NCBI GenBank assembly: GCA_030324005.1
Contig: JARDVH010000031.1
Span: 48,834,035-48,898,034 of the forward strand
Origin: Negaprion brevirostris
Taxonomy: Eukaryota
Direction: 5' to 3'
DNA length: 64,000 nt
Both the position numbers and the translations under genes were made by a program. Shown piece by piece: positions 1 through 64,000 of this stretch (the stretch's first letter is position 1; the number at the start of each line of letters is the position of its first letter). Below the pieces are notes generated by a model. It searched no databases, was not told the origin of the DNA, and worked only from the letters and a program-made list of their open reading frames with translations.

Positions 1-75
1 GTCCCAACTTGTTGGGACTCTGAATTGGCTTTAATTTGACTTGATTGGATTGGAATAAAGTAAACAAAAAAAAAA
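1..75 (+). repeat. 3' end of a second copy of the U2-headed repeat seen at 54.9-55.1 kb
   Basis: gttgggactctgaattggctttaatttgacttgattgga aligns with the minus-strand gttgagactttgaattggactttaattggatttgattgga at ~54898-54937; an A-rich tail follows. Confidence 0.55.
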
Positions 76-789
76 TTCCATAAAAGCAACCTTTTTGTAC
101 ATCAAAGAGAATCAAAGTGAGCGCTATTAACTTTACTCAATAGTTTACAACTATTATTTTGTATTTTCCTTGCGTGAAATGCAGGCCTGACTGACTATTA
201 TCTCTGGTGGCTCTCTCAACCTTGTGTGATGTAGTCTTTACCAAAGCAAAACTACAACTGTCTATACCCAAACTGAGCTGCCTGCTTTTGTCGTCAAGCA
301 CAGAGATAAAATAAACAAAACAATCTTCTATCTACAGATCCACGCCAGATCACTATCTCTGTGGCAACGTGAAATGCAAACATGAATCTTTGATTCTGTA
401 ATCCTTACAAATAATTTCTATCTCTCTTTCCCAGAATTGGGTGCTTTTAGCTTCTTCTAGACACCCTTTCTCCTCCAAGAGGTCCAGTGATAGGTCATTT
501 ATTGTTCAAGTTTCTTTCACTATCAGTTCTGAACTTGAAGATAAACATAGATTAGATTTATTGCTGGTTGCTTAGCAGTTTCTCAAATATATGCCCCATT
601 TATCTACAAGTTAAAACTTTAATTCTTAAAACTAAAAATTGTGCTGTAAATCATGAATTTTAAGAACTAGATATTCACAACAGTGCAGAAAACAAAACTA
701 TAGGAAATTCCTATCTGTGAACAGAATAACGCAACAAACATTTTATTCCACTGGCTGCATATATTAACTAGAAGTAGTAACTTTAACAT

Positions 790-1330
790 CATGTATCCTT
801 AGCTTTTGTACATGGATAATAGAAATCAGTACAAAAGCGGGAAGTTATGGTAAACATTTATAAATCACTGGTTAAGCCTGAGTTGAGTCTAGTTCTGGGC
901 AATTTAGGAAGGTTAAGAAAGTATTAGCAAGGGTGTAAAGAAGATTTACTACAATCACATTAGGGATGAAAGACTTCAGCTACATGGGGAAACTGGAGAA
1001 ACTGGGGTTATTTTTCATGGAGCAGAAATAATTAAGATTTGATAAAAGTGTTGAAAATCAAGAAGGGTATTGAAAGAGGGAATAAGGAGAGACTGTTTCC
1101 GCGGGCAGAAAATTCTGTAGCCAGTGGATACAGATTTAAGGGAAGTGGCAAAATAACCAGAGGTAAAATGAGAAGGATATTTTTCATGCGTCGACCTATT
1201 GTGATCTGGAATGCACTATCTGATCCAATGGCGGTCACAGATGCAATGGCAACTTTTAAAAGGAAATTGGTCAAATACTTGCATTGCTATGGGAAAAGAG
1301 CAGAATAGTGAAACTAGTTGGGTTGTCCTT
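790..1330 (+). mobile_element. Degenerate CR1-clade LINE 3' fragment
   Basis: Remnants of LYKSLV(R)P.LE, LEKLGLFS.EQ..LR.DLI and GYRFK..G...RG.MRR.FF..R....WNAL, the C-terminus of CR1 ORF2. Confidence 0.85.
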
Positions 1331-1511
1331 AGAAGTTCTATTGTCCATATTAAAATATCTTCTTTAATTTTGATATTTACATGTGTACACAGAAAAGCCA
1401 GTGTTCTTGTCCATCCTTCATAAATTGCACGGCAGTTTTAATTCCATCCATCCATTCTGATAACAGAACCAAGGTATTTAGCAATTAATTTGACATCTCT
1501 ATTGGTGGTAC

Positions 1512-1715
1512 AAAACTAAAATACTGCAAATGCTGGAAATCTGAAATAAAAACAGAAAATGTTAGAAATATTCTGTGATTCAAGAAGGCAGTTGACCACA
1601 ACCTTCTCAAGGGCTATTAGGAGATGGATAAAAAAATGGCAGTTTAGCCAGTGATGCCCACATCCCATGAAAGAATTTAAAAAAAGTTTCAGGTTTGTGA
1701 CCTTTCATTAGAACT
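1512..1715. mobile_element. Penelope-type terminal fragment interrupted by the 3' tail of a non-LTR element (~1579-1685)
   Basis: aaatactgcaaatgctggaaatctgaaataaaaacagaaaatg resumes after the insert as gtttcaggtttgtgacctttcattagaac. The insert tail (ttcaagaaggcag...gcccacatcccatgaa) recurs in reverse at ~30935 and ~62590. Confidence 0.55.
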
Positions 1716-2588
1716 CTATTACTGAGATGAATGAATTTGGTATAAAGATCCTTCTCAGAATACCCTTGAGCAAGCTTAATATTACAGCTACAAGAGTTGT
1801 TGCCGAAAGTCAGTGTAGATTTTGTGGCTGGACTGGCGTACTCTTCATGTTTTGTCAAATCACATCATCATGCGTTGATGGTTAGCTAAGCACAAAAGAA
1901 ACCTTCAACAAAGCGACTAGGCAAACATTGTGGGGCATTCTGACAAATGCTCAAATTTCTCATCAATAAAAGTGGGCTCCAAGATGGCATGCACATCAGC
2001 CAGAAAAAACTTGTATCTCAAAGGCACTGTTTTATATCCTATTTGTTCCTTTCATGACAAGCCCATTTAAGGGATACTGAAAATCTTGGATAAATCAAGA
2101 TGGCATGCATACAAACAGTGGTGATGATGGCACAGCTTTGCTCGAGTACATTGTCCAAATAAACATCATGAGATTGTCAAAAATGCATTTTTTATAGTGA
2201 GGTGTGTAAAAGTGTGCATCACGGAGTATTTTACAAAAAATTAAACAAATCGATTCTGCAATCCTGAAACAATGCTTAGGCAATTAGCATGAGATAGAAA
2301 CAGTGTCATAACAGGCTGAGAACTGCTACATTCAAAAGCAATAAGGCCATGATACTTGGCACCAAGTAGATGAAAAGAAAATTGAAATTGCAGGACTATC
2401 AGAGAATTTTGTTGCATAAATTGTGACAAGTGGCTCAAGGGTTGGCCACTGTGTCCACAAAACAGTGGCACTAATGAGCAGTTAGTTCTAGTGTTTACTA
2501 CAGTTCAGAGTGAGCAAACAAGTAGAATAAACTGTAATCTGATGTGGAATGAATTTTCTCATGACTAATAATAGTAATGATTAGTTAC

Positions 2589-2683
2589 CTGAGGCTGTGA
2601 TTTTTAAGTTAGCAAAACATAAATTACAGATGACATGTGATTTCCCAATAGGATTTTCCAGCATACCAAGTTTCCTATTATTT
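2589..2683 (-). CDS. Candidate internal exon of unidentified host gene (NNRKLGMLENPIGKSHVICNLCFANLKITAS)
   Basis: ccatacag acceptor, gtaact donor, one open frame (phase 2 to 1), non-repetitive context. No homology recognised. Confidence 0.25.
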
Positions 2684-3872
2684 CTGTATGGAATATTGAA
2701 TATTTTGTATATAATTAGCTTCTTCCAAGAAATGGAAAATATATTTTGAAGTAACTACAGCATTAGAAAACAACTGACATAACTATACCACTAGAAAACA
2801 TTATTTTCGGTTTCCACTCCGGCATATCTTTGTAATGAAAACTTACTACAGTTGTGTAGATGGATAGTAGATGTATGTTGTTCAAAGTGTATTCATTGCA
2901 ATGAGCATTTGTACTCAGCTTCTACATTCTGAGATACTGACATCTAATTTTAGTGTGCTGTGAAAGAACTCACTGTTGAAATGCCTTTGTCACCATTTAT
3001 ATGTGTGATTGACACCGATAACTGGGGAGTGAGTGTGTTTCTGAACTAAACATAACTGACACAATGTGATAGGAATGCCTGCAGGCTTCAGGTCTCCAGT
3101 TCTAATCATTTGTGTTGAAGTAATTGGAGCCAGCCCAACTTGAAAAGATTTTAGTGAAATATGTAGAAGGGCAACCCATAACAGACGTACATCTTTAAAA
3201 AACTGAATGGAAAATGTACCTATAAGTATATACGCAATCAACATATGAGTTCACTCCAAACCAGTCTCATTTTGATTGAGTTTTCTGTAATCTGGCAGAA
3301 AGAAATTCTGAAGCTGCACATTTGAGACTGACAAGCACTCATAACACATCGATTTGCATTTGTAAGCCACTGTTCACATAAGGTCAGGGTCTCAGAGCTC
3401 ATTAGAGGGGATGGGGGAGTATGAGACAAGAGTGGTAGGTAAAAGACTAGAAAGGTCAAAGAAGTCCCTAAGAAATTTTTGAAAAAGATAATGGAGCAGA
3501 GCAAAGCATTTAAAACTTTTGCATTGCCTAGGTGTACTTTTAGGTGTTGTAGACTTGCCTGACACCAGAATCTACCCCATTTGGCTGATATCCAGAGGAA
3601 AGGCAAAAACAGTTGCAGGAGTTGCAGGAAAATGCTTTGCATGAGGAAAACAACAATCATTTAATGTGGCTGCACTCCAGATTTTGTGTCGGGTTTACTT
3701 AATTTTCAATGATTTTATTCGTGCATAATGCTGAGGTCTCATGTTATGATGGAATGGTGGAAGAAAATAGTCTGGAGCTCACATGGGGAGTTCTAGGTAA
3801 CCAATAGGTGGAGCAGGTTACCCAGAAAGGGCCCTGAAACAAGAAACATGTCCTAATGTTGCAACATGTGTA

Positions 3873-5018
3873 CAGCAAGGTACCGTATGGTAGGTTGTTG
3901 CATAAAATTAAATCTCACGGGATTCAGGGTGAGGTATCTAAATGGATACAAAATTGGCTTCTTGATTGAAGCCAGAGGGTTGTTGTAGAGAGTTGTTTTC
4001 CAAACTGGAGGCCTGTGACCAGTGGTGTGCCTNNNNNNNNNNGATCAGTGCTGGACCCACTGTTATTTGTCATTTATATTAATGATTTGTATGAGAATAT
4101 AGGGGGCATGGTTAGTAAGTTTGCAGATGACACCAAGATTGATGGCATAGTGGACAGTGAAGAATGTGATCAAGATCCCGTTGCAATTGGAGATCAATTG
4201 GGCCAGTGGGCTGACAAATGGCAGATGGAGTTTAATTCAGACAAATGAGCGGTGATGCATTTTGGTAGATTGAACCAGGGCAGAACTTATTCAGCTAATG
4301 GTAGGGCGTTGGGGAGAGTTACAGAACAAAGAGATCTAGGGATACATGGTTATAGCTCCTTGAAAGTGGAGTCACCGGTGGCCAGAGTGGTGAAGAAGGC
4401 ATTCAGCATGTTTGGTTTCATCGGTCAGAACATTGAATACAGGAGTTGGGACACTTGTTGGAAGTTGTACAAGACATTGGTAAAGCCACACTTGGAATAC
4501 TATGTGCAATTCTGGTCACCCTATTATACAAAGGATATTATTAAACTAGAAAAAGTACAGAAAAGATTTACTAGGATGCTACCGGGATTTGATGGATTTA
4601 GTTATAAGGAGAGGCTGAATAGACTGGAACTTTTTTCTCTGGAGCAGGGGAGGCTGAAGGGTGATCTTATAGAGGTCTGTACAATCANNNNNNNNNNNNN
4701 NNNNNNNNNNNNNNNNNNNNNNNNNNNNNNNNNNNNNNNNNNNNNNNNNNNNNNNNNNNNNNNNNNNNNNNNNNNNNNNNNNNNNNNNNNNNNNNNNNNN
4801 NNNNTCTGGAATAAGCTGCCAGAGGTAGTAATAGAGGTGGATACAATTTTATCTTCTAAAAAGCAATTACACAATTACATGGGTACGATGGGTATAGAGG
4901 GATTTGGGCCAAATCCAGGCAATTGGGATTAGTTTAGGGGTTTTAAAAAAAAAAAGGGTGGCATGGAGAAGTTGGGCCGAAGGGCCTGTTTCCATGTTGT
5001 CAACCTCTATGACTCTAT
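3873..5018 (+). mobile_element. CR1/HER1-like LINE, 5'-truncated, RT C-terminal half
   Basis: SGVP..SVL.PLLFVIYINDL, KFADDTKI, QWADKWQMEFN, LYKTLVKPHLEY.VQFWSP; tail ctctatgactctatg. Confidence 0.95.
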
Positions 5019-5250
5019 GTGGGTTCAGGGAACAATGAACACATTGAATAGCAAGCCAGCTTCATAACAGAAAACAGAATAGGGATTAAAGATAATTAGA
5101 AACATTGAGAACTGCTGCAAAATAGTGTTCCACAAGGATCTGTGGATCATTTGAATCATGAGGATAGATTGGACAGGCTGGGCTTATTTCCATTGGAGTT
5201 TAGAAAGCTGAGAGGAGACTTAATTGAATGGTTTTGACAAGGTGAATATG

Positions 5251-7900
5251 TGTTATATTTTAGATGTTTTGACTGGTAGTACTGGGTGATGAGGTGCTGC
5301 ACTGTGGGTTTTGAACCAACTCAATGCAGATTTATTTAAGAGCTGTTGCCAGATTGAAGTCCAACATGGAAGAGAAATAAAAACCTGTGAATGTCTTTGG
5401 TGATGTCACATCACATCATGTGCCTAATCTCACACACATGCATTGCTTTACAATACATAATGTCCCTCCCCGTTTACTTCAGTAGCACAACAGCAGACTT
5501 ATAAATGTTAATGATTATCCACTATAAATATCAGTTACATTACCAGATATTATTATCTACATATGTACAGTTAATACAAGACTCTTTTTGGCAGATGTTG
5601 ATTTTGTTTTGGTAACATATGATGTTCTGGGATATTCTCGATAGCCTGTTCCTCACAAATATCAAGTACTTCATCTTGTGAAGTAGCTTTGTTGTTATAT
5701 TCCAGAGATCTTGATTGTTCTGCTGGAGTAGAATCTGAACTTGGTTATGAAGTAACCCTTGTTGAAGGATTTCCCAACCGTGGGTGTCTGACGTAAGTCT
5801 TTCTGATACAGTTGTCACCAATTCACTCTTTGAAGTGAGGATTAGATCCGTGTGTCTTTGCCTATTCTCATGTCATCAAGTTGCACAATATAAGAAATTG
5901 GGTCTCTCTCAGTTAGAATGTTATAGATACCCACTTCTCACTTGTAGAGTAGTTTCTTGCTAAAACTCTTTCTCCTTGTTTAAAACTCCTCCATTTTGAT
6001 GTTTGTTCATGGCAAGAAACGTGTGCTTGTTGTTATCACTCTACTATTGTAATAGTGCCAGTGCCAAGGGTGTGTGGTCTGAGTGTGGCGGGGTGTGAGT
6101 ATGGTGGGGCTATGATGGGAGGGTGCTATGTACAATGACAGGGAGGCCCTATGTGAGGGGGGAGTTGTGCATGGCAAGGGGTGGAGGATTCCTGTTTTCA
6201 CGCTGTTATGACACTCAAAAATGTTTTGGGAAAATTGTTCCTGATGTTACTGGGACATTCTCTACCTGGTAGAAATATATAATCTGTTAATGTGATTCAG
6301 TTTTGTCCTAAAATGGCAATCTGTTTAATGCCAAAAATTATGTTAAGTTCTTCTTTCTCAAGTTGTACACAACTCTGTNNNNNNNNNNNNNNNNNNNNNN
6401 NNNNNNNNNNNNNNNNNNNNNNNNNNNNNNNNNNNNNNNNNNNNNNNNNNNNNNNNNNNNNNNNNNNNNNNNNNNNNNNNNNNNNNNNNNNNNNNNNNNN
6501 NNNNNNNNNNNNNNNNNNNNNNNNNNNNNNNNNNNNNNNNNNNNNNNNNNNNNNNNNNNNNNNNNNNNNNNNNNNNNNNNNNNNNNNNNNNNNNNNNNNN
6601 NNNNNNNNNNNNNNNNGTGTATTGGCTGTTCCTCTGCAGTTGCTATAATGTGAGATACAACAGTACCCAACCCATAGGACAATGCATCACAGGCTCGTTG
6701 AATTTTCAACTCTGGGTTAAAATGGACCAAAACCTAGGATTGCTTGAGCGTGTCTTTAACTCCTTTATATGCATTTTCAGACCCCTTCGTCAATTCCATT
6801 GTTGGTTAGCACACAATAAATTATGGAATAGCTATAGTAGTGTTGCAAGGTTTGGGATGAACTTCCCGTAATAATTGATGAGTCCTAAAAATGATCGCAC
6901 TTGTGACACATCCAGGATCGCTGTCATTTTCTTAGGTTCTTTGTGGAGGCTAACTGTGTCTATTCCAGGACCTAGATAATTGATGGATGATTTGAAAAAT
7001 TCATATTTTTCCTTCTTTACACAGAGGTTGTACTTCTCTGGATGCTTAGTGTTTCCCCTAAGTTGTGTAAATGTTCCTGTTGAATTTTGCCTGTGATTAG
7101 AATGCCATCCAAATAACACTGGACACTGTTGAGGCCAGTTAATATTTGGTCCAATGATTTCTGGAATATGGCCAGTGCCAATGTTATTCCAAATGGTAGG
7201 AGCTTATATTGGAACAATCCCTGTGGGTAACAGTTGTTAGCAGCAGTTGCAATTCAGTTGCCACCCTCAGCTGGATGTATGCTTGGGAAAATCTATCTTG
7301 CTGAACTGCTGATCACCAGCCAGTCCAGCAAATAAGTCCTCAATTAGTGGCAAAGGGTGATAGTCAACACAGAGTGGTGGATTTATTGTTGTCTTGAAGT
7401 ACCCATTGGAAACATATAGAACCATCAGATTTAATAACTGGAATGATTGGGGTTACCCAGTCATTCAGTGTTACAGGTTCAGTCACTTCATCCTTGCTGT
7501 CAACCAACTGGTCAATTGCTCCCTGGTTTAGGTTGATTTTGTGATCTTCCAGAGAGTGGGGAAAATTTTCCTTTACAATGTGCAGAGGCAATTCTATGAT
7601 TGACTTATTAGCTTCTACTTGAACCATGATATGTCCCTTCAGTGGAATTACCTCCTTGGTATAAGTTTGCAGAATTACACCTGAAGGTTTTAGTGGTAAG
7701 TGTTCAAGCTTCAGATTGCATACGTATTCTGGGAGCAGCTCCAAAGGTTCTGGGTTTATTTAAAGTTTGACAGAGAAGTAGTAAATATCTACTTTCATAT
7801 CCCCTTCATGGATCTAATTTCTTCAGAAGCATTCCATGTTTCCACATTTTCTCCAAATGCCTTAATGGCGCCGCTTTTGCCCGCTATCGCAGTTACCAGT
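5251..7900 (-). mobile_element. Decayed Gypsy (Ty3) LTR retrotransposon with probable 3' LTR at ~5251-5462
   Basis: Gag-like start (AFGENVETWN) near 7860; RT motifs WVTPIIPVIKSDGS, LPFGI..A.AIFQK..DQIL.GL..VQCYLDGILITG and VRSFLGLINYYGKFIPNLATL; RNase H ACDA.SYGLGTVVSH; integrase C-terminal GERVLARNY..EKW; purine tract ggggaggga next to the LTR. Confidence 0.9.
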
Positions 7901-8218
7901 TATTAAATCATAGTACTTTCTTTAAATTTTTTCCCCTCTTTTTATTCTCTTCTTTAGTAATTTGTGTTATTTGTTTTGATTCAGTTGGCTCTATAGTTCA
8001 GTTTGTTTCTCAAACTACTTCTAGATAGGCAATCAAATTCCCTTTAATAGACAACAGAAGCTTTAGATGTAATTCAAAGAACAAGAAAATTACAGCACAC
8101 GACCAGGCCCTTCGGCCCNNNNNNNNNNNNNNNNNNNNNNNNNNNNNNNNNNNNNNNNNNNNNNNNNNNNNNNNNNNNNNNNNNNNNNNNNNNNNNNNNN
8201 NNNNNNNNNNNNNNNNNN

Positions 8219-8680
8219 AACTGCTAGACTGGGTCTGCAGCAGATGGTGAAGGAACCAACAAGGAAAGAAACATACTTGACCTCATCCTTATCAATCTGC
8301 CGGCTGCAGATGCATCTGTCCATGGCAGTATCGGTAAGAGTCACGACCACACAGTCCCTATGGAGACAATATCCCATCTTCACATTGAAAATAACCTCCG
8401 TTGTATTGTGTCGCACTATCACCTTGCTAAATGGGACAGACTTCGAACCAATCTAGCATCTCCAAGACTGGGCATCCACGAGGCACTGTGAACCATCAGC
8501 ACCAGTGGAACTGTACTCCAGCACAATCTGCAACCTCATTGCCCAACATATCCTCCACTCAACCATTACTATCAAGCCAGGGGATCAACAGTGGCTCAAT
8601 GGAGAGTGCAGGAGGGCATGCCAGAAGCAGCGCCAGGTATATCTAAAAATGATGCGTCAAACTGATGAAGCTGCTGAACA
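8219..8680 (+). mobile_element. Non-LTR retrotransposon fragment, AP-endonuclease C-terminal region
   Basis: With frameshifts: LQQMVKEPTR..ILDLIL.NLP..DASVH.SIG.S.H..V, ..AKWDRLR, TITIKPGDQ.W.N.ECRRACQ. Confidence 0.8.
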
Positions 8681-8683
8681 GGA

Positions 8684-10230
8684 CGAGAACAAAGAAAATT
8701 ACAGCACAGGAGCAGGCCCTTCGGCCCTCCGACCCTGCACCAATCATCTGCCTGACTTAACTAAAACCCCTTACCCTTCCAGGGACCATATCCCTCTATT
8801 CCCCTCTCATTCATGTACTTCGCAAGACGCCCCTTAAGTCACCACTGTACCTGCTTCCACTACCTCCCCCAGTAACCATTTCCAGGCACTCAGTGCTCTG
8901 TGTAAAAAAATCTGCCTCGTACATCTCTTTTAAACCTTGCCCCTCGCACCTGAAACCTATGCCCTTTAGTAATTGACTTTTCCACCCTGGGATAAAGCTT
9001 CTGACTATCCGTTCTGTCCATACCCCTCATAATCTTGTAGACATCAAAAAGGTCTCCCCTCAACCTTTGTTGCTCCAGTGAGAACAAACCAAGTTTCTCC
9101 AAACCCTCCTCACAGCTGATGCCCTCCATACCAGCCAACATACTGATAAAGCCTCCACATGCTTCTGGTGGAGAGGTGACCAGAATTGAACCCTCTATTC
9201 CAAGTGTGGCCTAATTAAGGTTCTATTAGACTCCAACATGACTTGGCAATTTTTAAACTCAGTGCCCTGGCCGATGAAGGCAAGCATGCTGTATGCCTTC
9301 TTTACTACCTTCTCCACCTGCATTGCCACTTTCAGTGACCTGTGTACCTGTACACCCAGATCCTTTTGCCTATCAATACTCTTAAGGGTTCTGCCATTTA
9401 CTGTATATTTCCTATCTGTATTAGACCTTCCTCACTTTGTTCAGATTAAACTTCATCTGCCATCTCTCCGCCCAAGTCTCCAACTGATCTATATCCTGCT
9501 GTATCCTCTGATGGTCCTTATCGCTATCCGCAAATCTACCAACCTTTGTGTCGTCCACAAAGTTACTAATCAATCCAGTTACATTTTCCTCCAAATCAAT
9601 TATATATATATTACAAACAGCAAAGGTTCCAGCACTGATCCTTGAGGAGCACCACTTGTCACAGCCCTCCATTCAGAAACACACCCTTCCACTACTACCA
9701 CCTGTCTTCTTTGACCAAGCCAGTTTTGTATCCACCTTGCTAGCTCATCTCTGAATCCATGCAACTTCACCTTCTGCACCAGTCTGCCAAGAGGGACCTT
9801 GTCAAAGGCCTTACTGAAGTCCATGTAGACAACATCCACTATCCTATCCTCATCAATCATCTTTGTGAGACATGACCTTAGGTTCGTGAGACATGACCTC
9901 CCCTTCACAAAACCATGTTGCCTCTCGTTAATACATACACTTATTTCCAAGTGGGAGTAAATCCTGTCTCAAAGAATCCTCTCTAATAATTTCCCTACCA
10001 CTGACTTCAGGCTCACCGGCCTGTAATTACCAGGATTATTCTTGTTATCCTCCTTAAACAAAGGAACAACCGTGCCTATTCTCCAATCCTCTGGGACCTT
10101 CCCTGTAGCCTGTGAGGATACAAAGATTTCTCTCAAGGTCCCAGCAATTTCCTCCCTTGCCTCTCTCAGTATTCTGGGGTATATTCCATCAGGCCCATGG
10201 GACTTGTCTACCTTAATGTTTCTCAAGAAT
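8684..10230 (-). mobile_element. CR1/HER1-like LINE, RT region to 3' end
   Basis: KSHGPDGIYPRILRE, NPGNYRPVSL, QHGFVKGRSCLTNL, VDVVYMDFSKAFDKVP, G.PQGSVL.PLLFVIY, FVDDTKV; frameshifted. Confidence 0.95.
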
Positions 10231-10417
10231 CTTCTGGGTTATTTTGGAGCAGTAGCTCCGTTTTAAGAGTACAGAGACTCTCTATGTGAGAATCGCTGTT
10301 GCTGCAGCCTGCCATGTGCGAGGTGCCAGCAGCCTGGAAACCTACCCAGCTTCAAAATGGTAAGTAAATATTTTGTTTCCGCCTTCTCACAGTTTTGTAC
10401 TTTTTTAAGAATTTTTT

Positions 10418-11035
10418 AAATTTGATTTATTATTGTTACATGAACTGGAATACAGTGAAAAGTATTGTTTCTTGCATGCTATACAGACAAAACACACTGT
10501 TCTTAGGGTACTTAGGGGAGAAGGAAAGGATAGGGTGCAAAATGTAGTACTGCAAATACAGGTAGAGTGAAAGGAAAGATAACATAAGGTGTGTCCATTC
10601 AAAATTCTGATGGTAGCAGGGAAGAAGCTGTTGAGTCATTTGATACATGTTTTTGTCTTTTTCCTAATTGAAGAAGATGGAAAAGAGTGTGTCCAGCATG
10701 CGAGGGATTCTTGATTATGCTGGCTGCTTTCATAAGGCAGCAGGAAGTGTAGATCAAGTCAATGGATGGGAGGTTAGTTTGCTCAATGGACTGGGCTTCA
10801 TTCATGACCCTTTGTAGTTTTTTGCAGTCTTGCTCAAAGCAGGAGTCATACCAAGCTGCGATACATCTGGGTAGGATGCTTTCTGTGGTGCATCTGTAAA
10901 AATTGCTAAGAATCATAGTGGACATGCTGAATTTCCTGAGCCTCCTGAGAAAGTAGAGGCATTGGTGGGCTTTTTTAACGTTTACGTCAGTGTGGAGGAT
11001 CCAGGACAGATTGTTGGTGATCTGAACACCTGAAC
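10418..11035 (-). mobile_element. Rex1/Babar-clade LINE 3' fragment
   Basis: NNLSW..H....VKKAHQCLYFLRRLRKF.MS...LSNFYRCT.ESIL..CI.AWY, the characteristic Rex1 C-terminal region; tail aataaatcaaa. Confidence 0.9.
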
Positions 11036-12490
11036 TAGAAACTACTGTATATTTTACCAGTCTGTGCAATCTTGCATTGATTAGCTGGAAAATTTCAAGG
11101 TGTTCAGTTACTCTAGCCTTAAATATAGGCTAATAATTTCTGACAGCTGACGTTAGGTTAATTGATTTTTAATTCCTTGGTTTCTGTCTTCTTGCCTTTC
11201 TTAAAAAGCTAAATGACATGCACAATTTTCTAATCTAAAATGATTCCAAATTAAGAAAGCTTTGGAAGATTATAGTTAGGGTTTCTGCAATATTCTCAAC
11301 TACTTTCTTTAAAACTTTGGATTGGAATCCACCTGGTTCCTGGGATTGGCACTCTTTTTTTTCCAATCTTCATTACTTATTATTTTGCTGACATTAATTT
11401 TGGTGATTCCCTCGCCCTGGATTATTCATAGCTTCCTCAGGATATTGGGCAAACCTTCCTCTTCCATGAGTGTACATACTACTGCAAAGTAATTATTCAG
11501 CATTAAACTTTTATTCAAGGTTTTCTTATTTTCATTGCCAATATCACCATATTCTATTTTCAAGGGTCCACATTACTCCCAACTCCCCTCTTTTTCCTGA
11601 TGACATAATTTTTTTTGTATTGATTTTGATCTCTCAAATTTCTTCTCATGCTCTCCTTTTGTTCAATGTCTGCTGTTCTTTGGAGCTGTACCATTTGATA
11701 GGATTGATACTGTTTTGAACAATGTTCCTTTGGGTCTTACGTTGTGTCTTAGCTCTTCAGTGCTCCAGTCCTTTTTTTGAAAGTTGAGCAATTGTCCCTT
11801 AGCAATACAAAACTTTAGTCTAACATTAAATCCACTTCCCACTGATCTTCAATCATTTTGCCCATTAACAAATTGCCCAGTTTTATGTGGGAGCTCTCTA
11901 TCTCATCTGAATTTAGAAACGAGAATCTTATAGCTGTTTTGCATTTTTCCTTTCAAACACAATGCTGAACTAGATCATATAACACAGCTGTCAGATAAAC
12001 ATTCACGTACCGTTAGATTGTTAACTAAATCTGGGTCACTTCTCATTACTAACTCTGATATGGCCTGTCTGCTTATTGATTCCAGGTCACATTGTGACAG
12101 GGAACTACCTGAATATACTCAAGTAATCTATTACCTTTTTGAAATATAATGGTCTACTTATCCCAATCTATATAAAAGCTAAAAACCTTCATTAAACCAC
12201 TCTGCCTTTTGTTACATATTTGTCTAATCACTGTATTTACATATTGTATCACTTCACAGCTGCTGCCAAGGGTCCAAAGCCCAATTCCCACTACAGTCTT
12301 GAATTCTCTTCTATTCCTGATTTCTAACTGCCTGCTTACTTCTCGTTATATCCTCTCTTAACATTGAAACAACTTACCTTGAATCATTACCACTGATCCT
12401 ACCCCACTAGTGTTTTTCCTATCTTTTCAGTAAAGTTTATAACCTGGTCTAACAATCCTGATCTCCTACAGCCATGTATCCATGACAATG

Positions 12491-12615
12491 GGGTGGGATT
12501 TTCTGGCTGCGCATGCTCCAAGAACTGAGGTCAACGGAGCTATAAATGGTCCACTAAATTTTCCGTCCCACCCGCTCCAACTCCCATGGTGGGCGGTACC
12601 AGAAAATCTATTCCC
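12491..12615. mobile_element. ~125-bp PIF/Harbinger-like MITE
   Basis: Imperfect TIR gggtgggattttc / gaaaatctattccc; flanks ATG/ACG; related copies at ~12679, 21050, 24180, 29780 and 45630. Confidence 0.75.
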
Positions 12616-12678
12616 ACGTATCACACCTTCCAAGTTGAATTTGTGGCTCCATTTCACTCAGTTTGTTCCTTGTACTCT

Positions 12679-12803
12679 GGGGGGAATGTCTCATCCCACC
12701 TGCCAGGTGAATTATAGTGGGTGGGGGGGGACCATACAGAGGTCCGTTGACCTTGGGCAGGATCTTTTGGTTTTGGGGTGAGCGCGGCTGGAAAAACCTG
12801 CCC
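12679..12803. mobile_element. Second copy of the same MITE family, opposite orientation
   Basis: Core ccgttgaccttgggcaggat...gagcgcggctggaaaaacctgccc shared with the other copies; flanks TCT/TAT. Confidence 0.75.
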
Positions 12804-15004
12804 TATGTGTTTGTATAAAGAACTCATATTTAACCAATTCATCTTTTTTGTAATGTTTTTCATTTTTCTCACCTGGCTTAATTATTTTTCATCCTTAAAT
12901 TTTCCCTTGAGGATTTAATGGGATAGACATAAAGGGTGGGATTTTCTGGCCCTTCCTGCTGGTGAGATCTTCCGGTCCCACCAAAGGCCACTCCAGCCAG
13001 AACAACCCCCCCCTCCCCCTCACAAAATCTTGTAGATGTCAGATCCCACCAGCAGCCAATGTTGGAAAATATACCATGCAGGTAGTAAGTAAATTAATGA
13101 AGACAAAGGAACAGGACAGGATCTCAATTGAATAGCCTTACAAGTAGGGGGATGATGATAGAGTTGGCTCCAAAGAGATTTGGATGCCATCTTTAAAGGG
13201 CGTGGTAATCAACACTGAGATTGACCCACCTCCTCCACCCTCCCCCATCCACCCACCCACCAACTGCCCAACAACCGCCGCCGCCACCACAGAGGTGTCA
13301 GGAGCTCTCCCTCTCTGCTTCTGCCACAATCATTGGGAATTCTCTCCACCACCCCCCCCACCCCACCCCAACCCTGCATAGCCAGCAAACACCACGTAAG
13401 TATAAATAAATGAACTTATTCATGGCCTTATTTGTTGTTATAGTGTAAGGCCTCATTTTTCCTTATACTATGCATTGGAATTGACCTAATTGATGCTGGT
13501 TCACACGGGAATAACTATCCCTCCCCTCCCAGCACAACCTAATTGCTTGCTTCCCTCCCAATTACGTGCAAGTTCTCCTTCACTGCCTACTCTCTCCTGC
13601 CTGCAAGTACCCCCCTCAATAGCTCTGGCATTCCCCCTCAACTCCCACACACATATAACAGGAAACCCCTCCCAATGGTGCTCCCCAGAGGTCCTATCCC
13701 TGGCACTGGGTGGCACAGCCTTTGCTGAGGGCATTGCCAAAGTGTGTTCCTCTACCTGCAGGGGCTATGCTTAGCTTTCCACCCTCGGGGTGGCCACCCC
13801 CCGACTGATGCATGTCTTCAAATAGCTGGTGTAAACCTCACCACCTTGATGTCATATTGGTGAGACATGAATATTCAATGAAATGGGATCACTTGGCAGG
13901 GGAGTCAGTAATCATATTAAAATGTATTCAAATCTATTTAAATGAGGTTACACCCTTCCTGGGCATGAGCTTTCATGTTACTGGCAAGGGGGTGTGAAAA
14001 ATTGGAAACCATGATTTCGCAAGTGTGAATCACATTTTCTGATTCTTGCAGGATTTTCAGCGATTGTCATCGTTCTCACTGATGGCTAACGCGGGCTGAA
14101 AATTGTCNNNNNNNNNNTGCCTATACACTTGGCACTGAAATCACTGTAGTGATGTGAACTTGGGCGGCTTACCCACTAGTTCTGCTTTGAAGACACTAAA
14201 AGAGATGGGTATACTTAGGAGTAAGGGAGTCTTTAATGTCATAATAACTAATAGTTATTGCTGAACCACCTCTCTTACCTCGAACACTTAATTTTACAAA
14301 CTTGGTGTCACATTTCCTCAAAAGCATGTTAATAGGCAGAATTTGAAATGCTGAGAGGAACTGGTCCTGTTTGCAGGAGTGGGGTTAAACCCCCAAAAAT
14401 GGAGTCGGGTCATGAGCCTGATATGATCCTGCTTTGAACGGGCAAGTTTGCCACTGAGTGAGGAACCCTTATGCAGTAGTCAGGAAAATCATTTAAGTAA
14501 AATATGCAAACTGGTAATTAACTTTCAATTTCTGGCTTTAATAACCAGCAGATGGGTTCCTTGAGCTCTCTGCATTTCACCAGGGCCAACAAGGCAAATG
14601 CACAGCTTGGAGAGATTGCTTAATGAAATTTTATGTGTTGGGAAGACTTTAAAGAGTGAAATTGCGAAGCTTGTGAACAGCTATGATGAAAACGTATGGT
14701 TGCGCTGTTAGGTCTGAGAGCTGGAAATCTCCACTTTGAGGGTCAACTTCAACTTCTTTGGAAGTAGTTTCAACTGCCTCAGAGTATAATCATCTTGAAT
14801 TCAACTTACTCACTGTCAGCATTCAGCAGTAGCAGGAGCAACACCAGTAAGACCGACAATAACTACCTTCTCCTCGTCTACAGTCCGGTCCACATGAGAA
14901 AAGAGATGGGCAGGGAACTTCGGTTTGGTGGAGGCAATATCCCTAGCAAAGGGTCTACAGAGAGAGGTTGAATGTCTTCAAAAGGACAAGGCCTCAGAAG
15001 AATG

Positions 15005-16150
15005 AAAGAAAGACTTTCATTTAAAGCACTTTTCCCAGCTATTGAATATTTCGAAGTCCTTTACAGCTGCTGAAGTACTTCTAAAGTGTAGTCACCCTTG
15101 TAATGTAGAAACTGTGGCAACTAATATGCACACGACAAACAGCAATATGGTGATGACCAGATAATCTGTTTTTGTGATGTTGATTGAAGGACAGATATTG
15201 GCCAGAGTGCAAGGGGATAACACCCTTACTCTTCTTTGAAACAGTGTCATGGTTCTTTCACATCAGCCCAAGTATGCAGGTGGGGCATCAGTTTAGTGCC
15301 TCATTAAAAAATTGGCACCATTAATAGCACCAAGTACTGCATTGGAGGGCCTGATTTTACCATCTTGATTCTAAGTGCTGAATCTGGGAGTGTTTCAGAT
15401 CCGACTTTTAGACCCGTTCTCTGGCACCCCCATATGCACTCTGCTTGAAAAAAGATCAGCGATCTGAATTGTGCTGCAGAGGCCTGTGGGCAGGGCTTAT
15501 TGCGCCCGAGACACTGCAGCTCCGATTGGAGNNNNNNNNNNGACTTCAATTGCGCACGTGCAGAAAGAAAAGAAAAATGGTCTCCTACCACATTGCTCCG
15601 AGGCCTGATAATGCCTGCCCTGGCCCTCACAGACATTGCCCTATCCCCACAACATAACTGACCCCATCAATCACACGCGGAGTGGCAGCGGACCCCCTTT
15701 CTGCTGTCCACCCCCCCTGCCCAAAAGAGAGCCATCTGACCCACCTCCCTCCTCCCTCATCTGAGAGTGATCTGACCCACCCCGCCACCACCACTATGTC
15801 TGTTTCACGCTGAATTTGGTTGGGTGAACGTGGTGGTAAAGGAGAAAGTGCTGGTAAGTTTGGGCGTGCAGCGCATTAAGTCAATTTAAGCCATGCAAAT
15901 ACATTTAAATTGTTGTCGTGCCAGTTTTGGGCGCAGTCCCAAATGTGGCTGTTGTAGGTGCTTGGTAAAGGGAGAACGGGCGCGGAGGCAGGCGTGGATC
16001 GTGCGACTCGCCTCATGCATGACATTATCAAATTTTCACACCAAAAACGGTGCAACTTGATGATAAAAGTGGGCCTGGAGTGTCAGCTGCTTAAGCCCTG
16101 GAGTTGAATTTGAATTCAAAGGCAAGGGTACTACTAAATAAACAAAGGCG
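15005..16150 (-). mobile_element. DeuSINE/SacSINE-like SINE, split by a MITE
   Basis: Conserved gaagtactt..aagtgtagtcac..ttgtaatgtag..., gaccagataatctgttttt.tgatgttgattga and gtactgcattggagtgtcagc. Confidence 0.75.
15347..16076. mobile_element. Non-autonomous Harbinger-type element
   Basis: TIR gggcctgattttacca / tgataaaagtgggcct; 3-bp duplication GGA on both sides; first ~230 bp homologous to the reverse complement of 49108-49374. Confidence 0.85.
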
Positions 16151-16414
16151 ACACTTGAAGAAGAAGGCACAGACATTGCAGTGTGTTTGCTGCAGACATC
16201 TAAGCCTCCTTCCATGCAGACCACATGCAGACCAGGTGGGTACTGGCTCCTTCCAGAGATCTACTGGTGACATTTCCAGGATTTCTCTAGGAGAGCTTTC
16301 CCTTGGCCTGATCCTTCATCAGTCCTTATGTCACCCTTAAGTGACCTACAGGAAATAAAAGACGTGAGCTATTGTTGACCATAAAAACCCAGCTCAAGAT
16401 ATTTCAGTTAGTCG

Positions 16415-16554
16415 TGACATGACAAAGAAGTTGATAAAGAAGGGTAGGAGAAACTATGAAGCTGGGCTAGCGCTTAGTATAAAAAAGGATAGCAAGAGTT
16501 TTTATAAATATATAAAAAGGAAGAGGCTGGCTAGGGTGAACGTTGGACCCTTAG
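16415..16554 (+). mobile_element. CR1 ORF2 fragment
   Basis: KKLIKKGRRNYEAGLALSIKKDSKSFYKYIKRKRLARVNVGPL, the CR1 linker region. Confidence 0.85.
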
Positions 16555-18439
16555 NNNNNNNNNNNNNNNNNNNNNNNNNNNNNNNNNNNNNNNNNNNNNN
16601 NNNNNNNNNNNNNNNNNNNNNNNNNNNNNNNNNNNNNNNNNNNNNNNNNNNNNNCTGCCCAAACACTGTCTGATCAAACTCTGGATTTAATAATTTCTTG
16701 GGATCCATTACTCCTTCTTGTTCTCTGTTGCAGTCTTGGTGGTAGCCACTAATGCAGTCATGACGCTGCTGAGACTGACAGAGCTGCTGGCCATTCAGAT
16801 TGATTTTGGACGTGACCTCCTCCCCAGTGAGGTTCCAAAGTCTCACTTGGCCCTTGCTTAGCCCACCTGCAGCCCGAACGGTATGTGGGGAGGAGGTATT
16901 GACAGTACTTCTGGAGGATGACAGTGAATGTGTGAGATGGCACAAAGATCAGAATGGATGAGAGTGTTGGCTGTTCAGATGGAAATGTGTGGAGGTACCT
17001 GGAGACAGAAGGATGAATAGAACTGCAAGGTGTGTTGTGCAGGAGAATGCTGAGAAAGTCAAAGTGGGGCATGACATTTGTAAATAATGTGCTACTTGCT
17101 TGCTGACTTGAAGCTCTTGATCCTCTTGGTCCATTGTCTCCAACTTTGAGGGATCACAATCCTACTGTGCATTTCCTTGGCCACCCCCATGCTTGCTTGA
17201 TTGGATTGCCAATTTACACAGCCACCATAGACAGAGATGGAATAAAATAATGTTCTAAATATCTATTACAAACTTTACTATATAAAAACATCCCACAAAT
17301 GAAAGTCCATTCAATACTTTTAAATGAAGTACTTAATGCCTTATAGAAAAATTTGTCTTCATAATCCCCCATCAAAGACAGTTAAACCTTTAATAATCTC
17401 TGAGTTGTCAGGCAAATTAAGAGCTTATAACCCACTGCTGTGATAATTGTGGCTGTGGAAAGTGCACAAGCAATAATAATGCTATAATAAAAGCACTTAG
17501 GGTTATGTCAGCAAAGAGATATTATTTTAAGTTCCCAGACACAGGCAGGCTATTTCTAATTTTTAGAGGACTGGCTGTTTAAATAACCTGACAGTGTGAC
17601 AACTCCACAGACTGTATCCTAGCTTCACAAGCGTTTCATCTAAAAATTCTTAACTGACACACTTGCATGGTAAGACCCTTGTTGCATCAAAAAATGGGCC
17701 TGTTGAACTCAGCACTGAGTAGTTGAGTTCAGGTTCCCAGATGTGTGAATCACAGCCCACCCTCTTTTCCTGACCAACAAAATTGGGATCTGTCAGAAAT
17801 GGGCGTGGGGAGGTGGAGATAGGACATTCGGATCTGCTTAATAGTCCCTGGAATCTTCACGGCTCGGTGAATGACTTAGTCTGATTTTGTGGTCAAATTT
17901 GATGAGAATATGTACCTTTAAAGCAATTGAAATATATCTTTACACTGCTGATGTTTTTAGTCTGATGAAAGTATAGGCTGCAGTGTTTGTACTTCATTAA
18001 TTTCCAGCATTGGCACAGAAAGAGGTTTCTGACTTTAATCTCATGGATTATTAGGGCTGAATTGAGGTTCAAAGTGTTTTTGCAGATACTGATATTATGT
18101 TTCCAATACAGAGTCTTTTATCACAAATTATAAAATATAATTAAATATGTTTCAAGGTTTAAACTATACTAATTACAATCCTATCTTCAGGATGCTATTA
18201 GATATGAACATTTCAGAACTCATCAATTATGTTGTTTGCNNNNNNNNNNNNNNNNNNNNNNNATATTTATACATTTGAAAATGAATAACAAGTACCTTGA
18301 TCTATGCAGCCCTCTGTCAAACCACGTGAACAACATGACTTCAGATCCAACACTAAACTCGCAATTTCTATATTCATGATGCACTCCTGAGCGTTGCACG
18401 GTGAAAATAAGACCAAACAGATTACATTACAAAGTTGTT

Positions 18440-19220
18440 GGACAGAGGATTGAGCGTACAGTGGCCCAGAGTCCAAGAGGAGTTGTCAAGGTCGGGCTAC
18501 CTGCTATGGCAAGAAGGAAACAAGAGAAGACTAAAAAGATTAGATTTATGTAAAGATGCATTTTGTGATATGGAGCTTGAAGCATCCTGGGTGGGAGGTG
18601 CACTTTGGGGCATAATAAGTAAATAAGGAGCAAAGGAATCCAAGAGAGGGACAGAAAAATACTTGAGTCCAAATGAATCTTTAAAAACGAGACACTAAGT
18701 CGATCTAGCTGCAAGAGAAAAAATATGTAATTTTATTTTAATAAAGGTACAGCAAAAGACAAAATAGTAAACACACCATTGGTTAATCCCTAATCAGAAT
18801 ATTGTGGCCAGTTGTGAGCGTCCTACTTCAGAAAGGATGTCAAGACCTCGCAGAGAGTGCAGAAGATATTTGTCAAGCTAATACTGGAGATGATAAGCTG
18901 TTGGTATGAAGAGGGAAAGCAGAAAACTTTCACTGGATCACCGGAATAAAGAAGAACAAAAGGAAATCTGACAGGCTGAACATTATGAAAAGTTTGTGTA
19001 AAATAGATCAAGAACAAACAATTTTTTTCAAAGAACATAATTTTAAGATAAGGATGAACATGCAACATTCATTCATATGAGGAGCTGTTAGAACCTGGAA
19101 TCATCAGTCAGAAACAATGGTAGAAGTGGGACATTTCATACAATTTGAAATGCAATTGGATAAACATCTTGATAAAGAAAAAGACAAAAAGGACTGGGGC
19201 TGTGTATAGCTGTTTAAATT
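18440..19220 (+). mobile_element. Very old CR1-type LINE 3' fragment
   Basis: Degenerate cagaatattgtg.ccagtt.tg.gc.ccct.acttcagaaaggatgtcaag.cc...gagagtgcagaagatattt and a CR1-like 3' end. Confidence 0.55.
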
Positions 19221-22200
19221 GCAGGGCTCACATGGCTTTTACCAAGATACAAACCCTTCCTAAATCCATGTGTAAAATAAATGAACACTGCTTTCTTAAA
19301 AGAAAACTTTTAGTCAAAAATTTCCAAAAGACAGCTGACATGTTTTCATGTGTTAGCCGATCAATTGAGAGTTTATTTTTCAGCCTTTTCTGACATTTAA
19401 ATCAATTCCCAGGTTGGAAAAACAACATTGTGTTTTGAATTCAAATCAGTGACAATGGCAAATGTTCCAACCATCAGATTTCTAAGCTGGCATAAGTCCA
19501 TTTTTCACTCTTCTAATGTTTACAAGAAAACTTAACTTCAGTAATTTAGTTTTGAACGTGCAACTTGAGTCTACCAGCGCCAGATTGGACTGTTTTCAGG
19601 CAGATTGTAAAGTAAGTTTGAAGCAGTTGAAGATCACTTTTTCAAATGTGTGCACAAACATGAAACAGCATTTTACAATGTGCTCTTGGCTTCTGAGAGG
19701 GAGAGTTACTGTTATTTAGTGTTTGTTCCAAACAAGTTGTAAAAGCTGCAAAAAGTTTAGTCTTTTAAAATTAAGTTTTCTCTTCAAGGGTAATAAGAGT
19801 CTTGCCTTCGGAAGATGTGTCTTGTTGCTGTCTTAACCAGATTTATTTTTAATATTCTGCAGCTGCTTTTTTGAGCTAATGTGATGTCCCCTGCTGTGCA
19901 TACATTAATTGGTTTTATGCGATAATTTTGGACACCACATGTGCAATTGCTTTGCAGGCACCGACTCCACTCTGCCTCTCATGGGAGCCTCCAGAAATCT
20001 AGGCAGCATAAGAGAGGCAGAGATTTAACAGATTCTACTGTCGTCTCTCTAAGGTTAAGTAACAGCATAGATCAAGGATTGAATCTGGAACTACGTTGAT
20101 CCATGTAGCTCAGTTATTTACTTGAGGAGCTTACTGTGTCATTGGGGAGCGTTTATTCCAGTATTATTAAAACCAGAAGGGATTTTAAGAAATTCCACAC
20201 TGGCTGCGCACTTTTTCTACTGATTGGCATACATTTGTTTCACAAACAAATACAGAAATACTGGGACTTTTTTTCTGGGTTCAAGCTGATATTAATCACA
20301 TTATCAAATACATGTCCACATTCTGATGAAAAATTGTTTTAACCAAACCATTAGCTTAGCCCATGTGGAATTAATAGAGCCACCAATAGTAATGTTAGTT
20401 GGTGTTTGGTTAGTGCAAAATAATACTGATATTCCCTAATCTATTTGTCATTTGATAACTGAGAAAAGTTAGAAAACCGAAATATTAATTTTTTTACTCT
20501 GAAACAGAAAAGAGAATCTAATTCATGCAGCACTGATATGACCAGGTGAGGAGGGATCAAAGGGCTCCCTTCTTTTCCCTCTCCTTGTCTGATTGCAGCA
20601 GGATTTTGTTTTAAAGGTTACACTTGCCAATTCATTGGGTACTTAACTGTTGACATGCTGGTTATAAAATAATCGAGTGGACAGGCTTCTTCAAGCTAAG
20701 AAAGCGGTTAGTTTATTTAAAGTTAAAACTGATCCAAATAAAGTAATACAACACATTCTGATCTCCGCACACGTACATAGAGACACATACAATCTTCTCA
20801 CACACAAATACACATTATAGGAGAATAGGTTGGCCAAATTAGAGTGCATAAGAAATTAAAAGATTTTCACAGTTTGTAACTTTAAGTCTCCACTGGCAGT
20901 GTGTCTTGCTTACGGTGGAAAGCTGTAGCTGGGTCTTTCTTCTTTCAGGATTCACTGCTGCAGAATTGAATCCTTTCTAGTTACAACCCAACGTGGACAT
21001 GTGCCGGGACTTCCCCTTTTTATAGATTTTAAAAAATTAATGAAGACAATGGGGCAAGAGACAGACCATGGAAAGGTTTGTTGACCTTGGGCAGGATTTT
21101 CTAGTTGCGGGGCAAGCATGGGTGGGATTTTCCAGCTGATGTGTCAAATCAGTGTCTGTACTTAACCGTTAATATGCTGTTTGCAAATAGTTCAGTCCGA
21201 CAGGCTTTCTTGAGTTTAGCCACAAATGATTAGTTTTTATGAGCTAAAAACCAACCTAAGAAAGATATAAAAACATTTGAAAGATCCCTTCTTTCACAAC
21301 ACACATACACAAGCATGTAAAATTATAAGTTATACAGCAGAGGAAGTTAATTTTGGCCAAATTAAGATTCAATGATAAAAGGCAAAGGATAGCTGTTGAT
21401 GGGTCCTCCACAGATATTTGTGGTTGAAATNNNNNNNNNNNNNNNNNNNNNNNNNNNNNNNNNNNNNNNNNNNNNNNNNNNNNNNNNNNNNNNNNNNNNN
21501 NNNNNNNNNNNNNNNNNNNNNNNNNNNNNNGGCCAAATTAAGATTCAATGATAAAAGGCAAATGATAGCTGTTGATGGGTCCTCCACAGATATTTGTGGT
21601 TGAAATTTTGAAGTGTTCTCTGAACTTTGCTGCCTGTTGATCCCAGTATGATATACACTCTTTCGAGTGACATTATCTATTTGATGTATTCCGAAATGTA
21701 ACAGGTGTAGGACTCCAAGCTTGGGACAGCAGGGAGAGAGGTGGTGTTATTGGTCCATTTGCAGATGACATCTTCTGTTACAGTTAGCACAGGCAAACTT
21801 ACAATCACAGCTTTTCACAAGGGGGTTTCAATCATACGGCAGCTACTATTGGTACACAACGGAGGGTGATCTATGTTAATGAAATGAGCCTTGATCGCAC
21901 TTTGTCAGAACTATCAAGATGCCATTGAAACAAGTAAGGGTTTTTAGCACCCTCTTACATGATAGCTTCGTTTGTGCTCCATTGCTTTGGGTAGTTTCTA
22001 AAGTTAGAAATTCTAGTGGTGCATTACCCTTATGTTTTGTAGAGAGTGTAGACAGTGGCAGATGTGAAGCCACTGTCATGTGTCCTGGCAAATCCGTATT
22101 TAGAAGTTTCCAGAATTGCCCATTTTATAGGTTGTGATTTCTGCAGCCATTTTAAATCAGTGTTTTTTGTTGGCAAGGGTACTCTTAAACAAGTTCAATA

Positions 22201-22956
22201 TATATCTGACCAGCCAATTAAATTAAAAATTAATATTACACATTGAACATGGCACANNNNNNNNNNNNNNNNNNNNNNNNNNNNNNNNNNNNNNNNNNNN
22301 NNNNNNNNNNNNNNNNNNNNNNNNNNNNNNNNNNNNNNNNNNNNNNNNNNNNNNNNNNNNNNNNNNNNNNNNNNNNNNNNNNNNNNNNNNNNNNNNNNNN
22401 NNNNNNNNNNNNNNNNNNNNNNNNNNNNNNNNNNNNNNNNNNNNNNNNNNNNNNNNNNNNNNNNNNNNNNNNNNNNNNNNNNNNNNNNNNNNNNNNNNNN
22501 NNNNNNNNNNNNNNNNNNNNNNNNNNNNNNNNNNNNNNNNNNNNNNNNNNNNNNNNNNNNNNNNNNNNNNNNNNNNNNNNNNNNNNNNNNNNNNNNNNNN
22601 NNNNNNNNNNNNNNNNNNNNNNNNNNNNNNNNNNNNNNNNNNNNNNNNNNNNNNNNNNNNNNNNNNNNNNNNNNNNNNNNNNNNNNNNNNNNNNNNNNNN
22701 NNNNNNNNNNNNNNNNNNNNNNNNNNNNNNNNNNNNNNNNNNNNNNNNNNNNNNNNNNNNNNNNNNNNNNNNNNNNNNNNNNNNNNNNNNNNNNNNNNNN
22801 NNNNNNNNNNNNNNNNNNNNNNNNNNNNNNNNNNNNNNNNNNNNNNNNNNNNNNNNNNNNNNNNNNNNNNNNNNNNNNNNNNNNNNNNNNNNNNNNNNNN
22901 NNNNNNNNNNNNNNNNNNNNNNNNNNNNNNNNNNNNNNNNNNNNNNNNNNNNNNNN

Positions 22957-23119
22957 AGAAGTCTCACAACACCAGGTTAAAGTCCAACAGGTTTATTTGG
23001 TAGCAAACGCCACTAGCTTTCGGAGCACTGCTCTTTCATAGGAGCACTCAGAAAGCTAGTGGTGTTTGCTTTCAAATAAACCTGTTGGACTTTAACCTGA
23101 TGTTGTGAGATTTCTTACT
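22957..23119. mobile_element. Palindromic Penelope-type element
   Basis: ~75-bp inverted arms agaagtctcacaacaccaggttaaagtccaacaggtttatttg / caaataaacctgttggactttaacctgatgttgtgagatttct; same family as 32.1 kb. Confidence 0.75.
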
Positions 23120-23126
23120 ATAACTT

Positions 23127-23393
23127 GCGCAGCACAGTGCTTAGTGTTGCTGCCTCACAGCGCCAGGGACCCAGGTTCGCTTCCCAGCTTGGGTCACTGT
23201 CTGTGTGCAGTCTGCATGTTCTTCCCATGTCTGTGTGGGTTTCCTCTGGGTACTCCCACAGTTTGAAAGACATGCTGGTTAGGTGCATTGACCATGCTAA
23301 ATTCTCCCTCAGATGCCAGGGTGTGGCGACTTGGGGATTTTCACAGTAACTTCATTGTTTTGATGTAAGCCTACTTGTGACTTAAATATAAAC
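23127..23393 (+). mobile_element. tRNA-derived V-SINE (HE1-related) with a non-CR1 tail
   Basis: tRNA-like head (gctgcctcacagcgccagggacccaggttcg), V domain (gtctgtgtg.agtctgcatgttct.ccc.tgtctg.gtgggtttcctc), tail cacagtaacttcattg...gtaagcctacttgtgac. Confidence 0.85.
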
Positions 23394-23763
23394 ACTTCAA
23401 ATGTCTTTAATGAAGCAATTCTGTGTGGGTTACCTCTTGGTAAAGCATTAGTTATCACTTTTTTTCTGCAATGTGGATAATCTTTCAGTGGTAAAATTAT
23501 AAAACCACAGCCTTCATTGAAATAGCCTTGGATTAAAGGTGCTGAATTTCTTGGAGATTTGACATGTGGCTTAAGGAATGTGTTCGTTCAAAACTTAGTG
23601 CAGAATCAAGTTTCCTTCTACATTAGAAGGAGTCAACCCCACAAGCTGCTGGACAGAACTATGCAAAGGTCTCCAACTACATAATTGCAATGCCCTTTTA
23701 ACCCTTCAGTGGCCATTTCCACAACCCTTGAGTCTAATGACTCTGTCTTGGGCATAGTGACAA

Positions 23764-24070
23764 TCATAGAGTCCCTGTAGAGGAGGAAGAGACCATTTGG
23801 CCCGTTGAGTCTGTATCGACTCTCCGAAAGATCATCCCACCCAGGCCCTCCCCATCGCCCAATGTCTGGAAAATCCCAAATTAAACAAGGCTAAGTCACC
23901 AAACCTACCAACCCATGGACACCCCGGGGCAATTTAGACTGGTCAATCTATCTAACTCTCACATCTTCCGACTGTGGGAGGAAATGGAGCACTTGGAGAA
24001 AACCCACACAGACATGGGGAACATGCTGACTCTGCATAGACAGGGACCCAAAACAGGGACTGAATCCAGA
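23764..24070 (-). mobile_element. HE1-like V-SINE
   Basis: Reverse V domain (actgtgggaggaaatggagcacttggagaaaacccacacagacatgggga) and CR1-type tail. Confidence 0.85.
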
Positions 24071-24751
24071 TTTTTCTAGACTGGGTTTTTCTATTTTTAG
24101 ATTGGTGGTGGATTGTAACGTATTTTTAAACCTGCCCAGGTTCACCACCTGCACCTTAACCAGAGTCCCCCCCCCCCCGCCTTGAGAATTGGAGCGGGCG
24201 AGGGGCAGAACATCGGAAAGTCAGTTGACCTCGGATGGGACTTGATGGTTTTGGGGTGAGCGTGGCTGTAAAATCCCACCCCTTGTCTTCAGTGGGTTCG
24301 GGGACCAGAAGGCTGACACCCAAGAATATTCAACAAATATCTTAAAAAGTTCTGATGGACTTCTATATTTTTATATATTTAGGCATTAATGATCTTGAAT
24401 GGTGCACCCTTCTTGCCCACAAATTATTTCTTTGTTATGTTTTAGAATGCTTTTAAAATATTTTTAAAGGGAATTCCAATATTTAAGAAGTTAAACCTTA
24501 TCAGGACACTGATTTTGAATATGGATATTATTATATTTAAGGTCAACACTGCCCAAAACAATTACCTGCTTGAACACGAGGCAGCGCTACATTTTATTTT
24601 CCTGACCAGTCAGCCAAAGCTTTTTCCAAAAATCTGATGCCATTCTTCAGGAACTAACATCTAAAATATTGAAAGTACATCATTAAACATCATGATTAAA
24701 CATATCTAATGAATTGTGTCAGTTGTGTATTTCATTGCTTCAGTAAAGTTT

Positions 24752-25078
24752 TACTTTATAAGACCCTTGTCAGACCCCACTTGGAGTACTTTGTGCAGTT
24801 CTGGTCACCTCACTACAGGAAGGATGTGGAAGCTATTGAGAGAGTGCAGAGGAGATTTACAAGGATGTTGCCTGGATTGGGAGGNNNNNNNNNNNNNNNN
24901 NNNNNNNNNNNNNNNNNNNNNNNNNNNNNNNNNNNNNNNNNNNNNNNNNNNNNNNNNNNNNNNNNNNNNNNNNNNNNNNNNNNNACAGATAGTTCTAAGA
25001 GCTGGTAGGCATGGATATGATCGGCGCAACTTGTGGGCCGAAGGGCCTGTTTGTGCTGTAGTGTTCTATGTTCTATGT
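24752..25078 (+). mobile_element. CR1/HER1 LINE 3' fragment
   Basis: LYKTLVRPHLEYFVQFWSPHYRKDVEAIERVQRRFTRMLPGL; tail gttctatgttctatg. Confidence 0.92.
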
Positions 25079-28000
25079 CAAATGTCTCAGCTTCTTCTGG
25101 AGATTTTATTGCTAATTCAGCCAGTGACCATCACAGTGTCATCGCAGGCTTAATAATCCCCAAAACATCTTGGGATAATAGTGATTTCCTTTTACTTTTC
25201 ACTTATCTCAGCCATATGTATTGAAGCAATCTTCACTGAGACACATGTTCCCTAACTCTAGTTAAAAATTGGGTCCTGATACCTGCATTGTCACCCTCTT
25301 GTTGAAGCAACAACACCTGCTCCCTTGTACTATGCAATAGCCAGAATGGTAGAAGATGAACAACATGGACCTTAGTTTCCTTCTGTCCAGCAATTCTTCT
25401 GTTCCATTGTCTTAAGTTTTTCAAGTAGCATTATGATGATTTATTCTGAAGGATGCCCCTACCACTGACTCTAACCCTCTCTGTGGCAACTATGTGAGGT
25501 TGAATCAGGGTGTTTGCAAACTTGGGGTGGAATTCTGCCATGTCCTTGTCGGTGTGTTCAAAGGTAGGTGGGAGAATTCAGAGGGAGGCCCACAAACTGA
25601 TTTTATGCCGGCGTGAATTTCTCATGGGGTCTTACATTTGTGCCTGTCATGGGGGATTTACAAACCTGCTAGTGGCCTCATGAAATTGATTTGCATCCTA
25701 TTAATTGGATGCAGGTGAAGGCTTGACCGGAATCATCTATTGCACTCCTTCCCTGCAAAATGCTGATTTTCTGCAATGCCAGTGGGAAACAACACCGGTC
25801 CAGCGCATGCCTGGACAAAGTGGCGTGAAGAAATCAGACTTACTCAGAGAATACCTAGGGCTGCCGCTGGAGTTCAGATGGAGCTTACAGNNNNNNNNNN
25901 NNNNNNNNNNNNNNNNNNNNNNNNNNNNNNNNNNNNNNNNNNNNNNNNNNNNNNNNNNNNNNNNNNNNNNNNNNNNNNNNNNNNNNNNNNNNNNNNNNNN
26001 NNNNNNNNNNNNNNNNNNNNNNNNNNNNNNNNNNNNNNNNNNNNNNNNNNNNNNNNNNNNNNNNNNNNNNNNNNNNNNNNNNNNNNNNNNNNNNNNNNNN
26101 NNNNNNNNNNNNNNNNNNNNNNNCCTGGTGACAGAATGAAACAACTAGGAATCACAAAGGTAGGCTGACAGAGTTTGTTTACTGACATCAATGTGGATAA
26201 TAGTGTAAGGCATTACAAAGACATAGAAGTGAGAGAAAGCACCATGTTCCATTCCTATTGCTAAACTGTCTGCTACTGGACTATGGCTCAGTACTCCCAC
26301 TGACCTGTGGGGGAGCACACTTTCCAGGATACTAATGATCAGAGAGGGGAGCCAATCCATGTGTTTGCTTTCTTAACCTGTACAGAATGGAGAAGGTGTA
26401 TGGCTGGGGAGCCTGCCTGCTAGATACTATTATTGGTGCCACAGACTTGTGGATGGGCTACTGAACTGTGACCACAGTGATGACACACCCTGTTGTTGAC
26501 AGAAAATCTCTAAGTGCCAGGTTCCTGACTCCACACAAGTCAGGAACGGGCTGTGCCACACTAAGTAATAGGATTTGGCAGTTCACTGGTAGGCAGTCCA
26601 ATGGGATTGCTGCTGCATGAAATCATCCATCTGTTAAAAGCTGTATCTCTAAAGTCTGCAATTTCCATTCTTTTCAGCAAAGCCAGGTTGTGAACTGGTT
26701 TAGCTTAGTTTAGCTTTTCACTTAGCAATCTTTGCTACCTTGACCTGCCCCTTGCTTGCCAGTACTTACTGAATTCCCCATTGCAGATTTCTGTGTTGGT
26801 GGTTGACTGTAAGAATCAATTCCATTGCACTGGTAGTAATGAACAAGACTTCTGATTGACATAAGAAAAGGGGAGAGGGGTGAGGATTGGGAGATAATTC
26901 CAAAATCAAAGAATAACACAAGTGGCAGTGCTGCACCATTGCTGCAGGTTACTTACTGCAGATATAATTTGGACTTGCAGCTTGCCTCAGCCATGCAGAT
27001 AAGGATAATGCAAAAGCTATGACAGGCCTCTTACTTGAGCATCTGCATTGCCATTGCGCTAACTCTCATCTGCGTCCAGCTGAGTGATCAAAATCAGCAG
27101 CACCGTTTCAAAGAGCTGCCACCAAGTTTCTGTCTTTTTGAAGTTAATGTAAAAGCAACATTTAATTGCTGCTTGTTGAAAACATTTGCATTTGAAAATA
27201 ATACCAGAATCCAGCATTCAGTATGTCACTGCAGTAGGTACAAGCCTTCCTCTGTATCCTTGCCTGAGATAAATAAATTTGCTGTTCTGTCCAGCTCCAG
27301 AGAACAAAATGCAGGATGGCACACAATCACTCTGATAAAGTACTTTCAATTTGTTTTTAAGCAAGGGATGGAATACTTCTAAAATAATCTTCAAAATATT
27401 TACACAAAACATTAAATAATCTTCATTTTTATTATTACACAAACAAAATAATGCAAATGCTCAAAAAGCATTGAGATAAGTAGCTCAGCTGTTCATCTCA
27501 AAACATGCTGAATGTATGCTTGCATTAGCACAGGCACTTTATTCTTAATGAAAAGCCTAAAAGTCTGAATTCACCAGAAATGCTAATTATGATTTGATTA
27601 GACAAGTTATTTCAATCGGTACATGCTCTTGAGGGCATACATGTTTGCATCTACGGATTGTAAGCAGATGGTTGATGCAGCACTCTGCCAATGAACAGGC
27701 TTCTGTATGTGGCAAAGCCAGAAGGGGCAACCACAGAATACAACTGCATTGTTGTACGTACATTGTTGGAACAACTTAATATTTTAATTCTTGATTTGTT
27801 TTCAGTTACAATAATGACCTCTTTGCTTGTGATAATGCATATATTACTTTTTTTTCTTTGGAAACAATAGAGGCTATTACACTGATAGTCAGTGCTATAA
27901 CTAATGCACATTGGGTGCTGAGGATTGCTCAGCCCCCAATATGTGCCAAGTTGTGTAATGTGACTGTGAAACCATGAGCTTGTGCACATAGGTGCATAGG

Positions 28001-28282
28001 CTCATCAAAATCCTGGTAATGATCCTTAGGCGTTGAGAGCACCAGCGAGCACCGCTAATGACATGCCTCTGTGAGCCTTATTCTTCATGTTTTCACCTGG
28101 AGGGTGCTGCGCTAGAAGCCTTCTGGACAACCTGTGATGGTACATAATCAACCTGTGATGGTACACAATCCAGTAGGTTTTTGAAAAGCTGGAAGTATAG
28201 GAAAGATGTAGGAAACCCAATAGCTTGCAAGTCCTTCCTCTAGTAGTAGTAGTGCTACTAGTATGTACATGGTAGTACATAG

Positions 28283-29020
28283 TGGAGAACATGCCCGTCC
28301 ACATCAATGGGGACAAAGTAGAAATGGTTGAGAGCTTCAAGTTTTTGGGTGTCCGAAATACCAATCACCTGTCCTGGTTCCCGCTCTGCCAACAATATAG
28401 TTAAGAAAGCCCACCAATGCCTCTACTTCCTCAGAAATCTAAGGAAATTTGGCATGTCTGCTACAATGCTCACCAACTTTTACAGATGCATCATTCTTTG
28501 AAATTTGACATGTCTGCTACAATGCTCACCAACTTTTACAGATGCACAATTCTTTCTGGTTGAATCACAGCTTGATATGGCTCCTGCTCTGCCCAAGATT
28601 GCAAGAAACTACAAAGGGTCGTGAATGAAGCCCAGTCCATCATGCAAACCAGCCTCCCAGAGTGAAGACTCTGTCTTCACTTTCCGCTGCCTTGGAAAAG
28701 CAGCCAGCATAATCAAGGACCCCATGCACCCCAGACATTCTTTCTTCAACCTTCTTCCATTGGAAAAAAGATACAAAATTCTGAGGTTACATACCAACTC
28801 AAGAACAGCTTTTTCTCTGCTGCCATCAGACATTTGAATGGACGTAATGGACCTATCTTGCACTAAGTTGATCTTTCTCTACATCTTAGCTATGGCTGTA
28901 ACACTATATTCAGCACTCCTTTACTTTTCTATGAAAGGTATGCCATGCCTATACAGCGTGCCAGAAACAATACTTTTCACTGTATACAAATACATGTGAC
29001 AACAATAAATCAAATCAAAT
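28283..29020 (+). mobile_element. Rex1/Babar LINE 3' fragment
   Basis: VHINGDKVEMVESFKFLG, VKKAHQCLYFLR.L.KFGMS; tail aataaatcaaatcaaatc. Confidence 0.9.
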
Positions 29021-29024
29021 CTCT

Positions 29025-29680
29025 CTCTCTCACTGCAGGAAAAACTAAGGCACATTAGGAGAGGGGGAGGATAGGTGGGGGCCGTCCTGACATCAGGAGC
29101 CTGATGGATTTTGAGGAATGGGCAGCCCAGCTGCCAGGGGCAGAACCTGACAGAGCCTGTTGAGATGGACAGATGGGCTTGCAGCCTCCATCCTTTAAGG
29201 ATCCATGTATTTCATAGAAACCTAAGGGCCACAAGTTCTTCCATGCTGAAGGCAGCTCATGCAGTCACTTGTGCTCTCCTCTCTCACCAGCAGGAGAGGA
29301 TAAGACAAGACAATGAAGCCCTGTTCAGCAGTCACAGCAGCATACAGATGACAGAAGACATTGAGCAGGAAGAAGAAAATGCATCTCTAGAAGCATCAAA
29401 GCAGTCACCTGCACCCTTCACCAGTCCAGAGACACACACACCTTAGTGAACAAGATCTAGTTCAGTAAGGGTCTCACATTATGGTGATCACTGCTTGGAC
29501 ACATACCTGCTGCAGGAGGGGACAGTGACAACCAAGCTCACCAGCACTTGGAGGTCTGCTGGGGAACAGGCATCTGGGAGGTTTGAGTCTGATGAGGAGT
29601 CCCCACTATTGGCCATCCATGAGATGCTGCAGAGATAGCAAGAGATTGGGGAACATCAGGCAGAGATGGCGGAGGGGAGG
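29025..29680 (+). mobile_element. Remnant of a Harbinger Myb/SANT-like second gene
   Basis: After the acceptor ctctcactgcag: EKLRH..RE..RIGGGRPDIRSLMDFEE, resembling the TGGG-P motif that follows Myb/SANT domains in Harbinger proteins; an acidic S/T/P-rich segment follows. Confidence 0.5.
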
Positions 29681-31293
29681 CCTAACTGAGTGAGTTAGGG
29701 CAGCTTTCCTCCTGAGCCTACTCCCCAGAAACACAGATATCAAAAACAGATCCAAAACTGAGAGCTTCAGTTTCCTGACCACCACAGGAATCATACCATT
29801 CGGGACACGGAATTTGCAAAGATCCGTTGACCTCGGGTGGAATCGTCCGGTCTTAGGACAAGCGTGGCTGGAAAATTCTGCCCCTTGTCTGTCATGTGAT
29901 CTCCAGTCGATCACTTCTCCATCAGATAAAGTGATTGCAGTTCAAAAATACAGACATCTCCCCCACCTCCATTTCCCAAGTACAGTGCTGGTCAGTTGAT
30001 TTCTTAGAAAAGATATGCTCATAACTTCATCTTGAATTGTTATGACCTTTTAAAAAAAATCAAGTGTCAAAATGTAATGTCCTTCCATATTTTAAAAGAA
30101 AAGTACAGTTTATGAAAATATAGTTTTCTCAAAGTAGTGTGTCCCCTGCCTTTTAGACTAGATAGACTGTCATTCGTGAAGGCAGATGGGAATTCTACCA
30201 GCTGCACTTATGTCAGCCAAGTTGGATCTCAGGCATTTCCAGTGTCTTGTTTTCAGTGATTAAGGGTCTGGACTAGGGCAAATTAATTCCCACATGTGCT
30301 CCACAAATTCAAATCTTACTTGCTATTACCTTTGCCCATATCCTGCACTTTTACTCTTTGCTGCTATTTTCAGACCATTTGCCATCTCTGCAATGTGAAC
30401 ACACAAGTTGTCCCAACTTGGTCAACATGTCCCTTTTCATGTTCTAAATCATCTGTCCATTACCTCCCTCATTCTCTACTTTTGAAGGTGAATGTGTTTC
30501 CTCATCTGCCATCAATTAAACTTTAATCTTAGCCAGACATTTAAAATGGTGTCAAAGTCTTGTGATTGTTGTTCCTTGAGTACAGCCTTGGATCTTGTTT
30601 GTCTCCCTTGTGGGGACCTCAAATTGGATTCATTTGGAATGGAGTTGGGTTTGCCCGGTCCATTCTGAGCTTTGGCTTTGTAACTTTAAGAATGGAGTAC
30701 TGAGCAGGGTCTTTAGTTTCTACACTATTTGGCTATGGATCAGCAAATTGGCTAACACGGCTTCCTCTAACAGCTATGCCAGATTGATTACAACCTGGGT
30801 GAATAAAATAGGGAAGTGCTGGCCATTTCTTAGCAACAGTTAAATCTGTGCCACAAGCTCTAATTCTAAATCTTCTTCTAAATGAGCAACTATAATATAT
30901 AATATTGTTTTCTGTGTCTGAACTCCACCTGTATTTTTATTCATGTTATATGAGCATCACTGACAGTCAGCATTTATTGCCTATCCCTAATTGCCCTTGT
31001 TAAAGCTATCCGCTTTGTTGAAGCGTTAATTTGTCTTTTATTTGAACCTGATTTGTCTTTCACAACGAGCCAGAAATCTCCAGCAGGGTAGATAAACCAA
31101 CGACGAAGGATATGGCCTCACAGATTTTCTTTCCTGGGGCAGCTGCCACATTCATCATATGGTATCCCTCAATTATAATGATCTATCTGCTTGCTGAAGG
31201 ATATTGTTCTCTTTATGTTTCTCTCCCACAAATAAACCCAGCTAAACGTTGATTTAATTATTTCTTCGATTTGATGCCCAGTGGGAAAAATAC

Positions 31294-31358
31294 CTTGCCC
31301 ATGATTATTAATCAAAACATCTTTTTTTTCCCAAAATAATGGGTTAGCTTGAATAATG
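31294..31358 (-). CDS. Candidate 65-nt exon (IIQANPLFWEKKDVLINNHGQ)
   Basis: ctgtccag acceptor, gtattt donor, phase 2 to 1, in frame with candidate exon 32646-32767. Confidence 0.3.
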
Positions 31359-32100
31359 CTGGACAGTATTATTTTGAAGAAAATTTTAGCATAATGTAAA
31401 TGCATTGTACATCATGTGCCAAATTGGAAAACAATTTCATGCTTCCCTGCTTATGCTGTCCTGCTACTGAGAGGCTCTTCTTGATTTTTTGTTTAGAAAT
31501 TAATGTTTATTAAAAAGTAAAATAAGATCATCACACACCTTAAGTTTGATGTACTCCTTTAATCCTTTGATGTGGTCACTTTGGTCTTTTTGAAGGGCTT
31601 TTTGGAACTTTGAAATGACTAAAAATGATTTTTACTTTATTTCAATTTCTCTCCATCAATGAACTCTCACTTTTATGTAAGCGTTGTTACATTGTTATGC
31701 AAATAAAAAAGACACTTCAGCATTTTTTTAAAAAGTCAGAGGATCAAAGCCACCACATCAGAGGATTCATACCTCAAATTATGTCAGAGAACTGTTTGCA
31801 TTTACTGATCCAAAGTGTTGAGAAATTGTAATTTTAATACGAAGGTGCACAATAAAATGGAATAAAAATAGATTTCCATTTAAGCATCCTGCTTTGTTGT
31901 TCAGTCAAATTAGTCCTTCGATATTCTGAATCAAAAGCAAAATTCTGCTCACGGTTGTTGTTAAGAAATGAATGATTGATTTGTGGCTTGTTGCTTTTGC
32001 TCTCCAATACACAACCATGAGGAATTCTGCTATTTCCATACTCTCACATGGCACTGAGGGTAATGCATAATGTAAAGTACGTTGACACCAGTGTGCTGTA

Positions 32101-32525
32101 TACATTTAACACAGTAAGAAGTCTCACAACACCAGGTTAAAGTCCAAGTTTATTTGGTAACAAATGCCACTAGCTTTCAGAGCGCTGCTGCTTCATCAAG
32201 TGAGTGGGAACTCCCCACTCACCTGATGAAGGAACAGCGCTCCGAAAGCTTGTGGCATTTGTTACCAAATAAACCTGTTGGACTTTAACCTGGTGTTGTG
32301 AAACTTCTTACTGTGTTTATCNNNNNNNNNNNNNNNNNNNNNNNNNNNNNNNNNNNNNNNNNNNNNNNNNNNNNNNNNNNNNNNNNNNNNNNNNNNNNNN
32401 NNNNNNNNNNNNNNNNNNNNNACCAAATAAACCTGTTGGACTTTAACCTGGTGTTGTGAAACTTCTTACTGTGTTTATCCCAGTCCAACGCTGGCATCGC
32501 CACATCATGACTACATTTAACACAG
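32101..32525. mobile_element. Palindromic Penelope-type element with 14-bp flanking direct repeat
   Basis: ~100-bp inverted arms centred near 32210; tacatttaacacag occurs at both 32101-32114 and 32512-32525. Confidence 0.8.
32220..32254 (+). ncRNA. Minimal type I hammerhead ribozyme-like motif
   Basis: cac CTGATGA a ggaac-agc-gctcc GAAA gc TT gtg: both conserved cores, stem I cac/gtg, stem II, and a palindromic AAGCTT in place of stem III. Confidence 0.6.
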
Positions 32526-32645
32526 ACAGAGAATGAGCACATTTTCAAATTTGTAGAAAATTACCTTTTACTCCCACTTTTTTCAAAAAATGTAAGGTTA
32601 AATAAAATTTTAGGTTGCACTCCAAAGGGCAGTGCGTGTACTCAC

Positions 32646-32767
32646 TGATTGATGCAAGGAACTCTTATTTGAGAACAATATAAAATTCCATTTTCACATA
32701 ATAGAAGTAAGTGCAGGATGTGAATGTCCTCTTGATCTTTGTTTGTAACACTTCTCAATCTGCCAGT
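32646..32767 (-). CDS. Candidate exon (TGRLRSVTNKDQEDIHILHLLLLCENGILYCSQIRVPCIN)
   Basis: Open frame lies exactly between a cttgtag acceptor (weak) and a gtgagt donor; phase 0 to 2. Confidence 0.3.
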
Positions 32768-35204
32768 CTACAAGACCCTTTGCTGCACAGCCACCTAAAT
32801 CATTCACAAATCTAATTTTGCACTTTAATCACCCATTAATTTTATGTTGCTTTTGTACATGCAGCTGAACTGTCCTTGTAATATTCAGAGTGTGTTTGGT
32901 TAAGCTGATAATTTACAGCACAGCTACTTTTTATTAAAAGCTAGGGTAATGGCAATGCTTAATAGATGGATTCAACATTTATTCCTGACTACTTCAACAA
33001 TAGTGCTGGTTTCTTCTTTGTGAAATATTTTGGTTCATAACTTCCTGGTTCCTCAGTGTACCTTTTGGGTGGGGGGTGGGGGTGCGGGGGTACTGCAATG
33101 ATATACTGGAGAATCCCTCTAGCAAGTTCCCACTTAAGGGTTTACCTTGCAATTGCCTAGAAGTGCTAACTTCCTCTGGATAATTGTCCCAGGCTGGGAA
33201 CTGTCAGACAAAATGATTTATATCACTAACTTTGGATGGTTCTGCTAATTTTACATTCAAAGGTTCCTCTGAAATAGTGAGAAGGGAGAAAAATTACTTC
33301 TAGCTCCTGAGTAAATACCTAAACACCCAAACTCAGCCTCATGCAGGACATCCTGCGCACACACACATGAGCCCTCTCTCCCACCCCCGAGAAACCACCA
33401 AGCACCCCACACTTGCCACCCCTGACCCAACACCCATTCCAGANNNNNNNNNNNNNNNNNNNNNNNNNNNNNNNNNNNNNNNNNNNNNNNNNNNNNNNNN
33501 NNNCCCCACACTCCATCCCCTACCCTCTCCAGCATGATCCCCCCTCCCCCTCCCACTGTCAGTCCATGCCTTCCCCCTGTCTCCTCCACTCCTGGTCTTC
33601 CTACATCACGCTAAAAAAGGGGAAGTCACTTACCGCTCTGCTCCTCAATTATTCCATACCAAAGCTACCAAGGACATGCTCCGCTGCTCCTGTCTCATTC
33701 AACCTTGGAGATGATATTTGGGCAAGGCAGGCTGTGCAATTTCAGCAAGTATAAGTTCATTCAGAATGGCAGTCTGACAGAGATTGCTACTTTGAGGCAG
33801 TTACAGGCCCTAATGTTTCATGCTAAAGTCAAAATCTGATGGTCATCCTGAAATAAACTGTGATAGTTATATTGTTGGCACGTCATTGTTTACTTGTTAT
33901 TGGCATTATCACAAGATATTTTTACATGTTCAATTTGTCCCTTCACATATTCTTTAATTTCAGCTATCATTTTCTATTATGAATGTCCATCTTTTTTGTT
34001 TCTTTCTGAGAAGGTAACTAGGAAAGGATGAGACCAGCAAAGGAGTTGATGCAAGAGGAGATCTAGCTTACACTTTGCCTTGCTGAGATTGGCCGTGAGG
34101 AGAGTGGCAAGGAAATTGAAAATGAGAGATGAAGTTGTGCAATATGAGGGGACAAATTTGAATTCTTTCAAAACTATTGAAAACAAGTCTGTATTTGAAG
34201 TCTGCACACAGATTTGCCGTAAAGCATCCTAGTAATACGCCAAATATTTGTTCAAACTTTGCTTATTAGATGGTTGTGATGTTTCCTTGTCAACAATGAA
34301 AGTAAGCTTATTGAAGAAGATACAGTTGTACAAATCAGATGTAAATAAAATTCAATACTCAGAACTGGAGAAACTGGAGTAGTTTTTATTGACACAGAAT
34401 AGAAAACCACACTATAAGATGTGCACTGTTATTTACAAAATTCAATTTGCCAGATCATGGAACCCCAGGAACCGGAAGTGAGGCTGTCCAACATCTCAAG
34501 CTTATTCTGCTAGTTATTTTCTGGATGATCTGTACCTCAGCTCGATTTAGCTGCCTCTGTTCCATATTTCTTGATGTCCAGACCTAACAAAATTTAGTTT
34601 AATCATTTTTGATCATGCTGTTAATTAGATCAGAACTTGAAATAATTGAATCAGTTGCAGACTTAATTACCAAGGAATAAGCACAACTGAAGTGGAATGT
34701 AACCAAAATAAGACTTTTTACTAAAATAAGTATCATTTTGTGAGGTGAATTAGGCTTATTGACAGAATAGTTTGCCTAATGCTGCTGACTGAGAGCATCA
34801 TATAGTGTTCTCCTAAAAAGGTCTTTATCAGTGGATGGAACAAGATTATTATAACACTAAAAATAGCTTTCTTAAAATATCGATGTCAGTGAACACCACA
34901 AAAGCTGGATGCTCTGGTTGACTTCATAGTGTGACAGTTGGATTGATACAAGAATTATGCACTTACCATTTAAGAGAGGCATTCTGATTTATGAAATTAG
35001 CAGCATGGCTGGTGCAAGGTCAGTATTTGATCATTGGGTAGAGTTGTAGATACTGTTGGTGATGGAAATTTTATTTTGATGTGCTATGCATTATATTGAA
35101 ACGTAATCTGTATAGTTACATCTTTACCACTTGAAATACTTCAGAATATTTGAGAAACTTGGAGGTTTGATTACAATAAATGGAAGCTGAATGGACACAA
35201 TAAT

Positions 35205-37130
35205 ACAAGAATTAGGAGCAGAAGTAGTCCACTCGACACCTTGACCCTGCACCGCCGTTTAGTAAGGTCATGATAGCTTTGCTTGCTGGTGGGGTCTTCT
35301 GGTCCTACAGAAGTCAATTGATTTTTGGCTGACTCACCACGACCACTGCTGGAAACCCGCCACAGCGTGACTGGAATATCCCACCCTTTACGTATTCTTA
35401 ACAACCTATTTTGTTTCAAGGTTGAAATCTTGTCTGGACACCTCTTCAGACTGAGATTTACACGTCTTGGCTGTAAGCATCATTACGCCATCTTTATTCA
35501 GTCTGCACATGATAGAACTGCACTGGTCGATGCACAGATGCACACAACAAATAAAGCTATTATGCTTCATGTTATTCAGCTGCATCTTTAGCTCTCCTGT
35601 ATATAGACCATGAACTGACTGAAGACAATTATTCTTGGTCTTTTCTGTGATTAATATCTTGGCAATCTTCTGTATGGTCACAAACATTGAGTAATGCTGG
35701 AAACCCTTTTACTGCTAGTCTGCTCGTTTTGACCGGGTAGAATGCTTGTGGTTACCATGCAGATCTGCTGTAGCTGCACTCCAATGTCAATTTACCTATG
35801 CACTGAATGGGTAACCCATTGTACGCAATTAGCTTGTTTGTCTTTGGTTGCATCATTGACTTCCAATGATCCAGATACATATACTTCAGAATTCTGACTG
35901 GTGGGATACTCTCACTTACTCATGTGTCAACATTGGTATGAGTATATGTTTGCCTCTTTCCTTTGGGCATGTGTGGATAGCTTCAAAAACCTGAAACCAT
36001 TTGACGTCATTCACATATTGTGTCAGATAGACAATGCAGAAAGCCCGTTTGTTGTTTGAGATCTTTCTGCTCTGCATCTTCATCCTGTCTTGCAGCTAAT
36101 CTCATATTTGTGTGCTTGCATTTATGTGGGTCTCTGTCCTCCTTGCTATTTCTGTCAGTGTGCTGCACAGATTTCCTGCATAGGCAAGCCCAATGTCCTT
36201 TTACACGACTTAGATTGCAAAGATCTTGGGATGCAGGACAGCTTTGTGGTAGGTGCAGCAGACAGCACTTCCCATATGACTTGTTTGCTTTGTGTATTCT
36301 GGCTCTGTGCAAATACTGGTAGTTGCACCTAAGGCTGTTGTTGTTGTCTGGCTACAGTGGCTTCATGTTTTCTGCCAACTCTCAGCAGTGTGTCAATATC
36401 GTGACTTTGCTTTTTGTCCAAAAAGACCTTTTTGGAAAGCTTCAATTGGTGTTGAAGACATAACCAGTTCCATTATTCATCCGGACAATTCAGCTTCTGA
36501 GAAATCACAGTCCTTACCCTTATCATGGCACTTGCTGACAAACAGATTGATTGATTCTTGTGGCGGTTATCTGTTAGCCATCAGCACTAAATGGTGTATT
36601 CTAAAGTTCACTTTTACATGAAGCTGATCCTTCAGCATGTTCCACAGCTTGGCAGGATTCTTCTGATCTTCCTCTGACAGGTCCGAAGCATTGACTCCTA
36701 CTTTCGCTGCTTGTTTATCCAGTTCTGTGATGGATAAATCAAAAGAGTAAAGCTCTATCCTTTGTTTAAAAAAGCCTAAATTTGGACATGACGGGTGAGA
36801 TTCCTCGGCCTCCCAGCTGCATGTTTCCTGCCGATGGGAAGTGGCACATTGTTTGCTAGCAGCGGGATTCCCCTGGTCCCGCCGTTGTCAATGGGTGTCA
36901 CTGTCGCTGATGCCACTCCACGCTGGCGGGAAACCTGCAGGCAAGGATGTGCTGACAACGGGACCAGAGAATCCCGCCAATGTGAACGGCTGGAGAATTC
37001 TGGCCGACATCTGTGGCCTTCCAATTAATGCTGGTGATTTTACTGGTTATCTACCTGATATTTCCTGTCTTTTTCAAATGCTGTTCTGTAGCTTCTCTGC
37101 TGTATGGGGAGATTCAGCAGCCAGCCACTA
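35205..37130 (-). mobile_element. Decayed, internally deleted Gypsy element (gag-protease-RT start), with a MITE at ~36776-37012
   Basis: Gag knuckle region GKCCLLHLPQSCPASQDLCNLSRVKGHWACLCRK; protease-like NVDT*VSESIP; RT start ELKMQLNNM..NSFI..V...DQCSSI....KDG. Confidence 0.75.
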
Positions 37131-37509
37131 CGTGTTTTACTTCTGCTTTTTGCTGGCTGGAGTTTGATCTTTAAAATTTCTGTTTTGCACGTTTTTTGCC
37201 TTCTGTGTGGGAATGTTACTGAGGACATCACGACACAGCTCATATAAGTGACCAACTCGAAAATTGACTGCCTGATTCACAATGGACTGCCAAATTTACG
37301 ACTGATCTTGCTACCTTCCAATTCAGGTACTCTCAACTCTGTGAAACACTGGCTGGGATTTACAGCTCCGGGGCTAAGTCCCATGGCAGGGGGCAGGAAG
37401 TCAGAATGACTCTGACCACAGAGAGTACAGGGTGAGCCCACCAAATTGTGTGATGTTGACTGATGGTTGGTTCTCTCATCTACCTTACAACTCTCACTCA
37501 TGACTTGGA

Positions 37510-38412
37510 GGAAGGAAGTAAATGTATTGCGGAAGACACAAAAGTAGGCAGAATGGCAAGTTGCGAGAGGGATGCAAATACAAAGCAATAGGAATACGTT
37601 GATTAAGTGGGCAAAATGTGAGCAAATGGATTACTGTGTGGGAAAAGTTTGAAGTTGTTCATTTTGAAAGAGAGAACAAAAGAACAGAGACTTATTTAAA
37701 TGGAGAAAAACTGCAGAAAGGGGGTACTTGAGCATGAAACACAGAAAACTAGCATACAGGTAATTAGGAAGGCTAATGGAATGTTGGCTGTTATTTTATG
37801 GGAGTTGGAGTATAAGAGCAGGGAAGTTTTGCTGCAACTGTACAAGGGACTGTTGACACCACATCTGAAGTACTCAGCAGTTTTTGTCCCCTTAAGGAAA
37901 GATATTATTTCACTGGAGGCAACTCAGAGAAGGTTCAACAGGATGATCCCAATGCGGAGGGATTGTCTTTTGAGGGAAGGTTAAACAGGTTGGACCTCTA
38001 CTCATTGGAATTTAGAGAAATGAGAGGTGATCTCATTGAGACAAGAGATAGGATTCTTAAAGGGTTTGACAGTGTCAATGTTGAAAGGATGTTTCCCCTT
38101 GTGGGAGAGTCCAGGATCAGAGGGCATCCTCTCAGAATAAAGGTTCACCAGTTTAAGACTGAAATAAGGAGAAATTTCTTGCCTGAGGTTTGAGAGTCTT
38201 TGGAACTTCTTACCACAGAGAGCTGTGGGGGCACAGTCCTTGTGTATACCGAAGGCCGTGATCGATTTTTTAATCAGTAAGGGAATCAAGAATATGGGGA
38301 AAGGACAGGTAAATGGATTGAGGAATGTCAGATCAGCCATGAGCCTATTGAATGGTGGAGCAAGCTCAAGGAGCTGAATGGCCTACTCCTCTTCCTATTT
38401 CTTATGGTCTTA
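37510..38412 (+). mobile_element. CR1 LINE 3' fragment
   Basis: QVIRKANGMLA, EYKSREVLLQLYK.L..PHL.Y, RLNRLDLYSLEFREMRGDLIE; tail cctatttcttatggtctt. Confidence 0.92.
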
Positions 38413-38419
38413 TAATTAT

Positions 38420-38770
38420 ACAAACTTCAGGAACCTTAAACCTGTTTGACAGTTGGAAGATTGGGGCTGCTCCACTTCTCAATCCTCATGCCTGCCTCAT
38501 ACACAGTCACATCATCCTGTCTCTGACCATGAACTGAATCAGAAGACCTTGCTTAAGGGTGTGCCTGCTTTCTGGAACAAAGTATCTGGTTAACCTTTCC
38601 CCTCCTCTGATGTCTGAAGTTCAGCTTCTACATCATTAATCCTGAGCCAAAGATCCTCAAACCACACACACTTATTACATATGTGGTGACTCTGAATCAT
38701 ACTGGCATCCATTAGAGCCCATATACTACAGTTGCAAGACATCAACTGTCCTGCATTCTTAATGTGTTTT
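38420..38770 (-). mobile_element. CR1 ORF1 (zinc-finger) 5' fragment
   Basis: SCNCSIWALMDA....HHICNKCVW..DL.L resembles the CR1 ORF1 C..C.MW...C..C pattern. Confidence 0.55.
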
Positions 38771-40373
38771 AATAAACAAATTATTATCTTAATTGTTAAT
38801 TAATGCCTCCAGTCCAGTTTGTGCTATTATTTAAATTAATGTTATACTTTCCCCAATTAAAAATTCCAGGCATAGATAAGAGAGAAAGAGAAAATGATCA
38901 CCAATCAATCTTTCTTGCTCTATCACACTTTGATTTTCTTTAGAATGCTGTGCATGGAATATCAAGCGCACCCCCAACCCAGCTCTTTAGACTTCGTGTC
39001 CGAGTCTCCAGGTTACCCTCTATTTCTGGTCTTCAGCTTATGCTTTCTGCAGCCTGAGAGGAACTAGGAAAAGAGGTACCTCTTTCCCTCTCTGCACCAA
39101 ATTCCCATCTCAACCACATTCCTTAATTTGCATCATCTCCTCCACATGTGTCCCCTTAATCCAAAGTATGGAAACCTGTCTACTTTTATAGAATCATTGG
39201 CAGCTCATTCCCAAGTTACAATACAAGACTAGCTCAGCTTTTTGCTACAATAATTATCACCAATTCAAGGCAATCACTTTCAGCTGAATAACAGATAATA
39301 GCCACTGCCAGACAGCTTCTGGTTTAACTAGGCTACTTAACTGATTTTGCAGTTTGAAAGTTATGTGTTAGGGTCTGACTCTTAAGCTCTTCTCAAGTTT
39401 AAATTTGGATTATCAGAGCTTACCAGTCCTCTTCACATGTCCCCTTACTCCCTGCACAATTTATTCAAAATTCTTGGGTAGGAGCTGGTGTACATTGACA
39501 ATTGTCTCTTTGGGGAAGGAAAAAATATTTGGATAGGCCAAAATAGGACAGGTGAAGAAACATTACAGAATAAATGCAGTTGAATTTCATGGTGTCCTGT
39601 GAAAACATGTGACTATCTAAGGGCAATCAAGTGCAAATGACAACATGAAGACAGGAAACCATCGACCATCCTAAATTCTTACTTCCACCTTCCTACATTT
39701 CCATGTGAATGTGCACTGCTATTTACAAGATACAAATTTATCAAGGCACAGAAACAGGAGGAAAGCCATCCAACCCCCAGCTTGTTACTCCATTCAGTTA
39801 GATTGTGGCTGACCTTAATCTCAACTCCATTTGCCTGCATTTCCTCCATATCACTTGTTACATTCAATGAGCAAAAATTAGATTACACATTTGACAATGC
39901 AACACTCCCTCAATATTGCATTGATGTACCAGCCTGGATTATGTATTTGAGACTTGGAGTGGGCTTAAGCCCATGATCTAATTCAGGTGCAAGTAACACT
40001 ACAGAGCCACTGCTGACTTTGATATCAGGGATGAATTACTGGTCTATGTTTAAATGGACAGGGCTGAGATCTTGAGGTTTTTGAAAATCGAGCCCTTGAA
40101 AAATGAAACGGGGATGCAGTGGCAATTGCTTGGTTTGACAGGTAAAAGATTGGTCTATTCAGCACACCTCTGGAACTGTATGGAGTACTATGATTTAAAA
40201 ATAGCAGTCCATCAAAGATTTGGCTTATCTTCACAATTTTTGTTGTTGCTCACAGCTGGTCATCAGAATCTGATCTTGTGCCTTCACACCATGCAAAGTT
40301 ACTAGGTTGATATCAGAGAGAACTTACACCCATCAGGAAAGGTTGGATAGGCTGTAAATCTTCTCTTCAGAGT

Positions 40374-40870
40374 AGAATCACAGAATGATTACAGCACAGA
40401 AGGAGACCATTTGGCCTTCCCTGTCTTTGCTGGCTCACTGAATGAAGAAGTCACTTCGTGCCATTTCCTCACCTCCCCGTAGGCAGGCATATTTTTTCTT
40501 TTCAGGTAGTAATCCAATTTCCTCTTAAGTGCCTTGATTGCACCTTCCACCACATTCACTGGCAGTACATTCCTGATCCTAACCACTGGCTGCATTTAAA
40601 AAAAATCCTCATGTTGCCATTGCTTTTTTGTTTGCCAATTGCCTTAAATGGGAATAATTTCTCCCTAACCACATTGCCCATACCATCATGTTGTAGAATA
40701 CCTCTATCAAATATTTTCATAATTTCCTTTTCTCCAAGAAGAACAATCCCAACCTGTTTAGTCTAGCCATGTAACTGAATTATTCATCCCTGGAATCATT
40801 TTTGTGATTTATTTCTGCATCCTGTCTAATTCCTTCACATCCTCCCTAAGTGTGATGTCCGGAACTGAAC
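40374..40870 (-). mobile_element. CR1 LINE 3' fragment
   Basis: VVRI.N.LP..VVE...I.A.KRKLD.YL; CR1-type tail. Confidence 0.8.
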
Positions 40871-40967
40871 ATAGGAGTTGCGAAGCACTTTGCAATGTCC
40901 TGAAGTCACAAAATGCTCTGTTTAAAAAAAAAGCTATTTCTTTCTTGTGTGCCATCTCCTGTAGCAA

Positions 40968-42565
40968 ATCATAGAATTTCAGTATTATTATGGAGCAGAA
41001 GGAGCACCATTTGGCCCATCATGTCTGCACCAGTTCTCTGAATAAGCAGTTTAACTTCATGCCATTACTTTGCTTCTTTGATTTGATTTATTATTGTCAC
41101 GTGTATAGAGTGAAAAGTATTGTTTCTTGCACATTTTACAAACAAAGCATACTATTTATAGAGAAAGAAAAGAAAGAGTACAGGATGTAATGTCACAATC
41201 ATAGCTAAGGTGCAGAGAAAGATCAACTTAATGCAAAGTAGGTCCACTCAAAAATCTGATGGCAGCAGGGAAGCTGTTCTTGAGTTGGTTGGTACGTGTT
41301 CTCAAACTTTTGTGTCTTTTTCCAAATGGAAAAAGGTGGAAGAGAGAATGTGTGGGTGCATGGGGTCCTTGATTATGTTGGCTGTTTTTTTGAGGCAGCG
41401 NNNNNNNNNNNNNNNNNNNNNNNNNNNNNNNNNNNNNNNNNNNNNNNNNNNNNNNNNNNNNNNNNNNNNNNNATCAGCTATATCAAACTGTGATACAACC
41501 AGAAAGAACGCATTCTACGGTGCACCTGTAAAAATTGGTGAGAGTCATAGTGGACATGCCAAATTTCCTTAGTCTCCTGAGAAATTAGAGGTGTTGGCCT
41601 TCTTAACTATTGTGTCGGCATGGAAGGACTAGGACAGATTGTTGGTGATCTGGACACGTAAACACTTGAGACTCTTGACCACTTCTACTTTGTCCCCATT
41701 AATGTAGGCAGGGGCATGTCCTCCACTATGCTTTCTAAAGTTGATTGACATTTGCCTTAATTCTGTTGACATTGAGGGAAAGATTATTGTTGTCACGTCA
41801 GTTCACCAAATTCGCTATCTCTTTCCTGTACTCCATCTCATCATTGTTTGAGATCTGACACACTATGGTGGTGTTATTAACAAATGTGAAAATCGAGTTG
41901 GAGGAAAATTTGGTTATGCGGTCATAGATGCATGAGGAGTATAGTAAGGGGCTGAGGACACAGCCTTGGGAGCACCAGTGTTGAAGATAATCATGGAAGA
42001 GGTGTTGTCGCCTATCTTTATTGATTGTGGTCTGTGGGTTAGGAAGTTCAGGATCCAGTCACAGAGGGAGGAGCCGAGGCCCAGGCTATAGAGTTTGGAG
42101 ACTTTAAACTGTGCCCTTCCATTTTCAATCTTTTCATGAATGGGAACATTTGTTCCCTAAGTACTCAGTCCATACCCCACCTGACTTTGAATACTTCTAT
42201 CAAATCTCCACTCAGCCTTCTTTTCTCCAAGAAACAGTCCCAACTTCTCCAAGCTACCTTTGTAACAGAAATTCTGCATCCCTGAAACCATTCCTATGAA
42301 TCTTTTCTGCACTCTCTCCAATGCCTTCACATCCATCCTAAAATGCGGTGTCCAGAACTGGGTGGCAGTGCTGCAGCTGATACCAAACTAATGTCTTATA
42401 CATGTTCAACATAACCTCCTTGCTCCTGTACATTATGCTCTTATTAATAGAACCTAGGATATGCTATGCTTTGTTATCTGCTCCCTCAATCTTTCCTGCC
42501 ACTTTCAATGACATGTATACATATATACCCAGGCCCCTCTGCTCCTGCAACCCCATTTAGACTAT
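40968..42565 (-). mobile_element. CR1 3' fragment interrupted by a Rex1 LINE
   Basis: CR1 tail at 40968-41075 continues at ~42105-42565 (LYK.LV..QL....QFW.P..R.DV.ALERVQ). Confidence 0.75.
41077..42100 (-). mobile_element. Rex1/Babar LINE fragment (RT to 3' end)
   Basis: Homologous to the copies at 10.4 and 28.3 kb; includes W.LNFLTHRPQ and TGAP.GCVLSPLLYS remnants. Confidence 0.88.
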
Positions 42566-42704
42566 GCTTCCAGATGAATAAAAAAGATAAACTAACTGTA
42601 TCATGGAAACACATGGGTATTTCTTAGCATAACAGGCATGCAATACTCTTTGCAAGTATGAAGTGATACCATATTCCTTGTTCCAGAAGCAAGAGCAATA
42701 GATA

Positions 42705-44078
42705 GGGTGGAATTTTCTCAAAAAAATTCAAAGTGTAATACAGGTGAGAAAATGGGAGGTTTTTTCAGCGAGGTAAATCATAGTAATTTACTACACCCTG
42801 TGCAATGCAAGACCATGGTAAGAATCTCCCTTGTGGGGGGTGAGGAGAGAGTTTTATTGTTAGCACGCCCATGGTGGTCAGCTGCTAAGCTTTAGGGGTG
42901 CGATTGCACAGGTGCCCCAATGTTCCAGTGTACTGTGTACACATAGTACACTAGGAGGCCTGTCAATACATTTCCTGTCTGTCTCCACCGATGGCAGCCC
43001 TGAACATCCCAGCGGGCTGTGCCAGGGTGCCTTGTGGGCAATGCCAAGCAGATACTGTCCCGTGGGCACTGTCTGGTCACGCCCCCAACCAGCTGGGGGC
43101 TTCAGTACCCTCCGAACCCACCAATGAGGCCATCACTTCTGGCTCCCGTTGATGGGGATGATCTTTGATCCTCACCAGTGAGGACCTCAACTGGCGAGGG
43201 GACTAAGGTAAGTGAGCTCAGACAATTGTGTCCTAGGCTCGTTAATGACACACAAAACCTGTCTTATATTTCATTGGCAGACTGGGCTGGCAAGATTGCA
43301 AGAGCTGAGAAATCGGGCACGAACCTGATCTATCACCTCTTGCCCTATTTACCAGCTCGCAGTGCCAGAANNNNNNNNAGAGATATGAAAAGCTGTGTTC
43401 GCTCCCAGTTTCTCTTCTCTCATGATGATACGAGCACAGATTTTAATATTGATCAGCTCATTTTAATAAGTTTAGTGAGCCCAAGATGCAATCATCCGGG
43501 CTCACTTGTTTTAATGGTCTTGCTGGTGGAGGTCCACAGTGGCGAAGATTACATAGGGTCCCCCGTCAATAGGGACCAAATGTGATGGCCTCACCAATAA
43601 TACTAGAGGCTGCTGAGGTCCTCCAGGTGGTTGGGGGCAGAGTGCCCCTTGGGCAGAATCAGCCTGGCAATCTGGTACTGACAACTGTGTACCCTGGACC
43701 TGCCAGCCTGACACCCTGGCACTGCCCACTGGGCATCGGGCAGTGCTAATGGGTATGGCCGAAGGGGAGGGGCAGGACTTGATGGGGCAATGTCCAGGAG
43801 GAGGGGGGAAATGACAGTCTCCTAATGCACTATGTATGATTGTACATAATGCAATGGGATATCAGGTGAATGTGCAATATTGCCATCTATCAGTCAACAG
43901 CTGGCTCCTGGCGTCAATAGATGCCTTTTACTCTACCTACTGATGAAAGTCGCACTTTGCCTAAGTTTTTAAAGTGTAATAAGATTTATCTTTTTTCTCT
44001 CGCTGAAAAAATGGGCACAATTCTTTCCTTTTTCATTCTTGTTCAGCACTTAGAATTTTTTTTGGAGAGCTCTTCCCC
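42705..44078. mobile_element. ~1.37-kb Harbinger-type non-autonomous element with an internal inverted duplication
   Basis: ATA on both flanks; imperfect G-rich TIRs; ~43020-43250 is a diverged reverse complement of ~43470-43720. Confidence 0.7.
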
Positions 44079-44118
44079 ATAATGTTTATTGGTTGTTAAA
44101 ATTTTGAAATTCTATTGT

Positions 44119-44296
44119 CATAGAAACATAGGAACTCTACAGTGCGGAAGGAGGCCATTCGGCATATCGAATCTACACCAACCACGATCCCACCTCAGCC
44201 CTGTAACCTCCCCACGTATTTATCCCACTAATCCCTCTAACCTACGCATCCTGGGACACTAAGGAACAAATTAGCATGGACAATGCATCTAACCCT
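44119..44296 (-). mobile_element. HE1-like SINE 3' part
   Basis: catagaaacatagg...ggaggccattcggc...gacactaagg...ttagcatgg.caatgcatctaacc. Confidence 0.8.
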
Positions 44297-44619
44297 TCCT
44301 TGTCAATCTGTCTTGATTTGTGTATTCATTGGTATTAATGTTAAGTGTAAGGCGACAAGAATCTGGAATATGATTCTCCAGTGTGCATTACAGGATGTGA
44401 AACAATTGATATGAACACTGTCAAGTTACTTCACTTCTGGGACAAAGAACATGAGTGTCATGTGACACATCTAAGAAGTATTGCATGTCTGTTGTGCTAA
44501 GGAATACTCATGTTGGGTTCACGAATGCTCCACCCACAGAACTACTTTTTTGTAGATTGTCTGCTGCTGCATTGGATAGCTGATTTCTTGGAATTTCCAA
44601 CTGGCACAGAAAGATTAAC

Positions 44620-45200
44620 TCATCTTTTCAGCTTATAAACATCAGCCAGTTCAGAGTCTCTTTGAGCAGCTTGCTCAGCCTTTTAACTGTATGCAGCCCA
44701 TTATATAACATAACTGTGCCCGTGGCCCACCTGCTTCCCTTCCCCAGCATGTCTCTGGGCTCCTGCTGGAATAATGCATCTTACTTTCACACCCATATTA
44801 CTGAACTTATCTGTCTGTGGTATTTATTGGGGTCAGTCTCCTCCAATTTTCCAGAGTACAAGTCTTGCACTTACTCTGGCTTACCAGGAATGAGAAACTT
44901 CCAACTAGCTTGCTGCTGGATTGAATTGTATTCTTACTGGTCCACTTGTATGGGTGCCAAATGCACCATACCACACCACGTCTCAACATATGAATTTTGT
45001 TTTGGTTAATTTGTAATTCATAGCTTTGCTTTCTGATACAGAATTGTTTTGTTTTGTGCCCTGAAATACCAGTCCAGTTTTGCATACCATTATCCAAGGC
45101 TTTACCAATTCCATTATAAATTGGTGAATATGCGGTCTCAAGGAATGTTGTACAATGGCTGTGATTATTTCCCACTGAGCAAAAAATGTAGCTTTTTTTG
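44620..45200 (-). mobile_element. Ancient Gypsy integrase C-terminal remnant (possible RT remnant at ~47050-47560)
   Basis: TAYSPIYNG (cf. T.YHPQ.NG) and Q.SY.....HL.P.Q.G.VRIQ..W patterns; very degenerate. Confidence 0.4.
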
Positions 45201-45489
45201 AAAGAAACGTGTAAGGTATATATAACTTAAATGTCTGATCTTGTCAAGTTGTAGTGTTCTGGTATTTTTGTAAAATATGTAATTTTCCATGAAGGAGTAG
45301 ACCTTTATTGAGTGGGGTAGTCTTGGCAGATACTCTGCCTTAAACTAGATATTACAGACTTTCCTATGTATTAAACTGTTCTCCATTCAATCCTCTGGAC
45401 ACATGACAAAAAAACTGCATTGTGAAAAATGGAAGGACAAAACTTAAATTATTCATGTCGCAAAAGGTATTTTTGTTCTATTGCATTGT

Positions 45490-46757
45490 TGCATCCAGTT
45501 CTGCTGTAATCAATCAATGGGTTCTCTATTACTGTCTACTGCAATCTCACCATCATTGGCCACTATATGCACTGAGATTCCTAAAGTCCATATACTATAA
45601 GATTGGCGTTATTGGCCTCCTCATCAATAGGTTCTGGGATTTTCCTGTCCTGCTTGCTGCGGGAATTGTATTGGGCGGGACCGAAAATTCAGCGGACCGT
45701 ATAAAGGTCTTTTAACCTTGGGCAGGAATTTCTGGACTTGAGGCATGTGTGGCCAGAAAATACTGCCCAGCATCTGGGTCAGTTGCTCACAATGCAAGCG
45801 TGATGTTGAAATAGGATGTATTAAAGCTCTCCCATGGGATAACAGCTACCCTGATTAGATCATTGCTCACTGTACTTGTGAAAGCTCATGAATGGGTGTA
45901 AGGCTGCCACTTATGTCCTGAAAAAAGCCCAATCTATCTCAATTACTCTGGAAGGATATGGTGTCTCAAAAACATTTGAGCAATAGGTAAAACTAGTTGT
46001 TTCACACCATTACTATGCAGTAGCAACACAACTGCTACTTTCAATTGCCTTCAAGCCAAAAAAGTTCCACCTACCACACAACTGAGTAATGTAGTATATG
46101 AATTTCAGTGCTAGTGTGATGCCAGGTACGTAGGCTGTGTGTCCCAATGACTGGGGGACCATATCAAACAGCATGTTCCTTCGGCTGTTTGCAGTAGGGA
46201 AAGTATTGTCATACTCAACCAGCTCTTACGTGCAAAAGTTTGAACAGAACTACCCAGTGTTAAATGTGATTCTGTGATTGAACAGCACTTATTAAACAAT
46301 CCTGATTATGCTAAGAATTGCATTGACATCCAAGTTGAGATGATCACTTGGCCTCATAGTTTGACTTACTTATGCATGTTTGGAGTTCGCTATATTCTTA
46401 CACGGAGCCCTGTCCTTTGCGAACAGAAAGTTCAGATCCAGCATTGCACCTGTTCAACTGAATAAAAGCTTGGGAAACAGCCATTCCCTTGTTCCATGGC
46501 AATGCCTTGACCAATCAGAGTTGACCTGCCTGGCTTGAATTTAAACAAAATCTTGACAGTTCACTGTTATCTAGTGCATTCTCTATGGAAACACCCCTAC
46601 CAATCAGAGTCCACTTACCAACCAATCAGTACCCTCTTCTCATGCAGTGTAAGTAGCTGTTTTTTAAAAATATTCCTATAAATCTGCCCTGATGAATGCA
46701 AGATACAAAGCATGTTTCTTTTTTCAGCAATAACCAAATTCTGTACTACTAAGCGAT
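45490..46757 (+). mobile_element. Penelope-like element: RT C-terminus, GIY-YIG endonuclease and 3' region (MITE inserted at ~45630-45769)
   Basis: FSITVY...T.IG.Y..*DS, DN.YPD.II, YL.L.W.., then SNVVYEFQC*CDARYVG..SQ.L.D.IKQHVP...CDS.I.QHLLNNP, a GIY-YIG pattern. Confidence 0.85.
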
Positions 46758-48435
46758 GATTAAAATAAAATATTTTATGTGTTTTACTCAATTAATCTGT
46801 AGCTTTGAGCTATCTATAAAATATGTAAAATGTTTAGAATAAAATAAAAATAATATCCTGTACTCTGACTCTGGGCATTTATAATGAAATGCCAGTCATT
46901 AACGTAGTAAATTACAATGCATGTTCTGCCAGTTCTGCTGCTTGGAGGTATTCCTGAGTTAGGTTAATCCAAATGTGCTGAGGTGTTTCTGCTTTGAATT
47001 CACATTCATTGCAATCAGCTCTTTGAAGATCTCAAGTTAATTATATTTGATCCCTTAATGACAATCATTTAGTTTCCATCTTTTAGGTTCTGTGCCAGAT
47101 CTGAAAGGCCAGTACCTTAATGAAATGTTTTCTGATTTACTAAATTTGACAGGGCACTCAGTAAGAAAGTGTACATGTTGATGTGTACATTTAACTGTGC
47201 CAAAATGATTGGATACTCTTGTGAACATCTGTGATGTGATCAGGCCAACCAGCAATAATAACTTGCTTCAGCGGTTGTAGCTACGGGTCTTAGGTATCTT
47301 ATTGTATCATTTCCGCTTGACCATGTCCAAAATTGACCAAGGCAATGTGAAGATTGTCTTCCATCTTGTTTTAGGTATTGTCCATATTGATTTTCTACAG
47401 GCACATCTTTGTTGTTGGCTGGGTTGGGTAACTGATTCGGTGTCAGACGTTACCTGTGTGTCTCTTATGGAGTTAAGTCTTCCTTTGGTGATATCTTGTG
47501 AATGATAATAGCCTTTGTCGCAAATGCTTCAGTTGGTCTGACTTTGGTATGGTGTATAACCAGGTTACATCAAACACACTTTAAAGCTCCAGCTTCATAG
47601 CTTAATATTCTGNNNNNNNNNNNNNNNNNNNNNNNNNNNNNNNNNNNNNNNNNNNNNNNAGATTCTCTTAAACGGTATCGATGAATCAGTCCTGTGTTGC
47701 TGTTTTCCTTTGCAGACCTGCCTACTTTATCCTTTCAACAGAATCATACGTTGATTTTAACAGGACAAGATTGGTGTATGCAGGAGTCCTGGGGAAACAA
47801 TAAATATGCATGTCAAACCTGGAGATTGATAATTCAATGTTTCCTCTTCATATTGAACTCTTCATTGTTGCTTGTTGTTGGCAGGAATCACACCCTGATG
47901 GCAGTGAGAAAAAAATGTAAGTAGCAGGAAGTAGCAACTGGTCACCTAACAGTTAGGCAAATTGTGAGGCCCGGACAGCGTTGTAATCAGAGGAGGGGAG
48001 GATGTCAGAGGCAAAGGAGGCCAGGGTTTCCTTCCTTCTGTACCCAGAGGTCATCTTTCTTGGTTCATAAGGAAAGTTTAAAAAAAAGCTTACCTTAATT
48101 GGCCTCTTTGGCTGCTGATGCAATTCCAGGCTAGTTTGGTTTGGTATTAATTACCAAAATTTCCTGTGGTCAAAACAGCAAATGACAGCACCAGAAATTA
48201 AATTGTAACTTTAGAGAGGACCTGCCCACTTTGAACGCGTGTTCTTGCTAACAGCATATAATTGCAGTCATTCAGAGTGAGGCGTAAAAAGGAGCGGCTA
48301 TGATATTCATTGAATTTTAAGACTGAAGCCGGTGGGAGGAAGGAGACCAGGGGATCACGATTGGTTTGGGTAGTGGGGGTGGGAGGGGGTGCTGGGTCGA
48401 TAAGGGGGACATTTATGTTATAGGGGTGAGGCAGT

Positions 48436-49098
48436 GGGCCCGATTTTACCATTTGGATTCGAAGGGCCAGATCTGGGCGTAATAAAGATCTGAGTCCAGA
48501 ATCCTCTTTGCAGTGCGCCCATATGCTTTTTGCCAGCTTTGTTCCAATCCACGCTACGCGCGGGGCTTAGTGCTGCCGGAACGATTGGAGCTCTGAATTG
48601 TGCGTGTGCAGTTTGGAAAAAATTTTAAAAAGCGCGTTCGGGTCAGGAAAGAAAAAAAGCAGAAAACGGAGATAGCAGCTCTCTGACACAGATCATCCTC
48701 CCCTACCCCCCCCACCTCCCGAGGATGATCTGGGTCAGAGAGCCATTGCAGGCTCTGAAGCCGCTTCGGAGGTTCCCCTGCAAAATAAAAATCAGCTTTG
48801 GATTTTTCTTTTGCAGGTTGCTTACAGCGCGGATCCAGAATGGACCACAAGGAGGTAAAGTGGGATTTGGTGGGAGAGTTGGGCACACGGTTCATTAAAT
48901 GGATTTAAATACATGCTACTGCATTTAAATTGTCCAGCCGCCCGATTTGGTCACGGACTGGATCTGCCCCCAAATCGGATGTTGGTAAAGCCGTGATCTG
49001 CTCGGATTTGGGTGCAGATCGTGTTAAAGGCCCGATACTGGAATTTACCGTGACTTTGCACTCAAAAATGGGCGCGGATGTTTGGTAAAATTGGCCCC
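48436..49098. mobile_element. Non-autonomous Harbinger-type element
   Basis: TIR gggcccgattttacca / tggtaaaattggcccc; flanks AGT/AAT. Confidence 0.8.
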
Positions 49099-49107
49099 AA
49101 TGTCTTT

Positions 49108-49374
49108 GGGGCAATTTCTCCCGCTTTTTGTGGCTCGGGAGCGATGTGACAAGGATGCGCTTCTTCAAATTTTTTCTCATTGTGCACGCGCAGTTCAAAG
49201 CTCTGATCAGAGGTGCAGTATTTCAGGCATGATAAGCCCCGCCCACAGAGTGATTCAGATTCATGATTTTTTTTAGGCTGAGTGTGTATGGGGGTGCCTG
49301 AGAGCAGTTTTCCAAGTCGAAACTGAATTGTGCCCAGATTCAGCACTAAGAATCAAAATGGTAAAATTGGGCCC
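49108..49374. mobile_element. Shorter relative of the 15.3-kb Harbinger-type element
   Basis: Reverse complement aligns with 15347-15570; ends ggtaaaattgggccc. Confidence 0.75.
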
Positions 49375-49605
49375 CATGTGTATATTTATATCCCTTCTTG
49401 AAAACATCAATGGATATCATTCATTAGGTTATAATTAATTACTTCGTTTTTCAAAAATTCCTTGCAATCTTTTTGTTGATAATTGCGATCCACAATAACT
49501 TAGTATGCTACAGGATGTGATGTCCTTTAGGTGAAATATAAATTATGTTCTGTTAAAATGTTTGAACCTAAATCTTAAATAAAAATAGTACAGCTATTGA
49601 CTCAC

Positions 49606-49670
49606 CCCATCTTCCGTTAATGAAGACCATAATTTCTTCCCAAATATTTGAATCTAAATGCTGTAAAGAG
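49606..49670 (-). CDS. Candidate 65-nt exon (SLQHLDSNIWEEIMVFINGRW)
   Basis: ctctttgtttag acceptor, gtgagt donor, phase 2 to 1, compatible with exon 56728-56886. Confidence 0.4.
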
Positions 49671-50177
49671 CTAAACAAAGAGCACTATAATTATCTACAG
49701 TCTTTTGGCTAGGATCAGAGAATAAAACTCACGAATGTTTTGTGTGCTGTCTAAATGGTCAGATTGAAAAACACATGAACATGTTCATCAGGGTAATGTT
49801 TTGGCTCTGGTATTCTGTGAGACTCAGTCCATTTTCACATATGAAACACTGCTGGGCATCCTGTGGCTCTGGAGGTTTACTTCAGCAAAAGGTGACATCT
49901 TCAGGAGAAGAGAGGAGAAAATTGGAAGAAAAATGTCGTAATTTCATAAAACCATGGAATCCATACAGTGCAGAAGGAGGCCAGTCTTAGGCAGGGTAAA
50001 TGATTTAGCTAAGCTTAACATTGCAACACAGTGGTACAGTGGTTAGCACTGCTGCCTCACAGTGCCAGGGACCGAGGNNNNNNNNNNNNNNNNNNNNNNN
50101 NNNNNNNNNNNNNNNNNNNNNNNNNNNNNNNNNNNNNNNNNNNNNNNNNNNNNNNNNNNNNNNNNNNNNNNNNNNNN

Positions 50178-50632
50178 CTGAGAAAGTAGAGGCATTGGTG
50201 GGCTTTCTTAACTATAGTGTTGGCATGGGGGGACCAGGACAGGTTGTTGGTGATTTGGAAACCTAAAAACTTGAAACTCTCGATCATTTCTACTTTGTTC
50301 CCATTGATGTAGACAGGGGCATGTCGTCCACTCTGCTTCCTAAAGTCAGTGACTATCTCTGTTTTGTTGACATTGAGGGAGACATTATTGTCGTCACACC
50401 AGATTCTCAATCTCATTCCTGTACTTCATCTCATCATTGTTTGCAATCCAACCCACTATGGTGGTGTCATCAGCAAACTTGAGAATCAGGTTGGAGGGGA
50501 ATTTGTCTATACAGTCATAGGTGTATAAGGATTATAGTAAGGGGCTGAGGACACAGCCTTGTGGGGCAGTGCTGTTGAAGGTGATCATGGAGAAGGTATT
50601 GTTCCCTATTCTTACTGATTGCAGTCTGTGGG
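50178..50632 (-). mobile_element. Rex1/Babar LINE fragment (a V-SINE head lies at 50022-50077, +)
   Basis: WCDDNNVSLNVNKT.EIV.DFRK...H.PVYING..VE..ESFKFLG.QITNNLSWS. Confidence 0.9.
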
Positions 50633-51698
50633 TGCTGTGGTCTGACCAGAACCTTTGATAATGGTGGCACAACTTATTAGACCATAATCCTCTCAATATA
50701 AGACCAGCATTTCTATTAACCTTTTTGATTATTTTCTGTACTTGTCCATGATGTTTTAATTATCTGTGTGCATGGATCCTTGAGGTTCTTTGGACCGCCA
50801 CTACTTTTAGCTCTTCACCATTTAGAAATAAACACAGTGCTGAGCTTTGACTATCAGAGCAGAAATCAAGCTTTCAGACACAAAGGTCAAGTGGCTCTAC
50901 AAGATATTTTGTCTGTTAAATTAATAGATGCAATTTCTGCACAGATCATTTATTCTGCACCAGACTTCTCACTAAGCACTGCCAGTAAGATACAATGTGA
51001 GCACAGTTTCATTAGATTTGCCCTCCAATGTAAAGAAAAGTCCATTATATGTGCATTAAAAATTGGACCTCATTGGGCAAAGGGGATCGACTACAGGATG
51101 CAACATTTCTGGGCTAGATCAGTATTTGTGTCTTTGGTGTTGGCATTTTACTAAAGGCAAGTTTGCAGACAACCCAACTGGCCACTCTAAACTAACCGTG
51201 GACCCATTGAATCTGCCAATAAGAATTTAAATAACTTGTCTGCATCAAGACAGTCAGGTGTAGGATTTGCTTTGCTTGGTTCTTCTAGCCTAGCCAATGG
51301 CTTTTGAAGTGAAGCTGGAGGCCACTAATCTGAGTGTAAATTAAATTTGGTAAACCTATCTTCCTATGGAGCCAGAGTGAGAATGAGTCTCTGAAACATA
51401 ACTCTCTGAAGGTCAAAATGTTAACTCTGTTTCTCTTTGCACAGATTCTGCCAGACTTGCTGCACGTTTTTCGAGCATTTCTGCTTTTATTCAAGTACCA
51501 CGTGCCATTCATTTATACAACTGGAGGGATCTGGCAGTGCAAGATCATATTTTGGATGGCAAAACCAATTCCATGGACACAACGGTCGCTGTCAGCCTCT
51601 CTTCTTCAGTAAAAGATGTATGCCCGTGCTTGTTCCTTCAGCTGTCCCTCTCCAGGAAGATGGCTCCCACTGAGACCGACAATGTCATTTTATTGCCT

Positions 51699-51953
51699 GG
51701 ATTCAATTCCCTGCTCGGGTCACTGTCTGTGTGGAGTTTTCACGTTCTCCTCGTGTCTGCGTGGGTTTCCTCCGTGTGCTCCGGTTTCCTCCTACAGTCC
51801 AAAGATGTGCAGGTTAGGTTGATTGGCCATGCTAAATTGACCTTAGTGTTAGGGGTAGCAGGGTAAATATGTGAGTTATGGGCATAGGGCCTGTGGCCAA
51901 TGCAGACTTGATGGGCTGAATGACCTCCTTCTGTACTGTAGGGATTCTATGAC
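51699..51953 (+). mobile_element. HE1-like V-SINE
   Basis: V domain gtctgcgtgggtttcctccgtgtgctccggtttcctcctacagtccaaagatgtgcaggttagg; CR1-type tail ..gggattctatga. Confidence 0.9.
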
Positions 51954-52330
51954 TGCAAACAAAATGTTGTAAATTTCTACAGGCCACCACATGCTGAACA
52001 ATTTGGTGTGCAGATCTGGCAGCTTTGCATGAAAGGTTGAGGAGGCAATGGAATATCAATCTCTTGGCAGATCAGAGAGGCAACAAATCACCAAAGCTAC
52101 TCATTCCGTGAACAACGGGTGGAAATATAATTTCATTTGTGAATGGCCTAGCTCTACTGTTAAGATCATATCCTATTATTGAGTCCCCTTTTGTACCTGT
52201 GCACTAGTTTTAATGTAAGTTGTGTACTTGGACACTGATATTTATGTTAAAACTCAAAGGCTCCAGCACAACTTGCTGGGGATCACACTTGTCATATCTC
52301 GTCAATTAGCGTATTTTCTTTTACAATTTA

Positions 52331-52491
52331 AGGTTTATTTATTAGTGTGACAAGTCGGCTTACATTAACGCTGCAATGAATTTACTATGAGAATCCCCTA
52401 ATAGCCTCGCTCTGGCACCTATTTGGATACACCGAGGGTGAATTTAGCATGGCCAATGCACCAAACCAGCACGTCTTTCAGACTGTGGGAG
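52331..52491 (-). mobile_element. V-SINE 3' part, same tail type as 23127-23393
   Basis: tttattagtgtgacaagtcggcttacattaacgctgcaatgaatttact is the reverse complement of that tail. Confidence 0.8.
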
Positions 52492-52799
52492 TCTGTTACC
52501 AACTCAGTCACCAATTTTTCTAACTTTGTTCCAACCTTCTTTTTTCTCCATATCTCAACTGACTCTGACATCACTACCATTTATTTAAAAAATCCGCTGG
52601 TTTTGCTTTTAGCTCTTAAATGACTGACTTGTGGAACGTGTCAACCTTAAAATACAACAGGATGCTGAGTTCATTTTGAGTACAGTACCTCATTACTGTG
52701 ACACAATGGGTTGCAGTACCAAGAAGAAGTCCTACTGCAGCTCATTGGTTCTAGGCCAGACCGATTTTGGATGACCTGGAGGCCATTCTGACTGGCATC

Positions 52800-53390
52800 T
52801 AAGTAAGTCCAAGGAAAGGGGTGATTGTGGATGTAAGGGGCCCATTGTAAAAGATCTTCATGGATCTTGGATTTGTAGTTGGCTGGACTGTCAAGTAAAA
52901 TTGTGGATGTGATCTCCACTCCAACCAGTTGTTTATTAAAAATGGCAAAAAGCATAAATCTTGTCTTGGGTGACAAGAAGATATTGATAGAATGGTCAAA
53001 TAGGCAGATAAATGGCAAACAGAATTTAACCCTGATAAATGTGAGGTGATGCACTTTGGAAGGAGTAATTTCACAAGGAAGCACTCAATGAATGGTAGGA
53101 TATTTAGAAGTTCTGTGGAACAAAGGGACCTTGGCATATTTGTCCACAGATCTCTGAAAGCGGAAGGCATGTTAGTAGGGTAGTAAAAATGGCACATGGG
53201 ACACTTGCCTTTATCAATTGAGGCATAGATTACAAAAGCAGAAAGTCATGTTGGACTTGTACAGAACTTTGGTGAGGCCACAGCTAGAGTATGGTGCATA
53301 GTTCTGATCAGTACATTATAAGAAGGATGTGATTGTACTGGAGGACACATAGAGGCAGTTTACCAGGATGCTGCTTGGGATGTAACATTT
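52800..53390 (+). mobile_element. CR1 LINE fragment
   Basis: ADKWQ.EFNPDKCEVMHFGR, QRDLG..VHRSLK, LYRTLVRPQLEY. Confidence 0.88.
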
Positions 53391-54230
53391 AGGGGCAATT
53401 TTACCATTTTTTTCTAAGTGCGGGACGGTCTTGAAACTGGGAGAGTTTCAGATCTGTCATTTGAGTGTGTTTTTAGGTCCCCCCCTTACGTAATCTGCCT
53501 GCAAAATGTTGAGCAAGTCTGTTGCTCGCTGCAGAAACCTGTGGGTGGTTCTAAACATGTCCAAAAGCTTGCAGACGGAGGTGGTGCACATGTGCTGGCC
53601 TCTGATGCTGCACATGCGCATTAGCAATAGCAGGGGTCTGACAGAAAAGAGAAAGCTGTCAGGCACCTGCTGGTGCAGGCAGTCTGGAGCAGTTCCCCTC
53701 ACTGAAATCACAGGGGCTTGCAGCCTGAGAAATAGTCCCTGCTGAGCACCCCTCACCACCCAGAATGAGCGCAGAACTCCCCTCCACCAATCGCGGACCT
53801 GCCATCCTCCCCCGAATGATTGCTGCAGAGTGGCAGAGGGACCCTTTTCCCTCTTCCCTCCCCACCCCCCCGTCACGATCCTTGCAGAGTGGCAGTGGGC
53901 CCCCTCCCCCCATTAGCCCACCTCTGGCACTTCCCAGTGGGCATTGCCCAGGTGCCAGACACCAGTCTGGCACACCCCAAGGAGTACCCTCCTTGCCCTT
54001 GGGCCTTCCCGGGGGCCTCAGTAGCCTCCAGTTCCACCAGCGAGGTGAAGTTGACTGCTCCCCATTCATGGTGAGCATTTCTATTCCTTACCGGTGAGGA
54101 CCTTTCCCGATGAGTTCAGAAAAGGGGCTGAGCCCGGACAATTGAGTGCTGGGCTCAGTAAGCAGATGTAAAACAGCATTAAAATAAATTTACATACATT
54201 AACCTGCCTCTCACCCATTTCCTCATGGGT
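53391..54230. mobile_element. Harbinger-type non-autonomous element
   Basis: Starts ggggcaattttacca; 53930-54170 resembles the arms of the 42.7-kb element. Confidence 0.6.
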
Positions 54231-54889
54231 CTCATGCAGCTGTTCACCTACTCTACTTTTACGTCCTGGCTCTCCAGCCACAATCAGAGACTTCAATTTG
54301 TCCTATTCACAGCCTTGGTTCCTCAACACAGTGACTCATCAATCCTGAACTTCTGTTCCAGCCCCTTGCGGCAGCCTGTACTCTCTCTCTTGCTGTCTCT
54401 CTCCATAAGGGTTATTCTCCCTCTTCCTCCTCCAGCCCATGCTCCTACCTCAGGTTCTACTCTCCCAAATTGCCAAGGACTTTGATTCTGGTCCCAAGGG
54501 GAGCCCTGGGGAATGACCAGGTCTCCTGCTTGTCATCCCTAGCCAACAATTGCTGCTACAGGGACCTTGTGCCCTGCAGGAATGATCTGCAGTTGGCACA
54601 GCCCTGTCTCCTGCCCCACTCCAAAGCTAGAAGTCAGGACATTGAAGGTCTGCTCACCTCCCCAACTACATTAGCATGACTTGAGGCGAATATACATAAT
54701 ATAACATGAGCCCTAGTGATCATTGATTTCATGACTGCAGAAATTAATGTCGTCCACTTTTTCCATTGTTTTTCCTTTGAACCAGTTCTGATATAGAAGA
54801 ACTAGTGTTTATGTTTCATTTCCAGTGAAGGCACTGGTGACCCAACTAATAGGCTATTTCTATGTCCTTGTCTATTTTCTGTTTTCTTT

Positions 54890-55085
54890 CAGTTATGTCC
54901 AATCAAATCCAATTAAAGTCCAATTCAAAGTCTCAACCAGCGCGACATTACAGATCCAAGCTGACAAGACAGGCTGCCCTCTTCCTGTCTTGGGCTTGAT
55001 CTGCATGATCCAAGCTGATAGGAGCAGGAATTGCACCCCCTCCAGTGCTTGATCTTGTTTGCATCTTAGCCAAAAGGCCTAAATA
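54890..55085 (-). repeat. U2 snRNA-headed short repeat with two tandem hairpins
   Basis: GGCCTTTTGGCTAAGAT (55079-55063) equals U2 nt 11-27; then two AGATCAAG...TCAGCTTGGATC units; tail shared with positions 1-60. Confidence 0.65.
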
Positions 55086-56727
55086 CTGTTTTTAAAAAAA
55101 TAATTCAAATGAAGCCTCAGTGCAACCTCATTGACTTCTATCAAGTGTATTTTCTATGTTGTACATTTCAGATACAGTGATATGCTTAGAGATTATTTTG
55201 ATACAAATCAATGAGGTTAGAGGACAGGTGTCACATGATATATTTCAGATTTAGAGTAGCATATATCTACTATTTAGCACTTTACTGCCACTTAATACCT
55301 AGATTTTTATCTTGGCTACGAAAAAGGTCACAAAACACAGCTCACTTAAGTGGTGGATATTACAATGAACATTTTAATAGCACATGCAAATTCTGAAAGT
55401 AAGTACTGGAAGCTGGTTTTACACATGGGCCTGATTCTAGTTCTGGATCTGCAACGGGAGATTAACAGACAATGCGTGCCCAACAGTCACCCATTATTAT
55501 CAGCTTGTGGCCTGGACTTTAATTACATGCTTTCAGAAAGCTGCCATTGTCAAACAAACGTTCCAAGACGTCTGTGTTTGGGGAGATTGGGAAATGGGCA
55601 GACTTCAGTGGGAAGCTAGCTGACATTTAGAGTGTCCTTGTTCCTCCTGGCCGAACAAGAATAAAAGTTTAAAAAAAAATCTTCGGCTGCGTTCTGAGTG
55701 GCCACCAATAATTTGGTTAGACCTTTGATTAACCTACTAAATGTTGGTAGAAATGTGTAGAGCATGCATGGTGCATGTTTTCCAAACATTTTTCTTAGTT
55801 GTCATCAGTGTTCTATCTTTGTGTATATTTATCTTACATTGAATTTCGAGCATAGATACAGGTCCATTTGCCTAACTGGTCTTTTCTAGTTTTTATCCTG
55901 CACCTGATCTTCCTATAACATTTACTTCACATCTAACTTTATCAGCATATCCTTCTGTTCCCTTCTGTCACATACTTTCCCTTAAATGCATCTATGCTAT
56001 TTCCCTCAACCACTTCATGTGGTAGCAAATTCACATTCCCAGGACCTCTCTTTGCATTTTACAAGTGACCTCCCTTCAGAAATGGATGAGGTGTCTGGTT
56101 TCCCATCTGAGAATCCTCTATTAATTGGTAAGTGACTCAATGTTGATACTGTCTCATTTAATTATATCCAGCTACAAAACAAAAAAAAGTGGCACTATTT
56201 TTCTTCAGAGCAGTGTTGGGCACAATGTTATTATGTATTTTGAAAGGTAGCTGGTGTAGTTTGAAATTTTGTTGCTTACGTTATGTAACCGATAAATAAA
56301 TATCTTTCATTAACAGGATTTTTAAATGCCTAGTCAGCAATTTTTTTCTAAATGCTGATTAATTTATACAATCGTTTCACTGTCAGGATAAAGTGACAGA
56401 TTGCCATGAGAAAATATCACAGTTACTTGAAATCTGAAATTTAAACAAATCTGAAAATGGTGGAAACATCATAGCTGTTCAAACAGCATTTATGGAGAGA
56501 GATGAAGTTAGGGTTAACATTTCAGTCCTTTGACCATTTATCAGAACAGGTTTGTAGACCAGTAAATCTACTTTCTCCTCTCCACAGATGTTGTCTGACC
56601 TTCACTGCGCCTCCTGCATTTTCTTGATATAATGAGGTTTAGGTCGCCCATAATTGCCAAATTTTCATAAATGGAAGCTAGAAATGGCCAGATATTACAT
56701 AAAGTTGAGTGAATGTATATCCTGTAC

Positions 56728-56886
56728 CTGACTGTATTGGAAATTAACTTGCAATGCATCAGGTTGGCAGCAGGTGTTCTGAGCCAGCAAAATGGTTCCT
56801 TTTCACATAAACTAGCATGGTGACCAGGATGGATAACGTCCATTGAAAGATTTATGATTCTTTCAGGCTTAGTTAAGAAAGAAGAA
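56728..56886 (-). CDS. Candidate 159-nt exon (SSFLTKPERIINLSMDVIHPGHHASLCEKEPFCWLRTPAANLMHCKLISNTV)
   Basis: tatttcag acceptor, gtacag donor, single open frame, phase 2 to 2, unique sequence. Confidence 0.4.
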
Positions 56887-57667
56887 CTGAAATATATGAA
56901 ACTCCTGATATATTCAACAAGTGAGAGATAGAGTATTATGTTGTAGGTCTTTTCAATGATGGAACTATTTATGTAACAGCACATACTGATTTTAAAAAAA
57001 TGATATTCTGCAGAAAGCTGCTTTCTGAAATCGCTCAACAGAATCAAAGGGAACAAGAAGAAAATGAACCTAGATGGTTTTGAAATAGTTTTAGACTGCT
57101 TAACTGAGAATTGTGCTTTGCATTACAAAATTATTTATGAACATATTGTAATGGAACTACAAAATTGACATTGATAAAGCAATAACTCAGAGAGCTTAGT
57201 TATAAAGGAACAGTGAACAGCAATGAATTAGCAGCTTGTTAGGGTAGCAAGTAACAATCATTGTGAAAAGTGGGGAAAACCGTAGCAGAGGGTAAAAGTT
57301 TAGAACTAAATGCACTCCCAGTAGAATGATTGAAAGGTAATGAAGACCAAGAGGAACTGAGCGTCTATTGTAAAAATGATAGATATCCCATTTATATGTC
57401 TCTAAAGAAACAAGGCACTATAATTTTCATGGAAAGGGACATTTCCAAGCAGCACACAGGAATGAAAAATCAATTACTAATGTTTAAGAGGGTCAGTGCT
57501 TTTCCGGGCATGTTGAAAAGTAAAGAAACCTTTGGGTAGTAAAATTGTTCCTTGCCAAATTTATAATAAAGTTTAGGATTGAATCAAGCAGACATGTTGC
57601 CAGTAGCTGATTTGCAATATAAAGACAAAACAAAGGAAACCAATGTAATGCTTAAAAACATCTCCAT

Positions 57668-58903
57668 AGGCTGTATTTTACAGCCTCCCACCATCATGTG
57701 TAAAGGTGGGTTGGGGGGGCTCACAAAATGCAGCATGAGGTCACCAGCCACCACCATCTTGCCTGCTGCAGACCTGTCTCCCAGTGGGTAGTGAAGGCAT
57801 CAGACATCCAGCCCATCATTGGGCCTGTTGAAGCCTTTAAGTGGCCAATTAATGGCCACTCAGATGCCTCAACCTGCTCTTGCTGCTATTTTATCCATGG
57901 CAGGGGAAAGCCCATACCAATTGAATATCCAGGTTTCACTGGAAGAGCCAGAGGCAAGGGAGTGGGGAGCCTTCTTTGGGGATCTCCTGTGCCCATCAGA
58001 GGAATCCCCACTTCAAGGGCAAACTGGGGCGTGATACTGAATGGGTTGAGCGAGTGGGGAGTTAGGGGAGATGAAGAATGAAGTGCCCCCTTTTTTTCTC
58101 ACATTTTCACCCTGTAGGAATTGGTTCTTACTTGAGGACAGAGGAAGAAGCTAGCTATCCGGTGAGTATCTGGTAAGTGATTAATGTCTATTCTATTCCT
58201 AAGATTAACAATAGTTGGNNNNNNNNNNNNNNNNNNATAAGGAATAATAGGCTTAATAGAATATATAAACAAGGAAAATAGTTAATTTAATCAAATAATT
58301 AAGTAGTTCAGGTTGGCAAGGCAGGCAATGTGTCATGGCTGCAGCATGTGGGAGCTCCTGGATGCTATTCCAATCTTGGACAAACATGTCTGAGGCAGAG
58401 CTCAATAGATTCTTGATACATAAGGGGGTGAAAGGTGGGAATGTGGAGTTAGGGTTACAGTCAGATCACCGATGATTTCGTTGAATGGCAGAGCAGGCTC
58501 GAAGGGCCAAGTAGCCTAATCCTAATTTCCTAAATTCATATGTTTGCTGTCTACACACCCTCCCCTACTGGCTGCTCAAACATGCTTCCCCTTTGCTAGG
58601 ATCTGTCATGTGGGCCCTGCTGATGTTCTGGACTTACTTGACTTCTGGCCTCCATAACCTTTTCTTCGATGGAGAATGTTCGCTGTCTCATCAGTGGCCA
58701 CTGTTAATCCTGGGGCAATTAAATTGGCCAGCAGCTTGCTGAAGCGGGACTTCCTCCATAGATGGACATGGAAACCAATTAATGCACCTCCGAGTGCAAA
58801 ATAGCAAGACCGCAAGGCAGCTGCTTCTTGATGTAGGGCTCCCAACTGACTTTTCGGTTTGTGGGGGCTATGGGAAAATACAATGTTCTGTAAAATCCAG
58901 TCC
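57668..58903. mobile_element. Harbinger-type non-autonomous element with nested CR1 pieces
   Basis: TIR aggctgtattttacag / ctgtaaaatccagtcc; exact 3-bp duplication CAT on both flanks. Confidence 0.75.
58150..58545 (+). mobile_element. CR1 5' end (ORF1 zinc finger) joined to a CR1 3' end
   Basis: MCHGCSMWELLDA....HV followed directly by atagattcttgat...gcaggctcgaagggcc...tcatatgtt. Confidence 0.65.
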
Positions 58904-61611
58904 CATTTTCCTGTGCGTAACTATAAAGAAATACAAGATGGATCTGTGTGATTCCATCTTTTGAGAAAAAAAGTAATCTATATTGAATGAAGCCATGTGT
59001 GTGCACTATTAGAATGTTACATTATTTAAGCTTCTGGTTAAATATCATGAACGGAAATGGTAAGGAGAGAACACACTTGGTATCCTGGCAGAGATAAATA
59101 TACATTGACTAAAATTTACTGTGTAAGTCAAAGCATTTCAGCTATAGCAAATCAGCTATAGTTGGTAAAAAGTGGGTCAAGAAGGTGAAATCTGTCAGAT
59201 AATTATGCAACAGTGCATTCTTGGAAAATCAAGGAAAAGTAGAGCTAGTTTAGAGCACTAATATTTTATTGAGACATGACCAGAGGATTGATGATTCACA
59301 ATGTACTTCTTTCAAAAAGCATTCAGTTAGTGATTGCTGCATTATACTCTGACATCTTAAATAATATACATGCAGGACACCAAGTGACTTGAGAGGCAGA
59401 TACTGAATTAAGGAAAGTGGTCAAGCTTGAACAAATTGTCAATAATTGCTCTTGAGTTTTTAGGAAGAGAATAAACTTATCTTAATGTACAATTCCTCGT
59501 GATCTGGNNNNNNNNNNNNNNNNNNNNNNNNNNNNNNNNNNNNNNNNNNNNNNNNNNNNNNNNNNNNNNNNNNNNNNNNNNNNNNNNNNNNNNNNNNNNN
59601 NNNNNNNACAATTCCTCGTGATCTGGCAGAGCAGCAAAGGACAAAACAGAAAAGAGATTTATCGATTGAGTTGCCTGTGCCTGCTGCACCATTTGTTTTC
59701 ACCCTTATATGATGGACAAAGAACTGTGAGTCGACTTCTTGTTAGTCCAGTAATATTTATTCACATACACGAATGATATTAATCACCCACACAATAAATA
59801 CTAAGTTATCTTACAGAATACTAAAGTTCAAGTCCAATACTAGACCTTGATTTAACTTTTGAGTGACTTGCAAGTACCCAGGCAGATATTGGTCTTTACC
59901 TGCGTGTTGGTCTCTGTAGTCCTCTGCATAGTCTGGTCCTTCGGTCTGGCCTGATACTCTGGCTCTGGTGTTCCTTCCTTCTTTGGAGTGGTGATTCTTT
60001 TACTGGTTATTGGTGGCGATGGTCACGTTGTTGTTTTTTTATTGGGGGCAGAGAGAGAGAGAGAGATTCTTCCATTGTGCAGCACCTTTTATCCCTCATT
60101 GGTATCATGCCCTTTTGGACAGTCTCTTGATTATTGCCAGTCAATTAATCAGTGCTTGATCACCCTGATCAATAGAGTCCAGTCAGATGCTGCGACACCA
60201 ATCTCTGAGTATTCACCCAATGGCCATGTCTAGAGGTGCTGGAAGCACGTAGGCCACATACCTCCCTCCCAAATGAGGGGTTAAGGCTTCCCTTTGGTAA
60301 ACAAGTATGTTTGACCAAAGGGTATCCATTGTCGTCCCGTGTTTTCAGTCGTCCGAGCTGCAGCCTGTTTTATCTCTGTCCTTTAAGCTGCAGCCTGCCT
60401 GTTTCTGTAGTAGGCCAATTATCCCAGCATACTTTTGTAAATCGCCGCCTTACGTGGCCCGCTCAGCCACAGTTGACTTGTAGACTACTTTACATCACTC
60501 AAACAACCAAAACCGTATCACAGACATAGCCATCTGAAAAACTGGAAAAAAGTATGTTGCATATTCAGTGTGATATTGTAGTGCAATTGATAATATATAT
60601 AGTATATAAAAATATTTTTATGTTTAAGAAGAATGTTTAAAAATTCAGCTTTATGCTACAGGTAGTCAGTATGTTTGGAGGGAATGCATCCTGTTGGGAG
60701 AGCAGGATAATTACTCATTTTAACTTTGCAAGTGATTATGTTAAGTAAAGTTAATGGACTTTTGTTTACTTAAGTTCCCCTGGGACTTCTGATTAGACTG
60801 ATTCACAGGGTCATGTTGTGATGTGGTTTTTGTGCCGTCCTGGATCTACATAAGAACATAAGAAATAGGAGCAGGAGTAGGCCATCTAGCCCTTCGAGCC
60901 TGCCCCGCTATTCAATAAGATCANNNNNNNNNNNNNNNNNNNNNNNNNNNNNNNNNNNNNNNNNNNNNNNNNNNNNNNNNNNNNNNNNNNNNNNNNNNNN
61001 NNNNNNNNNNNNNNNNNNNNNNNAGTCCCTCCAGTCTGTCGAGCACCGCCTCTCTAGTAACAATAATGACATTGAGACCCTCCAGTCCTACCATCTTTCC
61101 TACCATCTGTTGCAGAGAAAACCTTTCACAGAGAGCAGTTTAGTTTATAGCTGAAGCCCGGTTAAAGTTAGAAGGATTTGCAGGTTTCTGTAACTCTATT
61201 TCTCTCTGAAAGCTTTAAGACTGTCTACATTCATTATAGCAAGTACACTTATGGTTACTAACTATATTTAAAGTGGCATTTAAGTCTAAGAGGAATATTG
61301 TTTATTTAATACTGAAACAGTGATAAGTTAGAAATTAAAGTTGTTTCTATTTAAAATATTGTTCAACTGTTAATAGATAAGTTGCTTCATTTGTTAGAGC
61401 TTTATTTTAGTTGTATTATTAAATAAAATTTGAATTACGATAAACTATCCCCAATTTGGCAGTGGGATGATTCCTGGTAGGAGGTATCCTTTCCTCACAC
61501 TTATGCCAAAAGTATCCTTTCCTCACACTTATGCCAAAATAGAAAATTGTTGGGGTCTCGTCTCGCTTCATAACATACTTTGTGGTTCTCTTCTGGGATC
61601 CTAACAATAAA

Positions 61612-62040
61612 ATTATAGAATGGTTATAGCACAAAAATAAGCCATTAAGCCTGTCAACTCTGTACTGGCCTTCTGAAGGATAATTCATCTAGTGCCACTT
61701 CCCTGCCTTTTCTCCATAGCCCTGCAATTTTTATTCCATTTCAGATAATGATTCAGTTCATTTTAGAAATCCTCAGTTGACCTTGCCTCCACCAAACTCA
61801 GGCAGCACTTTCCAGATGCTAATAATTTGCTGCATGAAAGAAGGTTTTCCTCATGTTGCCATTGCTTCTTTTGCCAATTACCTTAAACCTATGCTCTCTG
61901 GTTTTCAACCCTTTTTCCAGTGGGAACAATTTACTCTTATCTACTCTGTACAGACTCCTCATCATTTTGAATACCTCTATTGGATCTCCCCTCAACTTTC
62001 TCTTCATCAAAGCAAAAAGTCACAACTTTTCCAATCTAAT
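61612..62040 (-). mobile_element. CR1 LINE 3' fragment
   Basis: KRKLRGD.IEVFKMMR...RVD..KLFPL..G.KTR.HRFKVIGKR. Confidence 0.88.
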
Positions 62041-62585
62041 AGTACAAATTCTAGAGCACTGATATTTTGAAGCTCCATAACGTAAGCCATCAAGGCTACC
62101 CTTATCTCTGAGTTCCACAAAATTGAATATTGAAGAGATTTCAGTGGTTTGAATGGAATTAGACAGGTACCCAGAATATCAGTAAGACTAAGATCTTTAT
62201 TATTTATTTTGAAGTGGATTGAAATATTCTTTTTAAAGAACATGAGAAGTAGCTATTCTCTCACATCTATGTAATAACATAAAGGACAGCGGCACTTCTG
62301 AATGACTACACAGCTAGAGAAAACAGATGTAATTTGGTGTGGAATGATGCATAGTTGCAAAGTTTTCATGATACAGATGGTACAAGAAAATTTCCAGGAA
62401 ACAAATAAACATGTTTGTTGGTCAGACATCTTACATCTGAGTCTTGGAAAATTGTTTTAATTACATTACATAGGGTGAGAAATTGCACTTGTTCCTTGTG
62501 GGGGCTACAAGTGCACATAGAACTCAAAGTGTATGCCACACTTGCACAATTTTGGGGAGGGTCATACTGAATTTAAAAAATATAC

Positions 62586-62720
62586 ATTTTCATTCAAGGG
62601 ATGTGGGCTTCATTAGCTAAGCCAGCATTTATTGCCCATCCCTAATTATCCTCGAGAAGGTGGTGGTGAGCTCCTTCTAGAACTGCTGCAGCCCATGTGG
62701 TGTAGGTACACCCACATAGT
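62586..62720 (-). mobile_element. 3' tail of non-LTR element (same family as the insert at 1579-1685)
   Basis: gggatgtgggc...ccagcatttattgcccatccctaatt..cctcgagaaggtggtggtgagct. Confidence 0.7.
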
Positions 62721-63574
62721 AATGAGGGTGCTCCTGAGTGTGCAGTGAAGACCCACATAAATATTCAGCATTGGCAGATAATGACATGTACTGTAACAAT
62801 GCTTCTGTTACCTGGATGAGTCTGGAGAAGCTTTGCAGTATTCAAAAAAAAGATTCAGAATTTGTGATGGTCTTCTGCATNNNNNNNNNNNNNNNNNNNN
62901 NNNNNNNNNNNNNNNNNNNNNNNNNNNNNNNNNNNNNNNNNNNNNNNNNNNNNNNNNNNNNNNNNNNNNNNNNNNNNNNNNNNNNNNNNNNNNNNNNNNN
63001 NNNNNNNNNNNNNNNNNNNNNNNNNNNNNNNNNNNNNNNNNNNNNNNNNNNNNNNNNNNNNNNNNNNNNNNNNNNNNNNNNNNNNNNNNNNNNNNNNNNN
63101 NNNNNNNNNNNNNNNNNNNNNNNNNNNNNNNNNNNNNNNNNNNNNNNNNNNNNNNNNNNNNATAGCACTGGGATATTGCATAAAACAGTCAAGTAACCAC
63201 CCATATACAGTCAACTTGTGCCTGCATCTCCTAACATGCTAAACCTGTCTCTAATGTATTCTTTAAGTCATGTGCAGTGCCAATATTTAAACTGGTGGTA
63301 ACCAATTGAAATCATGTGATGGTATTGTGTCGCCATGATCATTCTCTTCTTAATATTTCTCCACTTCTTGACTAGCTCTTACATCAGGCGAGGATTGTGA
63401 TGCAATGAAGTTTGGTGGAGAGGGTGGTGGTATTTAAGATGTGCATTTTTTTTGCCATCTGCAGCTTATAAATCAGAAGAGAGCAGGATGATGGGGATGT
63501 GAGAAGGGGGATTGGGTATGAATATTTTGTCATCTTTGGCAGTTTCAGCCCCAAGCAAAACAGATCACACAAAA

Positions 63575-64000
63575 AGAAAAGTGGCTTACCACAAGGTAGA
63601 AATTTTGCATCCTTGCTATTCAATATTTATACCAACGACCAGTCCATTCATCCTCATATCAGAAATTTCCTCTATTCTAATGACCTCTGTATAACATGTC
63701 AGGACCAAGCCTTCCATATAGTAGGTGCACTTGCTGATCTAACCAGCTGCTATGTGATTAATCATCTGTGGGCCAAAACTGAAAAGACACAGCTCAATTC
63801 TTTTCAAAAGAGATGGTCGAATTAGAGAACTCTGACATGGAACTTCAAGCCAGTGTATTTTGGAGTAATGTTAAATCGCAGCCCAAGCTTCAAAGATCAT
63901 GTCATCAATACTGAGGTAACGGCGACAGCCAGAAGCAGCATCTTAAGGAAGCTGGTCAACTCTAAATGGGATACTGGCCTGAGAACATTATGAACAACAG
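63575..64000 (+). mobile_element. Vingi/Ingi-like (I group) LINE RT fragment, runs off the window
   Basis: GLPQG...A.LLFNIYTNDQ....FLYSNDLCI (YADD degenerate), KTQ, PVYFGV.L.R..SFK.H, ARSSILRKLVNSKW. Confidence 0.7.

Follow-up and report, generated by a model that had tools for sequence, protein, structure and literature searches.

A 5'-truncated SINEU-type mosaic of U2, U4 and, in older copies, U1 snRNA pieces in Negaprion brevirostris, likely mobilised by a Keno-like Tx1 element from sources in U2 genes

The stretch of DNA analysed here (the window) is 64,000 nucleotides of the Negaprion brevirostris assembly GCA_030324005.1, and its list of open reading frames contains no evident host gene. 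Fragments resembling, by eye, CR1/L2 reverse transcriptases and an LTR-retrotransposon pol lie at 4249-4932, 6832-7759, 9600-9968 and 10599-11129. The element that concerns us lies on the minus strand, and its parts, together with two related fragments elsewhere in the window, are as follows.

54881..55147, minus strand: whole element copy, a 5'-truncated member of subfamily A that aligns to family positions 50-305 at 93%
55148..55155, minus strand: 5' candidate target-site duplication, 8 bp exact, or 11 bp with one mismatch, in which case it overlaps the element start
55140..55147, minus strand: remnant of the mask linker, antisense to U2 nt 25-39
55111..55141, minus strand: U4-derived 5' stem-loop (U4 nt ~20-47; z 4.1 against host U4)
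55089..55105, minus strand: Sm-site-like T-run judged by sequence, non-canonical and decayed in this copy
55063..55079, minus strand: internal piece of U2, an exact match to nt 11-27 where the family has nt 4-27
55007..55055, minus strand: hairpin unit 1, a duplicate of unit 2
54952..55002, minus strand: hairpin unit 2, whose loop and 3' arm are diverged U2 nt ~23-62 with a mutated branch guide
54891..54951, minus strand: tail from U2 nt ~60-110, eroded into short repeats in this copy
54881..54890, minus strand: decayed poly(A)
54870..54880, minus strand: 3' candidate target-site duplication
1..75, plus strand: 3' end of a second copy, of subfamily B type, with its tail, polyadenylation signal and poly(A)
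30587..30700, plus strand: piece of a sister family of simpler build, which has a single unit and whose U2-like tail is longer

A first-pass annotation had described this element as headed by a 17-nt match to U2. The match is exact against the host's own U2 (nt 11-27, at 55079-55063 on the minus strand, z 7.2 against shuffles) and is kept across the family as an internal piece of U2 nt 4-27, but it is not the head: the copy begins at 55147, another 67 nt upstream, and even there it is cut short at its 5' end, with the first ~49 nt of the family (the U2 head and the greater part of its mask) missing. The 17-mer is thus a second, internal U2 piece. The two units of ~50 nt that had been noticed at 55055-55007 and 55002-54952 do fold back on themselves (RNA z -2.35 and -2.88, with 6/200 and 2/200 shuffles folding as well), the perfect inner pair of unit 2 is present over 9 bp, and the tail is indeed related to the start of the window (79% over 66 nt, at window 1-70). 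The U4 piece, a U1-headed subfamily and the antisense masks are features beyond those first noticed. The U4-derived stem-loop at 55111..55141 contains a tandem GA/GA core, which we take to be a kink-turn. The target-site duplication of the window copy is of modest length (8-11 bp) and is only a candidate, since chance could explain it.

The suggestion that the element is dispersed was borne out by a search of its own genome, in which 40 of 1,843 candidates were scored and yielded 46 matches; a 19-mer taken from unit 2 has 1,540 exact hits (control 0). Of 97 copies identified independently of this 19-mer, 32 keep it exactly, giving roughly 4,700 copies in total, a rough figure given that the sample favours well-preserved copies and that sequence is duplicated in the assembly where gaps begin or end. 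The family is a ~305-bp poly(A)-tailed retroposon, with elements of 304-381 bp and no coding frame. Clustering placed 102 of 107 near-full copies in four subfamilies with shared junctions, leaving 5 outliers; in these samples, which are biased to best hits, identity to the majority sequence is 86% in the old subfamily (n=30), 88% in subfamily A, the window's type (n=21), 89% in C (n=14) and 91% in B (n=37). Sequencing runs containing at least half of the sampled words span four studies and three organism labels, one of which is possibly the source, so that the family probably occurs beyond this assembly; among the runs listed none was of RNA. HE1-like SINE flanks are in keeping with a shark or ray. 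There is also a sister family of simpler, one-unit build, possibly the closest to the ancestor, which is represented at window 30587-30700 (plus strand), L021:914-1052, L254 and L265, with a U2-like tail reaching ~U2 nt 135; in L254 and in L265 the copy terminates in poly(A), U2 39-53 and a further poly(A).

Retroposition has left its marks in the poly(A), in 5' truncation and in 5 pairs of copies arranged in tandem. Among 112 copies with clean flanks, 17 have target-site duplications of 10-17 bp (one being a tandem artefact), compared with 4.2 (maximum 8) when flanks were swapped; most copies (95/112) have none by the rule used. An LTR or Penelope end was considered and is excluded by the poly(A), the 5' truncation and the snRNA heads. 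That the family is a SINE is near certain. Where the element had been proposed as a U2-derived SINE or ncRNA family, the part that stands is an snRNA-derived, SINEU-like dispersed family, while a functional ncRNA family is unsupported.

Using host U2, U4 and U1 genes from the same genome as the reference for all comparisons, the old subfamily runs from U1 nt 1-95 (with a short deletion) through a 39-nt linker, U4 nt 23-47 (z 9.3; 22/25 identical in L166), a T-run and U2 nt 4-31 (z 12.2) to unit 1, unit 2 with the tail, the polyadenylation signal and poly(A). Subfamilies A, C and B have U2 nt 1-38/40 and a short linker in place of the U1 head and its linker, and the U4 5'-stem-loop piece or a remnant of it occurs in all subfamilies. 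For 61 of 80 copies of A, B and C, a sample biased to best hits, the U2 head has its start somewhere in nt 1-15. Further 5' snRNA additions have occurred recurrently (L021b, L082, L143 and L161), as in the change from U1 head to U2 head between subfamilies. An intact kink-turn core is found in 16/30 old, 13/21 A, 5/14 C and 0/37 B copies and, having been lost in so many and from B altogether, it is dispensable.

In the oldest subfamily, unit 2 and the tail are colinear with host U2 nt 19-114 (z 10.6) and the tail's descent from U2 nt ~60-110 is clear, whereas in A, C and B so little of the 3' similarity to U2 survives that it is at best close to significant (z 1.3-2.6). We therefore read the units and tail, from their alignment, as duplicated and diverged U2 with the guide mutated in place. 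It had been thought that the branch-point guide was replaced by two hairpins; the units do descend from the part of U2 around the guide, but the guide was mutated where it stood and no foreign hairpins came in. Family copies also open with a separate U2 head whose branch-point guide is intact. Other assignments that we considered were set aside. A U1 origin of the hairpin units, sense or antisense, gave scattered p-values in single copies, with majority sequences null except for one 16-nt match in subfamily A, and was rejected in favour of U2. Neither T-run of the majority sequences fits the Sm consensus, and an Sm-assembly model was rejected on this basis. An Rfam match of L166 to MIR399 was taken to be a chance hairpin. 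A functional U2 snRNA variant gene would be expected to have a full-length U2 fold above the Rfam cut-off and an upstream snRNA promoter, but a search of 53000-57000 gave no U2 hit at the window copy, the four matches returned being at chance level (snoRNA). Full copies scored 35.8 and 31.4 bits against 46, with no Rfam match above the gathering score.

The linkers that follow the heads are head-specific. That of A, C and B runs antisense to U2 nt 25-39 (z 3.9, 4.4 and 4.4; U1 control z 0.7-1.2), whereas the old subfamily's linker matches U1 nt 2-29 in antisense, with z 5.1 and, for the U2 control, z -1.2. The helices predicted for the four subfamilies comprise 11, 12, 15 and 26 pairs, and in the majority sequences the guide is predicted to be paired at 6/6 bases in B, at 4/6 in A and C, and over most of U1 3-11. 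Host U2 and U1 folded in the same way are predicted to leave the guide largely open. Among single copies with an intact guide, predicted pairing averages 0.74 (n=5), 0.66 (n=4), 0.89 (n=19) and 0.64 (n=3). Each head type is thus predicted to carry its own antisense mask, which would hide the splicing guide. Wherever the B mask deviates from the exact complement, at six positions, a G-U pair is still formed (P ~0.002), but such pairing-preserving changes (A>G, C>T) could instead come from RNA editing or CpG decay.

The hairpins are conserved. Over the four subfamilies, 90.9% of cells are paired in a set of 35 copies chosen because their 3' arms are intact, compared with 30-46% when slid, and the loops have been rewritten between subfamilies. 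The first-pass annotation had suggested that the hairpins covary; in these same 35 copies covariation was no higher than in shuffles (238 of 500), one pair having changed on both sides between subfamilies and three having gone from wobble to standard.

Selection may have acted on the masks to spare splicing, a proposition that we place at about even. Alternatively, masks and hairpins may both be by-products of fold-back copying that were kept for RNA stability or by chance, a view that competes with the splicing-protection step alone and to which we give somewhat less than an even chance. A single habit of one enzyme could yield both inverted linkers, two guide bases stay open under the A and C masks, and the loss of the kink-turn core from B indicates that borrowed structure can be dispensed with; the lack of covariation above shuffles points the same way. 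Copying by-products would not so readily account for two head types that each have a matching mask over the guide, for six of six changes in the B mask that keep pairing, or for hairpin arms that kept pairing far above the slid control while their loops were being rewritten.

Turning to where the element came from, 41 of 48 copies have a U2 head that stops at nt 37-40. A strict pattern of poly(A) followed by U2 from nt 39 onward identified 5 junctions at 4 loci and a looser version gave 19 hits (control 1). Upstream of these 19 junctions lies the SINE in 5 cases by BLAST and 2 more by its tail only, and a Tx1-type LINE in 5 cases plus 1 by eye; the rest comprise one U2 1-37 with an A-run, one that is unassigned and 4 without a recognisable element. 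At L254, L257, L265, L268 and L269 only U2 39-50/55 follows the SINE, after which there is a new A-run or flank. Such stretches of U2 39-~53 behind dispersed SINE copies are what 3' transduction from a template inside a U2 gene would leave. Copies at L143 and L161, which have U2 to nt 52 and 49 in front, would fit such a template too, and the arrangement at L259 (Tx1, poly(A), U2 39-52, Tx1) implies a 14-bp duplication.

Two loci also retain sequence from upstream of U2 genes directly before U2 1-37 and the SINE: L085, which lies 18 kb from the main U2 gene (80% over 88 nt), and L082, where the flank is that of an array-type gene (79% over 149 nt). No intact source locus with promoter, whole SINE and the rest of U2 was seen, L085 and L082 ending in a gap or contig end. 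Among the 112 near-full copies picked by other routes none has U2 39-48 behind it, and just 1 of 116 SINE-selected loci adjoins Tx1, so U2-linked copies are a small minority. We consider it likely, from these junctions and flanks, that source copies of the SINE lodged inside U2 genes between nt 38 and 39.

A tandem array of variant U2 genes with a 492-bp period, 84% identical to main U2, occupies L037-L039 and L250-L251, and flanks of this array type are met again beside the Tx1 and SINE insertions of L082, L096 and L106. Three high-scoring U2 genes (L033:991-1183, L034:672-864 and L035), two of them on short contigs, are ~80% identical to host U2 with an extra base before the guide, and are possibly DNA of another organism in the assembly. 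Dispersed retrocopies of U2, U4 and U1 are also numerous (L036, L040-L047, L108-L115, L119-L124), several having downstream gene flank and A-rich ends.

The Tx1-type LINE was found by a zf-RVT search, with RVT_1 and zf-RVT both present in a 64%-identical homolog (P0001). Its endonuclease region is matched by tblastn in L246, and by eye it contains motifs that we take to be of APE type. Kinship with named Keno elements is judged from domains and the U2 site, the two homologs found being unnamed, and the two longest copies are truncated or gapped such that the 5' end is not reached. The 3' end of Tx1 is joined to U2 nt 39 at L096/L255, L106, L259, L260 and L262, and to nt 43 at L082; none of 18 Tx1 3' ends read by eye had U2 after it. 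The SINE and Tx1 share a site in U2 (nt 38|39), and Keno, one of the elements named at first pass, was the relevant LINE.

The two elements also occur close together. Of 29 Tx1-selected loci, 3 have the SINE within 35 nt of Tx1, and 4 of a further 22 (from 30) have both in one locus across gaps; set against an expected proximity of ~0.6% this gives P ~4e-8, although the calculation is rough. Partner LINE and SINE have no long tail in common, being alike only in a 10-nt stretch around the polyadenylation signal. Tx1 is not strictly specific for U2 genes, as most copies are dispersed and one lies in a U4 gene. In that U4 gene cluster (L116 / L248:3774-4895) a truncated Tx1 splits the gene and is accompanied by a duplication of ~14 bp of U4; ~280 bp upstream there is a SINE copy in the opposite direction. 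A further LINE, an uninterrupted 1,273-aa endonuclease-RT-zf frame at L089:249-4067 (plus strand) on a 5.3-kb contig, is 24-37% identical to Tx1; it is a different family and possibly foreign DNA. Taken together, it is likely that a Keno-like Tx1 element mobilises the SINE.

We therefore favour, with reasonable though far from complete confidence, a reading in which the window copy is a 5'-truncated SINEU-type mosaic of U2, U4 and, in older copies, U1, mobilised by a Keno-like Tx1 from sources in U2 genes and equipped with a linker predicted to mask the guide in its head. The Tx1 protein would put a SINE copy into the Keno site of a U2 gene, whose external Pol II promoter would then yield an RNA starting at U2 +1, with U2 nt 1-38 as the head. 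This RNA would end at the SINE polyadenylation signal, or sometimes slightly downstream so as to take along U2 nt 39-~53, and the Tx1 reverse transcriptase, with relaxed specificity, would paste copies of it mostly at dispersed sites. Selection would have kept the head-specific masks and the folded, mutated internal guides, such that the RNA would not compete as a decoy in splicing. Most likely the window copy is an inert dispersed product of this relaxed Tx1 pasting.

The same SINE could also have acquired its heads by template switching from free U1 and U2 snRNA, with sources transcribed from flanking promoters and the copies in U2 genes being dead ends, although we regard this as unlikely. 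Stacked and mixed heads, such as U2 1-18 with U1 5-30 and U2 in L021b, and doubled heads in L082, L143 and L161 would be natural products of such switching, and a U2 promoter leaves the U1 head and the U4 piece unexplained. That none of the 112 ordinary copies carries downstream U2 also sits well with it, and template switching with flanking transcription is the explanation favoured for crocodilian SINEU by Kojima 2015 (PMC4494074). Heads acquired in this way should end at scattered positions, as in SINEU-2 with its 22-nt spread, whereas here they cluster at the Keno site, although a single ancestral event could also have fixed the end there. The dispersed copies trailing U2 39-~53, which need a template inside U2, also count against template switching.

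A functional variant-U2 or guide ncRNA gene family, with hairpins presenting modular guides, is very improbable, although a functional master locus may exist: the stable hairpins with variable loops and the kink-turn core intact in 13/21 copies of the window's subfamily have to be set against dispersed copies that differ by 9-14% from their majority sequence, end in poly(A) and in many cases lack their 5' part, against U2 promoter flanks that among stored loci are matched only by U2 genes and U2-linked loci, and against the absence of any Rfam match above the gathering score.

If the reading with sources in U2 genes is correct, a broader one may be considered, tentatively and at rather less than even odds: a vertebrate SINE lineage living on snRNA gene promoters in which a head-specific mask evolved twice, over the U1 5'-splice-site guide and then over the U2 branch guide, because RNA left without a mask would act as a decoy for the splicing machinery. 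Such a lineage would explain how transcription of SINEU-type elements comes about, and it would represent selection on a selfish RNA towards harmlessness to the spliceosome. U2-gene sources at the Keno site would make the first of these answers concrete, with L085, L082 and the transduction footprints as the places to look. The family would also offer a natural experiment in how an RNA with U1 or U2 guides avoids disturbing splicing.

Among known systems the closest are SINEU-1/-2/-3, which Kojima 2015 (PMC4494074) describes from crocodilians only, having found none elsewhere, derives from U1 and U2, and leaves open as to transcription. The relevant passages of PMC5381603, PMC12054243, PMC5786205, PMC4758252 and PMC5753468 repeat this account or list the class, and those of two chondrichthyan papers (PMC5499810, PMC10468316) make no mention of an snRNA-derived SINE. 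We found no snRNA-mosaic SINE outside crocodilians in the literature, although subscription journals, Repbase Reports or Dfam may hold one; the present family would extend snRNA-headed SINEs beyond crocodilians and add U4 as a donor. By description rather than by sequence, SINEU-1/-2/-3 resemble our family in being short (<500 bp), with U1- or U2-derived heads, recurrent head addition, poly(A) and internal T-runs, in the partial duplication within snRNA pieces, the rearranged U2 (as in SINEU-3) and the tandem insertions, and in an insertion target common to the SINE and a Tx1 family of the Keno branch. They differ in that the donors named there are U1 and U2 only, whereas U4 contributes here too, and in that the target there is Mariner-N4 rather than the U2 Keno site. 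The site-matched head ends, U2-flank transductions and head-specific masks seen here are absent from the SINEU main text.

Keno and Utopia insert ~37 nt into U2 with a 3' flank from nt 39, according to the relevant passages (PMC6136364; PMC4640811, section 6). The partner LINE shares with Keno, as described there, its reverse transcriptase, zf-RVT, APE-type motifs and 3' end at U2 nt 39; Keno is a U2-specific member of the Tx1 clade, whereas the LINE here is mostly dispersed, has one U4 copy (L116) and appears to have the SINE as a passenger. Unlike Keno, the SINE itself encodes no protein. R2 and R2-derived short elements sit in 28S rRNA genes, where they are transcribed by Pol I and the target's 5' piece is cut off by a ribozyme. 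Our SINE would be similar in being a promoter-less element that depends on co-transcription with a target RNA gene, as is stated for R2 in PMC4494074. It would differ in using a Pol II snRNA promoter and in keeping the target's 5' piece as its head, and it has thousands of dispersed copies.
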